64,000 nucleotides of DNA from Neoechinorhynchus agilis (Eukaryota; Animalia; Acanthocephala). Positions 1-64,000 of this stretch are shown here, piece after piece. Position 1 is the first letter of the stretch; each line of letters begins with the position of its first letter. The notes beneath the pieces were generated by a model, which was not told the origin of the DNA, searched no databases, and saw only the letters and a program-made list of their open reading frames with translations. The stretch covers positions 5,455,489 through 5,519,488 of the forward strand of contig CM121342.1 of NCBI GenBank assembly GCA_051530055.1, written 5' to 3'. The position numbers and the translations under genes were made by a program.

Positions 1-47
1 AAACGATAGGGATCAATTTTTTTGTTAAGATTAACCTCAATTTCGAT

Positions 48-779
48 TTAGAGATCAGATCTCACTCCAAATCCTGGACCTCGTGGTTCTTCATTCAGTG
101 TTGTTGACATTGGTGCGTTTGTTTTATGATCAATTGGTTCACTACCATGCCGTTTGTTATTAATTGGACCGACACTAGCGCTCCTATTGGCTATTGCTTC
201 TACGAGATCAGGGACGTCATTAACCGATAAATCTTCATGATAATCATCATTGATCTGGACCATTGGGGCGTTGCAACAAGCTCCTAAACATTCTACCTCT
301 GCGATTTCGAAATCCTCAGGATTTGGCATCTCAGCTATTTTCTCCTTGAACTTATCTCGAATTCCATGGGCATTGCGAAGCCAACAAGGCGTTGTGGTGC
401 ACACATTGACTCTATATTTCGCCTTAGATGGCTTCCGATGGAACATCGAATAAAACGAAGCTACTTCATAGACTCTCATTCGTTCGACTTTCAAGATTTC
501 GGCGACTTTATTCATTGCCGAAAGAGGTAGCCAACCTCCGTTCTGACGCTGAGCCAAGTCCAGGACGGCTATAATGGGGGAATGTTTAAACCCATCAGGG
601 TAACATGCTCGAATGGACTCGATTCGCGACAAGTTTTCGGCTGTGAATTCAAATGGAGTGTCACATTTGTTCTCAGGAGTATCCACGTGGAGATAGTCGA
701 TGCCTTTGGCCATTGTGCGGACGTTTGTAAGGTGGCAATGAACAACTGCGGAAAAAAGACGTTGAAGTTTAGACATCAT
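48..779 (-). CDS. NDUFV2: NADH dehydrogenase (ubiquinone) flavoprotein 2, 24 kDa subunit; intronless
   Basis: 243-aa ORF with LDLAQRQNGGWLP, RVYEVASFYSMF and the [2Fe-2S] motifs CTTTPCWLR and VECLGACCNAPM; basic N-terminus resembles a mitochondrial presequence. Confidence 0.97.
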   Translation of the reverse strand: MMSKLQRLFSAVVHCHLTNVRTMAKGIDYLHVDTPENKCDTPFEFTAENLSRIESIRACYPDGFKHSPIIAVLDLAQRQNGGWLPLSAMNKVAEILKVERMRVYEVASFYSMFHRKPSKAKYRVNVCTTTPCWLRNAHGIRDKFKEKIAEMPNPEDFEIAEVECLGACCNAPMVQINDDYHEDLSVNDVPDLVEAIANRSASVGPINNKRHGSEPIDHKTNAPMSTTLNEEPRGPGFGVRSDL

Positions 780-2292
780 CTATAAATACGTTACGTTCAT
801 AGCTCAAAACGCGACTTGTGGCACTCGGACGCCGTTTGCGTTGTGTTTAAACATAAAAATTGCGCTAATATTCGTTTTTTGTTTGAGTAGCGGGAAAAAA
901 ACGGTGGTGAAGGTATCCCGATATTTCGGACCCGATGGCTGAATGCGCCGTTCCGAGTCTATGAAATACTGTTTTGTATAATGAAAAATACCTACTAAAA
1001 TGATGAGAAAGCCGAGAAGTGTTTTGATCTTATTTACTGTTTCATGGACAAAATCCACCTTTTAAGACATCTTTGGTCAGGAGCTCGGGTTTTACTCCGT
1101 GGTTCGGGAGGCTTTTTTTCCAGCAAAGTGCGATAGTTTGAGTCCGTTTCGGCCAAATCAACTCGGTGTTGATTTGTCCGTTCGATATGGCGCCAAAGAT
1201 CGATCCAAACGTCTACACACGATGCCAAAATCCCTTTTTTTGGCTATAATCCTCACATTATCCTTTTTTTTGTAAGAATCGAATATTTTCTTCATTAATC
1301 AAAGAAATATATTCGGGTAGAGGAGGTGACCTCGCCTCATCAGTCTTCTAAAAATCTATAAATCAAATGTGCTATTACCGGGGGGAATCTCGCGCTCTTG
1401 AAGGTAACCCATAAAATAACCAATCTTTTGAAAAGAAATGGATTTTGGCCATCGGGCCCGTTTTATTCTCTGGGTCCTCGTGATCACTTGAATTTGGAGT
1501 AAATGACGGTCGACACGCATTAAAAGTGTTCTTTTTTTGAGGGAAATTCTCCTTTGGTTACTTGCTCAAGTTCATCAGTTGACTAAAAGTCACTTTTTTT
1601 TAATGTCGACTTTTAAACAAAAAAACCTAAAGTCCGATTTGATACAAAAACATTCTCACCAGTATAGAGGACCGAAATGAAAAATTGGGTTAATTTGATT
1701 AGAAAAGGATGCAATCGAAAATTGTCGATCTTCTCAAAAACTCTTTTATAAAAGCAATAATTACAGCTTTTCTGAGAATTCCAAAAGATTTCGTGCCTTA
1801 GAGAAGTTCTTCCTGCCTTCAAAGTCTCGTCGATTTTATTAAAAATCAGTTTTGTCGGTCGATAATATTTAAAAGTGCTGGTAAGTTTCGCCAATTAATG
1901 AATCGAATGGCCCTAACAATTGAATTTGCATCTATACCACCCCGTTTTTCATCTCTTATTAACTTTTTCTCGGTTTTTTTAAAGAAATCGAATGAACCAC
2001 CCGATTTTACACCATTCCCATGGTTTTTTTATTTTCAGTTTCAATTAGCGATGTTTGATCCAGAAAAAAAGATTTATATTGAAAATTTTCGACCATTAAT
2101 TGTTTTTATTGAATAAAAAAGTGATCAATCTTTAAAATCGAAAGTCGTTTGCACTGATTTGTTTTAAAAATTTGAAAGTTCAATAATAGAGAACAATAGC
2201 CAATAGAAATTCGCTTGCTTTTTTATTGGAGCATCATCAGCCAATCAGCGTTTAGAATTTAATTTTGGTTATTACAATTTTCACGATTTTAG

Positions 2293-2796
2293 ATGGCGAA
2301 TAGCGACGTAAAAGCGGTTCTAAATGTCATTAACGCTAAGCTAAACTCGATTTCTAAGGAAATGCTCTTTAAGTTTGGCAAGGAAAAGGTTGAACACTTA
2401 AGCACTCGACTCAAGGCAGATTGTGCGATTAGACCAACTTTGCAGTTTCCAATGGAGGATTTAAAAGAGTCATATTATACTGCCATAATGGTAGATCCGG
2501 ATGCACCAAGCGCTAAAGAACCTAAATTTGGTCCGTGGTTGCACTGGATCGTTCACAATATCTCGAAAAATAATCCAGACGGAAAGGATGCGTGCACCTA
2601 TTTCGGACCTTCTCCACCTCGTGGCGTCCATCGATACGTGACTTTAGTTTTCCTTCAACCAAATGGCAAGATCGATTTCTCAAATGAAGATTATACCGAT
2701 AGAGCTCGATTCAAGTACCAGCAATTCATTGAGAAGTACAATCTCCTACTTGCTTATGGTCACTTGTTCAAGGTAGACAGCAATAAACCAGAGTGA
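2293..2796 (+). CDS. Phosphatidylethanolamine-binding protein (PEBP/RKIP family); intronless
   Basis: 167-aa ORF with MVDPDAPS, WLHWIVHNI and YFGPSPPRGVHRY family motifs. Confidence 0.95.
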   Translation: MANSDVKAVLNVINAKLNSISKEMLFKFGKEKVEHLSTRLKADCAIRPTLQFPMEDLKESYYTAIMVDPDAPSAKEPKFGPWLHWIVHNISKNNPDGKDACTYFGPSPPRGVHRYVTLVFLQPNGKIDFSNEDYTDRARFKYQQFIEKYNLLLAYGHLFKVDSNKPE

Positions 2797-3349
2797 CGTT
2801 TCTCAATTTAGAGGTAAAATAAATCGAAAATAAAGTTGAGGAAAAAATCAGTTAATATTGCGAACACAAATTCAAAAAGCTAGCAGTTGAGGATTAGTGA
2901 TTTATTTTCTTATTTCTCAAACTGTTTCATTAAAAAAAACGTTCCCATGTCGCCGGGCAATAATAATTTTATTTCATTTGCCGACTTTTTCGTAGAATTC
3001 GCGAGCAAATAATGTTAATTTTTTTGTGAAAAAAATACTCGATTTTCAGGCCGCATTTCTTCTTTTCTAAAATGTAAACTTTACAAGGCTTCCTCATGAA
3101 TTGTTTGTAAGTTTTCTTAAGTAATTAATAGAATTAAAAAAAGGAATTTTAAATGGGTTTCACACTTAAAATGATAAAAAATGGGCATTGAAATTACTGG
3201 TTAATTTAGCTGAGTAATCATTTTATAGGCCGATAATTAAGGATATTTAAAATCTATTCGATTTGCTTATTTAGAAGTATACTTAATTGCTATTAAAAAT
3301 TATGTAATCGATTATAAAGCAGTCACAATTTCTAAACCGATATTTACAA

Positions 3350-4195
3350 TTAATAAATATTGTCCTTCATAAAAGTGTGATTAATGATAACAACTGAATG
3401 TTTATCGACTACTAATTCAAATATTTTGTTATTATTGTCCTTGAATTGATTGGATGTACTTATAGACGTTTTTCCGAGTTCCAACAATGAATTGTCCATT
3501 TCATATTTTAATCCTTTCGACGTTATCGTGGTTGGTCCACAAAACGGCACCACACCGCAGTAGATTCCGCAATTTCGGCAATCATTCGCTTCGATGATAT
3601 TGCGTACATTTGGTCCAACTGTAAACAATACATCAGAATCCGTTACGATGAACATTGGAAACGAAAATTGATTTGCGTGTTTTATCAAAGTGTGGATTAT
3701 GTTGATGGTATGATCAAACCTTCGACCCAAGATGCAGATTATATAGACGACATCGATGTCCGTATTGATTTCATTGCACTGATTAAACATCATCAAAGTC
3801 TTCTCTAGATCAGCAAAGTTCTGATCGGGCAACTCTACAAATGGAACTTTGAAAGCGTTTCGTGCCTCCATAGATAATGAATCCATATCTCCACAGACAA
3901 TAGTCGGTGATATAGGAACAATGGATCCCTGTTTATTAGTGCCATGGACGGCCTTAAGTAACATATTGGCTGCACCATCCACGCAAATCCGTAATTGGGA
4001 ACGATTCCAAAGATCACGACAATAATCGTTACGTCCATTGAATTGCACTGCATGATTCAACAATATCGATCCCATTTTCAGAGGTTTAACTTTGTTTACG
4101 AAACCTAAAAATGGTGAAATCTTCACTTGTTTCAATGCTGATGCCATTTGCATTATTGGTGTGCTCTTGGAAACTATAAATCGAATTCGGAACAA
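3350..4195 (-). CDS. TPK1: Thiamine pyrophosphokinase; intronless
   Basis: 281-aa ORF with ICVDGAAN, IVCGDMDS, DQNFADLEK, GRRFDH, SKGLKYEM and ISTSN motifs in the expected order. Confidence 0.9.
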   Translation of the reverse strand: MFRIRFIVSKSTPIMQMASALKQVKISPFLGFVNKVKPLKMGSILLNHAVQFNGRNDYCRDLWNRSQLRICVDGAANMLLKAVHGTNKQGSIVPISPTIVCGDMDSLSMEARNAFKVPFVELPDQNFADLEKTLMMFNQCNEINTDIDVVYIICILGRRFDHTINIIHTLIKHANQFSFPMFIVTDSDVLFTVGPNVRNIIEANDCRNCGIYCGVVPFCGPTTITSKGLKYEMDNSLLELGKTSISTSNQFKDNNNKIFELVVDKHSVVIINHTFMKDNIY

Positions 4196-4418
4196 CAGAA
4201 ATCACTTTTCGAAGCGCTTGGTCACGTGCGTCTTCTTAATTAAGAAATCTTATTGGTCATTCGATTTACACCAATCCGTTTCATTTCCACAGATTGCAAT
4301 AAACAACAATCGCACTTTTTGGACAACTTGGCGTGGTCCAATCGGCTGCTTATTGTTAGTAGGAGAGTTTTGTTTGTTCAAGAGATCAAGAATCACTGTA
4401 TCCAATAAACATAAGAGA

Positions 4419-5873
4419 ATTCCAAACACGGCCGAATGGTCTGGGACGGTGCTGGTCCGTGCTCAATGCCCCCCAAGACCGTAGACGGTTATAAGTTTGT
4501 ACATCCTCGTCCGGAGGAGATACTCATCAGTGAGTTCTCCCTTCAACACGGGGTATTTCGTCTCCTTTTGATTGTTCTCCCTTTGGCGACCGTGGATTCG
4601 AACCCTTTGACCCAACATCCAAACACGGCCAAATGGACACCCACAGTCCATCGCCGATTCATTGGTCTGGGAAGGTGCTGGTCCGTGCTCAATGCCCCCC
4701 AAGACCGTAGACGGTTAGAAGTTTGTACATCCTCGTCGGAGGAGATACTCATCAGTGAGTTCTCCCTTCAACACGGGGTATTTCGTCTCCTTTTGATTGT
4801 TCTCCCTTTGGCGACCGTGGATTCGAACCCTTTGACCCAACATCCAAACACGGCCAAATGGACACTCACAGTCCATCGCCGATTCATTGGTCTGGGACGG
4901 TGCTGGTCCGTGCTCAATGCCCCCCAAGACCGTAGACGGTTAGAAGTTTGTACATCCTCGTCCGGAGGAGATACTCATCAGTGAGTTCTCCCTTCAACAC
5001 GGGGTATTTCGTCTCCTTTTGATTGTTCTCCCTTTGGCGACCGTGGATTCGAACCCTTTGACCCAACATCCAAACACGGCCAAATGGACACTCACAGTCC
5101 ATCGCCGATTCATTGGTCTGGGACGGTGCTGGTCCGTGCTCAATGCCCCCCAAGACCGTAGACGGTTATAAGTTTGTACATCCTCGTCCGGAGGAGATAC
5201 TCATCAGTGAGTTCTCCCTTCAACACGGGGTATTTCGTCTCCTTTTGATTGTTCTCCCTTTGGCGACCGTGGATTCGAACCCTTTGACCCAACATCCAAA
5301 CACGGCCAAATGGACACTCACAGTCCATCGCCGATTCATTGGTCTGGGACGGTGCTGGTCCGTGCTCAATGCCCCCCAAGACCGTAGACGGTTATAAGTT
5401 TGTACATCCTCGTCCGGAGGAGATACTCATCAGTGAGTTCTCCCTTCAACACGGGGTATTTCGTCTCCTTTTGATTGTTCTCCCTTTGGCGACCGTGGAT
5501 TCGAACCCTTTGACCCAACATCCAAACACGGCCAAATGGACACTCACAGTCCATCGCCGATTCATTGGTCTGGGACGGTGCTGGTCCGTGCTCAATGCCC
5601 CCCAAGACCGTAGACGGTTATAAGTTTGTAAATCCTCGTCCGGAGGAGATACTCATCAGTGAGTTCTCCCTTCAACACGGGGTATTTCGTCTCCTTTTGA
5701 TTGTTCTCCCTTTGGCGACCGTGGATTCGAACCCTTTGACCCAACATCCAAACACGGCCAAATGGACACTCACAGTCCATCGCCGATTCATTGGTCTGGG
5801 ACGGTGCTGGTCCGTGCTCAATGCCCCCCAAGACCGTGTGGACTGCGGGTGCCCATTCGGCCGTGTTTGGAAT
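4419..5873. repeat. GC-rich 226-bp tandem array, 6 full units plus ends, bracketed by a 21-bp perfect inverted repeat
   Basis: Identical ORF fragments recur at 5113, 5339, 5565 (226-bp period). ATTCCAAACACGGCCGAATGG at 4419-4439 has its reverse complement at 5853-5873. Confidence 0.97.
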
Positions 5874-6180
5874 AATGAAATATCTATCAAAAAGACTAGT
5901 GGCTGAGACACCCATAAAAAATGCTAAAAGATAAGAATAATAACCCGTTTGTGTTTAACTTCCTATCTCTCGCTAATCGCAAATGTTTATTAATTGCGAT
6001 TGGTAGCGCCATTCTCGAATAAAGAAAATCACAACAAATATCGGGAAAGATTAGACGCAAAGAGAAAAGCTCATGGAAGAGTATATTTTTAAACCGGACA
6101 CGGCTGCTTCCTTTGGTTTTATTGAGCTTGAGAATCTTTTGTTGTTACGACTCATTTTTTAGACACGCCGAAAATGGATG

Positions 6181-6378
6181 AAGGAAGCGCTTAAAATCAC
6201 GTTTAATATCCTGAATCACACGGTTGCGAGTTTTTAAAAATCCATCCGGATCCTCAGATACCTTCAACCATTATAATTGGGCTCGCGTTCCACCGATCTG
6301 GGTCAAGGAAGCGGTTAAAATCACTTACCACACGGTTGGAAGTTTGTACAAATCCCTTCGGATCCTCAGACACCTTCG
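6181..6378. repeat. Diverged direct repeat pair, partly related to the 226-bp unit
   Basis: AAGGAAGCG.TTAAAATCAC...CACACGGTTG..AGTTT.TA.AAATCC.T.CGGATCCTCAGA.ACCTTC occurs twice (about 6181-6266 and 6305-6378). Confidence 0.75.
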
Positions 6379-6418
6379 GAGGACACGCAAAGCTTCCCTG
6401 ACCCATTTGGGTTTGTCC

Positions 6419-7610
6419 AAGAAATCAGCCGTGTAGAGGGTTTAATCAATTCAAAAATGGGCATATTTCTTAGTTAATTTTTCGCGAGCTGGTTACATTT
6501 TTTGCGCAGTCGGCTGATTTCTTGGACTCAACAAAACTCGCACCAAAAAGAGGGTGAGGGAAGCGTCCAGCGATGTCCTCCTCCTCGGACCGTATATTTC
6601 AGGGTTTTTAGGCGTGATTTTATGCTCTTCCCTCGCTCTTTTTGGTGTGAGTTTTGAACCTAAGAAATCAGCCGCGTCGAGAATGTAAAATGGGCACATT
6701 TCTTAGTTTATTTTTCGCGAGCTGGTTACATTTTTTGCGCAGTCGGCTGATTTCTTGGACTCAACAAAACTCACACCAAAAAGAGGGTGAGGGAAACGTC
6801 CAGCGACGTCCTCCTCCTCGGACCGTATATTTCACGGTTTTTAGGCGTGATTTTATGCTCTTCCCTCGCTCTTTTTAGTGTGAGTTTTGAACCTAAGAAA
6901 TCAGCCGTGTAGAGGGTGTAATCAATTCAAAAATGGGCATATTTCTTAGTTAATTTTTCGCGAGCTGGTTACATTTTTTGCGCAGTCGGCTGATTTCTTG
7001 GACTCAACAAAACTCACACCAAAAAGAGGGCGAGGGAAGCGTCCAGCGACGTCCTCCTCCTCGAACCGTATATTTCAGGGTTTTTAGGCGTGATTTTATG
7101 CTCTTCCCTCGCTCTTTTTAGTGTGAGTTTTGAACCTAAGAAATCAGCCGCGTAGAGGGTGTAATCAATTCAAAAATGGGCATATTTCTTAGTTAATTTT
7201 TCGCGAGCTGGTTACATTTTTTGCGCAGTCGGCTGATTTCTTGGACTCAACAAAACTCACACCAAAAAGAGGGCGAGGGAAGCGTCCAGCGACGTCCTCC
7301 TCCTCGGACCGTATATTTCAGGGTTTTTAGGCGTGATTTTATGCTCTTCCCTCGCTCTTTTTAGCGTGAGTTTTGAACCTAAGAAATCAGCCGCGTAGAG
7401 AATCTAAAATGGGCATATTTCTTAGTTTATGTTTCGCGAGCTGGTTACATTTTTTGCGCGGTGGTTCAAAACTCACACCAAAAAGAGGGTGAGGGAAGCG
7501 TCCAGCGACGTCCTCCTTCTCGGACCGTATATTTCAGGGTTTTTAGGCGTGATTTTATGCGATTCCCTCGCCCTTTTTAGTCTGAGTTTTGAACCCAAGA
7601 AATCAGCCGC
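6419..7610. repeat. Tandem array of 5 units (243/233/243/243/216 bp), each containing a fold-back with about 50-bp inverted arms
   Basis: AAGAAATCAGCCG recurs at 6419, 6662, 6895, 7138, 7381, 7597. The arms CGGCTGATTTCTT..CAAAACTCACACCAAAAAGAGGGCGAGGGAAG and CTTCCCTCGCTCTTTTT.GTGTGAGTTTTG..AAGAAATCAGCCG are complementary. Confidence 0.95.
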
Positions 7611-8102
7611 TAGAGAGTGTAATGAGTTCTGCACTTAAAAATAATCTAAAAATGTACTTGATAAGATGAATGTAAGAGACATTAGCACATTACTTTAATA
7701 AAAAGATAACAGAGATTCCATTATTTAGAACATTTTATTCTTCGCTGGAGGTCGCATGCCCTAACTGCTCCATCTTGGGACTCCTTATTGAATAAGCCAT
7801 AACATTCTTTCCTTGTAGTAACTAAAAAGCAAGTAATTATGTTAACGAACTACATTTTGAGCACAAAATCTACCAGGAACTAATTCACTTAGATCTAAAT
7901 AGAAAACAAACTCAATCTTAAACAAATAGAGGATCATTGAAAGAGTTTGGAGGCTTATCTTTGTTACCGAATTGAACGACCTGGAAAAAAGGCAATGTTT
8001 TATCCGCAAAAATACTCGCAGATTATCTTCAATAAACGTCTCGGTATTTTCCAAACAACGCCAATTTCTATTCAAATTACATAACATTCAGAATTATTGC
8101 TC

Positions 8103-8510
8103 AGAAGTCTTCACTTGCTAAATAATTTTTTAATTAAAAACTTTTCGAATCTCGTCCGATTCATCATCAGTTTGTTGGTTATTAAAAGACGAAACTAACA
8201 AAATAACGATGAACTCGATGAGCTTTATATAAAAACGTCGATATGCTACTAAATTCCTGGGCATAAGATTAAAGTCTTGTTTCTTAGAAGTCTTCACTTG
8301 CTAAATAATTTTTTTTAATTAAAAACTTTTCGAATCTCGTCCGATTCATCATCAGTTTGTTGGTTATTAAAAGACGAAACTAACAAAATAACGATGAACT
8401 CGATGAGCTTTATATAAAAACGTCGATATGCTACTAAATTCCTGGGCATAAGATTAAAGTCTTGTTTCTTAGAAGTCTTTACTTGCTAAATAATTTTTTT
8501 TAATTGAAGA
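8103..8510. repeat. About 184-bp tandem duplication (2.2 copies)
   Basis: AGAAGTCTT(C/T)ACTTGCTAAATAA recurs at 8103, 8286, 8471; the two full copies differ mainly in a T-run length. Confidence 0.95.
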
Positions 8511-8599
8511 CGTTTCAAACTTCGTCGGGTTGGTTGCTTAATAAATGAGCCAACTTAAAACTTCTCGTTTCCATTGAAATCTTTGGGTCCTTAAGGTCA

Positions 8600-9760
8600 T
8601 GAACATTAATAAAAAATTCAATCCTAAATTTTTAAAATCGACCGAGAAGTACGAATCAAGTCTGGCTGAAAAATAACATTTTTGAGTAAGGTCGTCGCAT
8701 TTTGTTCCTTTATTCTAAAAAACCAACTGACTATTTTGAGTATACATCTCTTCACTTTTTAATGTTCGCCATCACTCGTTGACAATCGACCTCATTTAGC
8801 TCTTCGAAGACAACGATCTATAAAAAAGAAGTAGATTTATGTATTCGGCATATTTTTAGTGTTTTTTTTGCGACAATAAGAGTAAAATCAGCTTCATTTT
8901 ATAAGTTTCGAATTGTTGTTCGTTTGATAAGTTGGTCAAATTTTTTGTAGAGGACATAAGAAGAAAATCTCATTGAACACGATTAGAATATTGAAACGCC
9001 TCGCACAATGCCGTATTGTTAAACATTAAATCTTTTCTTGAATTCATACGACCTCGTTAACGAATTTAGTGCGAGTGATAGACTAGAAATTATTGGAGCG
9101 ATTAAGGCAAGAAAAAAAGTTAATATTTAATGATGAGTTGGAGATGTGGTGATAATAAAAATCACCAATTAAATGACTCGCATAAGAAAGATATAAGAAA
9201 CTATATTTAAAATCAATTAATTTATCAGAAATAAACCCAGGATATTTCTTTAAGACACTCGCATAATAGCAGTTCTTATAATAAGCTACTTTTAGCTGAG
9301 ACAATGCTACCTTTAGAGCACGCACGAAACGTGCCACCGGTGCCACCATCGCTAACGACCAAAATTTGCCATTGAAACCAAGATCTTTTTGCTAACTTCC
9401 TTTTCACAAGCACCATTGAAGCATCAAAAACGTTTAGGAATTTAAGACCTTGTTAAAATTGGCCCGAAACAGAAAGCACACGCTTTCTAGATTAAACAAC
9501 CAGAGATTGCTCAAGATATTCGATGGGGATTTCCTCGTGTCGACCAAATAATCTCGGAACAATGTTCTGCTGCAAAACCATGTAAGTGTAAGGTAAATAG
9601 TAAAATTCTTGAACTTTCATTGGAGCCTAACAACTAACTGAAAAGTGGTATGTATTTTCGTAAGAGTAGAACTAGTTAATCTTTTACGATAACCAATCAC
9701 TTCGTTAATCCGTGGCACTGTTTGTTTCGTTTGCGCCAATTGACATCCACGAGTGCCGTC
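8600..9760 (-). pseudogene. Possible decayed Integrator subunit 14 (INTS14/VWA9)-like sequence
   Basis: Fragments QILVVSDGG (about 9370-9345), KLIDFKY...SHLIGDF (about 9225-9160) and R-P-Y-S-K-[frameshift]-N-V-I-F-Q-P-D-L (about 8700-8655) resemble INTS14 QVVLVTDG, KLIDLAY...GHLTADV and RSYAQNV in order. Stops and frameshifts interrupt them. Recalled alignment only. Confidence 0.35.
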
Positions 9761-10204
9761 GAATACTCAACAGTCTATTATGGTATTGAATTCACGATGA
9801 AAAAAAAAGTAGATACTAATCACGTCGAACTGTCTTGTTCTTCATCGCAGATAAAATAGTTCTTAAAGAGAAAAATGTTTTCTTCGCACACAAAAAATTT
9901 AATGCGAATCCATCCAAGTACAAAAAATGTTCAAATGTTTTCGAAAATAACAAGCTCAGCCGTTGAATTCAAACCCGTTTAAAATTTCTCTTGAATCAGG
10001 TGCCGAACTTATTAGCGCACAATTTCCCTTGGGACTACGAAATTTTTTTAAACTCTGTGAAAACTAAAAATTATTAAACGTCCGTAAAATAAGCACATCG
10101 GCTAAGAAAGATGATAGACTTTTCGTACTCAAGAGAGACATTTGACAAGTGCACGTCTTTCTATCAAATACGAATTCCACATCCGCAAAATCTAGTAACT
10201 TCTT

Positions 10205-12149
10205 TCTAACGATTATCCCTTCAATAAAGTAACTCGAGCCCTTTTTAGTGTCATTTTTTTAGGAATAAATCCCTTTCAGATTGCTAAATCGTACTTTGGA
10301 GTTTCGATTTTTCTACTTTTTAACGTTCATAACTTCACCAAAGTCACTCGAGCACCTTTTAAGTGTCATTTTTTAGGAATAAATCCCTTTCAAATTGCTA
10401 AATCGTACTTTGGAGTTTCGATTTTTCTACTTTTTAACGTTCATAACTTCACCAAAGTCACTCGAGCACCTTTTAAGTGTCATTTTTTTAGGAATAAATC
10501 CCTTTCAGATTGCTAAATCGTACTTTGGAGTTTCGATTTTTCTACTTTTTAACGTTCATAACTTCACCAAAGTCACTCGAGCACCTTTTAAGTGTAATTT
10601 TTTAGGAATAAATCCCTTTCAAATTGCTAAATCGTACTTTGGAGTTTCGATTTTTCTACTTTTTAACGTTCATAACTTCACCAAAGTCACTCGAGCCCTT
10701 TTTAGTGTCTTTTTTCGAGTTAATCCTAGTCAAAATGCTAAATCGTACTTTGGAGTTTCGATTTTTCTACTTTTTAACGTTCATAACTTCAATAAAGTCA
10801 CTCGAGCACCTTTTAAGTGTAATTTTTTAGGAATAAATCCCTTTCAAATTGCTAAATCGTACTTTGGAGTTTCGATTTTTCTACTTTTTAACGTTCATAA
10901 CTTCAATAAAGTCACTCGAGCACCTTTTAAGTGTCTTTTTTTCCGAATAAATCCCTTTCAAATTGCTAAATCGTACTTTGGAGTTTCGATTTTTTGAACA
11001 TTTTCCAATGTTTTGCACATTGAACAAATTTTTTTAACGTTCATTCCTTCACCAAAGTCACTGGAGCACCTTTTAAGTGTCTTTTTTCGAGTTAATCCTA
11101 GTCAAAATGCTAAATCGTACTTGGGACTTTTGAATAAATCCCTTTCAAATTGCCAAATCGTACTTTGGAGTTTCGATTTTTCTACTTTTTAACGTTCATT
11201 CCTTCACCAAAGTCACTCGAGCCCTTTTTAGTGTAATTTTTTAGGAATAAATCCCTTTCAAATTGCTAAATCGTACTTTGGAGTTTCGATTTTTCTACTT
11301 TTTAACGTTCATAACTTTACCAAAGTCACCCGAGCCCTTTTTAGTGTCTTTTTTCGAGTTAATCCTAGTCAAAATGCTAAATCGTACTTTGGAGTTTCGA
11401 TTTTTCTACTTTTTAACGTTCATAACTTCAATAAAGTCACTCGAGCACCTTTTAGTGTAATTTTTTAGGAATAAATCCCTTTCAAATTGCTAAATCGTAC
11501 TTTGGAGTTTCGATTTTTCTACTTTTTAACGTTCATAACTTCACCAAAGTCACTCCTTTTAGTGTCTTTTTTGATAATCCTCAATGCTAAATCGTACTTT
11601 GGAGTTTCGATTTTTCTACTTTTTAACGTTCATAACTTCAATAAAGTCACTCGAGCACCTTTTAAGTGTAATTTTTTAGGAATAAATCCCTTTCAAATTG
11701 CTAAATCGTACTTTGGAGTTTCGATTTTTCTACTTTTTAACGTTCATAACTTCAATAAAGTCACTCGAGCACCTTTTAAGTGTCTTTTTTCCGAATAAAT
11801 CCCTTTCAAATTGCTAAATCGTACTTTGGAGTTTCGATTGAACATTTTCCAATGTTTTGCACATTGAACAAATTTTTTTAACGTTCATTCCTTCACCAAA
11901 GTCACTGGAGCACCTTTTAAGTGTCTTTTTTCGAGTTAATCCTAGTCAAAATGCTAAATCGTACTTGGGACTTTTGAATAAATCCCTTTCAAATTGCCAA
12001 ATCGTACTTTGGAGTTTCGATTTTTCTACTTTTTAACGTTCATTCCTTCACCAAAGTCACTGGAGCACCTTTTAAGTGTCTTTTTTCGAGTTAATCCTAA
12101 TCAAAATGCTAAATCGTACTTGGGACTTTTGAATAGATCCCTTTCAAAT
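10205..12149. repeat. About 114-bp AT-rich satellite array (about 17 units) with several unit variants
   Basis: TGCTAAATCGTACTT recurs every 111-115 bp (10281, 10395, 10510, 10624, 10735, 10849, 10963 ...). Confidence 0.97.
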
Positions 12150-12728
12150 AATGTTTGTTTTAAGGGCAACTTGCATTTCATGGATCTCATTTTGTTTCTT
12201 TAAAAACATGATTTGTATTTTATAAGAGAGGAAGAGACATCACGATAGTTTTTAATGTGTGTCCGATTCCTTCCCAAGTCACCGTAATGGATAATTCGCT
12301 TGAGACTTAGCAGTGCAAAGAACGCAGACTGTCTCCAGTCGCATTTCCAGCACAACAGCGACGGTACCAATTTTTCAGTGTTTTGTTCTTACCAAAAACC
12401 TTCGAATTTAGATAATTAATTTGATAAGACGGATACAGTCTTCTATTCGATTGAAACTTTACACGAAGAGGTTTAAAACGACACTTTAGCTGGAAACGAA
12501 ATTGTGATTTGAGCATAGTTTCGTTATGAAGTTGAATCAAGCTTCTAATAGCCTTCTTTTCCCATAAAATATCGCATTAAGAGTTAAGCTATGATAGATT
12601 AGCTAGGCATTATGCATCGCCGATCCAGACAAACCAGCATCAAAATCATTCTCGACTCTTGGTGGTTATTCTTACACTGAGGATGTGTACATAAATGGTT
12701 TATAGAATTAATCATTACTTCATTGAGA

Positions 12729-13308
12729 GAGTGCCGCTGAGGATTTACGGATTCGGGGACCATAGACAAAACTCCATTAGAAACGGTGCCTCGAGTGCCG
12801 CTGAGGATTTACGGATTCGGGGGCCATAGACAAAAGTCCATTAGAAACGGTGCTTCGAGTGCCGCTGAGGATTTACGGATTCGGGGGCCATAGACAAAAG
12901 TCCATTAGAAACGGTGCTTCGAGTGCCGCTGAGGATTTACGGATTCGGGGGGACCATAGACAAAAGTCCATTAGAAACGGTGCTTCGAGTGCCGCTGAGG
13001 ATTTACGGATTCGGGGACCATAGACAAAACTCCATTAGAAACGGTGCTTCGAGTGCCGCTGAGGATTTACGGATTCGGGGACCATAGACAAAAGTCCATT
13101 AGAAACGGTGCTTCGAGTGCCGCTGAGGATTTACGGATTCGGGGACCATAGACAAAAGTCCATTAGAAACGGTGCTTCGAGTGCCGTTGAGGATTTACGG
13201 ATTCGGGGGGGCCATAGACAAAAGTCCATTAGAAACGGTGCTTCGAGTGCCGCTGAGGATTTACGGATTCGGGGGGGGGCCATATACAAAAGTCCATTAG
13301 AAACGGTG
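12729..13308. repeat. 64-bp minisatellite, 9 units, with a variable G-tract
   Basis: GAGTGCCG(C/T)TGAGG starts at 12729, 12793, 12857, 12921, 12987, 13051, 13115, 13179, 13245. Confidence 0.98.
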
Positions 13309-13366
13309 TGGCAAGAGTAAAAAATAGAGGACAATTTTGGGATTTTTCGGACTAGATATTTCGTAA

Positions 13367-14528
13367 ATGGTCTCATGTCCCCGGAATATCATTGTAAAGC
13401 ATTTTAGAGAACTGAATAAGGCAATGAAGTCAAAGAATGCATCAGTAAAAACAGCGCTCCTGGTTATCGATATGCAGAACGACTTCATAGTCGGATCAAT
13501 GGCACTGAAGGATGAAGCTGGGAATAAAATAGGACATCGAATAATTCCTACGATTAATAAGCTCGTTAATTCCAAATTTTATGATATAATAATGTACACT
13601 CTTGACTGGCATCCTAAAGAACACCTCTCCTTCTATTCTAACCGAATCAAACGACCATTCCGGAGGGTCTCGGTACATTGAGCAAAAAAATGGGATTTTC
13701 TCTGTAATCTATTTTTTTGCAGGACTGGTCGAATGACTGTGAGCTGTACGACGATGTCATTTACGACGGAGTAAAAGGATCTCCGGGTGGAGAGTCCGTT
13801 AGAATGACATTATGGCCGGATCACTGTATCGCAGGGAGTGAAGGTGCCGAAATTCATGCTCAAATAAAAGTACGTCTTGTTGATTCGTTTTCGGACGACA
13901 CTTCTTAAAAATCTTTAGATTAAACAAAAAGGAGTGATGTTGTACAAAGGAACTAGAGTTGACACTGATGGATACTCCGCTTTCACTGGACACACCGACC
14001 GAGGAAAATCCTTGGCACAGTTCCTTATTTCTGCATTTGATAGTGTTTTTTTTAATGGACACTATAAAAAAAGAGAGTTGATAATATTCAAACTGTAATT
14101 GTTCTTTTGACCTTCTACAATGCAAAAATTAAGATTTAAGAGGGTGTTCAAATGACGACTTTTTTTTGAAGATTCTTCAACTAGCCATTGGCTCTATTAA
14201 ATGCAGAACTAAAGAGAACGATATCGATCGAATCGATCTCTGCGGTATTGCACTCGATTACTGTGTCGGTAAGTCTCTAAATTTAAGTATTTGAAAGTAG
14301 ATTTCGGTTAAAAATCGTCCAGTTTATACCGCATTAGATGGGAAGAAGGAGAACTTTGTGGTTCGTATTATTAAGGACGCTTGTCAAGCGATTCGTCCGG
14401 AAAAGACAGTCGCTCTTTACTCCGACATACGAAACCGAGGCATATCCGTTGTTGATTCGTCATCGGTAGGTGTGAGACATTCTCGTTCCCTCGCTCCCTT
14501 CCTCTAGGTCTTAAACGACGACAACTAA
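13367..14528 (+). CDS. Nicotinamidase (isochorismatase-family cysteine hydrolase), about 6 exons
   Basis: Exons give IDMQNDF, LDWHP, LWPDHC, YKG..DGYSAF, GIALDYCVVYTALDG and IIKDACQAI. The Asp/Lys/Cys triad and metal ligands are present. GT-AG introns include about 13673-13722, 14268-14322 and 14466-14507. Stop TAA at 14526-14528. Confidence 0.93.
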
Positions 14529-14529
14529 G

Positions 14530-14724
14530 ATGGCACCAGTGACGACGAAGATGCTGCTTATATTGGCAGTGATTATAAGTCTTGTCCAAGGACGATGCCC
14601 AATGCAGTTCGGTGACGGACTAGCTCTTACAATCGCCATTTGTATTGCAATCATCGCCATTGCTGTTCTGATTGGATTGGTTGCTCGTAGACGCAACATC
14701 GCTGCTACTCACCAACCCGTCTAA
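14530..14724 (+). CDS. SMIM30: Small integral membrane micropeptide, SMIM30-like
   Basis: 64 aa: signal-like N-terminus, then FGDGLALTIAICIAIIAIAVLIGLVARRRN, matching the GD-x-[IL]-AL...G-x-x-AR[KR]RN pattern of human SMIM30 (AGDAIALLLGVVLSITGICACLGVYARKRN, recalled). Confidence 0.75.
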   Translation: MAPVTTKMLLILAVIISLVQGRCPMQFGDGLALTIAICIAIIAIAVLIGLVARRRNIAATHQPV

Positions 14725-15632
14725 ACAGTAAATCTCATCCTTTGAACGGTCCGTAGGGGTTCACCAAACCATTTTCTCACTAATTTTATTAGGTCGCCAC
14801 TCAATAAAACACTCTAATCTTTACTCTCTTTAAAACTTAACAAATTCAATTCTAATAAGAGAATAAAGGCTTTTGAAAGATTGGAGAGAGGTGTTTTTCT
14901 AAGGACACGAGTTCGGAGGAGAAGGTTAGAGCGCAGTTCTCTTGTTAATCCTTATTGGGTTTTTCGTTATGAAAATCAATGGATACACAAATAAAGTCAA
15001 TCAATCAGAAAAACCCGTTTTGGTGAAGTTGTGCCGAGGCGGTCCAAAATGCTCCTGGTCCCAGTTTGTTCGGTTAAAAGGGTAGTTCCGAGTCGCTATG
15101 GCGCTGAAAATCCCCGTGGTAAGGATCCGGATCAAGGGAATCGCACATCAACGGGAGTTTGGGTTCATTTGCGCGCGGCGGAGGAACCATCGATGCCTCT
15201 AAAAACAATAACTCTAAAGTCGTTCGCTTTTCACATGAAAAAAAACACTCTTAATCCCAATTCATCCTCTCTGAAATGAAAAAAGACCCAACCTCATAAA
15301 AATAGCGAAGACCGGACTCGAAATCCACTCCATAATCCCTATCAGAACTCTCGTGCGTTCACAAGGACTCAAACGGGCAAATGGGTCCTATTCTTTTTGG
15401 ATTAACAAATGAAAAGTGTTATTATTAGAGACTATGTAGTTCACTTCTCTAATGTATACTTGGTTTGGATTTATGCCTAAAGATAGACAAATTAAAGTTT
15501 AATGATGATAAAAGAATAATCTTAAAACTTATTGAAACACCGAAAAAAAAGACAACCGGCTAAGCCAGAACAAACGCAACTCACTGGATATTTTTTGTTT
15601 TGACCATCTCAATACCGTTTTTCGAAACTGGT

Positions 15633-15995
15633 TCATTGTGTTCCACAATGACCGCAAGTTTTAGAGCATGCCTTAAGCACAGTGCGATGACTGCAGTGAT
15701 TTTTGAACTTTGCGCAGTTCATTGCCTGGTCCTTGCACGCGCCCTCAGATCCGTGATCCAAGGGAAGAAGATTTCCAAGACCGCTAATCTCATTCTTTAT
15801 TACCTGATCACATCCATTGACACATCCGATTAAATACGAATTGATCAATTCGTTACTAAACCTCACATATTCTTCAGCCGAGCTGCTCTCATCCTCATAG
15901 TTATCCATCTTTTCAAAGATCGAATTGTTTCTTGGATTTGTTTGATAAACGAATTTCGATAGCAATAACAACGCGAGTAAAATGGGGCCGTTCAT
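15633..15995 (-). CDS. Secreted protein with a C-terminal ShKT domain; intronless
   Basis: Hydrophobic signal peptide (ILLALLLLS). C-terminal CKDQAMNCAKFKNHCSHRTVLKACSKTCGHC has six cysteines ending in the ShKT C-x3-C-x2-C spacing. Confidence 0.85.
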   Translation of the reverse strand: MNGPILLALLLLSKFVYQTNPRNNSIFEKMDNYEDESSSAEEYVRFSNELINSYLIGCVNGCDQVIKNEISGLGNLLPLDHGSEGACKDQAMNCAKFKNHCSHRTVLKACSKTCGHCGTQ

Positions 15996-17031
15996 GCCGA
16001 TTCAGACGCGAAAAACGAACTTGTTCGAGATGAAAGTGAGTGTTCCAGTTCTCACATATTTATATTAAATGATTCTATTTGTCACCCAAAGAAAGGGAGT
16101 ATCCTGAATAGAAAGTAAACGTTTCGATCGATAATGGAACCAATATAACCCAACGATTATTACCGATCTTTTGTTCATTACGAGACAGTGCGCAAATAAA
16201 TTGTGCCTATGGAATATAATTGTGTTTTTTTTGGGAAACAACTTGTGGCTGTCAAGTAGAACTCAAACAATGGCTCAAAATTGGTTGTATTTGCTCATCA
16301 TTCGTTTTTTTAATGTAAACGAAGATTATCAATGCTCAAAAGATTTTTAGCAATCTAAGGAAGGCCAATAGGAGTGTGCAAAAATCATGTGAGACATTTT
16401 GGGCAGTTTTTAAACCTTTTATGACTTTCAAAAAACGAGCTACGGAACTATAACTTAAACTGACTGCTTCGCCTACCACTTTTCTTGGCCACTTCATTCC
16501 AGAATTCTACGCCAAAATAAATTATTTACTGCAAGATATGTTGGATTCTATTGAACTATCGTCTATTTTCGAACAAAACATTTTAAAATAGTATTTTTAC
16601 AGACAAAAAAGTGCACTTGAATATAAAAAAACTCATTATACCAACTACATTTTATTATTATTCATACGCCTCATACGAACACACACAAATCAGTTCTTCA
16701 ATTCTTTAGTTTATGAGATCCAGCATGTCAAGGGCCTAAGACAACTGTGAGTTGAAGGACGAGGCCAACCTCATTTTTTATTTGTGGCGAATAAAAAGTG
16801 ACTCATTTACAACATAACTATTTTATATATATTGTAAATTATGCTCATAATTCACATTTTTAAAAGGATCTCGGACAGGGAGAGAACGGAACAATCATCA
16901 GTCTCGTGAAGACTAAACGGTTTCGTGAATTCAACGAGGAAGCTTGTTTGGTTGAACAAACCAATTTGCACATTCGATGAAGGACAACAATGTGATTGTC
17001 CAATCATCATTGTTAGTTCGATAACTTTAGA

Positions 17032-17181
17032 GATGTTTGCATCTGACGTAAAAATTAATAGGATTTATTGGTTCCGATATTTCGGCACAATCTTGTACGC
17101 CTTTTGATCAAGGTTCACAAGATTGTGCCGAAATATCGGAACCAATAAATCCTTTTAATTTTTACGTCAGATGCAAACATC
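17032..17181. repeat. 65-bp inverted repeat with a 20-nt loop (long hairpin)
   Basis: 17032-17096 is the reverse complement of 17117-17181 with one mismatch. Confidence 0.97.
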
Positions 17182-18191
17182 GACCATTGAATCTTTAAAC
17201 AACTTTAGAGCTGTTGGAGGATTCAGAAAACCGATAAAATTTCAATCCAACGAATTAGGAAGTGGTCCAGAGTTCAGTTGTAACGAACAACTCAAAGTGG
17301 ATCTCTAGATGGTTACAGACCCTGAATTTGATTACTGCCGTCTATTATACGAACGTTAAGCGAATGGATCTCCATGCCGATTCGAAAACTTTTTGATATT
17401 GTGAATCTAAGAAATGACCACTAACGATCAGGTAACGCCCTATTTATCCCCTCCTTTTTGAATCTCTACAACTTTTCAAGAAAATAAGACAGCATCGTTA
17501 TGTGCGACTTTCATTGAGCCGGAATTGTGCGATAAGATGAAGGAATGATATTCCCTTTATCTTTTGAAAAATTAAAGCTCCGAACCAACGTGTCTCGTCC
17601 ATTAACTATTGGCCGGTAATTGAAAATGCGACTTCCCCTTTTTGTTGTTTCGGAAAATTCTAAATCATAAAAAATGGGCAACAATCTTGAACACTTTAAA
17701 TAAACACAACGATAACGCTTAGCAAATTAAATGACGAATTCTTGACCATAATGAAAAAGAGACTTTAAATAGAGACACCAAGTTGCAAAAATTCGCATTC
17801 AAAGTATTTCGGGATGTCCATTTGAAAAAGAGATTTTTTATCGAAAATTCAAAATTAAGACGCGTATATGAAATAAAGATTTATTCCAAATTACTTGGGA
17901 GGAAGAGGCACTGAATCGAAATAATTTAGAAGCAGAATGGAACCTACTTTTAAAAAAATTTCCCTGTTTTGAAAAATATTTTTGAAAATAAAATAAGTAA
18001 TTTAGTTCCGCAACATATAAAATTTCGTTCCCTGGAAAATATTACTTAATTTCGTTAATGAGTACAAATGTTTCGTAATTCATACTTTTGTTTTACGGTA
18101 CCGATTCAAGGAGCAGATAATTAGTGTTAATTAAACACGTGATGGCGATTGATTTATCTCACTGACCCCCCCTCAACACAACGGAACATTG

Positions 18192-19118
18192 ATGAGATCG
18201 TCTACAAAACGCAATTCCTATCTTCTTCTTCTAAAAATGAACAGATATCAAAAGTCAGCGAACAACTCCAGCATTGCAGAAAGCAAAGATTGCGACTTCA
18301 TTCGACCACGAAGATTGAACGACAAACGACGTTTTAGCGACCTAGGGGAAAACAAGCGATTTTCGAGAACAATCAACGATGTAGATCTTTTGCGACCAAA
18401 ACCTTCAAATCGCAATCTTCGATTTTGTGATCTAAACGCAAACCTTCCGGATAAGACTCAATTTTCCGGCAAAAGTCGTGTCTATGTGTCCAGTGTAGAT
18501 TCTTTGCGACACTTTCATATTTGGCTCATGCGCGATTTCGATAACAATTGGAAATCAATCAACGAACTCAGGGATTACTTCTCAACCAAAACCAACAGGA
18601 AGATCGTCTTTCAGAAAAATTTACGGCTAAACTCTCTTTACGTAGTCGAATTTCAAAGGGTGATTTACAGAGCATTACTTGAGGATCCATTTGTCAGCCA
18701 AGACAAAGTTCAGGTTTCCCTTGTGGATTTTGGACAACGCGTTCAAGTCAAAGTGACCGATATTTTCTTCTGCCCACGACGATTCGAAAAACTTCCCTAC
18801 ATGGCTTATCCGTGCGCATTGGATCGTGACCAAATTCCTGATCGTTGCGAAGGACGATGTCTCAATTCTGTACTTGATTCAAAATTCTTTGAAGTCCGAA
18901 TGCTTTACGTCGACATTAAATCTTGGATCCACATTGTAGTCGACTTATGGAAAGTTCTTAATGATAGAAACGATAGTCGAGTGCCTATAAGGCATTTACT
19001 TTTATCAGCTTTAAGAGACGATCGACGCATAAAACAGAGAAAAGTCTCCAAAAACCAAAACGAGGATTACGATCGCCCAATATTTGGCCGGAAACGAAAA
19101 TATTTGCGCAAAACCTAA
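18192..19118 (+). CDS. Tudor-domain protein, short paralog (one extended Tudor domain, 308 aa)
   Basis: VSSVDSLRHFHIW, VIYRALL, VQVSLVDFGQRVQV and FEKLPYMAYPCAL motifs. Near-identical to the 5' and 3' parts of 21246-23003. Confidence 0.8.
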   Translation: MRSSTKRNSYLLLLKMNRYQKSANNSSIAESKDCDFIRPRRLNDKRRFSDLGENKRFSRTINDVDLLRPKPSNRNLRFCDLNANLPDKTQFSGKSRVYVSSVDSLRHFHIWLMRDFDNNWKSINELRDYFSTKTNRKIVFQKNLRLNSLYVVEFQRVIYRALLEDPFVSQDKVQVSLVDFGQRVQVKVTDIFFCPRRFEKLPYMAYPCALDRDQIPDRCEGRCLNSVLDSKFFEVRMLYVDIKSWIHIVVDLWKVLNDRNDSRVPIRHLLLSALRDDRRIKQRKVSKNQNEDYDRPIFGRKRKYLRKT

Positions 19119-19851
19119 TAAAAATAATTTGTAAATAAAAGAAGTCTAGAAATGTGAGTGAAAAATATTGATTTTTTAGCAGAAAGCGAAACGAAAATTA
19201 TTTTAGTCATTTTAAATTTACAAATCCTTCGAATAAAAACGAGACGAAAATTACGGATTTTAAAGTGCGATTTTTTTGCACAGCATCGATAAAAATATTT
19301 TTCGCGTACTTTTGATTTAATTCCACTTACATAAATGCGGGCCATTTGAGTCAAGATAAAACATCCCAGAAATGCATTAGACTCTTTAAATGACGGTAGG
19401 TTTTTTCGTTCACCGAAAAAAGTAATTAATCGTCCACGCTCTACTCTTGAATCAAATTTGCATTTAATAAAGATGCGTATATGAAATAAAAATAATTGGC
19501 GAAATAGAAGACTTCGAGTATCTATTTTCTGTTTTTCAGAAAATTCTAAATCTTAAAAGAGAGCTTTCTATCGAAATGCTTCAATGATATAAAAAATTTG
19601 CGCAGAATTAATACCATGTTGGTTTTTTCCTAAAACTCAAAAGTCGCAAATCAATTTATGAGCTCGAGTTAAATTCCCTATTCCATTTCCAATTTAATAA
19701 CGCTTTGCGTTTACTGATTTTTCTTTATAATGCCAAGTTCAAAAAATTCATTTTGAATTCTTGTGCTTACTCTAAAGACCAGAACCTTTTTAATTTTAAA
19801 ATATCCCCTTTTTCGGAGCCCTTTCTATCGAAATGTTTTCGGCTGCTTGGT

Positions 19852-20125
19852 GTGGGGATTTGACCATTAAGATTCAGAAAATCTAGGCGTGGCACCAGTT
19901 GGAGGCAGGCAGCCTGGGGTGGGGCTTGGGGTGGGGATTTGACCATTTGGATTCTGAAAATCTATGGGTGGCACCGGTTGGAGGCAGGCAGCCTGGGATG
20001 GGGCTTGGGGTGGGGATTTGACCATTTGGATTCTGAAAATCTATGGGTGGCACCGGTTGGAGGCAGGCAGCCTGGGATGGGGCTTGGGGTGGGGATTTGA
20101 CCATTAAGATTCAGAAAATCTAGGG
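19852..20125. repeat. 79-bp GC-rich minisatellite (about 3.4 units) with four G-tracts per unit
   Basis: AGCCTGGG recurs at 19911, 19990, 20069. GGGGTGGGGCTTGGGGTGGGG lies at 19916-19936. Confidence 0.95.
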
Positions 20126-21245
20126 TTGGGACCAACAGAAAACATACAACTTGTGGTCTGGGTGGTACCAGTAGGAATCAGAAATTCTGGTGATGGCTCG
20201 AGAAGGGAGCCGAACAAAGGTCGAAAACAATCTCGTTACTTGGATTTGGAAATGGCTGAACGCATTTAAACATAAAAATAGCAATTTTCGCGCATTAGGC
20301 AAAAAATTCTCTGAAAAGCTTATTTATCTGTCAAACGAAGAATATGCCGAAATTCTTGGTGTTTTCGTGAATCACGAGGACTTTGAACTTTTCGTATATT
20401 TGTTTTAATTTAAAAGCTTCATTTCACCAAGAAATCGATTCTTAAGGGCGAAACGTTCAAAATTCACTCGCAAAAACGATGAATTATGAGCTCTGGTAGA
20501 TATTCTTGGATTAACGTTTCAATGTGCCTCATATGGAGTTCGAAAGGGATTTTGTTTCTATATTCCTCAAGTTCTTTGAGACAAAGAATGCATTCGTGAT
20601 GGTGTCACAGTCCAGAAAATGATTTCCTTTATTTTTCGATGATTGAATGAAAAATAATGTTCCTGACGATGTTTTTCAAATTTAGAATGTTATTCGATAG
20701 CTTGGCGTATTTGACACGATCAAAGATTCGTGAATCAATAAAAAAAATGGGAATTTGCGCTTTTTTGACTCTAAAAGTGTCTATTTTGTTCTTATTAATA
20801 ACAAAATGGCATCGAAACCGACAATCACCAATGCTTCCTTAGTGAATTCAAAAAAAAAGGTAATCATTTGAAAAATCGCTATTGACTGTCTACATTCCCT
20901 CCGAAGTCGTAAAGGTCTTGAAAATGAAGAAGATGTTAATGAGTCATCTAGGATTTCTCATGGAATTTCATTTTGCAAAAAAAGCAGAATGTAATTTCAG
21001 TTCAACACCGAATTTATAAAACGACCCAAAGCTTCTCTAAAACGAGTTCATATCAAATTACTGAATGCTCAATTAACACCGCAACATATAAAATTTCGTT
21101 CCCTGGAAAATATTACTTAATTTCGTTACTTAATTCATACTTTTGTTTTACGGTACCGATTCAAGGAGCAGATAATTAGTGTTAATTAAACACGTGATGG
21201 CGATTGATTTATCTCACTGACCCCCCTCAACACAACGGAACATTG

Positions 21246-23003
21246 ATGAGATCGTCTACAAAACGCAATTCCTATCTTCTTCTTCTAAAAATGAACAGAA
21301 ATAAAAAGTCAGCGAACAACTCCAGCATTGCAGAAAGCAAAGATTGCGACTTCATTCGACCACGAAGATTGAACGACAAACGACGTTTTAGCGACTTAGG
21401 GGAAAACGTTCCTCAGCGGTCTGAATTCAATAAAGACATTTTGGTATTGGTCGTTAGTACAGTCGATAATGACGAATTTTTCGTATGGAAGATGAACGAT
21501 TTTTCACAAAATACGAAGTTTCATCGTCGTTTCAACTCACATTTCCAGAATGAAAGGTGTCTTTTTTCTCTTCGAAGGACTAACATAAAAGATTCGTTCA
21601 TTTATGCCGTCAAGGTTTCAAACGTATTCTACCGAGCAAAGTTGGAAACCTCCGTAAGAGGCCAAGGACCAATCGGTATGCTTCTAGTAGATTTTGGCAT
21701 AACTGTCGATATAATGGAGGATTGCGTGTTCAATTGTCCAAGGGAATTCAGAGACAATGACCAAATGGCTTTTCGATGCAAATTCGCTGATATGGAAGTT
21801 AATGGCGATGAGTACCGATGTGCATCCAAAACACTCACTGCAATGACTCGCGATTTAGTTTTTCGGGCAAAATTTTTATTTGTAGAAGTTTTATTGAAAA
21901 TCGCCACCGTTGCTGAATTATGGAAAGTTCCGGGTCCGGTTGATGTCTGTCCGGACAATGCAAATGAATTTCGCATGAATGACTTCACTGAATCGGTTCG
22001 AGATTTACTAGTACGATACACAAAAAATGAGATTCCAAACCCTTATTATTCACGAATGGAAACAAAAATCGACGATTATAAAATGGACTTATTGGTAAAA
22101 AAATGCGATCAATCATCAGAAACGATAAGTGAGCAATCCACGAGTTCGTCAATAGGAAACACCGAAATAAAGAAACTGAAAAGTCGACACTCAAACGAGT
22201 CAACAGCGCCAATCACCAGTAAAGAATGGAAATGGGAAAAACAATTTTCTAGAACAATCAACGATGTAGATCTTTTGCGACCAAAACCTTCAAATCGCAA
22301 TCTTCGATTTTGTGATCTAAACGCAAACCTTCCGGATAAGACTCAATTTTCCGGCAAAAGTCGTGTCTATGTGTCCAGTGTAGATTCTTTGCGACACTTT
22401 CATATTTGGCTCATGCGCGATTTCGATAACAATTGGAAATCAATCAACGAACTCAGGGATTACTTCTCAACCAAAACCAACAGGAAGATCGTCTTTCAGA
22501 AAAATTTACGGCTAAACGCTCTTTACGTAGTCGAATTTCAAAGGGTGATTTACAGAGCATTACTTGAGGATCCATTTGTCAGCCAAGACAAAGTTCAGGT
22601 TTCCCTTGTGGATTTTGGACAACGCGTTCAAGTCAAAGTGACCGATATTTTCTTCTGCCCACGACGATTCGAAAAACTTCCCTACATGGCTTATCCGTGC
22701 GCATTGGATCGTGACCAAATTCCTGATCGTTGCGAAGGACGATGTCTCAATTCTGTACTTGATTCAAAATTCTTTGAAGTCCGAATGCTTTACGTCGACA
22801 TTAAATCTTGGATCCACATTGTAGTCGACTTATGGAAAGTTCTTAATGATAGAAACGATAGTCGAGTGCCTATAAGGCATTTACTTTTATCAGCTTTAAG
22901 AGACGATCGACGCATAAAACAGAGAAAAGTCTCCAAAAACCAAAACGAGGATTACGATCGCCCAATATTTGGCCGGAAACGAAAATATTTGCGCAAAACC
23001 TAA
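21246..23003 (+). CDS. Tudor-domain protein, long paralog (two extended Tudor domains, 585 aa); intronless
   Basis: Two repeats of the pattern FYRA/IYRA...LVDFG...F.CP..F....MA..C, typical of TDRD-type extended Tudor domains. Confidence 0.88.
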   Translation: MRSSTKRNSYLLLLKMNRNKKSANNSSIAESKDCDFIRPRRLNDKRRFSDLGENVPQRSEFNKDILVLVVSTVDNDEFFVWKMNDFSQNTKFHRRFNSHFQNERCLFSLRRTNIKDSFIYAVKVSNVFYRAKLETSVRGQGPIGMLLVDFGITVDIMEDCVFNCPREFRDNDQMAFRCKFADMEVNGDEYRCASKTLTAMTRDLVFRAKFLFVEVLLKIATVAELWKVPGPVDVCPDNANEFRMNDFTESVRDLLVRYTKNEIPNPYYSRMETKIDDYKMDLLVKKCDQSSETISEQSTSSSIGNTEIKKLKSRHSNESTAPITSKEWKWEKQFSRTINDVDLLRPKPSNRNLRFCDLNANLPDKTQFSGKSRVYVSSVDSLRHFHIWLMRDFDNNWKSINELRDYFSTKTNRKIVFQKNLRLNALYVVEFQRVIYRALLEDPFVSQDKVQVSLVDFGQRVQVKVTDIFFCPRRFEKLPYMAYPCALDRDQIPDRCEGRCLNSVLDSKFFEVRMLYVDIKSWIHIVVDLWKVLNDRNDSRVPIRHLLLSALRDDRRIKQRKVSKNQNEDYDRPIFGRKRKYLRKT

Positions 23004-24363
23004 TAAAAATAATTTGTAAATAAAAGAAGTCTAGAAATGTGAGTGAAAAATATTGATTTTTTAGCAGAAAGCGAAACGAAAATTATTTTAGTCATATTAA
23101 ATTTACAAATCCTTCGAATAAAAACGAGACGAAAATTACGGATTTTTTTGCACAGCATCGATAAAAATATTTTTCGCGTACTTTTGATTTAATTCCACTT
23201 ACATAAATGCGGGCCATTTGAGTCAAGATAAAACATCCCAGAAATGCATTAGACTCTTTAAATGACGGTAGGTTTTTTCGTTCACCGAAAAAAGTAATTA
23301 ATCGTCCACGCTCTACTCTTGAATCAAATTTGCATTTGAATGCAGTTTACACGATTAATTGTTCATAAATAACTGGATGATGGATACGTAAACGACAATC
23401 GAGACTATGCAATGATTTTTGGTTTTTAAAAAGCGTGATAATGTAACTAACCTGCTAAATGAATCGAAGAAATTATTGATCCGATGATAGCTTTTATTGG
23501 TCCGTTCAATGAAGTCGCCTTTTTTTCATAAAAAATATGATTGAATTGCGTAAACTAGATAAGGAAGCCATCGTTCTTTGTTCCATGCAAAATGATAATT
23601 TTGATCCGAGTAAATAAAATTTTAATTATGAGATAAGCAGTAATGCATTTTAGTTCATTAAATGGCTTCTTATTAAATTCTACTCACATTAAATAGTCTC
23701 AACGTAAGAGTTAAGAGTAAATAAATAGATGAAAGGATACTTGTGGACCTGTATGATCGTTTGTGGTAAAGTGATGACTCCCTGGACTACAAATCGATCT
23801 TTTAAGTTCCATGAAACACTTCAGTAAATTTGGTAGATGGACGAGATAAGGTGTATGTGAGTACCATTGTCGATATTATTATTGGTTGCCTAAATTAATT
23901 TTTTTTGAAGAACTTTAAAGATAGCTTTTGATCTAACATGGCTAACAGAATCAAGCGAATGATAAGTGAATTTGCGAAATGATCCCAAGTATTTATAATT
24001 ATATCAAACAGAATGTATGATGGCGGTGTTCAAAGTACTCGGCGCTGGCTAATTTTAAAAGGTTAGAAACGCCCCCCCAATGAACACCATCATCAATAAA
24101 GCATTCCAAATATACACATAAATAATCTTCGTCGATTAACTAGTCCATTTGATTGTTTTAAAAGTTGAATATCTCGGTCTTTAATTTGAATGGTCTTTGA
24201 CAATATGATTTTAGAGACAAAAAAAGGCTTTACAAACAACCTCTTTTTCTACACTCTTCAATGGTTGTTTTAGTCGCATATTGTATCTAAAACGAATAAA
24301 ACGATATTAAAAGCTCGAACAAAATGGCACCGATAAACGATCGCAATTATTTACAATTGAACA

Positions 24364-24660
24364 TTAAACATAAAAGGCATTCCCATCTTCCATTTCTTTT
24401 TCCACATCTTTCCACGTTTCCTTCATGTAATTTAATACGCGATGAGCATCATGGAGGTCGTCTTTTAGTTTGTCGTCACTTGGACGCCATTGACGATTTT
24501 TAAACAATTTAGCCTTGTCGTCCAATTTGTTCGACTTATTCTGTACAAACTTAAGATCATCATCTAAACTATCGATTGTATTATTATGAGATTGTTTTTT
24601 GCTGAAAGCCTAAGTCGACTCACGTGTCTCTGTTGTTGATTTTGAACGTGCAGTATCCAT
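24364..24660 (-). CDS. Putative 78-aa two-exon protein of unknown function
   Basis: ATG at 24660; GTGAGT...TTTAG intron 24623-24564 joins in phase 1 to an open frame (HDDLKFVQNKSNK...EMEDGNAFYV*). No homology recognised. Confidence 0.4.
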
Positions 24661-24976
24661 AAAATTTTAGGAAAAGAATTCTGAAATTGTTAAGGCACGG
24701 TAAAAAATACGATTGAAGTGTCCAAAAACTTTACGGATATTGTAGAAAATCGACGAAGATGCATACGAACGTAAAAGACCATCTTTTTTTGAAGTGGTCG
24801 AAAATCCACGTTCGTTTACATGGCGCTTTTTTCGACCGGGCGAAAAGCAACGCAAGTGGCTAGGGTTCTTGACGTGTAGAATTAAAGGAAAAGGAGATGA
24901 AAAGATCTTTTGTCCGAGCGTCTTCTGGTCATGATTGTTACTCAAACTCTTCAACAACAAAAAAAGAAGTCCACTT

Positions 24977-25375
24977 TTATTCAATCTCGGCAACTTCGGT
25001 AAGTAATCCCTTATATGAAACGACGGGAACATGGAAAGCGACAGTATAAAGTTTATGTTTACTTTCCTTATCTTCGTTTCGTCTTCTTTCCAATCGAATT
25101 CTAAGTCGATAAGGGACGTGTTTGACACCGGTAGCCCAAATCACTTTATTTAGGCCGGTATCGATTCTAACGTCTTCGGTTTTCATTGCTTGTTGAGCAA
25201 ACTTCCGGATCGCTTTAATGGCACGTGGAGCACGGCGTTTAAAGCTAATCTTATGGATCCGTTTATGGAGATTGATGGTGAATATTCGGCACATCACATC
25301 AGCGGTCACCGGTTTATCCCCTTGTCGACGACGTGGTTTTTGAATAGTTTTTTTCTTCGTTTGAGTCGAAGTCAT
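24977..25375 (-). CDS. RPL31: 60S ribosomal protein L31 (eL31); intronless
   Basis: FTINLHKRIH, FKRRAPRAIKAIRKFA, DVRIDTGLNK and VPYRLRIRL motifs. Confidence 0.98.
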   Translation of the reverse strand: MTSTQTKKKTIQKPRRRQGDKPVTADVMCRIFTINLHKRIHKISFKRRAPRAIKAIRKFAQQAMKTEDVRIDTGLNKVIWATGVKHVPYRLRIRLERRRNEDKESKHKLYTVAFHVPVVSYKGLLTEVAEIE

Positions 25376-25466
25376 TTTTTTTGTCTAGAACAAGCGAGAG
25401 AAGGACTCAAAACTTTTTTGACCGAACAAATTTATAGTGTGTGTGTGTGAAATGAAACTAAAAATC

Positions 25467-26671
25467 TCACACGTTCGGTTCCGTCGTGATTCTTAAAGGG
25501 AACTTGAGTCCATCTCCATTGCTTGAGAACACGAACGGATTTAAAGCTTTCACAGATGAGGATCCGAATACTTGCTGGAGATTCCGGACGAATCCCACGT
25601 CGTAAGCTCGTTTATGGACGCATCCGTCCCTGAACACCGGCGACCTATAGTTCTCAATGGTTGTCCGATTTCTGGACAATAAAAACGAATGATAGACCAA
25701 AAGAATGAGTGACGAGAAGCTTTTGGGTTCCTTCTTTCAAGTGCGCTCTCTCGAAAGACGGAACCTTCTCTAAAACAAAAGAAACAAGACAGATGATGGA
25801 GATGGAGACACGAGCTTCCGAATTGGGCGAGAAAGAACCTAATTTTTGTTTAAGGTAACGTTTCAACGAAAACTCGAGTCTTACTTGGATTGTCGGTTGC
25901 GTTGTTGAACACGTACCGTACGGCGAATTCGAGTCCTGTCGCCCACAGGAACGAATTGAACACGACTCCGTACATTAAGACAAGCAGGAAAAACTTGTAG
26001 TTTGTGAACGAAACGCAATTGTTCAACCTCCAAAAAAAACGGAACCGATGATGAACTCGCTCGTAGTCGCCTCCTCTACTCACCAAACGCAATGATGGTC
26101 CATTTTGAGGACGCATTGATTACACGATGAACAATGATGAGCTCGGTCCGGTTTTAGGCAACAACATACAGCACAGTACCGGACTCCACATTGAGTCGGA
26201 GCTTTTGTTCTCAAGTCCAAAGTATCCGCCCGATTCCTTAAAATCTGAACGGCTTCGTCTTCGTGTCGTTGAACGTCGTCCAATTGATGAACAATGGACA
26301 CTTGGTCACTGGAAAGTTGGTACTGTTCAAAACGAAGAAGGAGAACGAAAAAAAGGCGTCACACTTTGTGTACCTCCTTAGGTGGTCTCGCTGGTCCTCG
26401 CTTTACAGTCTGAAAGATACTCTCACTTACAAGAACCCACAGAAACACAAATAAAACAATGTAAACTATCTTCTTGGCCAAACTGTTCTCAGCACGATCT
26501 AAAGGAGCCGGGTGACAAAAAGAATTTCGCCGAAAAAAACCAACCAATACAAATGTGTCTCGGGTACGCGTACAGTACCCAAATGAGCAATCCAACCAAT
26601 AACAACACTGGCAACCAACCAAATATCCGACCGTAGTAACGACGACCGCCTTTCAATAATTCAGAATTCAT
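25467..26671 (-). CDS. DHHC palmitoyltransferase, ZDHHC2/15/20 group; multi-exon
   Basis: [32 protein letters not shown] plus [15 protein letters not shown]. The C-terminus has [20 protein letters not shown] and NGDGLKFP. The N-terminus has [19 protein letters not shown]. Confidence 0.93.
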
Positions 26672-26887
26672 TTTGTGATCGTCTAAGGTGGGCCGGGTGG
26701 AACGTTGAACCAATCGATTCTTCCGTGTACAAAGTTCGTTTCAAAATGGACTCTCGGGGTTTTAAATTCAATTATTTCAATGGACTCTCTTTAAAAAACA
26801 ACCAGCTTGCAAAAAAACAGGAACCAATCCTGAGTGTGTTTTTCATTCTAAACAAGATCAAAGATGGAGGGCCGAAATATTGAATTT

Positions 26888-29400
26888 GGTTCTCCAGAAC
26901 AACCAACGAACTATGAATCATCTTTTCAATATTTAGATCCCGGTGAAAAATTGAATTTTGAATAAATAATCAATTGTGGTTCTCCAAAACAACCAGCGAA
27001 CTATGAATCATCTTTTCAATATTTCCATCCCGGTGAAAAATTGAATTTTGAATAAATAATCAATTGTGGTTCTCCAAAACAACCAATAAACTATGAATCA
27101 TCTTTTCAATATTTCCATCCCGGTGAAAAATTGAATTTTGAATAAATAATCAATTGTGGTTCTCCAAAACAACCAACGAACTATGAATCATCTTTTCAAT
27201 ATTTAGATCCCGGTGAAAAATTGAATTTTGAATAAATAATCAATTGTGGTTCTCCAAAACAACCAACAAACTATGAATCATCTTTTCAATATTTAGATCC
27301 GTGAAAAATTGAATTTTGAATAAATAATCAATTGTGGTTCTCCAACACAACTATGAATCATCTTTTCAATATTTCCATCCGTGAAAAATTGAATTTTGAA
27401 TAAATAATCAATTGTGGTTCTCCAAAACAACAAACTATGAATCATCTTTTCAATATTTCCATCCCGGTGAAAAATTGAATTTGAATAAATAATCAATTGT
27501 GGTTCTCCAAAACAACAACTATGAATCATCTTTTCAATATTTATCCCGGTGAAAATTGAATTTTGAATAAATAATCAATTGTGGTTCTCCAAAACAAACT
27601 ATGAATCATCTTTTCAATATTTCCATCCCGGTGAAAAATTGAATTTTGAATAAATAATCAATTGTGGTTCTCCAAAACAACCAGCAAACTATGAATCATC
27701 TTTTCAATATTTCCATCCCGGTGAAAATTTGAATTTTGAATAAATAATCAATTGTGGTTCTCAACAAAACAAACTATGATCATCTTTTCAATATTTATCG
27801 TGAAAATTGAATTTTGAATAAATAATCAATTGTGGTTCTCCAAAACAACCAACAACTATGAATCATCTTTTCAATATTTCATCCCGGCGAAAAATTGAAT
27901 TTTGAATAAATAATCAATTGTGGTTCTCCAAAACAACCAATAAACTATGAATCATCTTTTCAATATTTCCATCCCGGTGAAAAATTGAATTTTGAATAAA
28001 TAATCAATTGTGGTTCTCCAAAACAACCAGCGAACTATGAATCATCTTTTCAATATTTCCACCCGGTGAAAAATTGAATTTTGAATAAATAATCAATTGT
28101 AGTTCTCCAAAACAACCAATAAACTATGAATCATCTTTTCAATATTTAGATCCCGGTGAAAAATTGAATTTTGAATAAATAATCAATTGTGGTTCTCCAA
28201 AACAACCAACAAACTATGAATCATCTTTTCAATATTTAGATCCCGGTGAAAAATTGAATTTTGAATAAATAATCAATTGTAGTTCTCCAAAAAAAGCAAC
28301 AAACTATGAATAATCTTTTCAATATTTCCATCCCGGTGAAATATTGAATTTTGAATAAATAATCAATTGTGGTTCTCCAAAACAACCAATAAACTATGAA
28401 TCATCTTTTCAATATTTAGATCCCGGTGAAAAATTGAATTTAATCAATAATCAATTGTAGTTCTCCAAAACAACCAGCGAACTATGAATAATCTTTTCAA
28501 TATTTCCATCCCGGTGAAATATTGAATTTTGAATAAATAATCAATTGTGGTTCTCCAAAACAACCAACAAACTATGAATCATCTTTTCAATATTTCCATC
28601 CCGGCGAAAATTTGAATTTTGAATAAATAATCAATTGTGGTTCTCAAAAACAACCAGCGAACTATGAATCATCTTTTCAATATTTCCATCCCGGTGAAAA
28701 TTTGAATTTTGAATAAATAATCAGTTGTGGTTCTCCAAAACAACCAGCGAACTATGAATCATCTTTTCAATATTTCCATCCCGGTGAAAATTTGAATTTT
28801 GAATAAATAATCAATTGTGGTTCTCCAAAACAACCAAATTTAAACAACCAGGAACTATGAATCATCTTTTCAATATTTCCATCCCGGTGAAAATTTGAAT
28901 TTTGAATAAATAATCAATTGTGGTTCTCCAAAACAACCAATAAACTATGAATCATCTTTTCAATATTTCCATCCCGGTGAAATATTGAATTTTGTATAAA
29001 TAATCAATTGTGGTTCTCCAAAACAACCACCACAAAAAACATCGAAGGCTAATGTTGTAGATTTAATAATTTCAATGGACTTTTTAGAAAACAACCACCT
29101 TGAAAAAATAATTCGTAGTTTGTTGGTTGTTTTGAAGAAATACAATTGATTATTTATTAAATTCAAACTTTTACTGGATATAACTTGATAATCCCTGAGT
29201 GTTTTTTTTGATTCTAAACAAGATCCAAGATGGAGGGCCGAAATATTGAATTTAATAAATAATCAATTGTGGTTCTCCAAAACAACCAGCGAACTATGAA
29301 TCATCTTTTCAATATTTCCATCCCGGTGAAAAATTTAATTTAATAAATAATCAGTTGTAGTTCTTCAAAAACAACCAACAAACAACCACCACAAGAAACA
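26888..29400. repeat. 90-bp AT-rich satellite: about 24-unit main array (26888-29029) plus a short second block (29254-29400)
   Basis: CTATGAATCATCTTTTCAATATTT recurs at 27001, 27091, 27181 and onward. Confidence 0.98.
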
Positions 29401-30501
29401 TCGAAAGGCCGATGTATGATCGATAGTGAAAAGTTTTAAATTTTGATGTTTTGAGAACTGAGAGAGAGTTACTTAGACTAAACGTGATTTTTAATCGGTT
29501 CCGACTGTCTCATCCCCATCTAAAGAACAAACGGACCAAAATGTCGATAAAAACATCACGACGGCGCGAAACTGCCATGGTTAAACGTTTAACAAACGCT
29601 TACACCGATCCGTCGAATGTTGTTTAATGATCCCGTCCCCGGATAAAAGTCATTTTATTGATTAGGGAGATATTTGGAAGTCCTTTTTACCGATAGAAGC
29701 CAGATTATGATACCTACAATTTTTAAAACATGAACTCTTCAAACATTTTGAACAGTCTCCGAATTTAAAATTGAACTTGAATCATCACCTCTCTCTCTCA
29801 TTTTTGGACAATGAGTTTTGTTTTAAACAAAAAGTATGTGCAATTCACTTTTAATGAAGACAATTAATTTTTAGAGTCTCATTAAAAATGCACTTGGTTT
29901 CAGTGGATATTTTCGTTCCTCGTGTTTTTTATTCTTCTTCTAAATACGAATTTGAGTGTTCGCGGCGACACATCCAAGATGAATCATCGGTGAAAAAATA
30001 CACTGACACCTAATTCAAAGCTCTTTTTCGCACCAAAAAACGTCAAATTATTTAGAATTGATTCAAACAAAGTCGGAATCCATTTTTTGGGTGGTGGGGA
30101 ACGAAATATATTGTTTGCATCTAGTTTTTAGCCACTTTTTAACCGACAACGATAAAATCTGAGAACCTAACCGGCGGTTCATCATCAGATTTGTATTTTA
30201 AAACTGATGATGAGCCACGGGTATGAAAACCTCTCTAAACAATAATCTCACATATCGACAAAAATGTATACTTTTGGTTTAAAACAAAACTCACTTGCTA
30301 TTAAAAAAAGATTTTCGAAATCAACTACTTTTTTATAGATCTTTACTGAGAATCGAATGAATGGAATCCTGCGTTTTCATGAAATTGGCCGGTTACTGCA
30401 ATTCCGAAAATAAAGCCATCAGTTTATGTGTACCGAAATTGACGGCCTAGTAACGGTCCACATAATAAAACCCTTTTTTTGAAGAAAAAGAGACAAGCCT
30501 C

Positions 30502-30787
30502 AACACGCTCGCAGCATCCAACTTACTGGATTCCACTTCAAAGCCGGGAGCAGTCGAAAGCTTCAGCGAGGAAAAGAAGCGGCATAAATACTCGCTCGAT
30601 GGGCATCAATATATTTTCATCTCGATTGCGGTGGAAACACTGGGATGTCTCGGAAAAGAAGCCGATTATTTCATTTTCCCGACTGGGAGGGATGCTAAAA
30701 CATGCCACCGGCGATATGCGATCCAGCAGCTTCCTATTGCAGCGAATCAGCGCGGCCATCAAGGAAGCTGCATTTGTATTCTCTTAA
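30502..30787 (+). mobile_element. 3' fragment of an RLE-type (CRE-like) non-LTR retrotransposon, frameshifted
   Basis: NTLAASNL...EEKKRHKY...YIFISIAVETLGCLGKEADYF [frameshift] RLGGMLKHATGDMRSSSFLLQRISAAI matches the C-terminal consensus DTLA.S...AE..K..KY...F.P.AVETLG.WG...LG.RL...TGD.R...FL.QRIS.AIQ. Confidence 0.85.
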
Positions 30788-30973
30788 ATTTTAAATTTAG
30801 TTTATATTTAAAAAAGATTCTAACTATTAATCAGTATTTAATTTGACAAATACGACCTAGACAATTGTTAAAGTGTTTTATTGGTACTTAAATGCTGAAG
30901 CCGTAAAACGGCGATAGCTACAAATTAAGACATTCGCCTGAAAAATCAAGCGGCGATTCACGCCATTAATAAG

Positions 30974-31157
30974 TATTATAAGGAAAGTGAGGAAAAAATT
31001 ATATATCAAAGACTTTAATTGGAATATTTCTTTCAATCGCACTGGACTTTTTCACTGTGAATTATTGTTTACAAGTCGACGTAAACACTTGTAAACAATA
31101 ATTCACAGTGATTGGACGAAATATTTCAATTAAAGGCTTCCTCACTTTCACATAATA
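30974..31157. repeat. Imperfect 184-bp fold-back with a perfect 24-bp central inverted repeat
   Basis: 31053-31076 and 31087-31110 are exact reverse complements. Outer arms are 31009-31030/31118-31139 (2 mismatches) and GAAAGTGAGGAA/TTCCTCACTTTC. Confidence 0.9.
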
Positions 31158-31560
31158 AAGGAAAAACTATAAGCAGAATGAAATCCTCTTGTGAACATTT
31201 ACGATTTCGATATTTGATCATTAAGAGAAATTTTCCAGGGTGATACAGTAATAAACTTTGAATAAATACTTTAAACCCCACGTCGGGAAGTTCATAGGAA
31301 TAAATTGTAATCGTTGTAAATTAATAAATTCGTTACTTTCGAAAAAAAAATTTGAGTCGTACATTTCATAACGTTTATTGCATAAAAATCGTATCACATG
31401 TTAATTTGGTCAATTTCGGTTGCTTTTTTCTTCATACTGATCCATGGATTTCTAAATTTTATAACTAAAAAACAAACAAGAAAGTATATTTTTACAAAAA
31501 AACCCTATTCGAATGACCTTCTTAAATAGCATTTTGGTGAAGCTTACAAAAAAATCTGGT

Positions 31561-31893
31561 TCAATAAGAATAGATTTCAGGTTCGTCGCAATCAACCCAA
31601 AAACGAGTTCTGTCCTCAGGAACGATCACCATTTCTCTTAAATATTGAATATATTCCATTGTTGCCATGAGAGTATGTAGTTTTCTGTACTTTAGTTCAA
31701 TTCGATTACTTCTCATTGCATTTCGGCGTGGTGGATACTGGGAAACAAGAGGTACAATTTGTTCTAGATGGATAAAATAGTCATTGAGTCGTTGGTTCCG
31801 CCGTTTCTCGTTGTAGTTTTTCCGGCTTCGTTTTAACCTTAATCCATTGTCGCTGTCCTCTTCCAAACTCAAAGACTGGTAAGATCTTTTCAT
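31561..31893 (-). CDS. Divergent single-exon bHLH transcription factor
   Basis: Basic region/helix 1 RSRKNYNEKRRNQRLNDYFIHLEQIVP; helix 2 KLHTLMATMEYIQYLREM. First ATG at 31893. Confidence 0.85.
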   Translation of the reverse strand: MKRSYQSLSLEEDSDNGLRLKRSRKNYNEKRRNQRLNDYFIHLEQIVPLVSQYPPRRNAMRSNRIELKYRKLHTLMATMEYIQYLREMVIVPEDRTRFWVDCDEPEIYSY

Positions 31894-33198
31894 TGGATTA
31901 TTGTGTGAAAGAAATAGGGAACTAATAACCACGCCTCTCGTTTCTGATTCGGTAGATCACAACAGGAGTCCATTATCACCCTCAAAATCAGTTATAAATC
32001 AAACAAAAAATTGAGCTCAAATTTATTTAGCTGCTAAAACTTATCTGATCAAACTGATCGAAAGGCCAATCAGCCAAGTTCATTGAAGAAGTGCATCAAT
32101 TTCTAGCATCTTATCTGATTTACTAGAGGAGACAGAAGCGTTCAATTTAGCTGCTTGAAATAGACATTTCTAATTGTTTTTGTGTCCGACAGCGTGAAAA
32201 ATAAACAAATCGTGCAAAATGTTCTTATGTAGCCAACAGGATTCAAGAAAACAAAATTGATTCGCGAAAATAGGTCAGCATTAACTTACACAACCACAAA
32301 AAACAACTATTTAATTTACTGATCTCCCCTTCGACCTCAACAAATCCCCATTGTTTTCCAGCCAAAATATTGTTTATCGCTCAAATAACGATTATTCTAT
32401 CTTCACACAAATGCCCCACAAAGATTACGCAAAATTGAATGTGGGGCCAATTCTTGTTTTCTAATAAAAAAAACTTGTTCCCCGATTATGCGTCTTTCAA
32501 AATAAGTGACATTTCCGAGCAATCTCAGAAGTTATCGAGACCAAAAATTCAGGACCTTTTAGGAATTCATCAGCTATTCTTCAACGATTAATCGGCATGA
32601 AATGCTTTCAATGGTGGTGTTTTGTGTACCTCGAATTTAGGCTGTTTCACATCATCTTTTGTTCAACAAATTGACCTAAATTCGATTGTGAATTTGGTTC
32701 GCAAAAATGATTTCTTTTTGTTTGTGCTTTGGAAAATGTGAGAGTGTTCATAAACCCAAAACTCTAAAACCCATAAAAATACTTGGCTCCATAAAATTGA
32801 GTATATAAAATCCTAGCAATGTATTCTGAAAATCACGCTTATTCGAATAAAAGCGAAAAAGTTGAATATCTCATTCCAATTTGCAATTTCAGTCTCGTTC
32901 CGCCGCCGCCGCCGTGAAATGTATACATTTGACGGCCGTCGACGGATCAATAAACGAACGTACAATGCAAATTTTGCACTCGTTGGTCGTATTTGAATTC
33001 TCGTTTTAGCTAAAATCTTTTTGAAAGGGGTTTCTAAACGCCCTTCGAGTATACACATCTCCATTGTGTGTGTCTCGCTTAGGGAGACACTTGCACCAAT
33101 TGAGACATCCCGACAAATGCGTCTATTTTGTCTTTTGTTGATATAACCTTCTTTTTTTGTAGACAGACGTTGAACCACCATCTTCTACAAACTCAAAA

Positions 33199-34599
33199 AT
33201 GTCCAAAACTAGTTCCCTCGCCGCTAAGATCGCTGCTGTGAGTGCAGCATCGGCCAACAGAATCTGCGCTCGGTGCTCCAAACGGGTGTATCCAGTAGAA
33301 CAAATCATTTGCCTAGATAAACTTTGGCACAAATCATGTTTCCGATGCACAACATGCCAAGGACCATTGACTATGAACACTTATAAAGGATTCAATAAGT
33401 CACCGTATTGCAGCGTGTAAGAAGATTTATTAGAGCGTTCAAAGAACTTCATTTTTGTCTTTTAGACATTATCCCATTCAGAAACCTACGGATGTATCCG
33501 ACACTCCGGAGATGAAACGTCTGGTCAAAAACACTGAAATTCAAAGCAATGTTAGGGTCAAAGTGTAAACAAAAACCTTTTTATCTTTTTTAGTTTCTGA
33601 GTTCGCTTTAGACTCGTTTCCATTTTTTAGCTAATTTTTGAATGTCTTAATTGTTCTCCTTACATTCTCACAAATTTAGTGAACGTGATTCACACTTATT
33701 AGAACAAAGTTCTCTTTACAATTCTTAAAATATACTCTTCCATATTAGACAAATCTGATTTATAGGGGAGGAGGAGAAGCCTCCCCGCGAAATATAAATC
33801 AGATATCTTTTTATGTGACACCCTTACGATCTTCTCTGTCGATGATTCTTAAATTTCAGTTTCAATTAGCCATGTTTTAAAAAAAGTTCGGCCTTTTGGT
33901 TGGCCTTCTTCAACGAAAAGGCCGAATTTTTTTTTAATATAAATCTATAATTGTAGCCGAAACCACAATGAATAGATTCTTAAATCGTCTTATTCAAAAT
34001 AGGTGGTTTATCACCGTGATTTCGAAAAGCAACGTGGTAAGCACAATGTTAGTTGGCACCAATCTCCACCAGAAATAAAGGAATATCCAAGTGATGACTT
34101 TTTTAAAATCTGCCAAGGTACATGACCGTGTGGGTTTTTTGGTACTTTTAATTTTTTTTAAGGAGAATTGCTAAGGAAACGAGAAGTACGTGGCAGTCCC
34201 GACTACGATTCATTGTCTGCTGAGTTGGAACTGCCCACTGTTTCGCCTTCATCAGTAGCCGGCAATACTACATCCACATCGTACAGACCTCTCTTTATGG
34301 CCAATGGAACTGCTCGTACACGGCGTGATTCATGTGAAGACAGAACCAGTTCATCGCATTCTACAAGTGCCCTCGCCACCACCACCACCACCTCGACCGA
34401 TTCCAATAAATTATCCCGAAAATTTACAGTACAGGCTGCATATAGTTACGAAGCCTGTGAAAATGATGAACTCTCGTTCAAACAAGGAGATATCATCCTT
34501 GACTGTGAGTATGTCGACCAAGGATGGATGATTGGAACTCATGCGAAAACCAAACTTTGTGGAATGTTACCTTCCAATTACGTTATACAACTATTGTAG
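33199..34599 (+). CDS. LASP1: LIM and SH3 domain protein (LASP), about 5 exons
   Basis: LIM domain CARCSKRVYP...WHKSCFRC...PYCSVHYP; nebulin-like DTPEMKRL...IQSN/VVYHRDFEK; SH3 AAYSY...DELSF..GD...GWM...GMLPSNYV. Phase-compatible introns 33417-33465, 33551-34002, about 34037-34071 and about 34118-34161. Confidence 0.93.
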
Positions 34600-34806
34600 A
34601 GACATTTGAAAAGTCCCAATTAAACATTTTCGATATCTAATAGACTTGAATTCAATGGGGTTTTTGTAATCTCTTCTTTGGCCGTCACTTTGGAAACTTC
34701 TAATTTTCAACTATTGAAGTATTAGTGGTAAAATGGAGATGCCAGAATGTTTCAATGAATCGTCGTTTAAGATTGATTTTATTTTCGTGTGGAATTGTGT
34801 CGGTAC

Positions 34807-36872
34807 TTATATGGTTGGTCCATCATTGATTGGAATCCTAATATGGCCTTCTTCGTTATCATCGCTATCGTCGCTATCATCGAATTGATCTTCAACTTCG
34901 ATGTCTTCGAATTTAGGTAGATCATCGAGCATCGTAACATCGTCTTTCATCTTTTGCTTCTTTATCTTTTTTCTAGCTTTATTGGTTAAATCTTGAGCTT
35001 CTTGCATTTTCCGATCTGCAGACATATCCTTTTTGCTCGTTGGATCCCTAATCTCCTCTTCCTCCATGTAGAATTGTGGCAAAGCAGTCCCAAAAAATAA
35101 AAACTCAATTCCTGCTATGAAGTACATAACGCCAGCAATAATAAATACATTCCTCCATTGAGCTTGCGTGTGCTATGTGAAACTCGATTGAGAAATATCG
35201 GGTTTTTTTTAACATTGAAATTACCTGTTTGGTCATTGCACTGGTAACGTAGGGCGCTATTATGCCCGGAATCGATCCAATGGCATTAGCCATCCCGAAA
35301 ACAATGCCGGCGATCGATCCCCCGATATCATTGCAGACGCACATGAATCCAGCTCCGAATGTTACACCACTGAGTTGTTTCGTTTAAAACTAAGATTTCT
35401 TGTTTAGACTTACAATAAAGCCCCGGAAATGGAGTAGAGTGCGACGGCAACCTCCGTAGATTTTGCGAATCCAATCGCTATAGTCATAATACCGGGACCG
35501 AATGCACCTTTTTTGAGTCGAATAAACGTTGTTATTTCAAACATTGAGCTTACCAATACTATTAGCCAATTTCCTCACCGCAGTCCTACTCAAGATTTGT
35601 CTGGAGATCAGCACATCGGCAACAAGTCCCGAAGACGTGGTCGTTAACCAAATAAGGAGAAATGGAATGCAAGAAATGAACCCGGTTTCCTTTATGTCGA
35701 ATTTCAGGACGTGCTTCATATATGTTGGAGTGTTTGTCAGCATTATATAGAATCCCCAATTGACAAGGGTATGGTAGGCATCGTGGGCTATAAAGGCTCG
35801 ACTCTTTAGAATCTTGAGCCATGGAATCTATTTTTTTTGGAAAAACCTATGATAGATCAATGACGGTTTATAGAAGGTACCTTTCGGAAGCTAATGGGTC
35901 GTCTTGGAACGGTGTTTCGAAGAATATAATCTTTCTCTTTTTGAGACACAAATGGGTGCTTTTGTGGATCTGTTCTGAACAGAACCACCCAGAGGATACA
36001 CCATGTAAACGTTAACATGGCTGTATATTTTTTGCCATTGAAGTGATAGGTTGTGTAAAAGCGATACGAACCATTCAAGTAAAATAAAGCCGCCCAACTT
36101 GGTCCAAATCCTATTCCTTTGTGGCATAAATGCCCTCCAATAGCGTAACAAAATACACTTCCAAGATGGGATCCTTTAAGAACTATCGTATTCTAACTTT
36201 TCGGTATACCGTGTGTACCTGATACAGCGAATCCGATTAGGATACTTCTATCAGCTGCAGGGGCCCATCTCGACCATAACTGAGTCAAACTTGGGAATAT
36301 CACTCCCTAAATCGCTTTATCATAACGATTAAAAACAAAAGATTACCGCACTTAGGCCCAAGCAACACTCTCAGAACCACAATGAGTGCGTATCCACGGT
36401 AAGCGAGGGTCTCATAAAGACAAAGTAGAATGCCGTTTATCACCATTGAAGTTAACATTGTTATTTTGGGTCCGAATCGAGACGCCAGATAACCTCCAGG
36501 AATCTGAGAGACTGCATATCCCCAGAAAAACCCGGACAAAATCAGTCCTCGTGCGTTGGAATCCCAAATGAATGGTCCTTCCGTCGAGGGCTATAAAAAA
36601 AACGGAATTTAAAGGGTAAAAAAGGTCTCATCAAACTCACATCAGAACTGTTTTCTCCAAATGCGCTGTGGTTAACCATACAAACAATGTTCAAGGTTAT
36701 ATCCACTTTTTGCGAATACTGAATAAAGGTGCAGCTCATGACCAGAATGGCCACCAGGAACCGGTAACTCAACAGGACGTCGAGGACCGATGATTCTGTT
36801 CATTTTTCACGGAATGACCAGTATGTCGAGAGAAGTTATTGGACTTAAACAGAAAAGCTTACTTCGTGGCAT
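34807..36872 (-). CDS. SLC17 family (sialin/VGLUT-like) MFS anion transporter; multi-exon
   Basis: SGFFWGYAVSQIPGGYLASRFGPK, WEVYFVTLLEGIY, LTNTPTYMKHVLKFDIKETG, VFGMANAIGSIPGIIAP and QWRNVFIIAG-type segments in order. Probable start exon MPR at 36872. Confidence 0.92.
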
Positions 36873-37220
36873 TGCGCTTCTCGGTTTTTAGGGAGCGTAG
36901 AAAAAACTAAACCGGGTTTTTTTGCAAAATCCTATAAATCCCGAAAACTTGGGTGGTTAGGACTTAGTCACACGCTCAGAACCTTAGCTATGAGTTTGTA
37001 CGGTGAGGCATTTAAGAAGACGAAGATGACTAATCCCTCTTTTTGCCAAAAATAATTTGCTCGTTGCACACTTGTGCACACTGTGCTCTCCTTATGTTTG
37101 GCTGGGCGAGTCATCTTAAAGTAGGTCGCTGAAAAGATGAGATTTCCTGACAAACGAACTCAATCAACTCATTTACGCACTTTTTCATGTCCAGACTCCG
37201 GCAGGAGACATAGCTTTCCT

Positions 37221-37960
37221 GCGTGAGATCGTCAGATTCCTAAATCGGATATGCAATACAGAGGAATGCTGATCTTTTCCTATTTCCAGTTCGCACCCAA
37301 TATTCTTTGCAAGACGAGCCAACATTTCTAACTCGCTCAGCTTTTTCCTTCTAAAATCGCTTTAATATCATCATTCAATACATTCAAAACGTTTCGTTGA
37401 AAAAGGAAAGACTGTAAGATTGTTGTCTTCGTTGAAGCTTCCACATCTTCTTGGTCTAAAGAATGAGAGCGATTCCATATACGAACATCAGCATTCCTCT
37501 GTATTGCATATCCGATTTAGGAATCTGACGATCTCACGCTCTTTTGTCTTCTACTTGAATCTTCCAACTCGCTCAGCTTTTTCCTTCTAAAATCGCTTTA
37601 ATATCATCATTCAATGCATTCAAAACGTTTCGTTGAAAAAGGAAAGACTGTAAGATTGTTGTCTTCGTTGAAGCTTCCACATCTTCTTGGTCTAAAGAAT
37701 GAGAGCGATTCCATATACGAACATCAGCATTCCTCTGTATTGCATATCCGATTTAGGAATCTGACGATCTCACGCTCTTTTGTCTTCTACTTGAATCTTC
37801 CAACTCGCTCAGCTTTTTCCTTCTAAAATCGCTTTAATATCATCATTCAATGCATTCAAAACGTTTCGTTGAAAAAGGAAAGACTGTAAGATTGTTGTCT
37901 TCGTTGAAGCTTCCACATCTTCTTGGTCTAAAGAATGAGAGCGATTCCATATACGAACAT
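37221..37960. repeat. 236-bp tandem repeat (about 2.7 units) with a 53-bp inverted copy of part of the unit at its left
   Basis: ACTCGCTCAG recurs at 37331, 37567, 37803. 37221-37273 is the exact reverse complement of 37487-37539. Confidence 0.93.
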
Positions 37961-39496
37961 TCAAAACTCAAACAGTGTCGTCCAAAATAATTGCATCTAA
38001 AACAGCCTCTTAGCCTCGGAAATCTTTCCTTAGAAATCACTCATCGTTTTTTCAGGTTATAAGTCGAATTTTTGCGAATCAATGGAGCGAAATGGAAGCC
38101 GTTCAAACCTTCCACTTCACGAAAAGAGTTGTTGATTGCTTAAGCTTCTGATTTTAGAAGAAAGACAAGAAGTTTAATAAATGGATGATTTAAAGCAATT
38201 GGAAGCATTGTTTTCTTTTTTCTTGCTGCAAAATTGACAAAAAAAACTGAAAAATAGGCTAAAAAACAATCAATTACTTAGATTTTTGTCATAGTATTTC
38301 CAACGACAAGCAACTTCAATTTTACGACGAATGTTTTTGAATTAATGGATGATATAATCTGCTTCAAATTCTAGAGTTAACCTTTGCACTTTACAGCCTT
38401 TAGCATCTTCAACTAAGGACATTTTTTGTTGTTTCATTAAGATAAAAAAGATTAAAATATCTTAAACCAGAAAAAAAGCCCCATTGTTTTTTGCCTATAA
38501 ATGATTTGAAGTGCCGATCAAAATTGATGTTGAACAGGAGCTTATGTTCAATGTAAGTAAGCGAACTTTGGAAATATCATATTCTTTAAATTGCAAACGA
38601 GAAAAAGGGTCCAAAACGTCGCACATCGTTTCATTTTCAGCGAAATGGAGTTAATGTCAGGCATAAAATGGCACTAAGAGGAACTGCAATACTTTACTAC
38701 TGCAATGCCATCGCTACATACTTCGAGATGAGGAATGTGGAATCTTTTATTTGGAGTGGCATGCCAAGGAGCTATCGAAGACACTAGAAGCGAAAAATAA
38801 GCCTTGTTACACTTTTATATCTTCATAAAGAGCGATAAAGGGCCCTTTAGTTGATATTGGAAACGGATTTTCCCGGTGAATTCCATTGGGTCGCTAATGA
38901 ACCTCCAAAAGCAGTTTGATTTGGCCACAAAGCACTTCTTTTGACAAGTGTTGCCCTGGACACTATTGTTTTTGTGGCACAATAGTACACTGCTGATGCA
39001 ACAATGGTCGGTCGGTATCATTAATATTTGCGGGCGGAATCCACAAAAAACACTCAATGTGTTCATATTCTCTTATCTTGTCTGAATTTTTCGGCAGCTT
39101 TCTCTCACAAGAGTAGATGAGCCATGTCAAAAAGCTTGTTCTAACAAAGAAATAGATAAGCGCTTGTTTTCTTCACATAATGCTGAAGGAATACACGACT
39201 ATCGAGCAAAAAAACCAGGGACAACAAATGCCATTACTCTTGAACCCTTCACCACCAAAAGAGATGATAAAAGCTCTTTTTTTCTATAATGTATCTCAAG
39301 ACGAACGGTGCCGACAATGTGAAAAAAGCCTTCAGCACTTTTTAATTTGATTCGACTTGTGTTTCCTCGTGTTTTTCTGTTATAGTGCCACTAGAGATCC
39401 TCCGTGCACACACACAGCTCGAACCGATTAATATTCACGTCTTTTTGTACTCTCTCTCGTAAAAGCCATCGAAAACTTGCTCTCGCACTTAATCGA

Positions 39497-40835
39497 ATGG
39501 CCGCCGCCGAGAACTCAAACGAATATCGAGAACTTAAAATACTTTGGCAGCACTGCGAAAACAAAGATGTCGTCTGTGAACTAGCTGCTATCACAGAACT
39601 CAGCCAAATCCTATCAATTTTCAATCAACTTAATATTCATTTAATCGAATTCAATTATAAACCACGAACTAATGCTGATGAAGACGGATACCCTCTGTCC
39701 ATTATAGTAGATACGCCCATAAATGAAATATCTGCGTTAAAATCTAAAATCAATGAAAGCGACCTAAAAATATTCTCAGAGTTTAAATGGGAATTATCTT
39801 CTTCGCTCTTAGCTTCATGAGAAAGATAATTGCCAGACTAAAATCGAAGAGGTCATTGAAGAAAGTCCTGCAAAGCCTTCATGGTTCCCTCGGACCGTGT
39901 ACCAACTGACCAAAAACTGCAATGAACTAAAACAAAAGACATTATCAGATTCGCGAATCTACCAAGGATACTCTGATCCCGTCTATCTTGAACGTCTTAC
40001 CTACTTTAAAGGTCTAACTACGACAAACGAAGAGAGCCTTCTTCGACATAAACGTCCTGATTATAACAGAAAAGAAATAGAAACATGGAAAATGGTTTTT
40101 AGACGTCTCACTCTTTTGCACGACTCCTATGCAAGCAGCTGGTACATTCAGAATTTTAAGACTTTTGTCAACGAGTGCCACATAAGCGAACATGAAATAC
40201 CTTCAGTTAGAAAGATAGCCAGCTATATTCACACTAAAGCCGGATTTCGACTAAGAACTATACCATCAACTCTCTCCAGTCGCCACTTCTTTGCACATCT
40301 CGCATTTAGATACCTTCCAATTCCTGCCCATATTCGCCATTTTTTAAGTCCGTTCCATTCGCCTGATGTGGATATAGTCCATGTTATTCTTGGACACATT
40401 CCACAACTCCTTGACACACGAATGGCTCATTTCTTACAACAACTTGGTACCCTCACTCTAGGTGCCGATGAACAAACATTAACAAAAGTGGAACACGTTT
40501 ATTTTCAGCTAATTGAATATGGCCTTATCAAAGAGAATAATGAGCTGAAAGCGATTGGAGCTGCTCTGTTGTCATCGTACGGGGAACTATGCCATTCACT
40601 GTCTGACAAAGCCGTTCATTATCCTTTTTCCATTCTAAAATGCTGGTCCCAGCAATGCAATGATAATACGTTCCAGGAGTCGTATACCTTTATCGAGACT
40701 GGTATCCATGAAGCCCTCGAAAGCGTTATTTCTTATTTTGAGAATAACGATAAGCGATTATTCAACCTTAGCTACTGTTCCATAAGGGAAAGCTTTGACT
40801 TGCAAAAAAAAGTAGTGATCGAGGTTAATTTTTAG
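39497..40835 (+). CDS. Highly divergent biopterin-dependent aromatic amino acid hydroxylase (PAH/TPH/TH family); 2 exons, intron boundaries uncertain
   Basis: ACT-like N-terminal exon, then WFPRT, GYSDPVY, GFRLR, LSSRHF..LAFR, IRH, VHVILGHIP, IEYGL and KAIGAALLSSYGEL. Confidence 0.88.
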
Positions 40836-41169
40836 AGCGAAAAAAAAGAAGATAGTCCGTGATTTTACAATGGAGAACGCGTGCTCATTTTTGTGGAATA
40901 GAGTGGCACATAAGAGAGAGACTATAATGAGTCTACTTTTTTGAAAAGGAGCGTTTTTCTTCATTCCCGGACCTAACCGATTGTCCTCGTCGAACATTTC
41001 TCAATAGTGGCAGCTTCCTTTTTTCATATAACGAAAACTATAAAAGTTGTGTCTGGAACACAGCGCTCGTGTGTTCATCTTTTGTCTTGCCAACAGAATG
41101 CTGCTTTTTCCACACGAGATCTGAAAATCATCCCAGCTCTAATACATCTTTATAGAAGAGAATTTTAAG

Positions 41170-42176
41170 TCGCCTTCGTCGTCAAAAGTATGAACAACCA
41201 ATCTTTAATCATTCCAGCGCTTGAAGGAATTCAGCTGGACGGGACTGGATTCGCTCTTTACGGTTAGAAATATCTGTGGACTCATTGTATATTCGATTTA
41301 ATAGAACCTGCTATTTAGACGTGAATTTCAGGACCAACGATCAAGTCAGATTTGATCTCCAATTCAAAACACAATTCAGAGATGGCCTCCTTTTATTATT
41401 GCACAACTTTAGTACTGATGAAAACTTAACTGTTGAAATGGTCAATGGACAAGTAAGTGACAGTTGCGTCCATTCAATCTCTTTGTTAGCTCCTTAAAAA
41501 AACCCAGAGATTTTATTTCGGTTTTGTATCTAAAATTATCAAAATGAAAAGGGTTGACCGGTTACTTTTGTTGCAAAACGATAGCTACAAGTTGCTGGTG
41601 GCATTTTGACTGATCTCAAAACCCGAGTTGTGTCACTTTGCTCGAATGACTACTAATGAATCCTGAATTCCATTTAAATTTTTTGTAGGTAAACGTCAGG
41701 CTTACTACACAACGAGCTATTATTTCTCTCCAAAGTGGTATTAGAGGCCACAAAATCACTGATAACAACTGGCACTGTCTTAATGTCGAAATAAACCGAA
41801 ATAAGATTTCAATGAAAATCGACATGAATTCCTTCACGAAAATCGACCCAAAACTATTTGGAAATTTGGCAATTGAAGGAAGTCTCTTTATTGCTGGATT
41901 CCCAGGTAACTTTCTCTGAGTTCTACACACCATAGAATCCGTCAATCTAGACCACGTTAATCCGAGCCATACCGCAAATGGTTTTCGCTATGGATTTTTG
42001 CTCTTCGGCGAAACCCATGTGATACAGCTGTGAGATCCAAAAACTTCTGGAGAGGTGGTATTCGTGCTTTAAGGATTAATGGAGATTATGTAAATTGGAC
42101 CAACGGGGACTCTGAAGTCATTTCAGCCAGTCCAGACCTCCAAAATGTGCACTTCGATTTCATTCCTACGTCGTAG
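41170..42176 (+). CDS. Laminin G domain protein; multi-exon, 5' end unresolved
   Basis: Exons give LDGTGFALY, LQFKTQFRDGLLLL, DNNWHCLNVEI...MKID, GSLFIAGFP and FWRGGIRALRING, ending at TAG 42174-42176. Confidence 0.75.
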
Positions 42177-42498
42177 GACTAAATGGAATTAGACTATATT
42201 ATCAATCGTTATTTCAATAATAATAAACAAAATTTAATAGCACTCTGATTGAGTCTGAGAATTTGAACCGCTCTTTATTTCCAAAATCAGAAGAGCAGTT
42301 TTAATTTTGATAACACATTGTGCACTTGGTAATCTCAAACGATTCGAACCAGTTTAGATCATTATTCCACGAATTAACTCGTTCTAATCGTGAATTTGAC
42401 GATTATTTTAAATATTGATAATGTCTGGAACATATGAGCAGAACATTTCAAAATCTGGAAAATCACCTATCGGTCATTCTCCCCATTCTTACACCCTA

Positions 42499-43040
42499 GC
42501 AGTTAGCGTCCCGGGGAAGGCATTTGCCCTCTCGCCACTTAAGGACCGAAATTCCGTCAGGTCGACAAAGATGGGCGGGTTCCAGGATGTTCAGGAAGTT
42601 CGCCTTTCTCAACGCCCGAAAAATTGATCTCAGAATGGCGTGAGAACAACGAGACCGTGTCGCCCGAAAGCATCAACCAAAGACCCACAGACCAAGTCTT
42701 AAGGACACTGCGATCCTCGTTACCTCATCAGTAAGAAGATTTCCCACAGATGCCAGAGGAACAGTCTCCAACCACGTACCCGATTCTCGTGTTGAAACTG
42801 CCAACAATCTAGCTCGGACGACCCCATCGTGAGAACCTGAAAGTAGAGAGCTCTCGCGACGAGAGATCTGTCCCAGATCGACTGTCTGAGGCCATATTGG
42901 GATTTAGCATTGGCAGCTCGGCACTCTGCTTCCGGATCTCTCGAAGAAATTGTGAGAAACGACCGGCGATAGCAATGCTGCCAGCGTGATAGCGACAGCC
43001 GAGGAAGGAGAGAAGCTTCGATTTTGCGGACGGTGGTAAT
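42499..43040 (-). mobile_element. Internal/C-terminal fragment of an RLE-type (CRE-like) non-LTR retrotransposon, decayed
   Basis: QSIWD, RARLLAVSTRESGTWLETVPL...TRIAVSLRLG, VDAFGRHGL and RALRKA...LEPAHLCRPDG...KWREGKCLPRDANC across frameshifts. Flanked by a diverged direct repeat (42368-42490, 43088-43166). Confidence 0.85.
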
Positions 43041-43504
43041 TGCGCGTTTCGTGCTTTATTATCGTAAAACTTATTGAGAAAAAATTTCACGAATTAACAC
43101 GTTTTAATTGTGAATTTGACGAATCTAAATTTGGAAAATCACCTATTGGTCATTGTCTCCATACTTTATAACATTTCAACAAAAAAAGTCTCCAAAATGT
43201 AAGAAAAAATTACCAAGAAACTATCTTTTTTTTTGAAGTTTGACGATGCTAAAAGCTTGAAATGTGTGTGAACACACAATTCGGTGCGATTTGGCAAAGT
43301 TCTACATTTCCATCATAAAAAGACCACAAATTCGTTGTTTGTATACGAAGAAATTGCTTTTGTTTCTAGCGTTATTTGGATTGATCGGTTCCTATCGAAT
43401 GCCGTAAACAATAGCAAATCGATTGGAGAGAGAAGGTACGGTTGTCTTAGCAACGAGAAAATTGAGGTTATTGATAATAAGACTCAATCACCAGGGTTTA
43501 AGAG

Positions 43505-44530
43505 ATGCGGCGGCCACCGTTTGTGTTCGATGCAAAGAAGGCAAGAATGTTCAATGCAGCATTGGTGGATCAACGAGCAGAAGGAAATTCAAGATTGTGT
43601 TCCGAATTACGAAGCATTGTTCCCGAGGGCATTCTCAGCGCTCTACATTCGAACGGCGCAGATCACATTGAGATGTCCAGCATTGTATTGGCAGGAGATG
43701 ATCAAAAATCGATAGGACAAAATCAGAATTATGTAAAAGGCGGTCTAATATACTTGCCAACTACAAATAGTCAATTTGAGCGGTTTTTAAAGCGCACCCG
43801 TGGTCCGGTTGTGATTGATTTTTACGCTAGATGGTTGAGTGAGGCTATAAAAAAGGAGAAAGGTATAGTGAAGGTTGTGCGAGTGAATGTAAGTAAGCTT
43901 CCTGAGATTGCAAGACAATACGATGTGTCAGTGACTCCGACAGCAGTTGGTGTTGGATGTGATGGATTGGAAGTGAGTCGTTTGACCGGAGCTACGGATG
44001 ATCAGAACATCCGGCATTTTGTAAAGGAGATAGTTGAATCTTGTAAGAAAGCGAAAGGGAGACGGAGTGCGAGTGCAGATCGGTATGAAAGCGACGATTT
44101 TGCGTTTGGACATGATCGTGAATTGAAAAGATCACCAATGAGGCAGCGACCATACCATCGATGTGAGTTAATAGAGCGCGAGGGCATCGTTTTAACATGT
44201 TCATATTTAGACGAGAAGACTCATCGGCGTTCAAGGAGTGAAGTAAGATTTCCCCAAAACGAAAAAGATCAAACTCACAAGCAGTTTTTCTTTACGAACG
44301 AAGCCATTTCGAGCAAGCCGCTGACCATGATTCCTGGAATAGGTCAAGTGTACGCGGCTCGAATGGAAGCACATGGAATCCACTCGGCTAAACAATTAGT
44401 CGGTATTTACATGCAAGAGCGGAACATGGTGGAGTTTCAGAACTGGTTAAAGGATTCGTTCCACATGAATGAGCGTTGGGCTCGAATCGCGACTGAAGCG
44501 ATCGAGACCGTCGTTCGACACATGGTCTGA
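43505..44530 (+). CDS. Single ORF: thioredoxin-like fold lacking CxxC plus a C-terminal barrier-to-autointegration factor (BAF)-like domain
   Basis: PVVIDFYARW-LSEAIKKEKG.VKVVRVNV..LPEIARQYDVSVTPT is thioredoxin-like. THKQFF.TNEAISSKPLTMIPGIGQVYAARMEAHG...FQNWLKD is BAF-like. No stop in 341 codons. Confidence 0.8.
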   Translation: MRRPPFVFDAKKARMFNAALVDQRAEGNSRLCSELRSIVPEGILSALHSNGADHIEMSSIVLAGDDQKSIGQNQNYVKGGLIYLPTTNSQFERFLKRTRGPVVIDFYARWLSEAIKKEKGIVKVVRVNVSKLPEIARQYDVSVTPTAVGVGCDGLEVSRLTGATDDQNIRHFVKEIVESCKKAKGRRSASADRYESDDFAFGHDRELKRSPMRQRPYHRCELIEREGIVLTCSYLDEKTHRRSRSEVRFPQNEKDQTHKQFFFTNEAISSKPLTMIPGIGQVYAARMEAHGIHSAKQLVGIYMQERNMVEFQNWLKDSFHMNERWARIATEAIETVVRHMV

Positions 44531-44590
44531 GCCAAAAATACAGACCAATCCTTTTGTTCATAAAGAATCTGAAGTTTACACGAGCATCTA

Positions 44591-47500
44591 TTACACCCCA
44601 TGCACACCTCCATCGTTTGGACCATCTTTTTCACAGATTCTGAATTGTCCATTTTGATCGAATTGTTCAAATACGTAGATCTGAACATGATTGGGGAGGC
44701 GTAGGACAACAACAACAAAAAATATATTATAACCTGGTCCGTTTCATAGAGGGTTAGTAATGAACTAGGAAAGCAAATAACCACATAGTCATTGAATATA
44801 TTGCTCTGGTGTGAAACGTCGTTGATAGACCGGAAAGATGAACCGTCCACCTTTCCTGATTTGAGCAAGACTTTTGATCGGTAAATTCCGAGACACAAAA
44901 TGTCGGCTTTAAGCATTGCATTCTGGAACAACTCGCCAAATGAGATTGTTTTCGCCTTCACGAGTATTTAAATCGCATAGAGTGCTTTTTTTTAACTTAC
45001 GTCCATGCTAAGAAATCTTCTGAGAATCGATAGCTTTACCAAATTAAGCCTTGATCTTGGCTGAGACTCAATCGGATGGTTCCCTCGGTGAAAACTAGAG
45101 TTTGGGTCGAACATTCCCAAGGATCGCGTTCCTTCACCTCCATTTATCAGGCACCTGATCAATCTTAGAGCCTTGTCATTGTAGTATGCCTAAAACGTCT
45201 TAGTAAATCTACCAATAAAAATTTCAAGTTGTTTTCAAACTAAAGGCAAAAAAACTCAAAAGACCTATTAAGCATAAAATTTTCGAGGCCGAGTTTTTTA
45301 AACGATTCGGTTATTTTTGAAAGACTTACAGTGCTGATAATATAGTCGATGATCGTATCTACAAACGCAGATCCGCTTGCGAATGAAGAAGATTTGTACA
45401 GCTCGAACACCGAAGACTCATCGGATCCCTCGTCGTCGTCTTCTTGAACATATTGAACATTTGTTTCGATTTCTAAAATTAGTTGCTTCATTAATATATA
45501 TTTCTTCATTCGTTAGCTCACAGTGATTTGAGGCGACAAAAATGGTAAAACGAATTTGTGTGATAAAATGCGAAAGATGAGCCACTAAAACGCCCAGAAT
45601 ATGCGGAACTACGATGGTCAAGATGTGCTAAAGCTCATTGATGGATTTCAAAAGGTACCGCGTTACATAAGATTGGAATTTTCAAACCTCGTATGGGGTA
45701 AAAACCGATAAAAAATAATCTTGATTTCTGACAGTAATAATTCCGTGAGTCGATTCACTACTAAACATTTACCGAGATCAGTGATTGTTCGTGGCACATT
45801 AGAGCTCCATTTGAACTCTTCGTCTGGATTCAACTGGTTGTTATTAGCTCTGTAGGAGTACCCATCGTAGCTTGTAGCAAAACTCCGGATGCAGAGAGTG
45901 CATAAGATTGCCGACTTATCAATCAAGTAAGTATCTTCGCTGTCTCTGTCAATAAGAGACATTACCACTGATGCATGACTTTCTGACATGTTCAAAGCTG
46001 TCATAACGTTCATGCTATTGGGAGATCCCTGCGTTAATCATTGTTTAAAACATAGTTGATTCGTCTTCTTTTTAATCAAACTTACATCGTACACGTAAAT
46101 ATGCGGAAAATTCGATATTGACTGCCATTCCTTTCGAAAATAATCAATGCTTCCAACCAAAATTATCGGATGGAGCTCGTCGTAAGATATGTTCGAAGCT
46201 CTCAATGGCTGTACAAAGCATCTTAGTCCAATCAAAGGAGATTCTTCGTTTGCGAATAGAAAAAGAATAACGTGATTTTTGAGTGGATCACGATTTCCAC
46301 CGTCGATCCGTCGGAATTTCTCATGGTTCTGCGATTTGTGAAAGGCAATTCGTTAATGAGCTTTGACATACCAATGTGGCTTCTTCGATTTTCCTTTCGT
46401 GAGTTGAATGACAACTTGAAGTATTCCTGCGTGGCAGTCTAGAAACAAACAAAAAAAATTGAAAAATTCGACGAATCTTTCAACAAAAACACAAATTTAC
46501 CCTGGTTTCCGAGCTGGAGATGTTGCACCACCAAAATCATTTACTTTCCCACTAGTTTTCTTATCGCTCAATTGCCTTTTCGCAAAACTGTCTTTGACTT
46601 TCAAATCCAGAGAAAAGAACTTACGTATATAATCCACGACTTTTTTGTTGAGAACGATGAAGGTGAACCGGTGATAATGTTTTATAGCTGAAGGATGATT
46701 TACCTCCGGGAGCTGAATCAGAGATACGTTTTTAAAATTTTTTTACATATTGGTACAATGGATTTTAGAAAAACAACAGATATCGCTCTATAAAACATTC
46801 GGCCAATTGATATCACTTAAAGATTTTTTTTGAAAAAGAAACTCGATTTCTAACTCGTGAAACCGGAATTTTCACCATTTCAAAGACCTCTTATAAAACA
46901 ATTGAGAATCTGTATTCCGATTCTCAATTTATATTAGAGGCAAGTGTACAAATCTTTATGTTTCTTAACTATGAAAGCGGATTTTCGGAATAAAGCTAAC
47001 AAGCATCTGCTCTCTTGGGTTTTTGGGAAGTTTGGCGAGCGACTCACGTTGAATATGGAGACATGGCCTGCGTCCTGGAATAATCAAAGCTTCTCCTCGT
47101 GCGTGACACTGTCCACAAAAAAACTTTATCCGTTTCGCCTCTTCAGAGGAGCTCGCCAATACAAATCCACGAGTAGACATCATTTTAATGGTAAATTGTG
47201 ATCCGGGATTTATCATAATTTCTTTTTCATTTGAAATTTCATCGTCTGACTCCACTGCGATCAGCAGGACGCCGAGTTTGAAGCAAATACTAAATAGATG
47301 CTTAAAATCGGTTTCAAAAATCGCAACTGACAGAGCAGCATCCGTGAATGATTTGTCTTCAAAATATGAACTAAAAGAGCAAGTGTAAATCTCCATGGAA
47401 GCCCCAGCACAGTACAGGTCTCTCCAAGATGGTTGGCCCTTCAGATCAAAATTTCAGTTACACTTTAGGTTCATCGACATTCTCACCGTGAATGAGTCGT

Positions 47501-49823
47501 CTGAAGTAACTCGAAAAATATTAGCCATCATTGTCGAGAATCCAAAAGCAAGACAGCTTTGGGAAAGTAATCCCAGTTTGATTTCCGAGATGCATATTAT
47601 CTCGTCTGAATCCGTCCAATGTGGGATATGGAATACGAGGGACTAACAAGTTGCGATTTACAGAATTCCAAGCAATAACAATGATACCTTATTGTTGTAA
47701 TGAAGGAGTTGGAGTAAAATTCTAGTTTGCGGACTGTGATTTTTGATCGCTATCACTCGCATTATGTTTGCAAAGTCCGCTTCCAAAGTCTGGGTGCATT
47801 CCCTGTCCACAAGGATTATACATGCGTCGGCTGATCGGACCTAATTTGTGTTAAAGTGAATGAACAATATATTTGAACAAAACTAATACCCACCAGCACT
47901 CTTTCGAGATCTTCTTTTATCATTGCACTTCCAACAAAATAATTTACATAGGGAGAATGGCGTTTCATAAGTGCTTCTAGTTCAATCGATGGAAAATTCC
48001 TAAAGTTTTAAACGCTGAAGATTTGAAAAGAACTATAGATATCGTTTGTACTTTTGGACAAAAAGAAAAGTTATCTGCCTAACAAAAAAAATACGATTGG
48101 TCCCAACTCAATCGCACACTAAATTGCCTTCATGAAGGCGCCTAGAAAAATGGGAACGGGATTCAAAAAAAAGAGGAAAGGGATATTCAATATATTTTTG
48201 TGTGTATCCGTGTGGTGGTTACCTGTGAAGAATACAGACGTCGATATCTCTTGACTCTTCCCTGTCAGAATGAAGGAAATCTTCAATCACGGCTGAAAGT
48301 GACCTAAAATTGATTTCTCCACACACAACAACGTGCCTTTGAGTACAAAAAATAAGAGTTTAGATGGCAGAAATGCGACTTACTTGCGTCCACGAATTGA
48401 GTGATAGATGCCAGCGAATCGTCTATCGACGCCAAACACCGAGCTCAACTGCGGGATTAACATTGCAAAGAAAGTCTGGTTGTTTTAAGTACAATTGAGC
48501 AAAAAAAAGAAGAAGACTAACCAATCCTGATAGGAGGAAGGAAAGCATGAATGCTTTTCCGATATAAGTAACGCAAGTGATGTCTCCATATCCAACGGTC
48601 GTCAAAGTCACAATCATAAAATAGACGCAATCGAAGAAACTTAGATGGCGTGCATTTTCAAAGTTTAAGAAAAAGTCACCGGAATTCTCTACCTATTTTT
48701 TAAGAGAAAACGAAAGGATTGTTTCGGTCTAGGGGAAAACTAACGAGGTGAACGAATCCAGCGGCGCATATTAGAAATGCAGTGAAATTACAGCAGAGTC
48801 GTGAGATGGATATTGTGCCTCTTGACCTTAAAACTCCAGTATGAATGAGAAGATCCGGTATGTTGATTAATCGAATAGCTCTTAGAAATCGAAAGCCTGA
48901 AAATGGTTTGGAACATAAGAAAAGTTAACGATTTTATTTGTCATACCTAACCAATTCCGTTTGAGATAAAGGGCAACGAATGATGGTGGAACTGTAAAAA
49001 AGTCTACGAGACTTGAGAGCTCGAACCAAAATGCCAATTTATTGTGTGCAGCTGCGAACTTAAGAGTCGTATAAGAATAATGAAGGCCGTGAACAAAAGG
49101 ATATACTCGTATAAAAAAGAATACAAGGAAAAAAAGGTTAAACAGGAAATCCACTTGTTGGAGCTTGAACTTTTTCCATGAAGATATACATGAATCCACG
49201 GGACTAAAATAATCTACGAGAATATCGTAAAAAGAAAGACTTACTGTCGATAAGTGTCAATTATGTATAAGACAAGTGATCCAATGCTGCACACGAGAAT
49301 GCACGTTGCCTATTCAAAGAAAGTTTTTTTTGTATCTGAACGTTGTATTTTTTTAGAAATCTAACCAGAAGTCGCCCGGACCGCCTTTGAGCACTGATCA
49401 GTTCTCGGGCTAATTCGCGAATATACGAGTACCAATCGACTTTATTCTTATCAATTGATTGACTGAACGAACATCGGCGTATTCTTGGATCACTGGAGCT
49501 GCCAGTGCTCACTTTTTTCGCTTTTAATTCTCGTTTAACCTGTAAACATGGTTGCTTTTGTTTTTAAAATGAAATATATAGGTTACCATCGATCCAAGCA
49601 GAATTGGAATTTTGCGTCCATGTCGTCTGTATCCGATTGTGATAATCGAACTTAGGAAAAGAATCACGATTCCTCCAACAAAAGTTACTACTGATGATAA
49701 GAAGAATGGGAGCCACTCCTGTTCGGATTCTGTGCATTGCTTCGAGTTGCTTGAATGGTCCGCCGAAGTCGCCGTCAATAGTAGTACGAAGGTGAAATGC
49801 GAAACCGAAGGAAACTCATTCAT
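44591..49823 (-). CDS. KCNMA1: Calcium-activated BK potassium channel Slo1 (slowpoke); many exons
   Basis: S0 [15 protein letters not shown]; [11 protein letters not shown]; S4 FRFLRAIRL; pore TLTTVGYGD; RCK segments [16 protein letters not shown] and FVQPLRASN; Ca-bowl [11 protein letters not shown]; LCLGIYR. Stop at 44591-44593. Confidence 0.95.
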
Positions 49824-51346
49824 TTCGTCCAATTATCCGGGAATTTGATTGATCAAAAATAGGAGACATCTTTGACGAGATCATGATGTTTTTATTGCGC
49901 CAAGCAATTTTTTCTCCCGGAGGGAGGTGGTGAGAAAGTGTAAAGAATAATGGGAAGAGAATTCTGCGCATTATTTGCACGCTGTGATCCTTTGGAGAGG
50001 ATCAAAAAATGGTTTTGAGGGATGGGAAATGGTTTGACAGATACTCATCAAATTCGTTTCCTGATAAAGAAGCTTTTGTTTCGCTTTATTCCTAGCAATT
50101 TGACGCTAAAGTACAAAGGCCGATATATTTTTATAACCAAAATGATTGAGCATGTGTGAGAGCACTCTCTCTCTCGCACATTTGTGCGTCTTCTGTTCAG
50201 AGCTGTAAAAAAAGAGATAATCAGATATTATTCGTTCATTAATTATGCCGGGTTGGAGAGGGAGGAGGCGACTAAGAAACAAAGCTCGATCTTAATGGCT
50301 GAGCTTCTAGAGGAGCGTGCTTTCTGATGGATTCAAGATGCTGACAGGATCACATAATGATGAGAACAGAAATGAACTTGGTGAGCAGACAAACGAGGAG
50401 TCGAACTAATCTTCTAACTCTTTAATTTCAAAATGAGAACGGGGTTAATTTTGATATAAAACCATACGAACGAGGAACATTATAGAACGATTAACAAAAA
50501 CGGTTTCTACCAAACATCTCGCTATTAAAAAAAAGAATCGATTTCGTCAACGCAAAAAAACATTACTCGCTTCGATTCACACACACACATCCGAATCTAC
50601 TCTCGCTAAGGGAAACATCAATTATTCAATTTTGTCTCTATGTGCTTTTTAGGCAGACAAATACTTTCTCTCCCCCCACTTTCCTCAAAAAAAGTACTTG
50701 AAACTCGCTAATTTAGTAAAATACTTGATTGATTTCTATCTCGCTCGTTCATGCTTCAAAAAATACCATAGTCGTCTGTCTCTTAATGAGTTCAGACTTT
50801 ACTGTCTCGGAAACTAAGCTATTTTAAAAGAGTGAACGGCGCACAAACATGCTATCACCTTTGCTATTCCGTAGAGCAACTCTTTTTTTTCTCTAAAATT
50901 GCTAAAAATGAGGACTTTCCGCCGGTTTTCGATTAAATAACCAAAAACTACACTTAAGGAGGCGTTGTTTCAATTTTTTTATCTTTAATTGTAAGCGTTT
51001 CTAGATACGAATTTCGGGTTGACTTTTGCCATTTCTTCATTATCGTGATCAGCTTTCTTATATAAAAAGACTTTCCAGAAATTCTCTTCCATTCAGACAT
51101 GAGCGAAGTGTTTGTAAAAAACATGAAGTATATAAATGAAACGCCAATGATGAATTGATTCGGGAACGAAACATGAATCGGTACCTTTTTTTTCTTCTTA
51201 GACCTAAAGAACTTCATAAAATCGTCGTAAGAACGTAAGAGGTCGCATTTGGATTGGAAACAAGCGAGAAATCTCGGTTTTGGACACAATTAGGCCGCTT
51301 TTTTACACAGAACACATATCGAATCCATGGATTTGATGAGACAAAG

Positions 51347-53223
51347 TCACTCTTGTGCAATGTTGAGATCCCGAAAGGCGAAACAATTGACCCCTAATGA
51401 GTGTCCACAAAGAACCCGCTTGATGGTAGCCGTGGCAATGTGCCATACTCGGATTTGTTCATCACTGGACGCCGTTAAGAGATACTCCGAGTCGAGAGTG
51501 AACGCACAGTCCCATACCCAACTTTGTTCCTTATCTTTCAAAACAACGATCATCTCGAAGTCCGCCGTGCGCCAAACAGTGGCAGTTTCGTCGGCACTCG
51601 TGGTGGCGAACATGGTCGAATCTGGACTAAATCGACAGCAAAGTGCATAAGTGTCGTGAATTTGGAGTTTTCGACGGAGGTTCAATGAGGTTGCCTGTGT
51701 CGTCGATCCATCTTGGTTTCGCTGTTGAACCATTTGATAGTAGAAACACATCCCTGAACTGTTAGAAGCCACACACATGGTCGCCTCCGCGTTAATGTCG
51801 ATATGGCGAATAGCACTGAAAATATCGAGTGATCCGGATGGGATCTCAAATAAGACTTGATCGTTAGCCAGATTCCACTGAGTGATGACTCCACGTCGGT
51901 CACCAATGAACATCTCCACTTGATTCGGATGAAGGACCATCGTGTTTACAGTGCATCTTATATCGAGTTTGTTCGTCAATTGAAGGTCGGTGATCGATAT
52001 AGACGATTCTGACGATCGATCAATGGCCAATTCTAACTCTTCGTCATCATCATCATCCATTCGAGCATAGGTGATACGCCATACTTTTGCGAAATTGTCC
52101 TCACCGCCTCCGTAAAGCCAATTGCCGTCTAAGCCAGGATTTGCGCAGAATGCGGAAAGATTTAAAAACAAGTCTTTACAGAATAAGGGAAATATCGATT
52201 TCTAAATTTAAAAAAGAGAACGTTACGATCTACGCTTTCAAAAAAGTTCAAACATTTTCACGGTTCCGCAGAATTTTGTACGAAGAATTCATCAAAAAAA
52301 AACAAATTATTTAAGCTAATATCTCCATTTCGTGTTCGAATAACACTAAAAAAAACGGGGAAGCCTACGACTAACCAAGGAGTCGCAAATGTCCACAAAA
52401 CCGTTCAGATGTGTTTTTGTATGGCGTGTAAAAATTAAAAGAATTTCGATTGTTTTCGGCAAGACACAATCTTATGTCTGAGAATAAAACAATTTTAATC
52501 ATACCAAGAGAAAATCCACAACGATATCGTTAAATTTTGACTTGTGTGATTAGTCGGCCTCTGTAAAGAAATCATTTTATTATTTGCGAAATATTTCGAA
52601 AGAGAGGAAACCTCGCAGCTTCATAATCATTGTAAATTAATCTAATCGACTAACTCGAATTTTTCTTCGAAAACAATTATTGAGAAGAAGGCTGAAGTAT
52701 TGAAAATTCGCAATGAAGATTTTAACAATTTATAGTTCGAGTGTGTAACAATTCGTCATTGAGAATAAAATGATTTTTAACCGGCCGACTATTCTTCATG
52801 TCGAAAACAATCGAAATTCTTTTAATTTTTACACCCTATACAAAAAAAGAGATGAAACAGTTGGAGATTTGGTGATTAAGATTCACTTCGCAAAATGTCT
52901 CAAGGACTTTCTTGATTATGTGGAAAAGTAGTGCACAATCCCTGGTCCACGCTGAATCCAATACAAAGTACCGACTTGAGTGCCTCGTAGCTGATCAAAG
53001 GAGCACTCGCAGAAATATTAAGATCGAAAAGGAGGACGGCGTTTGAGCATCCAGCAGCGAAGATTGACTTGTTAGGATGAATCGTAAGACAGTTAATGAA
53101 CGATCCTGGCGGAATCATCAGAGTTTGTTCGCTCGTCATGCTCTTCATATCCCATATCCGAAGACTATTGTCGAATCCACTAGATATCAACATTACATCA
53201 TCGTTTGAAAATAACGAAGCCAT
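51347..53223 (-). CDS. MLST8: TOR complex subunit LST8 (WD40); at least 2 exons
   Basis: LISSGFDNSLRIW, NWLYGGGEDNFAKVW, VLHPNQVEMFIGD, YALCCRFSPDS, WVWDCAF..DSEYLLTASSD and GHSLGVNCFAFRD. Confidence 0.9.
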
Positions 53224-53529
53224 AATCTTCTTGTTTTATGATTCTTGAACACATGAACAAAGAATTAAGAAGATTCGAAAGAAGTTTCTACGTGTGATTG
53301 GTAGTCTTTTAAAAGATTCTGAGCTAGGATTAGTCTAACCAAAGTTAGGGAACAGTAAAACAATTCCAATATTCACTAATTCGACACTTTCCATTGCTTA
53401 AAAATGAACAAAAAGAACACTTTGAACATATTTAAAGTATTTTCTCAAACATTCGTGCACTATCTTTCCGGATTTACTAAAGACTATATCCCCCCTTTAA
53501 ATCATCAGTCTTTTAAAGTCCATTGTTTC

Positions 53530-56242
53530 TCAAGCTTCTTCACAGTTCAAGGAGTCCTCGACTTGTAACCGAGACATACTTTCTACTACGTTGGACAAAT
53601 CGGCACTGCTCGATTCTTTGATTTTTGACAGCTCCGGAGACTTTACGATAACGTCCAGTTGTTTGCTCCTCTGAGCACCGTCCGGGGTGGAGAATGCGAT
53701 TCCACCAGCAGCCCCGGAATGCTCGTTATAGGTACTCATTGAAGTAGTTGTATGAAAACGGTGTGACCCAGAAGCGGTGCTATGGATGACAACCGTTTCA
53801 TTTGAATACCGATCACTCTCATCTTCAGTCTTCCTAAAATTAATAAGAACAGGAACGGGACTAGATCCATCAGATGAATAAACCGGCTTAAATAAAGGCC
53901 TAACGACTTGAGATTTCTCAATATTCGTCTGGCTCCTTGGTATTTTACTCGCAGACTCTTTAACTGCTGCGTTCTCGTCGATCTTATTAATGACTACATT
54001 GTCGCTAACTCCGTGAAAATGAGATCCAAGTCGTTCACGTAAAAGTTCACACTCATGTCGAATATACTCATCGCCATCTTGAGCTATATCTCCATGAACG
54101 TTTATTACATATTCTCGAGTTGTCGATGTTTCGATCGTACGAACAGTGAACACGTTACGAAGTTCATCCTTTGAAAAATAGCGGATAGGATCGGTTTCAC
54201 CGTTCATAACCGTTTCAAAAAGTGCCCGCTTGAAAATTTGGCGTCTATATATCTTCTCTTCGATCGTACCGCATGAAATTAAACGATAAATAATCACTGG
54301 ATTCGTTTGACCGATTCGACACGCCCGATCCACAGCCTGGTCATCACTAGCTGGATTCCATGATGGATCGTATATTATGACTCGATCAGCCGCGGTTAAA
54401 GTGATTCCAACTCCACCTACCTGAGTAGTCAACAGCATAACCATCGGATCGCCCCGGCGTGATTCCTGCCACCGTGCAATGATCCTTTCTCTGGCTTCAT
54501 TTGATTTAATCCTTCCATCGAGTCTTAGAACACTGAGTCCAGATTCCACTAAAACCTTCTCCAAAATATTAAGCATCTTTACAGATCGTGAGAACACCAA
54601 ATTACGATGACCTTCCTCAACGAGTCGGCAAAGAAGATTGTAGGCGACAGTAAGTTTCCCCGATTCTTCGAGTAAAACATCCTTACATGCTAACTCTTTT
54701 TTGTCCCAAATTGATTCCGAAACCATGTTCCAATTTGATAGACCTCCAACACGCGGATGGTCGCATATCGCTTTTAAAACACTCAAAGCAACCAGCGGAC
54801 TATTTACAGAATTAAGAATGTACTTGACTTTATCCAACGTTAAAAAGTTTAAGTACATATTACGCTGGCATTCCGACAAATTACACCAGACTATAAGGTC
54901 GTATTTTCGTACAAGGGGTTCATTTTTGTCATTCACAATCAATACCTCAGATTTTGTCCTCCTTAGAATATAAGGTTGCACAATCCTTCGTAATTTCTCA
55001 CCAGCAACCTGGCCTAAATGTCTTGCCGCCGCACAAGAGTCTTTTTGTCGACTCGATGTGATTACATTTTCAAAATCCATCCGAAATGCTTCACGAGTGC
55101 CCAGAAGGTGCTCCCCACTCGGTCCAACGATGTTTATCAGGGACCAAAGCTCCTCAAGGTTGTTCTGAATGGCTGTCCCTGTCAAAATAAACTTCTTGTC
55201 TGACCTGAGGTCACGCACGGACCTAGCCGTCAAAGTTTGGTTGTTTCGGAGTTTGTGGCCTTCATCGATCACCACCAAATCCCATTGTCGAGCGTTTATT
55301 ATGTCCAAACTCCGTATAAGCAGATTGAACGTTATGATCAAAGAACCACCTCGATCGGATATTCGGCTCAATGCACGCTTACGTTCCCTTGAATTTCCTT
55401 GGTAGATGTAAAACCGCGAGTTGTGCTATTATATCCCTTGTTAATAAGGAAAGGAACGATATGTTTAAAATTGCGAAATGGTTATTTTCAAAAACCCTTA
55501 AAATGTTGACGGCTCAGTCTCTTCACTTTAAAAGCGTTTCACATTACGGACCAGTTTGTAAATTAAAAGGACACGGAATTGTGTGAGCTTAAAACAAAAG
55601 TACGCGCAGATTCTAAGAATGGAATTGGCATTGAACATCTAAGATAAACGATATATATATCGAATTTTGGTCATTTAGGAGCGATACAAACCCTCGTTCA
55701 TTGAAGGGATATAATTGACTAGGCGACCATTTGTTGAACTCTGCGGTCCATACACTGACCACAGAAAGTGGTACAACTATGAGACTAACGAAACCAAATT
55801 TCTGTCGACATTTCCAATGTGTCTCGATGCTTCTAATGAGTGCGATGATTTGGATTGTTTTGCCTAGGCCCATTTCATCGGCCAAAATACCTCCTTGATT
55901 ATGAATAAACAGGTTCCAGAGCCATTTTAGACCTTCGGTTTGGTAAGGGTGCAACGTATTAATGAGTTCAGTTGGAATGTCGGGTTCCGATGGGTACTCA
56001 AAAGTAGACAATCCTGTCATTGCGTCCTATGTTAGTAGGTTCGATGATGGGGGAAAAAAGACGCAAATACATACCTTCACTTTTTTTATCTGATTATTGA
56101 GTCGATCACTCGGATTCTTCGATTGACATTTGATTAGAAGCCGTAGACAATGTTCAAGTTCACCTTCTTTGGCATATTTCTTCGCTCTGCAGTACATCAC
56201 CGTGAACGATTGGTCATTATCGTCCAACGAAGACGAGTTCAT
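53530..56242 (-). CDS. ERCC6L: ERCC6-like SNF2 translocase (PICH)
   Basis: N-terminal TPR-like exon (AKKYAKEGELEHCLRLL), LHPYQTEGLKWL, GGILADEMGLGKT, DEGH, LTTQVGGVGITLTAADRV and QAVDRACRIGQ. Confidence 0.88.
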
Positions 56243-56505
56243 TGCTCAGTAAGGATCTTAAAATAACGATTTTCATCGATTTGCGTCAAACTTTTTAACA
56301 GTTGAAGCGAACAAGATGATCTTTAGAGTTCATGGTAACCTAGAGCTCCTATTTTCTAGCTGGAATTTGTCTATCGATATTCCTAATGCTAGACGATGCC
56401 TTATGATTTATAATAGAATTAATGTATTAAATCGTAAATTTCTTCGAGGTGAACCGGTGAGCTGATCGTGAGGGGCCAAAACGTTCCCAATCAACAATCA
56501 GAGCG

Positions 56506-58800
56506 CTATTTATCCCAAGTTGGTGGGCGTCCTAAAACAACGGGAAAACAAAGTCCACAGTCTTTCCAACTGCTTTCGCTGAAGTATTTCTCAAAATGAG
56601 TTTCTTGTTGAAGACAAAAGTTGTGAAGGTTTTTTCCGAGCAGAAGTAAACGTTTGATTGCTTGACTGAAACACGACTCATCAAATCGGTGCCAGTTGAT
56701 TTGAATGTCTGGTTGGTTTGGACATGAGAGACTGGCTGAAGTTCCTGTCACGGTCAGTTTATGGCCGGACTTGTATAAGACCTCAAAATCAGGAGAAGAT
56801 TCAAATAGAACACACTTGGCTTCATCGGTGAAAAGTTTGATTTTTTGTGTTCGAGACCTAATTCGATTGACAAATTTGGAAGCCATTTTGTATTGCTTCC
56901 AATTGGACGAAGGGAGAGTCTGCCGTGAGTATTCGAGATAAGTAAGAGCGGATGAATTATCACTTGACAACATCAGCATGTTTGGGTTGTAAACTTTTAT
57001 CTAACCATAGATGTCATTCATAATCTAGCAAAAAAGAAGACTAACTTTCTCCCCATCGGGTGATATTCGCATAACGCCTGTAATAGCGATTTGATCGTCA
57101 TCTGATCCTTCAACCAGGAATTCCATAACGATTTCTCCAGCTTTATTGAGAGTCATCTATTAGAAAAATGCAAAAGTCTTCGAAAACTGACTAAAATTCG
57201 AACCATAACGTTATTAATTCTTACTCTTATTGGTCTTAGGCGTCGAGTGTTTGGCATACACTCTAAACCATCACGAGTTTGGCTCGTTGAGCTCATTAGA
57301 CTAAAAATGAAATAAAAGGATAAAATTGTTAAAAGCACTTACCTCATATTGGACAAATAAAGTGAATTGATTTCAGAACATGACGAATAATGGTCGCAAC
57401 ATTTGTTTTGATGTGAGCAAAGAGATCCTTCGGTGCTTCTAACGATACCACTGTCGCTTTTATTCGAAGACATTCGGGGAAATATTGATTTGGATCGTAG
57501 GAACGGGTGCCGTAAAATTTCTTTTTGAGTGCTAAAAGTGTTATTAACCAAAAAACGGGGATTAAACGACTTACCGTCCACACGAATGCGGTCATTAGGA
57601 CCAATTCGCAACATTTGACCGATCAATTCACACGCAAGTGGATACCGAAGGACAGTCTCGTTTGAAAAAGAGAATTTCCCACTTGCAACTCGATTCATTG
57701 TAGCCGCACAATCTATTAAAAAGAGTCCATTTTGCAATCGGACGATAAAGCAGCGCTAACTGTCTCCTTCAAATGGAGGTTTTCCCGTAATCAGGGCATA
57801 AAGGACACAACCTAATGACCAAATATCTCCATAGAGCCCCTGTTCATGCCTTCCCATCATATTCTCACTGTGTGAGAGAAAGTCTTAAGCCAATGATACG
57901 AAAATAACTTACGGTGCGATAAAGTTCGGAGTACCACAAAGTGTTTGTTCAACCGGACGACCACTGATAAGTTCGTCTTCACGATCCGAGGCATCTTCAG
58001 AGTTGTTGGCGAGTGATTTTGCCAATCCGAAATCGCTTAGTTTCTCAAAAAAAAATTAAAGTGAAAAAATGATTTTGCCTTTCTTTAACACAAAATCTCA
58101 GTTGTTGTTTTGTTTTGGATTGGAAAAAACACTTACTACGATCAGTTCGTCCGATTTAGAGGTTGAAAGAAGTAGATTCCCAAGAGAAACATCTCGATGA
58201 GTGATCAGAGCATTGTGTAGATATTGTACAGCCGATGCACTTTGAAAGAAAATCGATTTAACTGCCATTGGGACGATGAAAGGAAATTAAAAGAAAAAGA
58301 AGAAGACCTTGACTTGGACCAAGTGGATGATTTCGTCTGATGAATTCGCCAAGTGTTCCGATTTCACAACATTCGAGCACTAAATAAACGCAATTTCTAT
58401 CCTCAAAGAAATCCAAAAGCTAACAGAAATCAAAGGTTAACGCCAATCGAAAAAAAAGAAGCTTACTTTAACGATATTTTTATGCTCCAAATTCTGCTGG
58501 ATCTGAACTTCTTGTCTTAAACGTCTTACATGTCCTCTACTCGTAAGACGACTCTTGTCAACCTTTTAAAGGAGATTCTTAAAAAGAAACCCACTTCATA
58601 TAACTCACTGTTTTTATGGCTACTCGAACTCCTGAGCCATTCTGCATGAGATAAACCCTTGCGAATCCACCTTTACCGAGCTCCGGATTCGTCGCGAATG
58701 CAACCGTTTTGTAGCCCTAAATATTTTCTAGCAAATCAAAATCGAACTTTTATACCTTTGACAAAAGAGTACTGAGTATGAACGACGGAATCGAAGACAT
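56506..58800 (-). CDS. PLK4: Polo-like kinase 4 (SAK); multi-exon
   Basis: [50 protein letters not shown]1 RRLRPIR, and PB2 [20 protein letters not shown]...AKCVLFE..PDFEV through [10 protein letters not shown]. Confidence 0.92.
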
Positions 58801-59018
58801 CTTGACATCGATTTATTTTGTGAAAAAAGCCGATAATCCTCAAACACCCATTCGAAATCGGCAAAAAAATGATGTAATAATCGTCTGGAAAGAACAATCG
58901 AATGACCAATGACGTCACAAAAGAGTAAAGCCCACTCAAAAATAAAAACTCTACATATTTACAAATTTGAGATGTTCTAATCGTTTTATAGGGATTTTGA
59001 AATTATGATTTCCTTCTT

Positions 59019-61290
59019 AAGTCTTTTAAACTCATTGAAGACTCTTTTTAAGTGTTTAGAACGTTTGATTGTTCAGGTCTCTAAAAATTAAGACTTGTAA
59101 ACGCCGAATCCTGACTATGGCAAAGAACGAAAAACTCATGGTTTTTTTTTCAATTGACCGTACGCCAAACTCATTATAAATTCATTTAAGAATCTAGAGA
59201 AAACCTCAATCTTTTGTATCGGCCAAAAAAATGCGATCACGACATTTTCTAAATGTTTAGAACGTTTGATTGTTCAGGTCTCGAAAAATTAAGACTTGTA
59301 AACGCCGAATCCGGACTATGGCAAAGAACGAAAAACTCATGGCTTTTTTTCCAATGACCGTACGCCAAACTCAATGGAAATTCATTTAAGAATCTAGAGA
59401 AAACCTCAATTTTTTGTATCGGCCCACAAAAAATGCGATCACCACATTTTCTAAATTGTTTAGAACGTTTGATTGTTCAGGTCTCTAAAAATTAAGACTT
59501 GTAAACGCCGAATCCGAACTATGGCAAAGAACGAAAAACTCATGGCTTTTTTTCCAATGACCGTACGCCAAACTCAATAGAAATTCATTTAAGAATCTAG
59601 AGAAAACCTCAATCTTTTGTATCGGCCCAAAAAATGCGATCACCACATTTTCTAAATGTTTAGAACGTTTGATTGTTCAGGTCTCTAAAAATTAAGACTT
59701 GTAAACGCCGAATCCGAACTATGGCAAAGAACGAAAAACTCATGGTTTTTTTCCAATGACCGTACGCCAAACTCAATAGAAATTCATTTAAGAATCTAGA
59801 GAAAACCTCAATCTTTTGTATCGGCCAAAAAAATGCGATCACTACATTTTATAAAAGTCTTTTAAACTCATTGAAGACTCTTTTTAAGTGTTTAGAACGT
59901 TTGATTGTTCAGGTCTCTAAAAATTAAGACTTGTAAACGCCGAATCCGAACTATGGCAAAGAACGAAAAACTCATGGCTTTTTTTCCAATGACCGTACGC
60001 CAAACTCAATGGAAATTCATTTAAGAATCTAGAGAAAACCTCAATCTTTTGTATCGGCCCACAAAATGCGATCACTACATTTTCTAAATGTTTAGAACGT
60101 TTGATTGTTCAGGTCTCTAAAAATTAAGACTTGTAAACGCCGAATCCGAACTATGGCAAAGAACGAAAAACTCATGGTTTTTTTCCAATGACCGTACGCC
60201 AAACTCAATAGAAATTCATTTAAGAATCAGAAAACCTCAATCTTTTGTATCGGCCCAAAAAATGCGATCACTACATTTTATAAAAGTCTTTTAAACTCAT
60301 TGAAGACTCTTTTTAAGTGTTTAGAACGTTTGATTGTTCAGGTCTCGAAAAATTAAGACTTGTAAACGCCGAATCCGAACTATGGCAAAGAACGAAAAAC
60401 TCATGGCTTTTTTTCCAATGACCGTACGCCAAACTCAATAGAAATTCATTTAAGAATCTAGAGAAAACCTCAATCTTTTGTATCGGCCCAAAAAATGCGA
60501 TCACTACATTTTCTAAATGTTTAGAACGTTTGATTGTTCAGGTCTCTAAAAATTAAGACTTGTAAACGCCGAATCCGAACTATGGCAAAGAACGAAAAAC
60601 TCATGGGTTTTTTTCCAATGACCGTACGCCAAACTCAATAGAAATTCATTTAAGAATCTAGAGAAAACCTCAATCTTTTGTATCGGCCCAAAAAATGCGA
60701 TCACTACATTTTCTAAATGTTTAGAACGTTTGATTGTTCAGGTCTCGAAAAATTAAGACTTGTAAACGCCGAATCCGGACTATGGCAAAGAACGAAAAAC
60801 TCATGGTTTTTTTCCAATGACCGTACGCCAAACTCAATGGAAATTCATTTAAGAATCTAGAGAAAACCTCAATCTTTTGTATCGGCCAAAAAAATGCGAT
60901 CACTACATTTTATAAAAGTCTTTTAAACTCATTGAAGACTCTTTTTAAGTGTTTAGAACGTTTGATTGTTCAGGTCTCAAAAATTAAGACTTGTAAACGC
61001 CGAATCCGGACTATGGCAAAGAACGAAAAACTCATGGCTTTTTTTCCAATGACCGTACGCCAAACTCAATGGAAATTCATTTAAGAATCTAGTGAAAACC
61101 TCAATCTTTTGTATCGGCCCACAAAATGTGACTACCACATTTTCTAAATGTTTAGAACGTTTGATTGTTCAGGTCTCTAAAAATTAAGACTTGTAAACGC
61201 CGAATCCGAACTATGGCAAAGAACGAAAAACTCATGGCTTTTTTTCCAACGGCCGTACGCCAAACTCAATGGAAATTCATTTAAGAATCT
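59019..61290. repeat. About 200-bp satellite array, 11 units, some extended to about 230 bp
   Basis: GTTTAGAACGTTTGATTG recurs at 59054, 59255, 59458, 59658, 59890, 60090, 60319, 60519, 60719, 60951, 61150. Confidence 0.98.
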
Positions 61291-61586
61291 CGATCAAAAT
61301 CCTTCAAAAAAATAGTTCGCTGACGAAGCGGGAAGTTTCGAACTATCTCAATATTTTGATGTTTTGGAGATGTGTAAAGGTCCAAACAACCGCAAAACGC
61401 GCGACTCGGATTCGTATATTATTTGTCTATTATTTTGGCTAATGAGCTCGTTCAAACGAGAAGTGAGTCTCAAAACAGCTCGTTGGAGTAACATTAGACG
61501 TCGCGTTCTTCATCGAAAACAATCGACTGATCAGTCACGTCTCTCTCTCGCCCATACCAAATCATTCGTCTTGAATAGTCTCACAA

Positions 61587-62000
61587 ATGGTCGAAAAGTG
61601 CAAGTGCCCAATCTGCAAAGTAGCTGAGATTTGGCCTGAGATTCAAGCGCCCTGCTCTATCTACAAACCTATGAGCAATCTACTACGATCTGACCAACTA
61701 AATGTAGATGAAATGAATTTGTTACGCTTAGTCAGTGAGAAAAGCAGCGGAAATATGCCTAATGAACAGCGACGTAGCAACGGAATGGAGCTTGCTGTTC
61801 GTTATTCCAAGGATGATTTATCATTATTACCCGCTTTTAATGACAATTGTAACGATCACTTTGAAGATTTTCAAAGTAAACGAAAACGTCGAAAGGTGGA
61901 TCCTAAAACCAATCTCTTACCACAAGAAGTATTAGCATCTCCACTCTTAAAACGAATGGCCGTTCTTGCTCTACTTGTGAAGCAGAACGAAGATAATTAG
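61587..62000 (+). CDS. Hypothetical protein, 137 aa; possibly a terminal exon
   Basis: ATG-started ORF with protein-like composition, N-terminal CKCPIC and an NLS-like KRKRRK. No family recognised. Confidence 0.5.
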   Translation: MVEKCKCPICKVAEIWPEIQAPCSIYKPMSNLLRSDQLNVDEMNLLRLVSEKSSGNMPNEQRRSNGMELAVRYSKDDLSLLPAFNDNCNDHFEDFQSKRKRRKVDPKTNLLPQEVLASPLLKRMAVLALLVKQNEDN

Positions 62001-62194
62001 AGAGCACTCGGGGAGCAATAGTTTTTTTAATCTTGCAATAAACCGATCTCTGGTTTGAAGAGTCCTACCCTTTTCAGTGAATTTTTCTCCATTATTAAAT
62101 GTCATATAATTTCCCAATGATTGTCTTCTGAAATTATGTCTTCGAAATCAATCGGATTCTGCAAAAAAACCAATTCAATGTTCAAACCATCTCA

Positions 62195-62715
62195 TTTCCT
62201 CGCTCTCCACCCTACAAATCTTTTGAGCTAGTCCCCCACATTTCCAAACGCAATCTTATCCCCGCGCCTCTCCCTCTCAACATCCAACGCTCTTCTTCTC
62301 TCCGAATACTGGGCCTGATTTTCCACGAAAACCTTAAATGGGATGTCCTCATTTACACTCTCTAAAGCAAACCCTCGTCTTTAGCTTCTCAAACTCCTCC
62401 GGCGTCTCGGGGTATCCCCTAAACACCTTGAGCACTTTTATCTTTCTGCCATCCTTTCTATCCTTACGCTTTCCCCACTTTCCACTCCGTCAATGCTCTC
62501 CATTCCCTCGAAACCTTCCACAAGAGAGCGAGAATATTCGGGACTTCACTCCCTCCCCTCGACGCCCAGCACTCCATTTTCTCCGAAAACGCCCTCGGTC
62601 AACCCCCTCCACAACTTTTTTCATCCTCCCCTCGCTCGTGCCACCCTCTACCAAGAATCTTTCTTCCCCCAAGCCCAATATTTCCTTAATAACCGGAGAA
62701 CAAGGAAAGACTCCT
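62195..62715 (+). mobile_element. Decayed 3' fragment of a CR1/L2-group (L2/Crack/Rex-like) LINE reverse-transcriptase ORF
   Basis: Across frameshifts and stops: SFELV..ISKR...PLPLNIQR, LRILGLIFHENLKW, KANPRL*LLKLLRRLGVSPKHLEHFYLSAILSILT, LETFHKRARI and QESFFPQAQYFLN, matching the post-RT consensus of this group. Confidence 0.8.
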
Positions 62716-62889
62716 AATCGGTCATCTCCTGTAAAACTCCTTCAAAGACCAGTCCCACCTCCCTTGCCTTCAACATCCGTCATCCGGACACCTTTAAGCA
62801 AAGATAGATGCTGGCAAGTGTGTGGATCGTTCTTTTCTTAAATTAATAAAACGTGTTTATATTATATAAACACTTATAAAAACGTTCAT

Positions 62890-63297
62890 CTAGCAGAATT
62901 TATCGATCACCAAACACGCAAATTCATCCTCAGACACTTCGGAATCCTCGATACGGCATTTCTGGTTCCATACGAAATTAAAGTTAGCTTTAATCAGTTC
63001 AATAGCTAACAAATGCTGACACAGCGGCTTAGATACCTTTCCCTTAGCGATCTGGGCATAGTCCTCACAAGTGCACATCCGACCACTTTGATCGTTCCAT
63101 ATACACGAATCATCATGTGTTTTAAAATTTAAATCATGCCATTCGTTCAAAACCAAATTGCTTGATTTACTCTTCAATCTTTTTAACAGTTTATTACGAT
63201 CTCGGCAAAGTTTTGCAGCTTGGTTCACGGTTTCACCTCCGTAGACTCTGTTCAATTGCGCTTCTCTCTCTCGGAGAGTGAGAGGCACAGTCTTCAA
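62890..63297 (-). CDS. ZSWIM7: SWIM zinc-finger protein, ZSWIM7/SWS1-like; 5' end unresolved
   Basis: CTCEDY...LCQHLLA (C-x-C...C-x-H) in a 135-aa frame. QLNRVYG and EVSEDEFACLV parallel ZSWIM7 LKFLFG and VSDKQLTDIL (recalled). Confidence 0.7.
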   Translation of the reverse strand: MKTVPLTLREREAQLNRVYGGETVNQAAKLCRDRNKLLKRLKSKSSNLVLNEWHDLNFKTHDDSCIWNDQSGRMCTCEDYAQIAKGKVSKPLCQHLLAIELIKANFNFVWNQKCRIEDSEVSEDEFACLVIDKFC

Positions 63298-63917
63298 TAC
63301 ATGACCATTAGACGCTCGGTCTCATTGCCGAGTCCCGGTGGATTACTGCTTTGTGTGGAAAAAATGATCTTTTCTAATCCAAGTCCCATAAATACGCTAC
63401 ATTTCCTCGGTCCTAACTCTGTATTATCGTCCATCAATGCGACTTCTCTGAAAATTTGGAATACAGAAAAAAATCAATGTGTGGTAAGGAACAGTCATTT
63501 TATCAATTCAATCGGTTTTTTAAAAACGGCCTAAATAACAGCATAATCCTAAAAGTCTTATCATACATTACGATCTCGTTTTCTATGCCTTTTACGGCGA
63601 ATCAGGTCCCTCTCCTATTGTTCCATAATGCCCAATCTTTTCTAGGATATCTTTACTCGAAATGAACCTGAAGTAAGACCAGCGTCCCGACCGCCAAATC
63701 CCTCTCAAACGGACTTTTCCCGACAAGATCTTCTCACTCAAACAATCAACATCCGCATTCTTTGAACAAATCTCTAATGAAGAAGACCCAAAAGAAGTAT
63801 GGGTAATATCCTTTTTGGATTAAGAACAAATAAACGTGTTTTTAACACGAACTAAAGAACAATATATCCTTTGCTTCGAATCTCCTTTTTTGGTTTTAAA
63901 AATAGATACTTGGCCGG

Positions 63918-64000
63918 CCTAAGAATAATCAATTCAAAAATGGGCATATTTCATAGTTTATGTTTCGCGAGCTGGTTACATTTTTTGCGCAGTGGTTCAA
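63918..64000. repeat. Start of a second copy or array of the 243-bp family, truncated by the window end
   Basis: AATCAATTCAAAAATGGGCATATTTC.TAGTTTATGTTTCGCGAGCTGGTTACATTTTTTGCGC.GTGGTTCAA matches 6445-6510 and the terminal variant at 7407-7467. Confidence 0.93.

Follow-up and report, generated by a model that had tools for sequence, protein, structure and literature searches.

Does an acanthocephalan encode a protein in which a BAF domain is joined to a thioredoxin (Trx) fold that lacks its active site, and, if so, what kind of molecule would this be? The locus that raises the question is a single open frame of 341 codons, read at 43505..44530 on the plus strand of the 64,000-nt stretch of DNA analyzed here (hereafter, the window), which derives from Neoechinorhynchus agilis chromosome CM121342.1 of assembly GCA_051530055.1. 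BAF is among the most conserved and architecturally invariant of animal chromatin proteins, normally a stand-alone 89-residue dimer that links DNA, LEM proteins, and lamins. We find that the Trx-BAF locus is a genuine protein-coding gene of N. agilis and belongs to a small acanthocephalan-specific family. Its novelty lies in the conserved Trx-BAF domain architecture, BAF paralogs themselves being known and the proteins being deposited just as "hypothetical".

Gene Model and Genomic Surroundings

The deposited counterpart of the frame is hypothetical protein ACOME3_005905 (P0001), a 325-aa protein from an annotation pipeline that used BRAKER and mRNA-seq reads (PMC12690905); the deposited locus sequence (L001) is identical to window positions 33505-54530. 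Removing nucleotides 44163-44210 from the frame yields exactly this protein, and this is the sole difference between the two. The removed segment (44163..44210, plus strand) is a 48-nt phase-1 GT-AG intron (GTGAGT...TTTAG) in the deposited BRAKER model, with a parallel in Pomphorhynchus laevis. It is in frame and stop-free, a coincidence with a chance of about 1 in 7, which explains why the initial annotation saw a single frame; that frame is open as claimed, but it runs through a candidate intron that is likely spliced. Coding exon 1, traced in both the frame and the deposited model, extends from the start codon to the splice donor (43505..44162, plus strand) and holds an N-terminal extension, the Trx-like domain, and the first part of a linker. 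The deposited coding exon 2 (44211..44530, plus strand) holds what remains of the linker together with the BAF domain, and includes the stop codon. An exact-protein look-up with the unspliced 341-aa product found a match in no other contig, and neither a BAF entry nor the locus tags were found in the supplementary data of the omics papers on N. agilis and P. laevis.

The linker (44060..44248, plus strand) is disordered, charged, and Arg/Ser-rich, as judged from AF2, composition, and alignments, with 17 K+R and 14 D+E by composition count and a pLDDT below 50 at aa 193-233 of the spliced protein. Its length, first put at about 65 aa, is indeed ~65-70 aa in the unspliced frame but only ~50-55 aa in the spliced model. 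Linker sequences are unalignable between species, and that of the window gene contains an internal methionine (MRQRPY). A phase-1 linker intron is found in both the window gene and its P. laevis ortholog, 13 versus 21 residues before a conserved FPQ motif, which supports the descent of both from one ancestral intron and, for the window gene, an intron that is real.

The window is an ordinary gene-dense, intron-poor region of an animal chromosome. Most of its genes are long unbroken ORFs, and for this reason we dropped the retrogene origin that the near-intronless look of the Trx-BAF gene might suggest. Two uninterrupted minus-strand ORFs, encoding an NDUFV2-type [2Fe-2S] thioredoxin-like ferredoxin (48-779) and thiamin pyrophosphokinase (3350-4195), exemplify the intron poverty of this genome. 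The neighbors include an aromatic amino-acid hydroxylase, a laminin-G gene, Slowpoke channel exons, a WD40 gene, an SNF2 helicase, Tudor-domain ORFs, and satellite arrays. A brute-force intron fit to the hydroxylase gene gave four equal solutions (one 106-nt intron, or two of 32-74 nt), from which we learn that introns here are short and nothing more. The Slowpoke (BK) channel gene, on the strand opposite to the Trx-BAF gene (44437-45509 and on to ~49800, minus strand), ends 60 nt past the Trx-BAF stop and appears to be split across four or more short gene models (Slowpoke_C, Slo-like_RCK, and others); ORF 44437-44961, on the minus strand, shares the final 94 nt of the Trx-BAF coding region. 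The Tudor-domain ORFs, with one and two copies of the domain by Pfam (18189-19118 and 21204-23003, plus strand), may belong to a single multi-Tudor gene or form a tandem pair. Seven long-period tandem arrays (4437-5837, 6419-7623, 10219-11839, 12729-13308, 26875-29029, 37326-37960, and 59045-61290) have units of 64-430 bp in up to 24 copies at 87-99% identity, and two ORFs within arrays (4436-4984 and 10395-10997), both without a Pfam match, are probably repeat artifacts. Rfam, at gathering thresholds, detected no RNA family across the whole window.

The Fusion in a Paralog and an Ortholog

Whether the two domains belong to one gene can be read most directly from a second copy. Paralog P0003 (ACOME3_004241), on N. 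agilis chromosome CM121341.1, is one unbroken 684-nt exon that encodes exactly a 227-aa two-domain protein, and since both domains lie in one exon, the fusion is independent of splice prediction. The search for orthologs proposed at the outset was also productive: P. laevis, which belongs to a different acanthocephalan class from N. agilis, encodes GJ496_001544 (P0002; 226 aa; contig WNNJ02000535.1) with both Pfam domains. Its Trx exon ends in a canonical donor (ACAG/GTAAGA) with a stop two codons beyond, and its BAF exon, 3.5 kb away and joined by a predicted phase-1 intron, starts at a canonical acceptor (TTTAG/AT), has a stop upstream, and lacks an in-frame ATG ahead of the domain; its translation thus requires splicing to an upstream exon. 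There is no methionine between the domains in P0002 or P0003, which removes, for the family, the scenario in which a separate BAF product starts at the internal ATG of MRQRPY.

Family members without a BAF domain also occur in P. laevis, where P0004 and P0043 are stand-alone Trx-like members. Of these BAF-less genes, the Trx-like, CGPC-deleted GJ496_001543 lies 4.6 kb downstream of the fusion in tandem (locus L003, 10001-13111), and GJ496_004767 and GJ496_002412 encode stand-alone CGPC-deleted Trx-like proteins of 115 and 132 aa. The latter two, on two contigs and of differing length, both match locus L004 (5950-6348) at 100% identity and may be haplotigs. A tblastn search across the loci of P0004 and P0043 found no BAF exon hidden behind either gene, and the string KFANQILNSK at the end of P0004, considered as BAF-like, had no Pfam support and was rejected. 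An alternative P. laevis model of 732 aa (L003 1-5426, WNNJ02000535.1), which adds an upstream Ion_trans channel gene to the Trx and BAF exons, is probably a prediction that merges too much. The N. agilis paralog P0003 also adjoins a channel gene, of PKD type and on the opposite strand, and sequence synteny with P. laevis was not detected there; when the P. laevis loci were compared by tblastx with the window and with the paralog locus, as a synteny comparison for orthology, only the Trx and BAF exons matched.

The BAF domain of the window protein is 58% identical to that of P0002 and 40% identical to that of the paralog (56.5% to the P. laevis BAF exon by tblastx), and the Trx-like domains of family members share 30-44% identity. 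Conserved domains on either side of an unalignable linker are the mark left by selection acting on a pair of folded domains with a spacer between them. In AF2 models of P0001 and P0002, both domains exceed a pLDDT of 90 on either side of a disordered linker, and the overall pTM values of 0.44 and 0.55 suggest two independently folded units with no fixed interdomain packing. We then asked how widely the architecture is distributed, using an exhaustive HMMER scan of 1.84 billion (1.84e9) representative proteins, in which the best 150 matches were examined for domain pairs. Trx and BAF occur together only in P0001, P0002, and P0003 among these 150; any other protein with both domains would be expected to rank close to the top. 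The Trx-BAF fusion is restricted to Acanthocephala among the proteins searched. A full-text literature search found neither a natural Trx-BAF fusion nor anything on rotifer BAFs, in keeping with the original statement that no such fusion was known.

Two rival explanations can be weighed against these data. Two adjacent genes, one Trx-like and one BAF, might have been wrongly merged, or a BAF-only product might start at the internal ATG; the 3.5-kb separation of the P. laevis exons, the stand-alone Trx-like genes P0004 and P0043, and the methionine in the window linker are what one would cite for this. We consider it very unlikely, given that both N. agilis copies are open across the junction, one of them without any intron, that the interdomain methionine is missing from P0002 and P0003 and the P. 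laevis BAF exon combines an upstream stop with the lack of an ATG, and that a stop-free in-frame spacer of 50-70 codons has a low probability of arising twice. The locus might otherwise be a decaying chimeric pseudogene, in which a crippled thioredoxin copy landed beside a BAF copy and serves no function. The catalytic motif is deleted, both domains have diverged far from their canonical relatives, and many conserved genes have been lost in N. agilis (PMC12256650), all of which would fit such decay. Yet the frames are intact in three genes of two species from different classes, the deletion junction is identical and the core fold residues (cis-Pro, FY, and RVNVSK.P) have been kept, P0001 and P0002 share 58% identity in their BAF domains beside a linker that cannot be aligned, and the AF2 folds are confident; decay is hence a highly improbable account of the Trx-BAF gene.

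A Thioredoxin Fold without Its Active Site

The Trx-like domain (aa 79-185; 43739..44059, plus strand) is of Trx2/bacterial-type derivation and was delineated by Pfam, AF2, Foldseek, and profile comparison. Pfam Thioredoxin (PF00085) matches aa 85-175 with 34.7 bits (cut-off 23.5), and AF2 predicts a β-α-β-α-β-α-β-β-α layout with a pLDDT above 90. Alignments with PDB thioredoxins place the deletion junction at W110/L111 (43832..43837, plus strand; W at 43832-43834 and L at 43835-43837). There, a 10-residue gap right after DFYARW takes out CGPC and ~6 further residues, the first half of helix α2, which in the AF2 model begins directly after strand β2 and is just nine residues long. The initial annotation had described a deletion of about 10 residues including CGPC with no intron signal at that point, and both parts of this description stand: the gap recurs in all alignments to solved thioredoxins, and the DNA is contiguous at the junction, so no hidden exon can restore CGPC, the only noted intron signal of the gene being that of the linker. 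With the entire CGPC loop deleted and CxxC absent throughout the protein, the domain is a thioredoxin-fold protein and, by the defining test, not a thioredoxin enzyme; the earlier label "redox-dead" is apt.

The deletion is a family trait. The FYxxW/helix junction of the window protein is found in five further acanthocephalan proteins and, together with an RVNVSKxP motif, is common to all Trx-like family members; the cis-proline loop is kept as well, with P145 (TPT) invariant in 5/5. The recurrence of the junction in five more proteins, and the significant scores of both domains, leave chance as no issue. In a survey of the 150 top-ranking representatives of the exhaustive scan, 115 were of the thioredoxin type; CxxC was missing from eight of the 115, in three of these by substitution of Cys in a full-length fold, and the 10-residue deletion was confined to acanthocephalan proteins. 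A five-domain profile searched against the PDB had human mitochondrial Trx2 as its best match (1uvz; E 7.7e-13), with the gap exactly over CGPCKILGPR, and Foldseek likewise placed 1uvz on top (TM 0.75-0.80). TXN2 is thus the nearest relative by profile and by fold among PDB entries, and in that comparison the Trx part is a Trx2-derived fold with its catalytic loop excised.

The Trx fold is preceded by a copy-specific N-terminal extension with a basic tip (aa 1-78; 43505..43738, plus strand), described here from alignments, AF2, and composition. Met57 of the window protein falls, in the alignment, where the P. laevis ortholog begins, and the basic extension of ~56-78 aa is confined to the window copy in alignments against P0002, P0003, and the stand-alone family members, all of which start a few residues ahead of the Trx fold. 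Its open frame has a ~3-8% chance of accidental openness, AF2 confidence is low across it, and M1, M15, and M57 are the candidate start codons. Residues 1-20 include five K/R and one acidic residue; residues 10-22 are predicted to be helical, an R-x-F↓N pattern is present, and acidic residues are frequent beyond residue 20. Of the early suggestion of mitochondrial targeting, the basic tip and Trx2 as the nearest relative survive, but the extension belongs to this copy only and is modeled with low confidence, and the targeting of the window protein is at best weakly suggested by its sequence.

Two rival readings of the protein can be judged from these features. If the Trx2-derived part had kept or regained a presequence, the protein could be imported, and its BAF domain could compact or bridge mitochondrial DNA, in which case the mitochondrial nucleoid would be the target of a DNA-bridging domain of the BAF type; BAF is not known to have been reported from mitochondria. 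The kinship with mitochondrial Trx2 and the make-up of residues 1-20 speak for import, which we regard as improbable in view of an extension that is missing from ortholog, paralog, and stand-alone members, the acidic residues past residue 20, the low AF2 confidence, and a start codon (M1, M15, or M57) that is only a prediction. It is extremely unlikely that the Trx-like domain is still redox- or chaperone-active via other cysteines, even though Cys153 and Cys180 lie within the domain or beside it and the cis-Pro loop is conserved: neither cysteine is conserved in P0002, P0004, or P0043, no CxxC exists anywhere in the proteins, and the loop that bears the nucleophile is physically missing.

The BAF Domain, a Proposed Mechanism, and Known Systems

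The C-terminal part of the protein (ORF aa 249-341; 44249..44527, plus strand) is a divergent BAF domain by Pfam, matches to PDB BAF structures, AF2, and tblastx. Pfam SAM_BAF (PF02961) matches aa 257-334 with 48.7 bits (cut-off 25), covering profile positions 4-82 of 88, and scores 36.7 bits in P0002 and 45.2 bits in P0003. The domain is ~30% identical to human BAF, aligns with human residues 5 to 81, and is modeled with a pLDDT above 90; it is the full BAF-like domain initially proposed, with the PGIG hairpin at aa 277-280 (44333-44344). We took residue roles from the structure of the lamin-BAF-emerin complex, in which Gly25 lies at the DNA interface, Gly47 is the center of the dimer interface, and Val11, Ala12, Pro14, Glu83, Ala87, and Phe88 form the lamin A/C-binding surface (PMC6212729). 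In the window domain, G25, I26, and G27 are invariant, K6, K18, and N70 are retained, and K33R and K72R remain basic. G47 and W62 are kept, Gly47 also in P0002, and the paralog P0003 has G47A and W62Y. All six lamin A/C contacts are replaced (V11T, A12N, P14A, E83T, A87H, and F88M). The basic residues K32, K41, and K54 are lost, and with only ~30% identity to human BAF, the affinity for DNA could be altered.

The closest BAF-only relatives are rotiferan. Bdelloid BAF paralogs are the best BAF-only matches to the acanthocephalan profile among the best 150, and they have A12N and the deletion of one residue at L58 in common with the window domain, which places the BAF moiety in a paralog lineage of Syndermata; relative to Acanthocephala, rotifers form either the sister group or a paraphyletic stem. 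Going by the residues retained and replaced, this lineage probably still dimerizes and binds DNA but presents a different partner surface. A search with a mixed BAF profile returned 529 matches, and the best 120, from vertebrates, molluscs, and the like, contain no acanthocephalan entry that could be a stand-alone canonical BAF of N. agilis or P. laevis; a source look-up of the short BAF matches among those listed found none from an acanthocephalan. The Trx-tethered proteins may be additional, specialized BAFs; alternatively, acanthocephalans may have lost canonical BAF, which would make these proteins their only BAFs.

We propose, as a fairly probable reading based on residue conservation and analogy, that the protein is an acanthocephalan DNA-bridging dimer of the BAF type in which each subunit tethers a Trx fold without redox activity, and this fold either binds proteins or has a steric effect on the N-terminal DNA-binding face. 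The BAF domains would dimerize through the conserved Gly47/Trp62 core, the GIG helix-hairpin-helix and basic residues would bind dsDNA without sequence specificity, and the dimer could then bridge or compact DNA in the manner of BAF, presumably in the nucleus. A flexible, charged, and probably phosphorylatable linker would tether the Trx2-derived fold to the BAF domain. Stripped of the whole CGPC loop and of half of helix α2, the Trx fold cannot serve as a disulfide reductase; by analogy, it would most likely be a protein-binding or steric module, and as an alternative to partner binding it may sterically modulate the nearby N-terminal DNA-binding face. Every lamin A/C contact residue is replaced, and the protein probably links DNA to a set of partners different from that of canonical BAF. 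In canonical BAF, the N-terminal region is where regulation by phosphorylation takes place.

The retained natural fusion demonstrates that BAF is a module open to new uses, here with its lamin surface rewritten and a dead Trx fold placed near its N-terminus, and it offers a clean case of a thioredoxin fold surviving the loss of its whole catalytic loop. The architecture may also serve as a lineage marker for Acanthocephala and may provide a handle on nuclear or chromatin biology in this phylum, whose members have giant nuclei and syncytial tissues and have undergone extreme gene loss. Its practical impact is modest at present.

Among known systems, BANF1/BAF-1 (PF02961) shares with the window domain the fold family, a full-length domain, the GIG helix-hairpin-helix, K6, K18, N70, Gly47, Trp62, and basic residues at 33 and 72. 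BANF1/BAF-1 is, however, a stand-alone protein of ~89 aa that is highly conserved across animals, whereas the window BAF is the C-terminal domain of a 325/341-aa protein, with its lamin A/C contacts replaced, its Cys-rich C-terminal helix changed, and one residue deleted at L58. BAF is not always a stand-alone single domain, as proteins with two or three tandem BAF domains exist in the representative library (P0006, P0008, P0009, P0010, P0011, P0013, P0015, and P0045). The bdelloid paralogs (Adineta steineri, Didymodactylos carnosus, and Rotaria sp.; P0007, P0033, P0060, and P0080) carry a C-terminal BAF behind a ~115-160-aa extension that has no thioredoxin fold (Pfam; hhalign probability 0.07%), and we rejected an older, Syndermata-wide fusion on these grounds. 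The rotifer extensions contain a Cys-Cys motif instead; the pair (e.g., SCCGG) is invariant in the low-complexity extensions of P0007, P0019, P0033, P0060, and P0080.

On the thioredoxin side, TXN2 (PDB 1uvz/1w4v) aligns with the window domain in β-sheet order, cis-Pro, the FY/W before the active site, and the C-terminal helix; in contrast to TXN2, the window Trx part is missing CGPCKILGPR, has no redox center, is fused to another domain, and has an uncertain presequence. Trx domains have been recruited into multidomain proteins before, as in the Trx-NDK protein TXNDC3/NME8, and BANF2/BAF-L is a tissue-restricted BAF paralog, but neither joins Trx with BAF, and BAF-L is stand-alone. Redox-inactive Trx folds are also known as structural modules, in spliceosomal Dim1/TXNL4A and in E. 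coli thioredoxin as the redox-independent processivity subunit of T7 DNA polymerase. These resemble the window fold in having a non-thiol role in protein/nucleic-acid machinery, a likeness that we read as functional analogy only. Dim1, which lost the motif by substitution, and the intact thioredoxin of the T7 polymerase both keep a full-length fold, whereas the acanthocephalan protein has had the loop and half a helix deleted and is tethered to a putative DNA binder.
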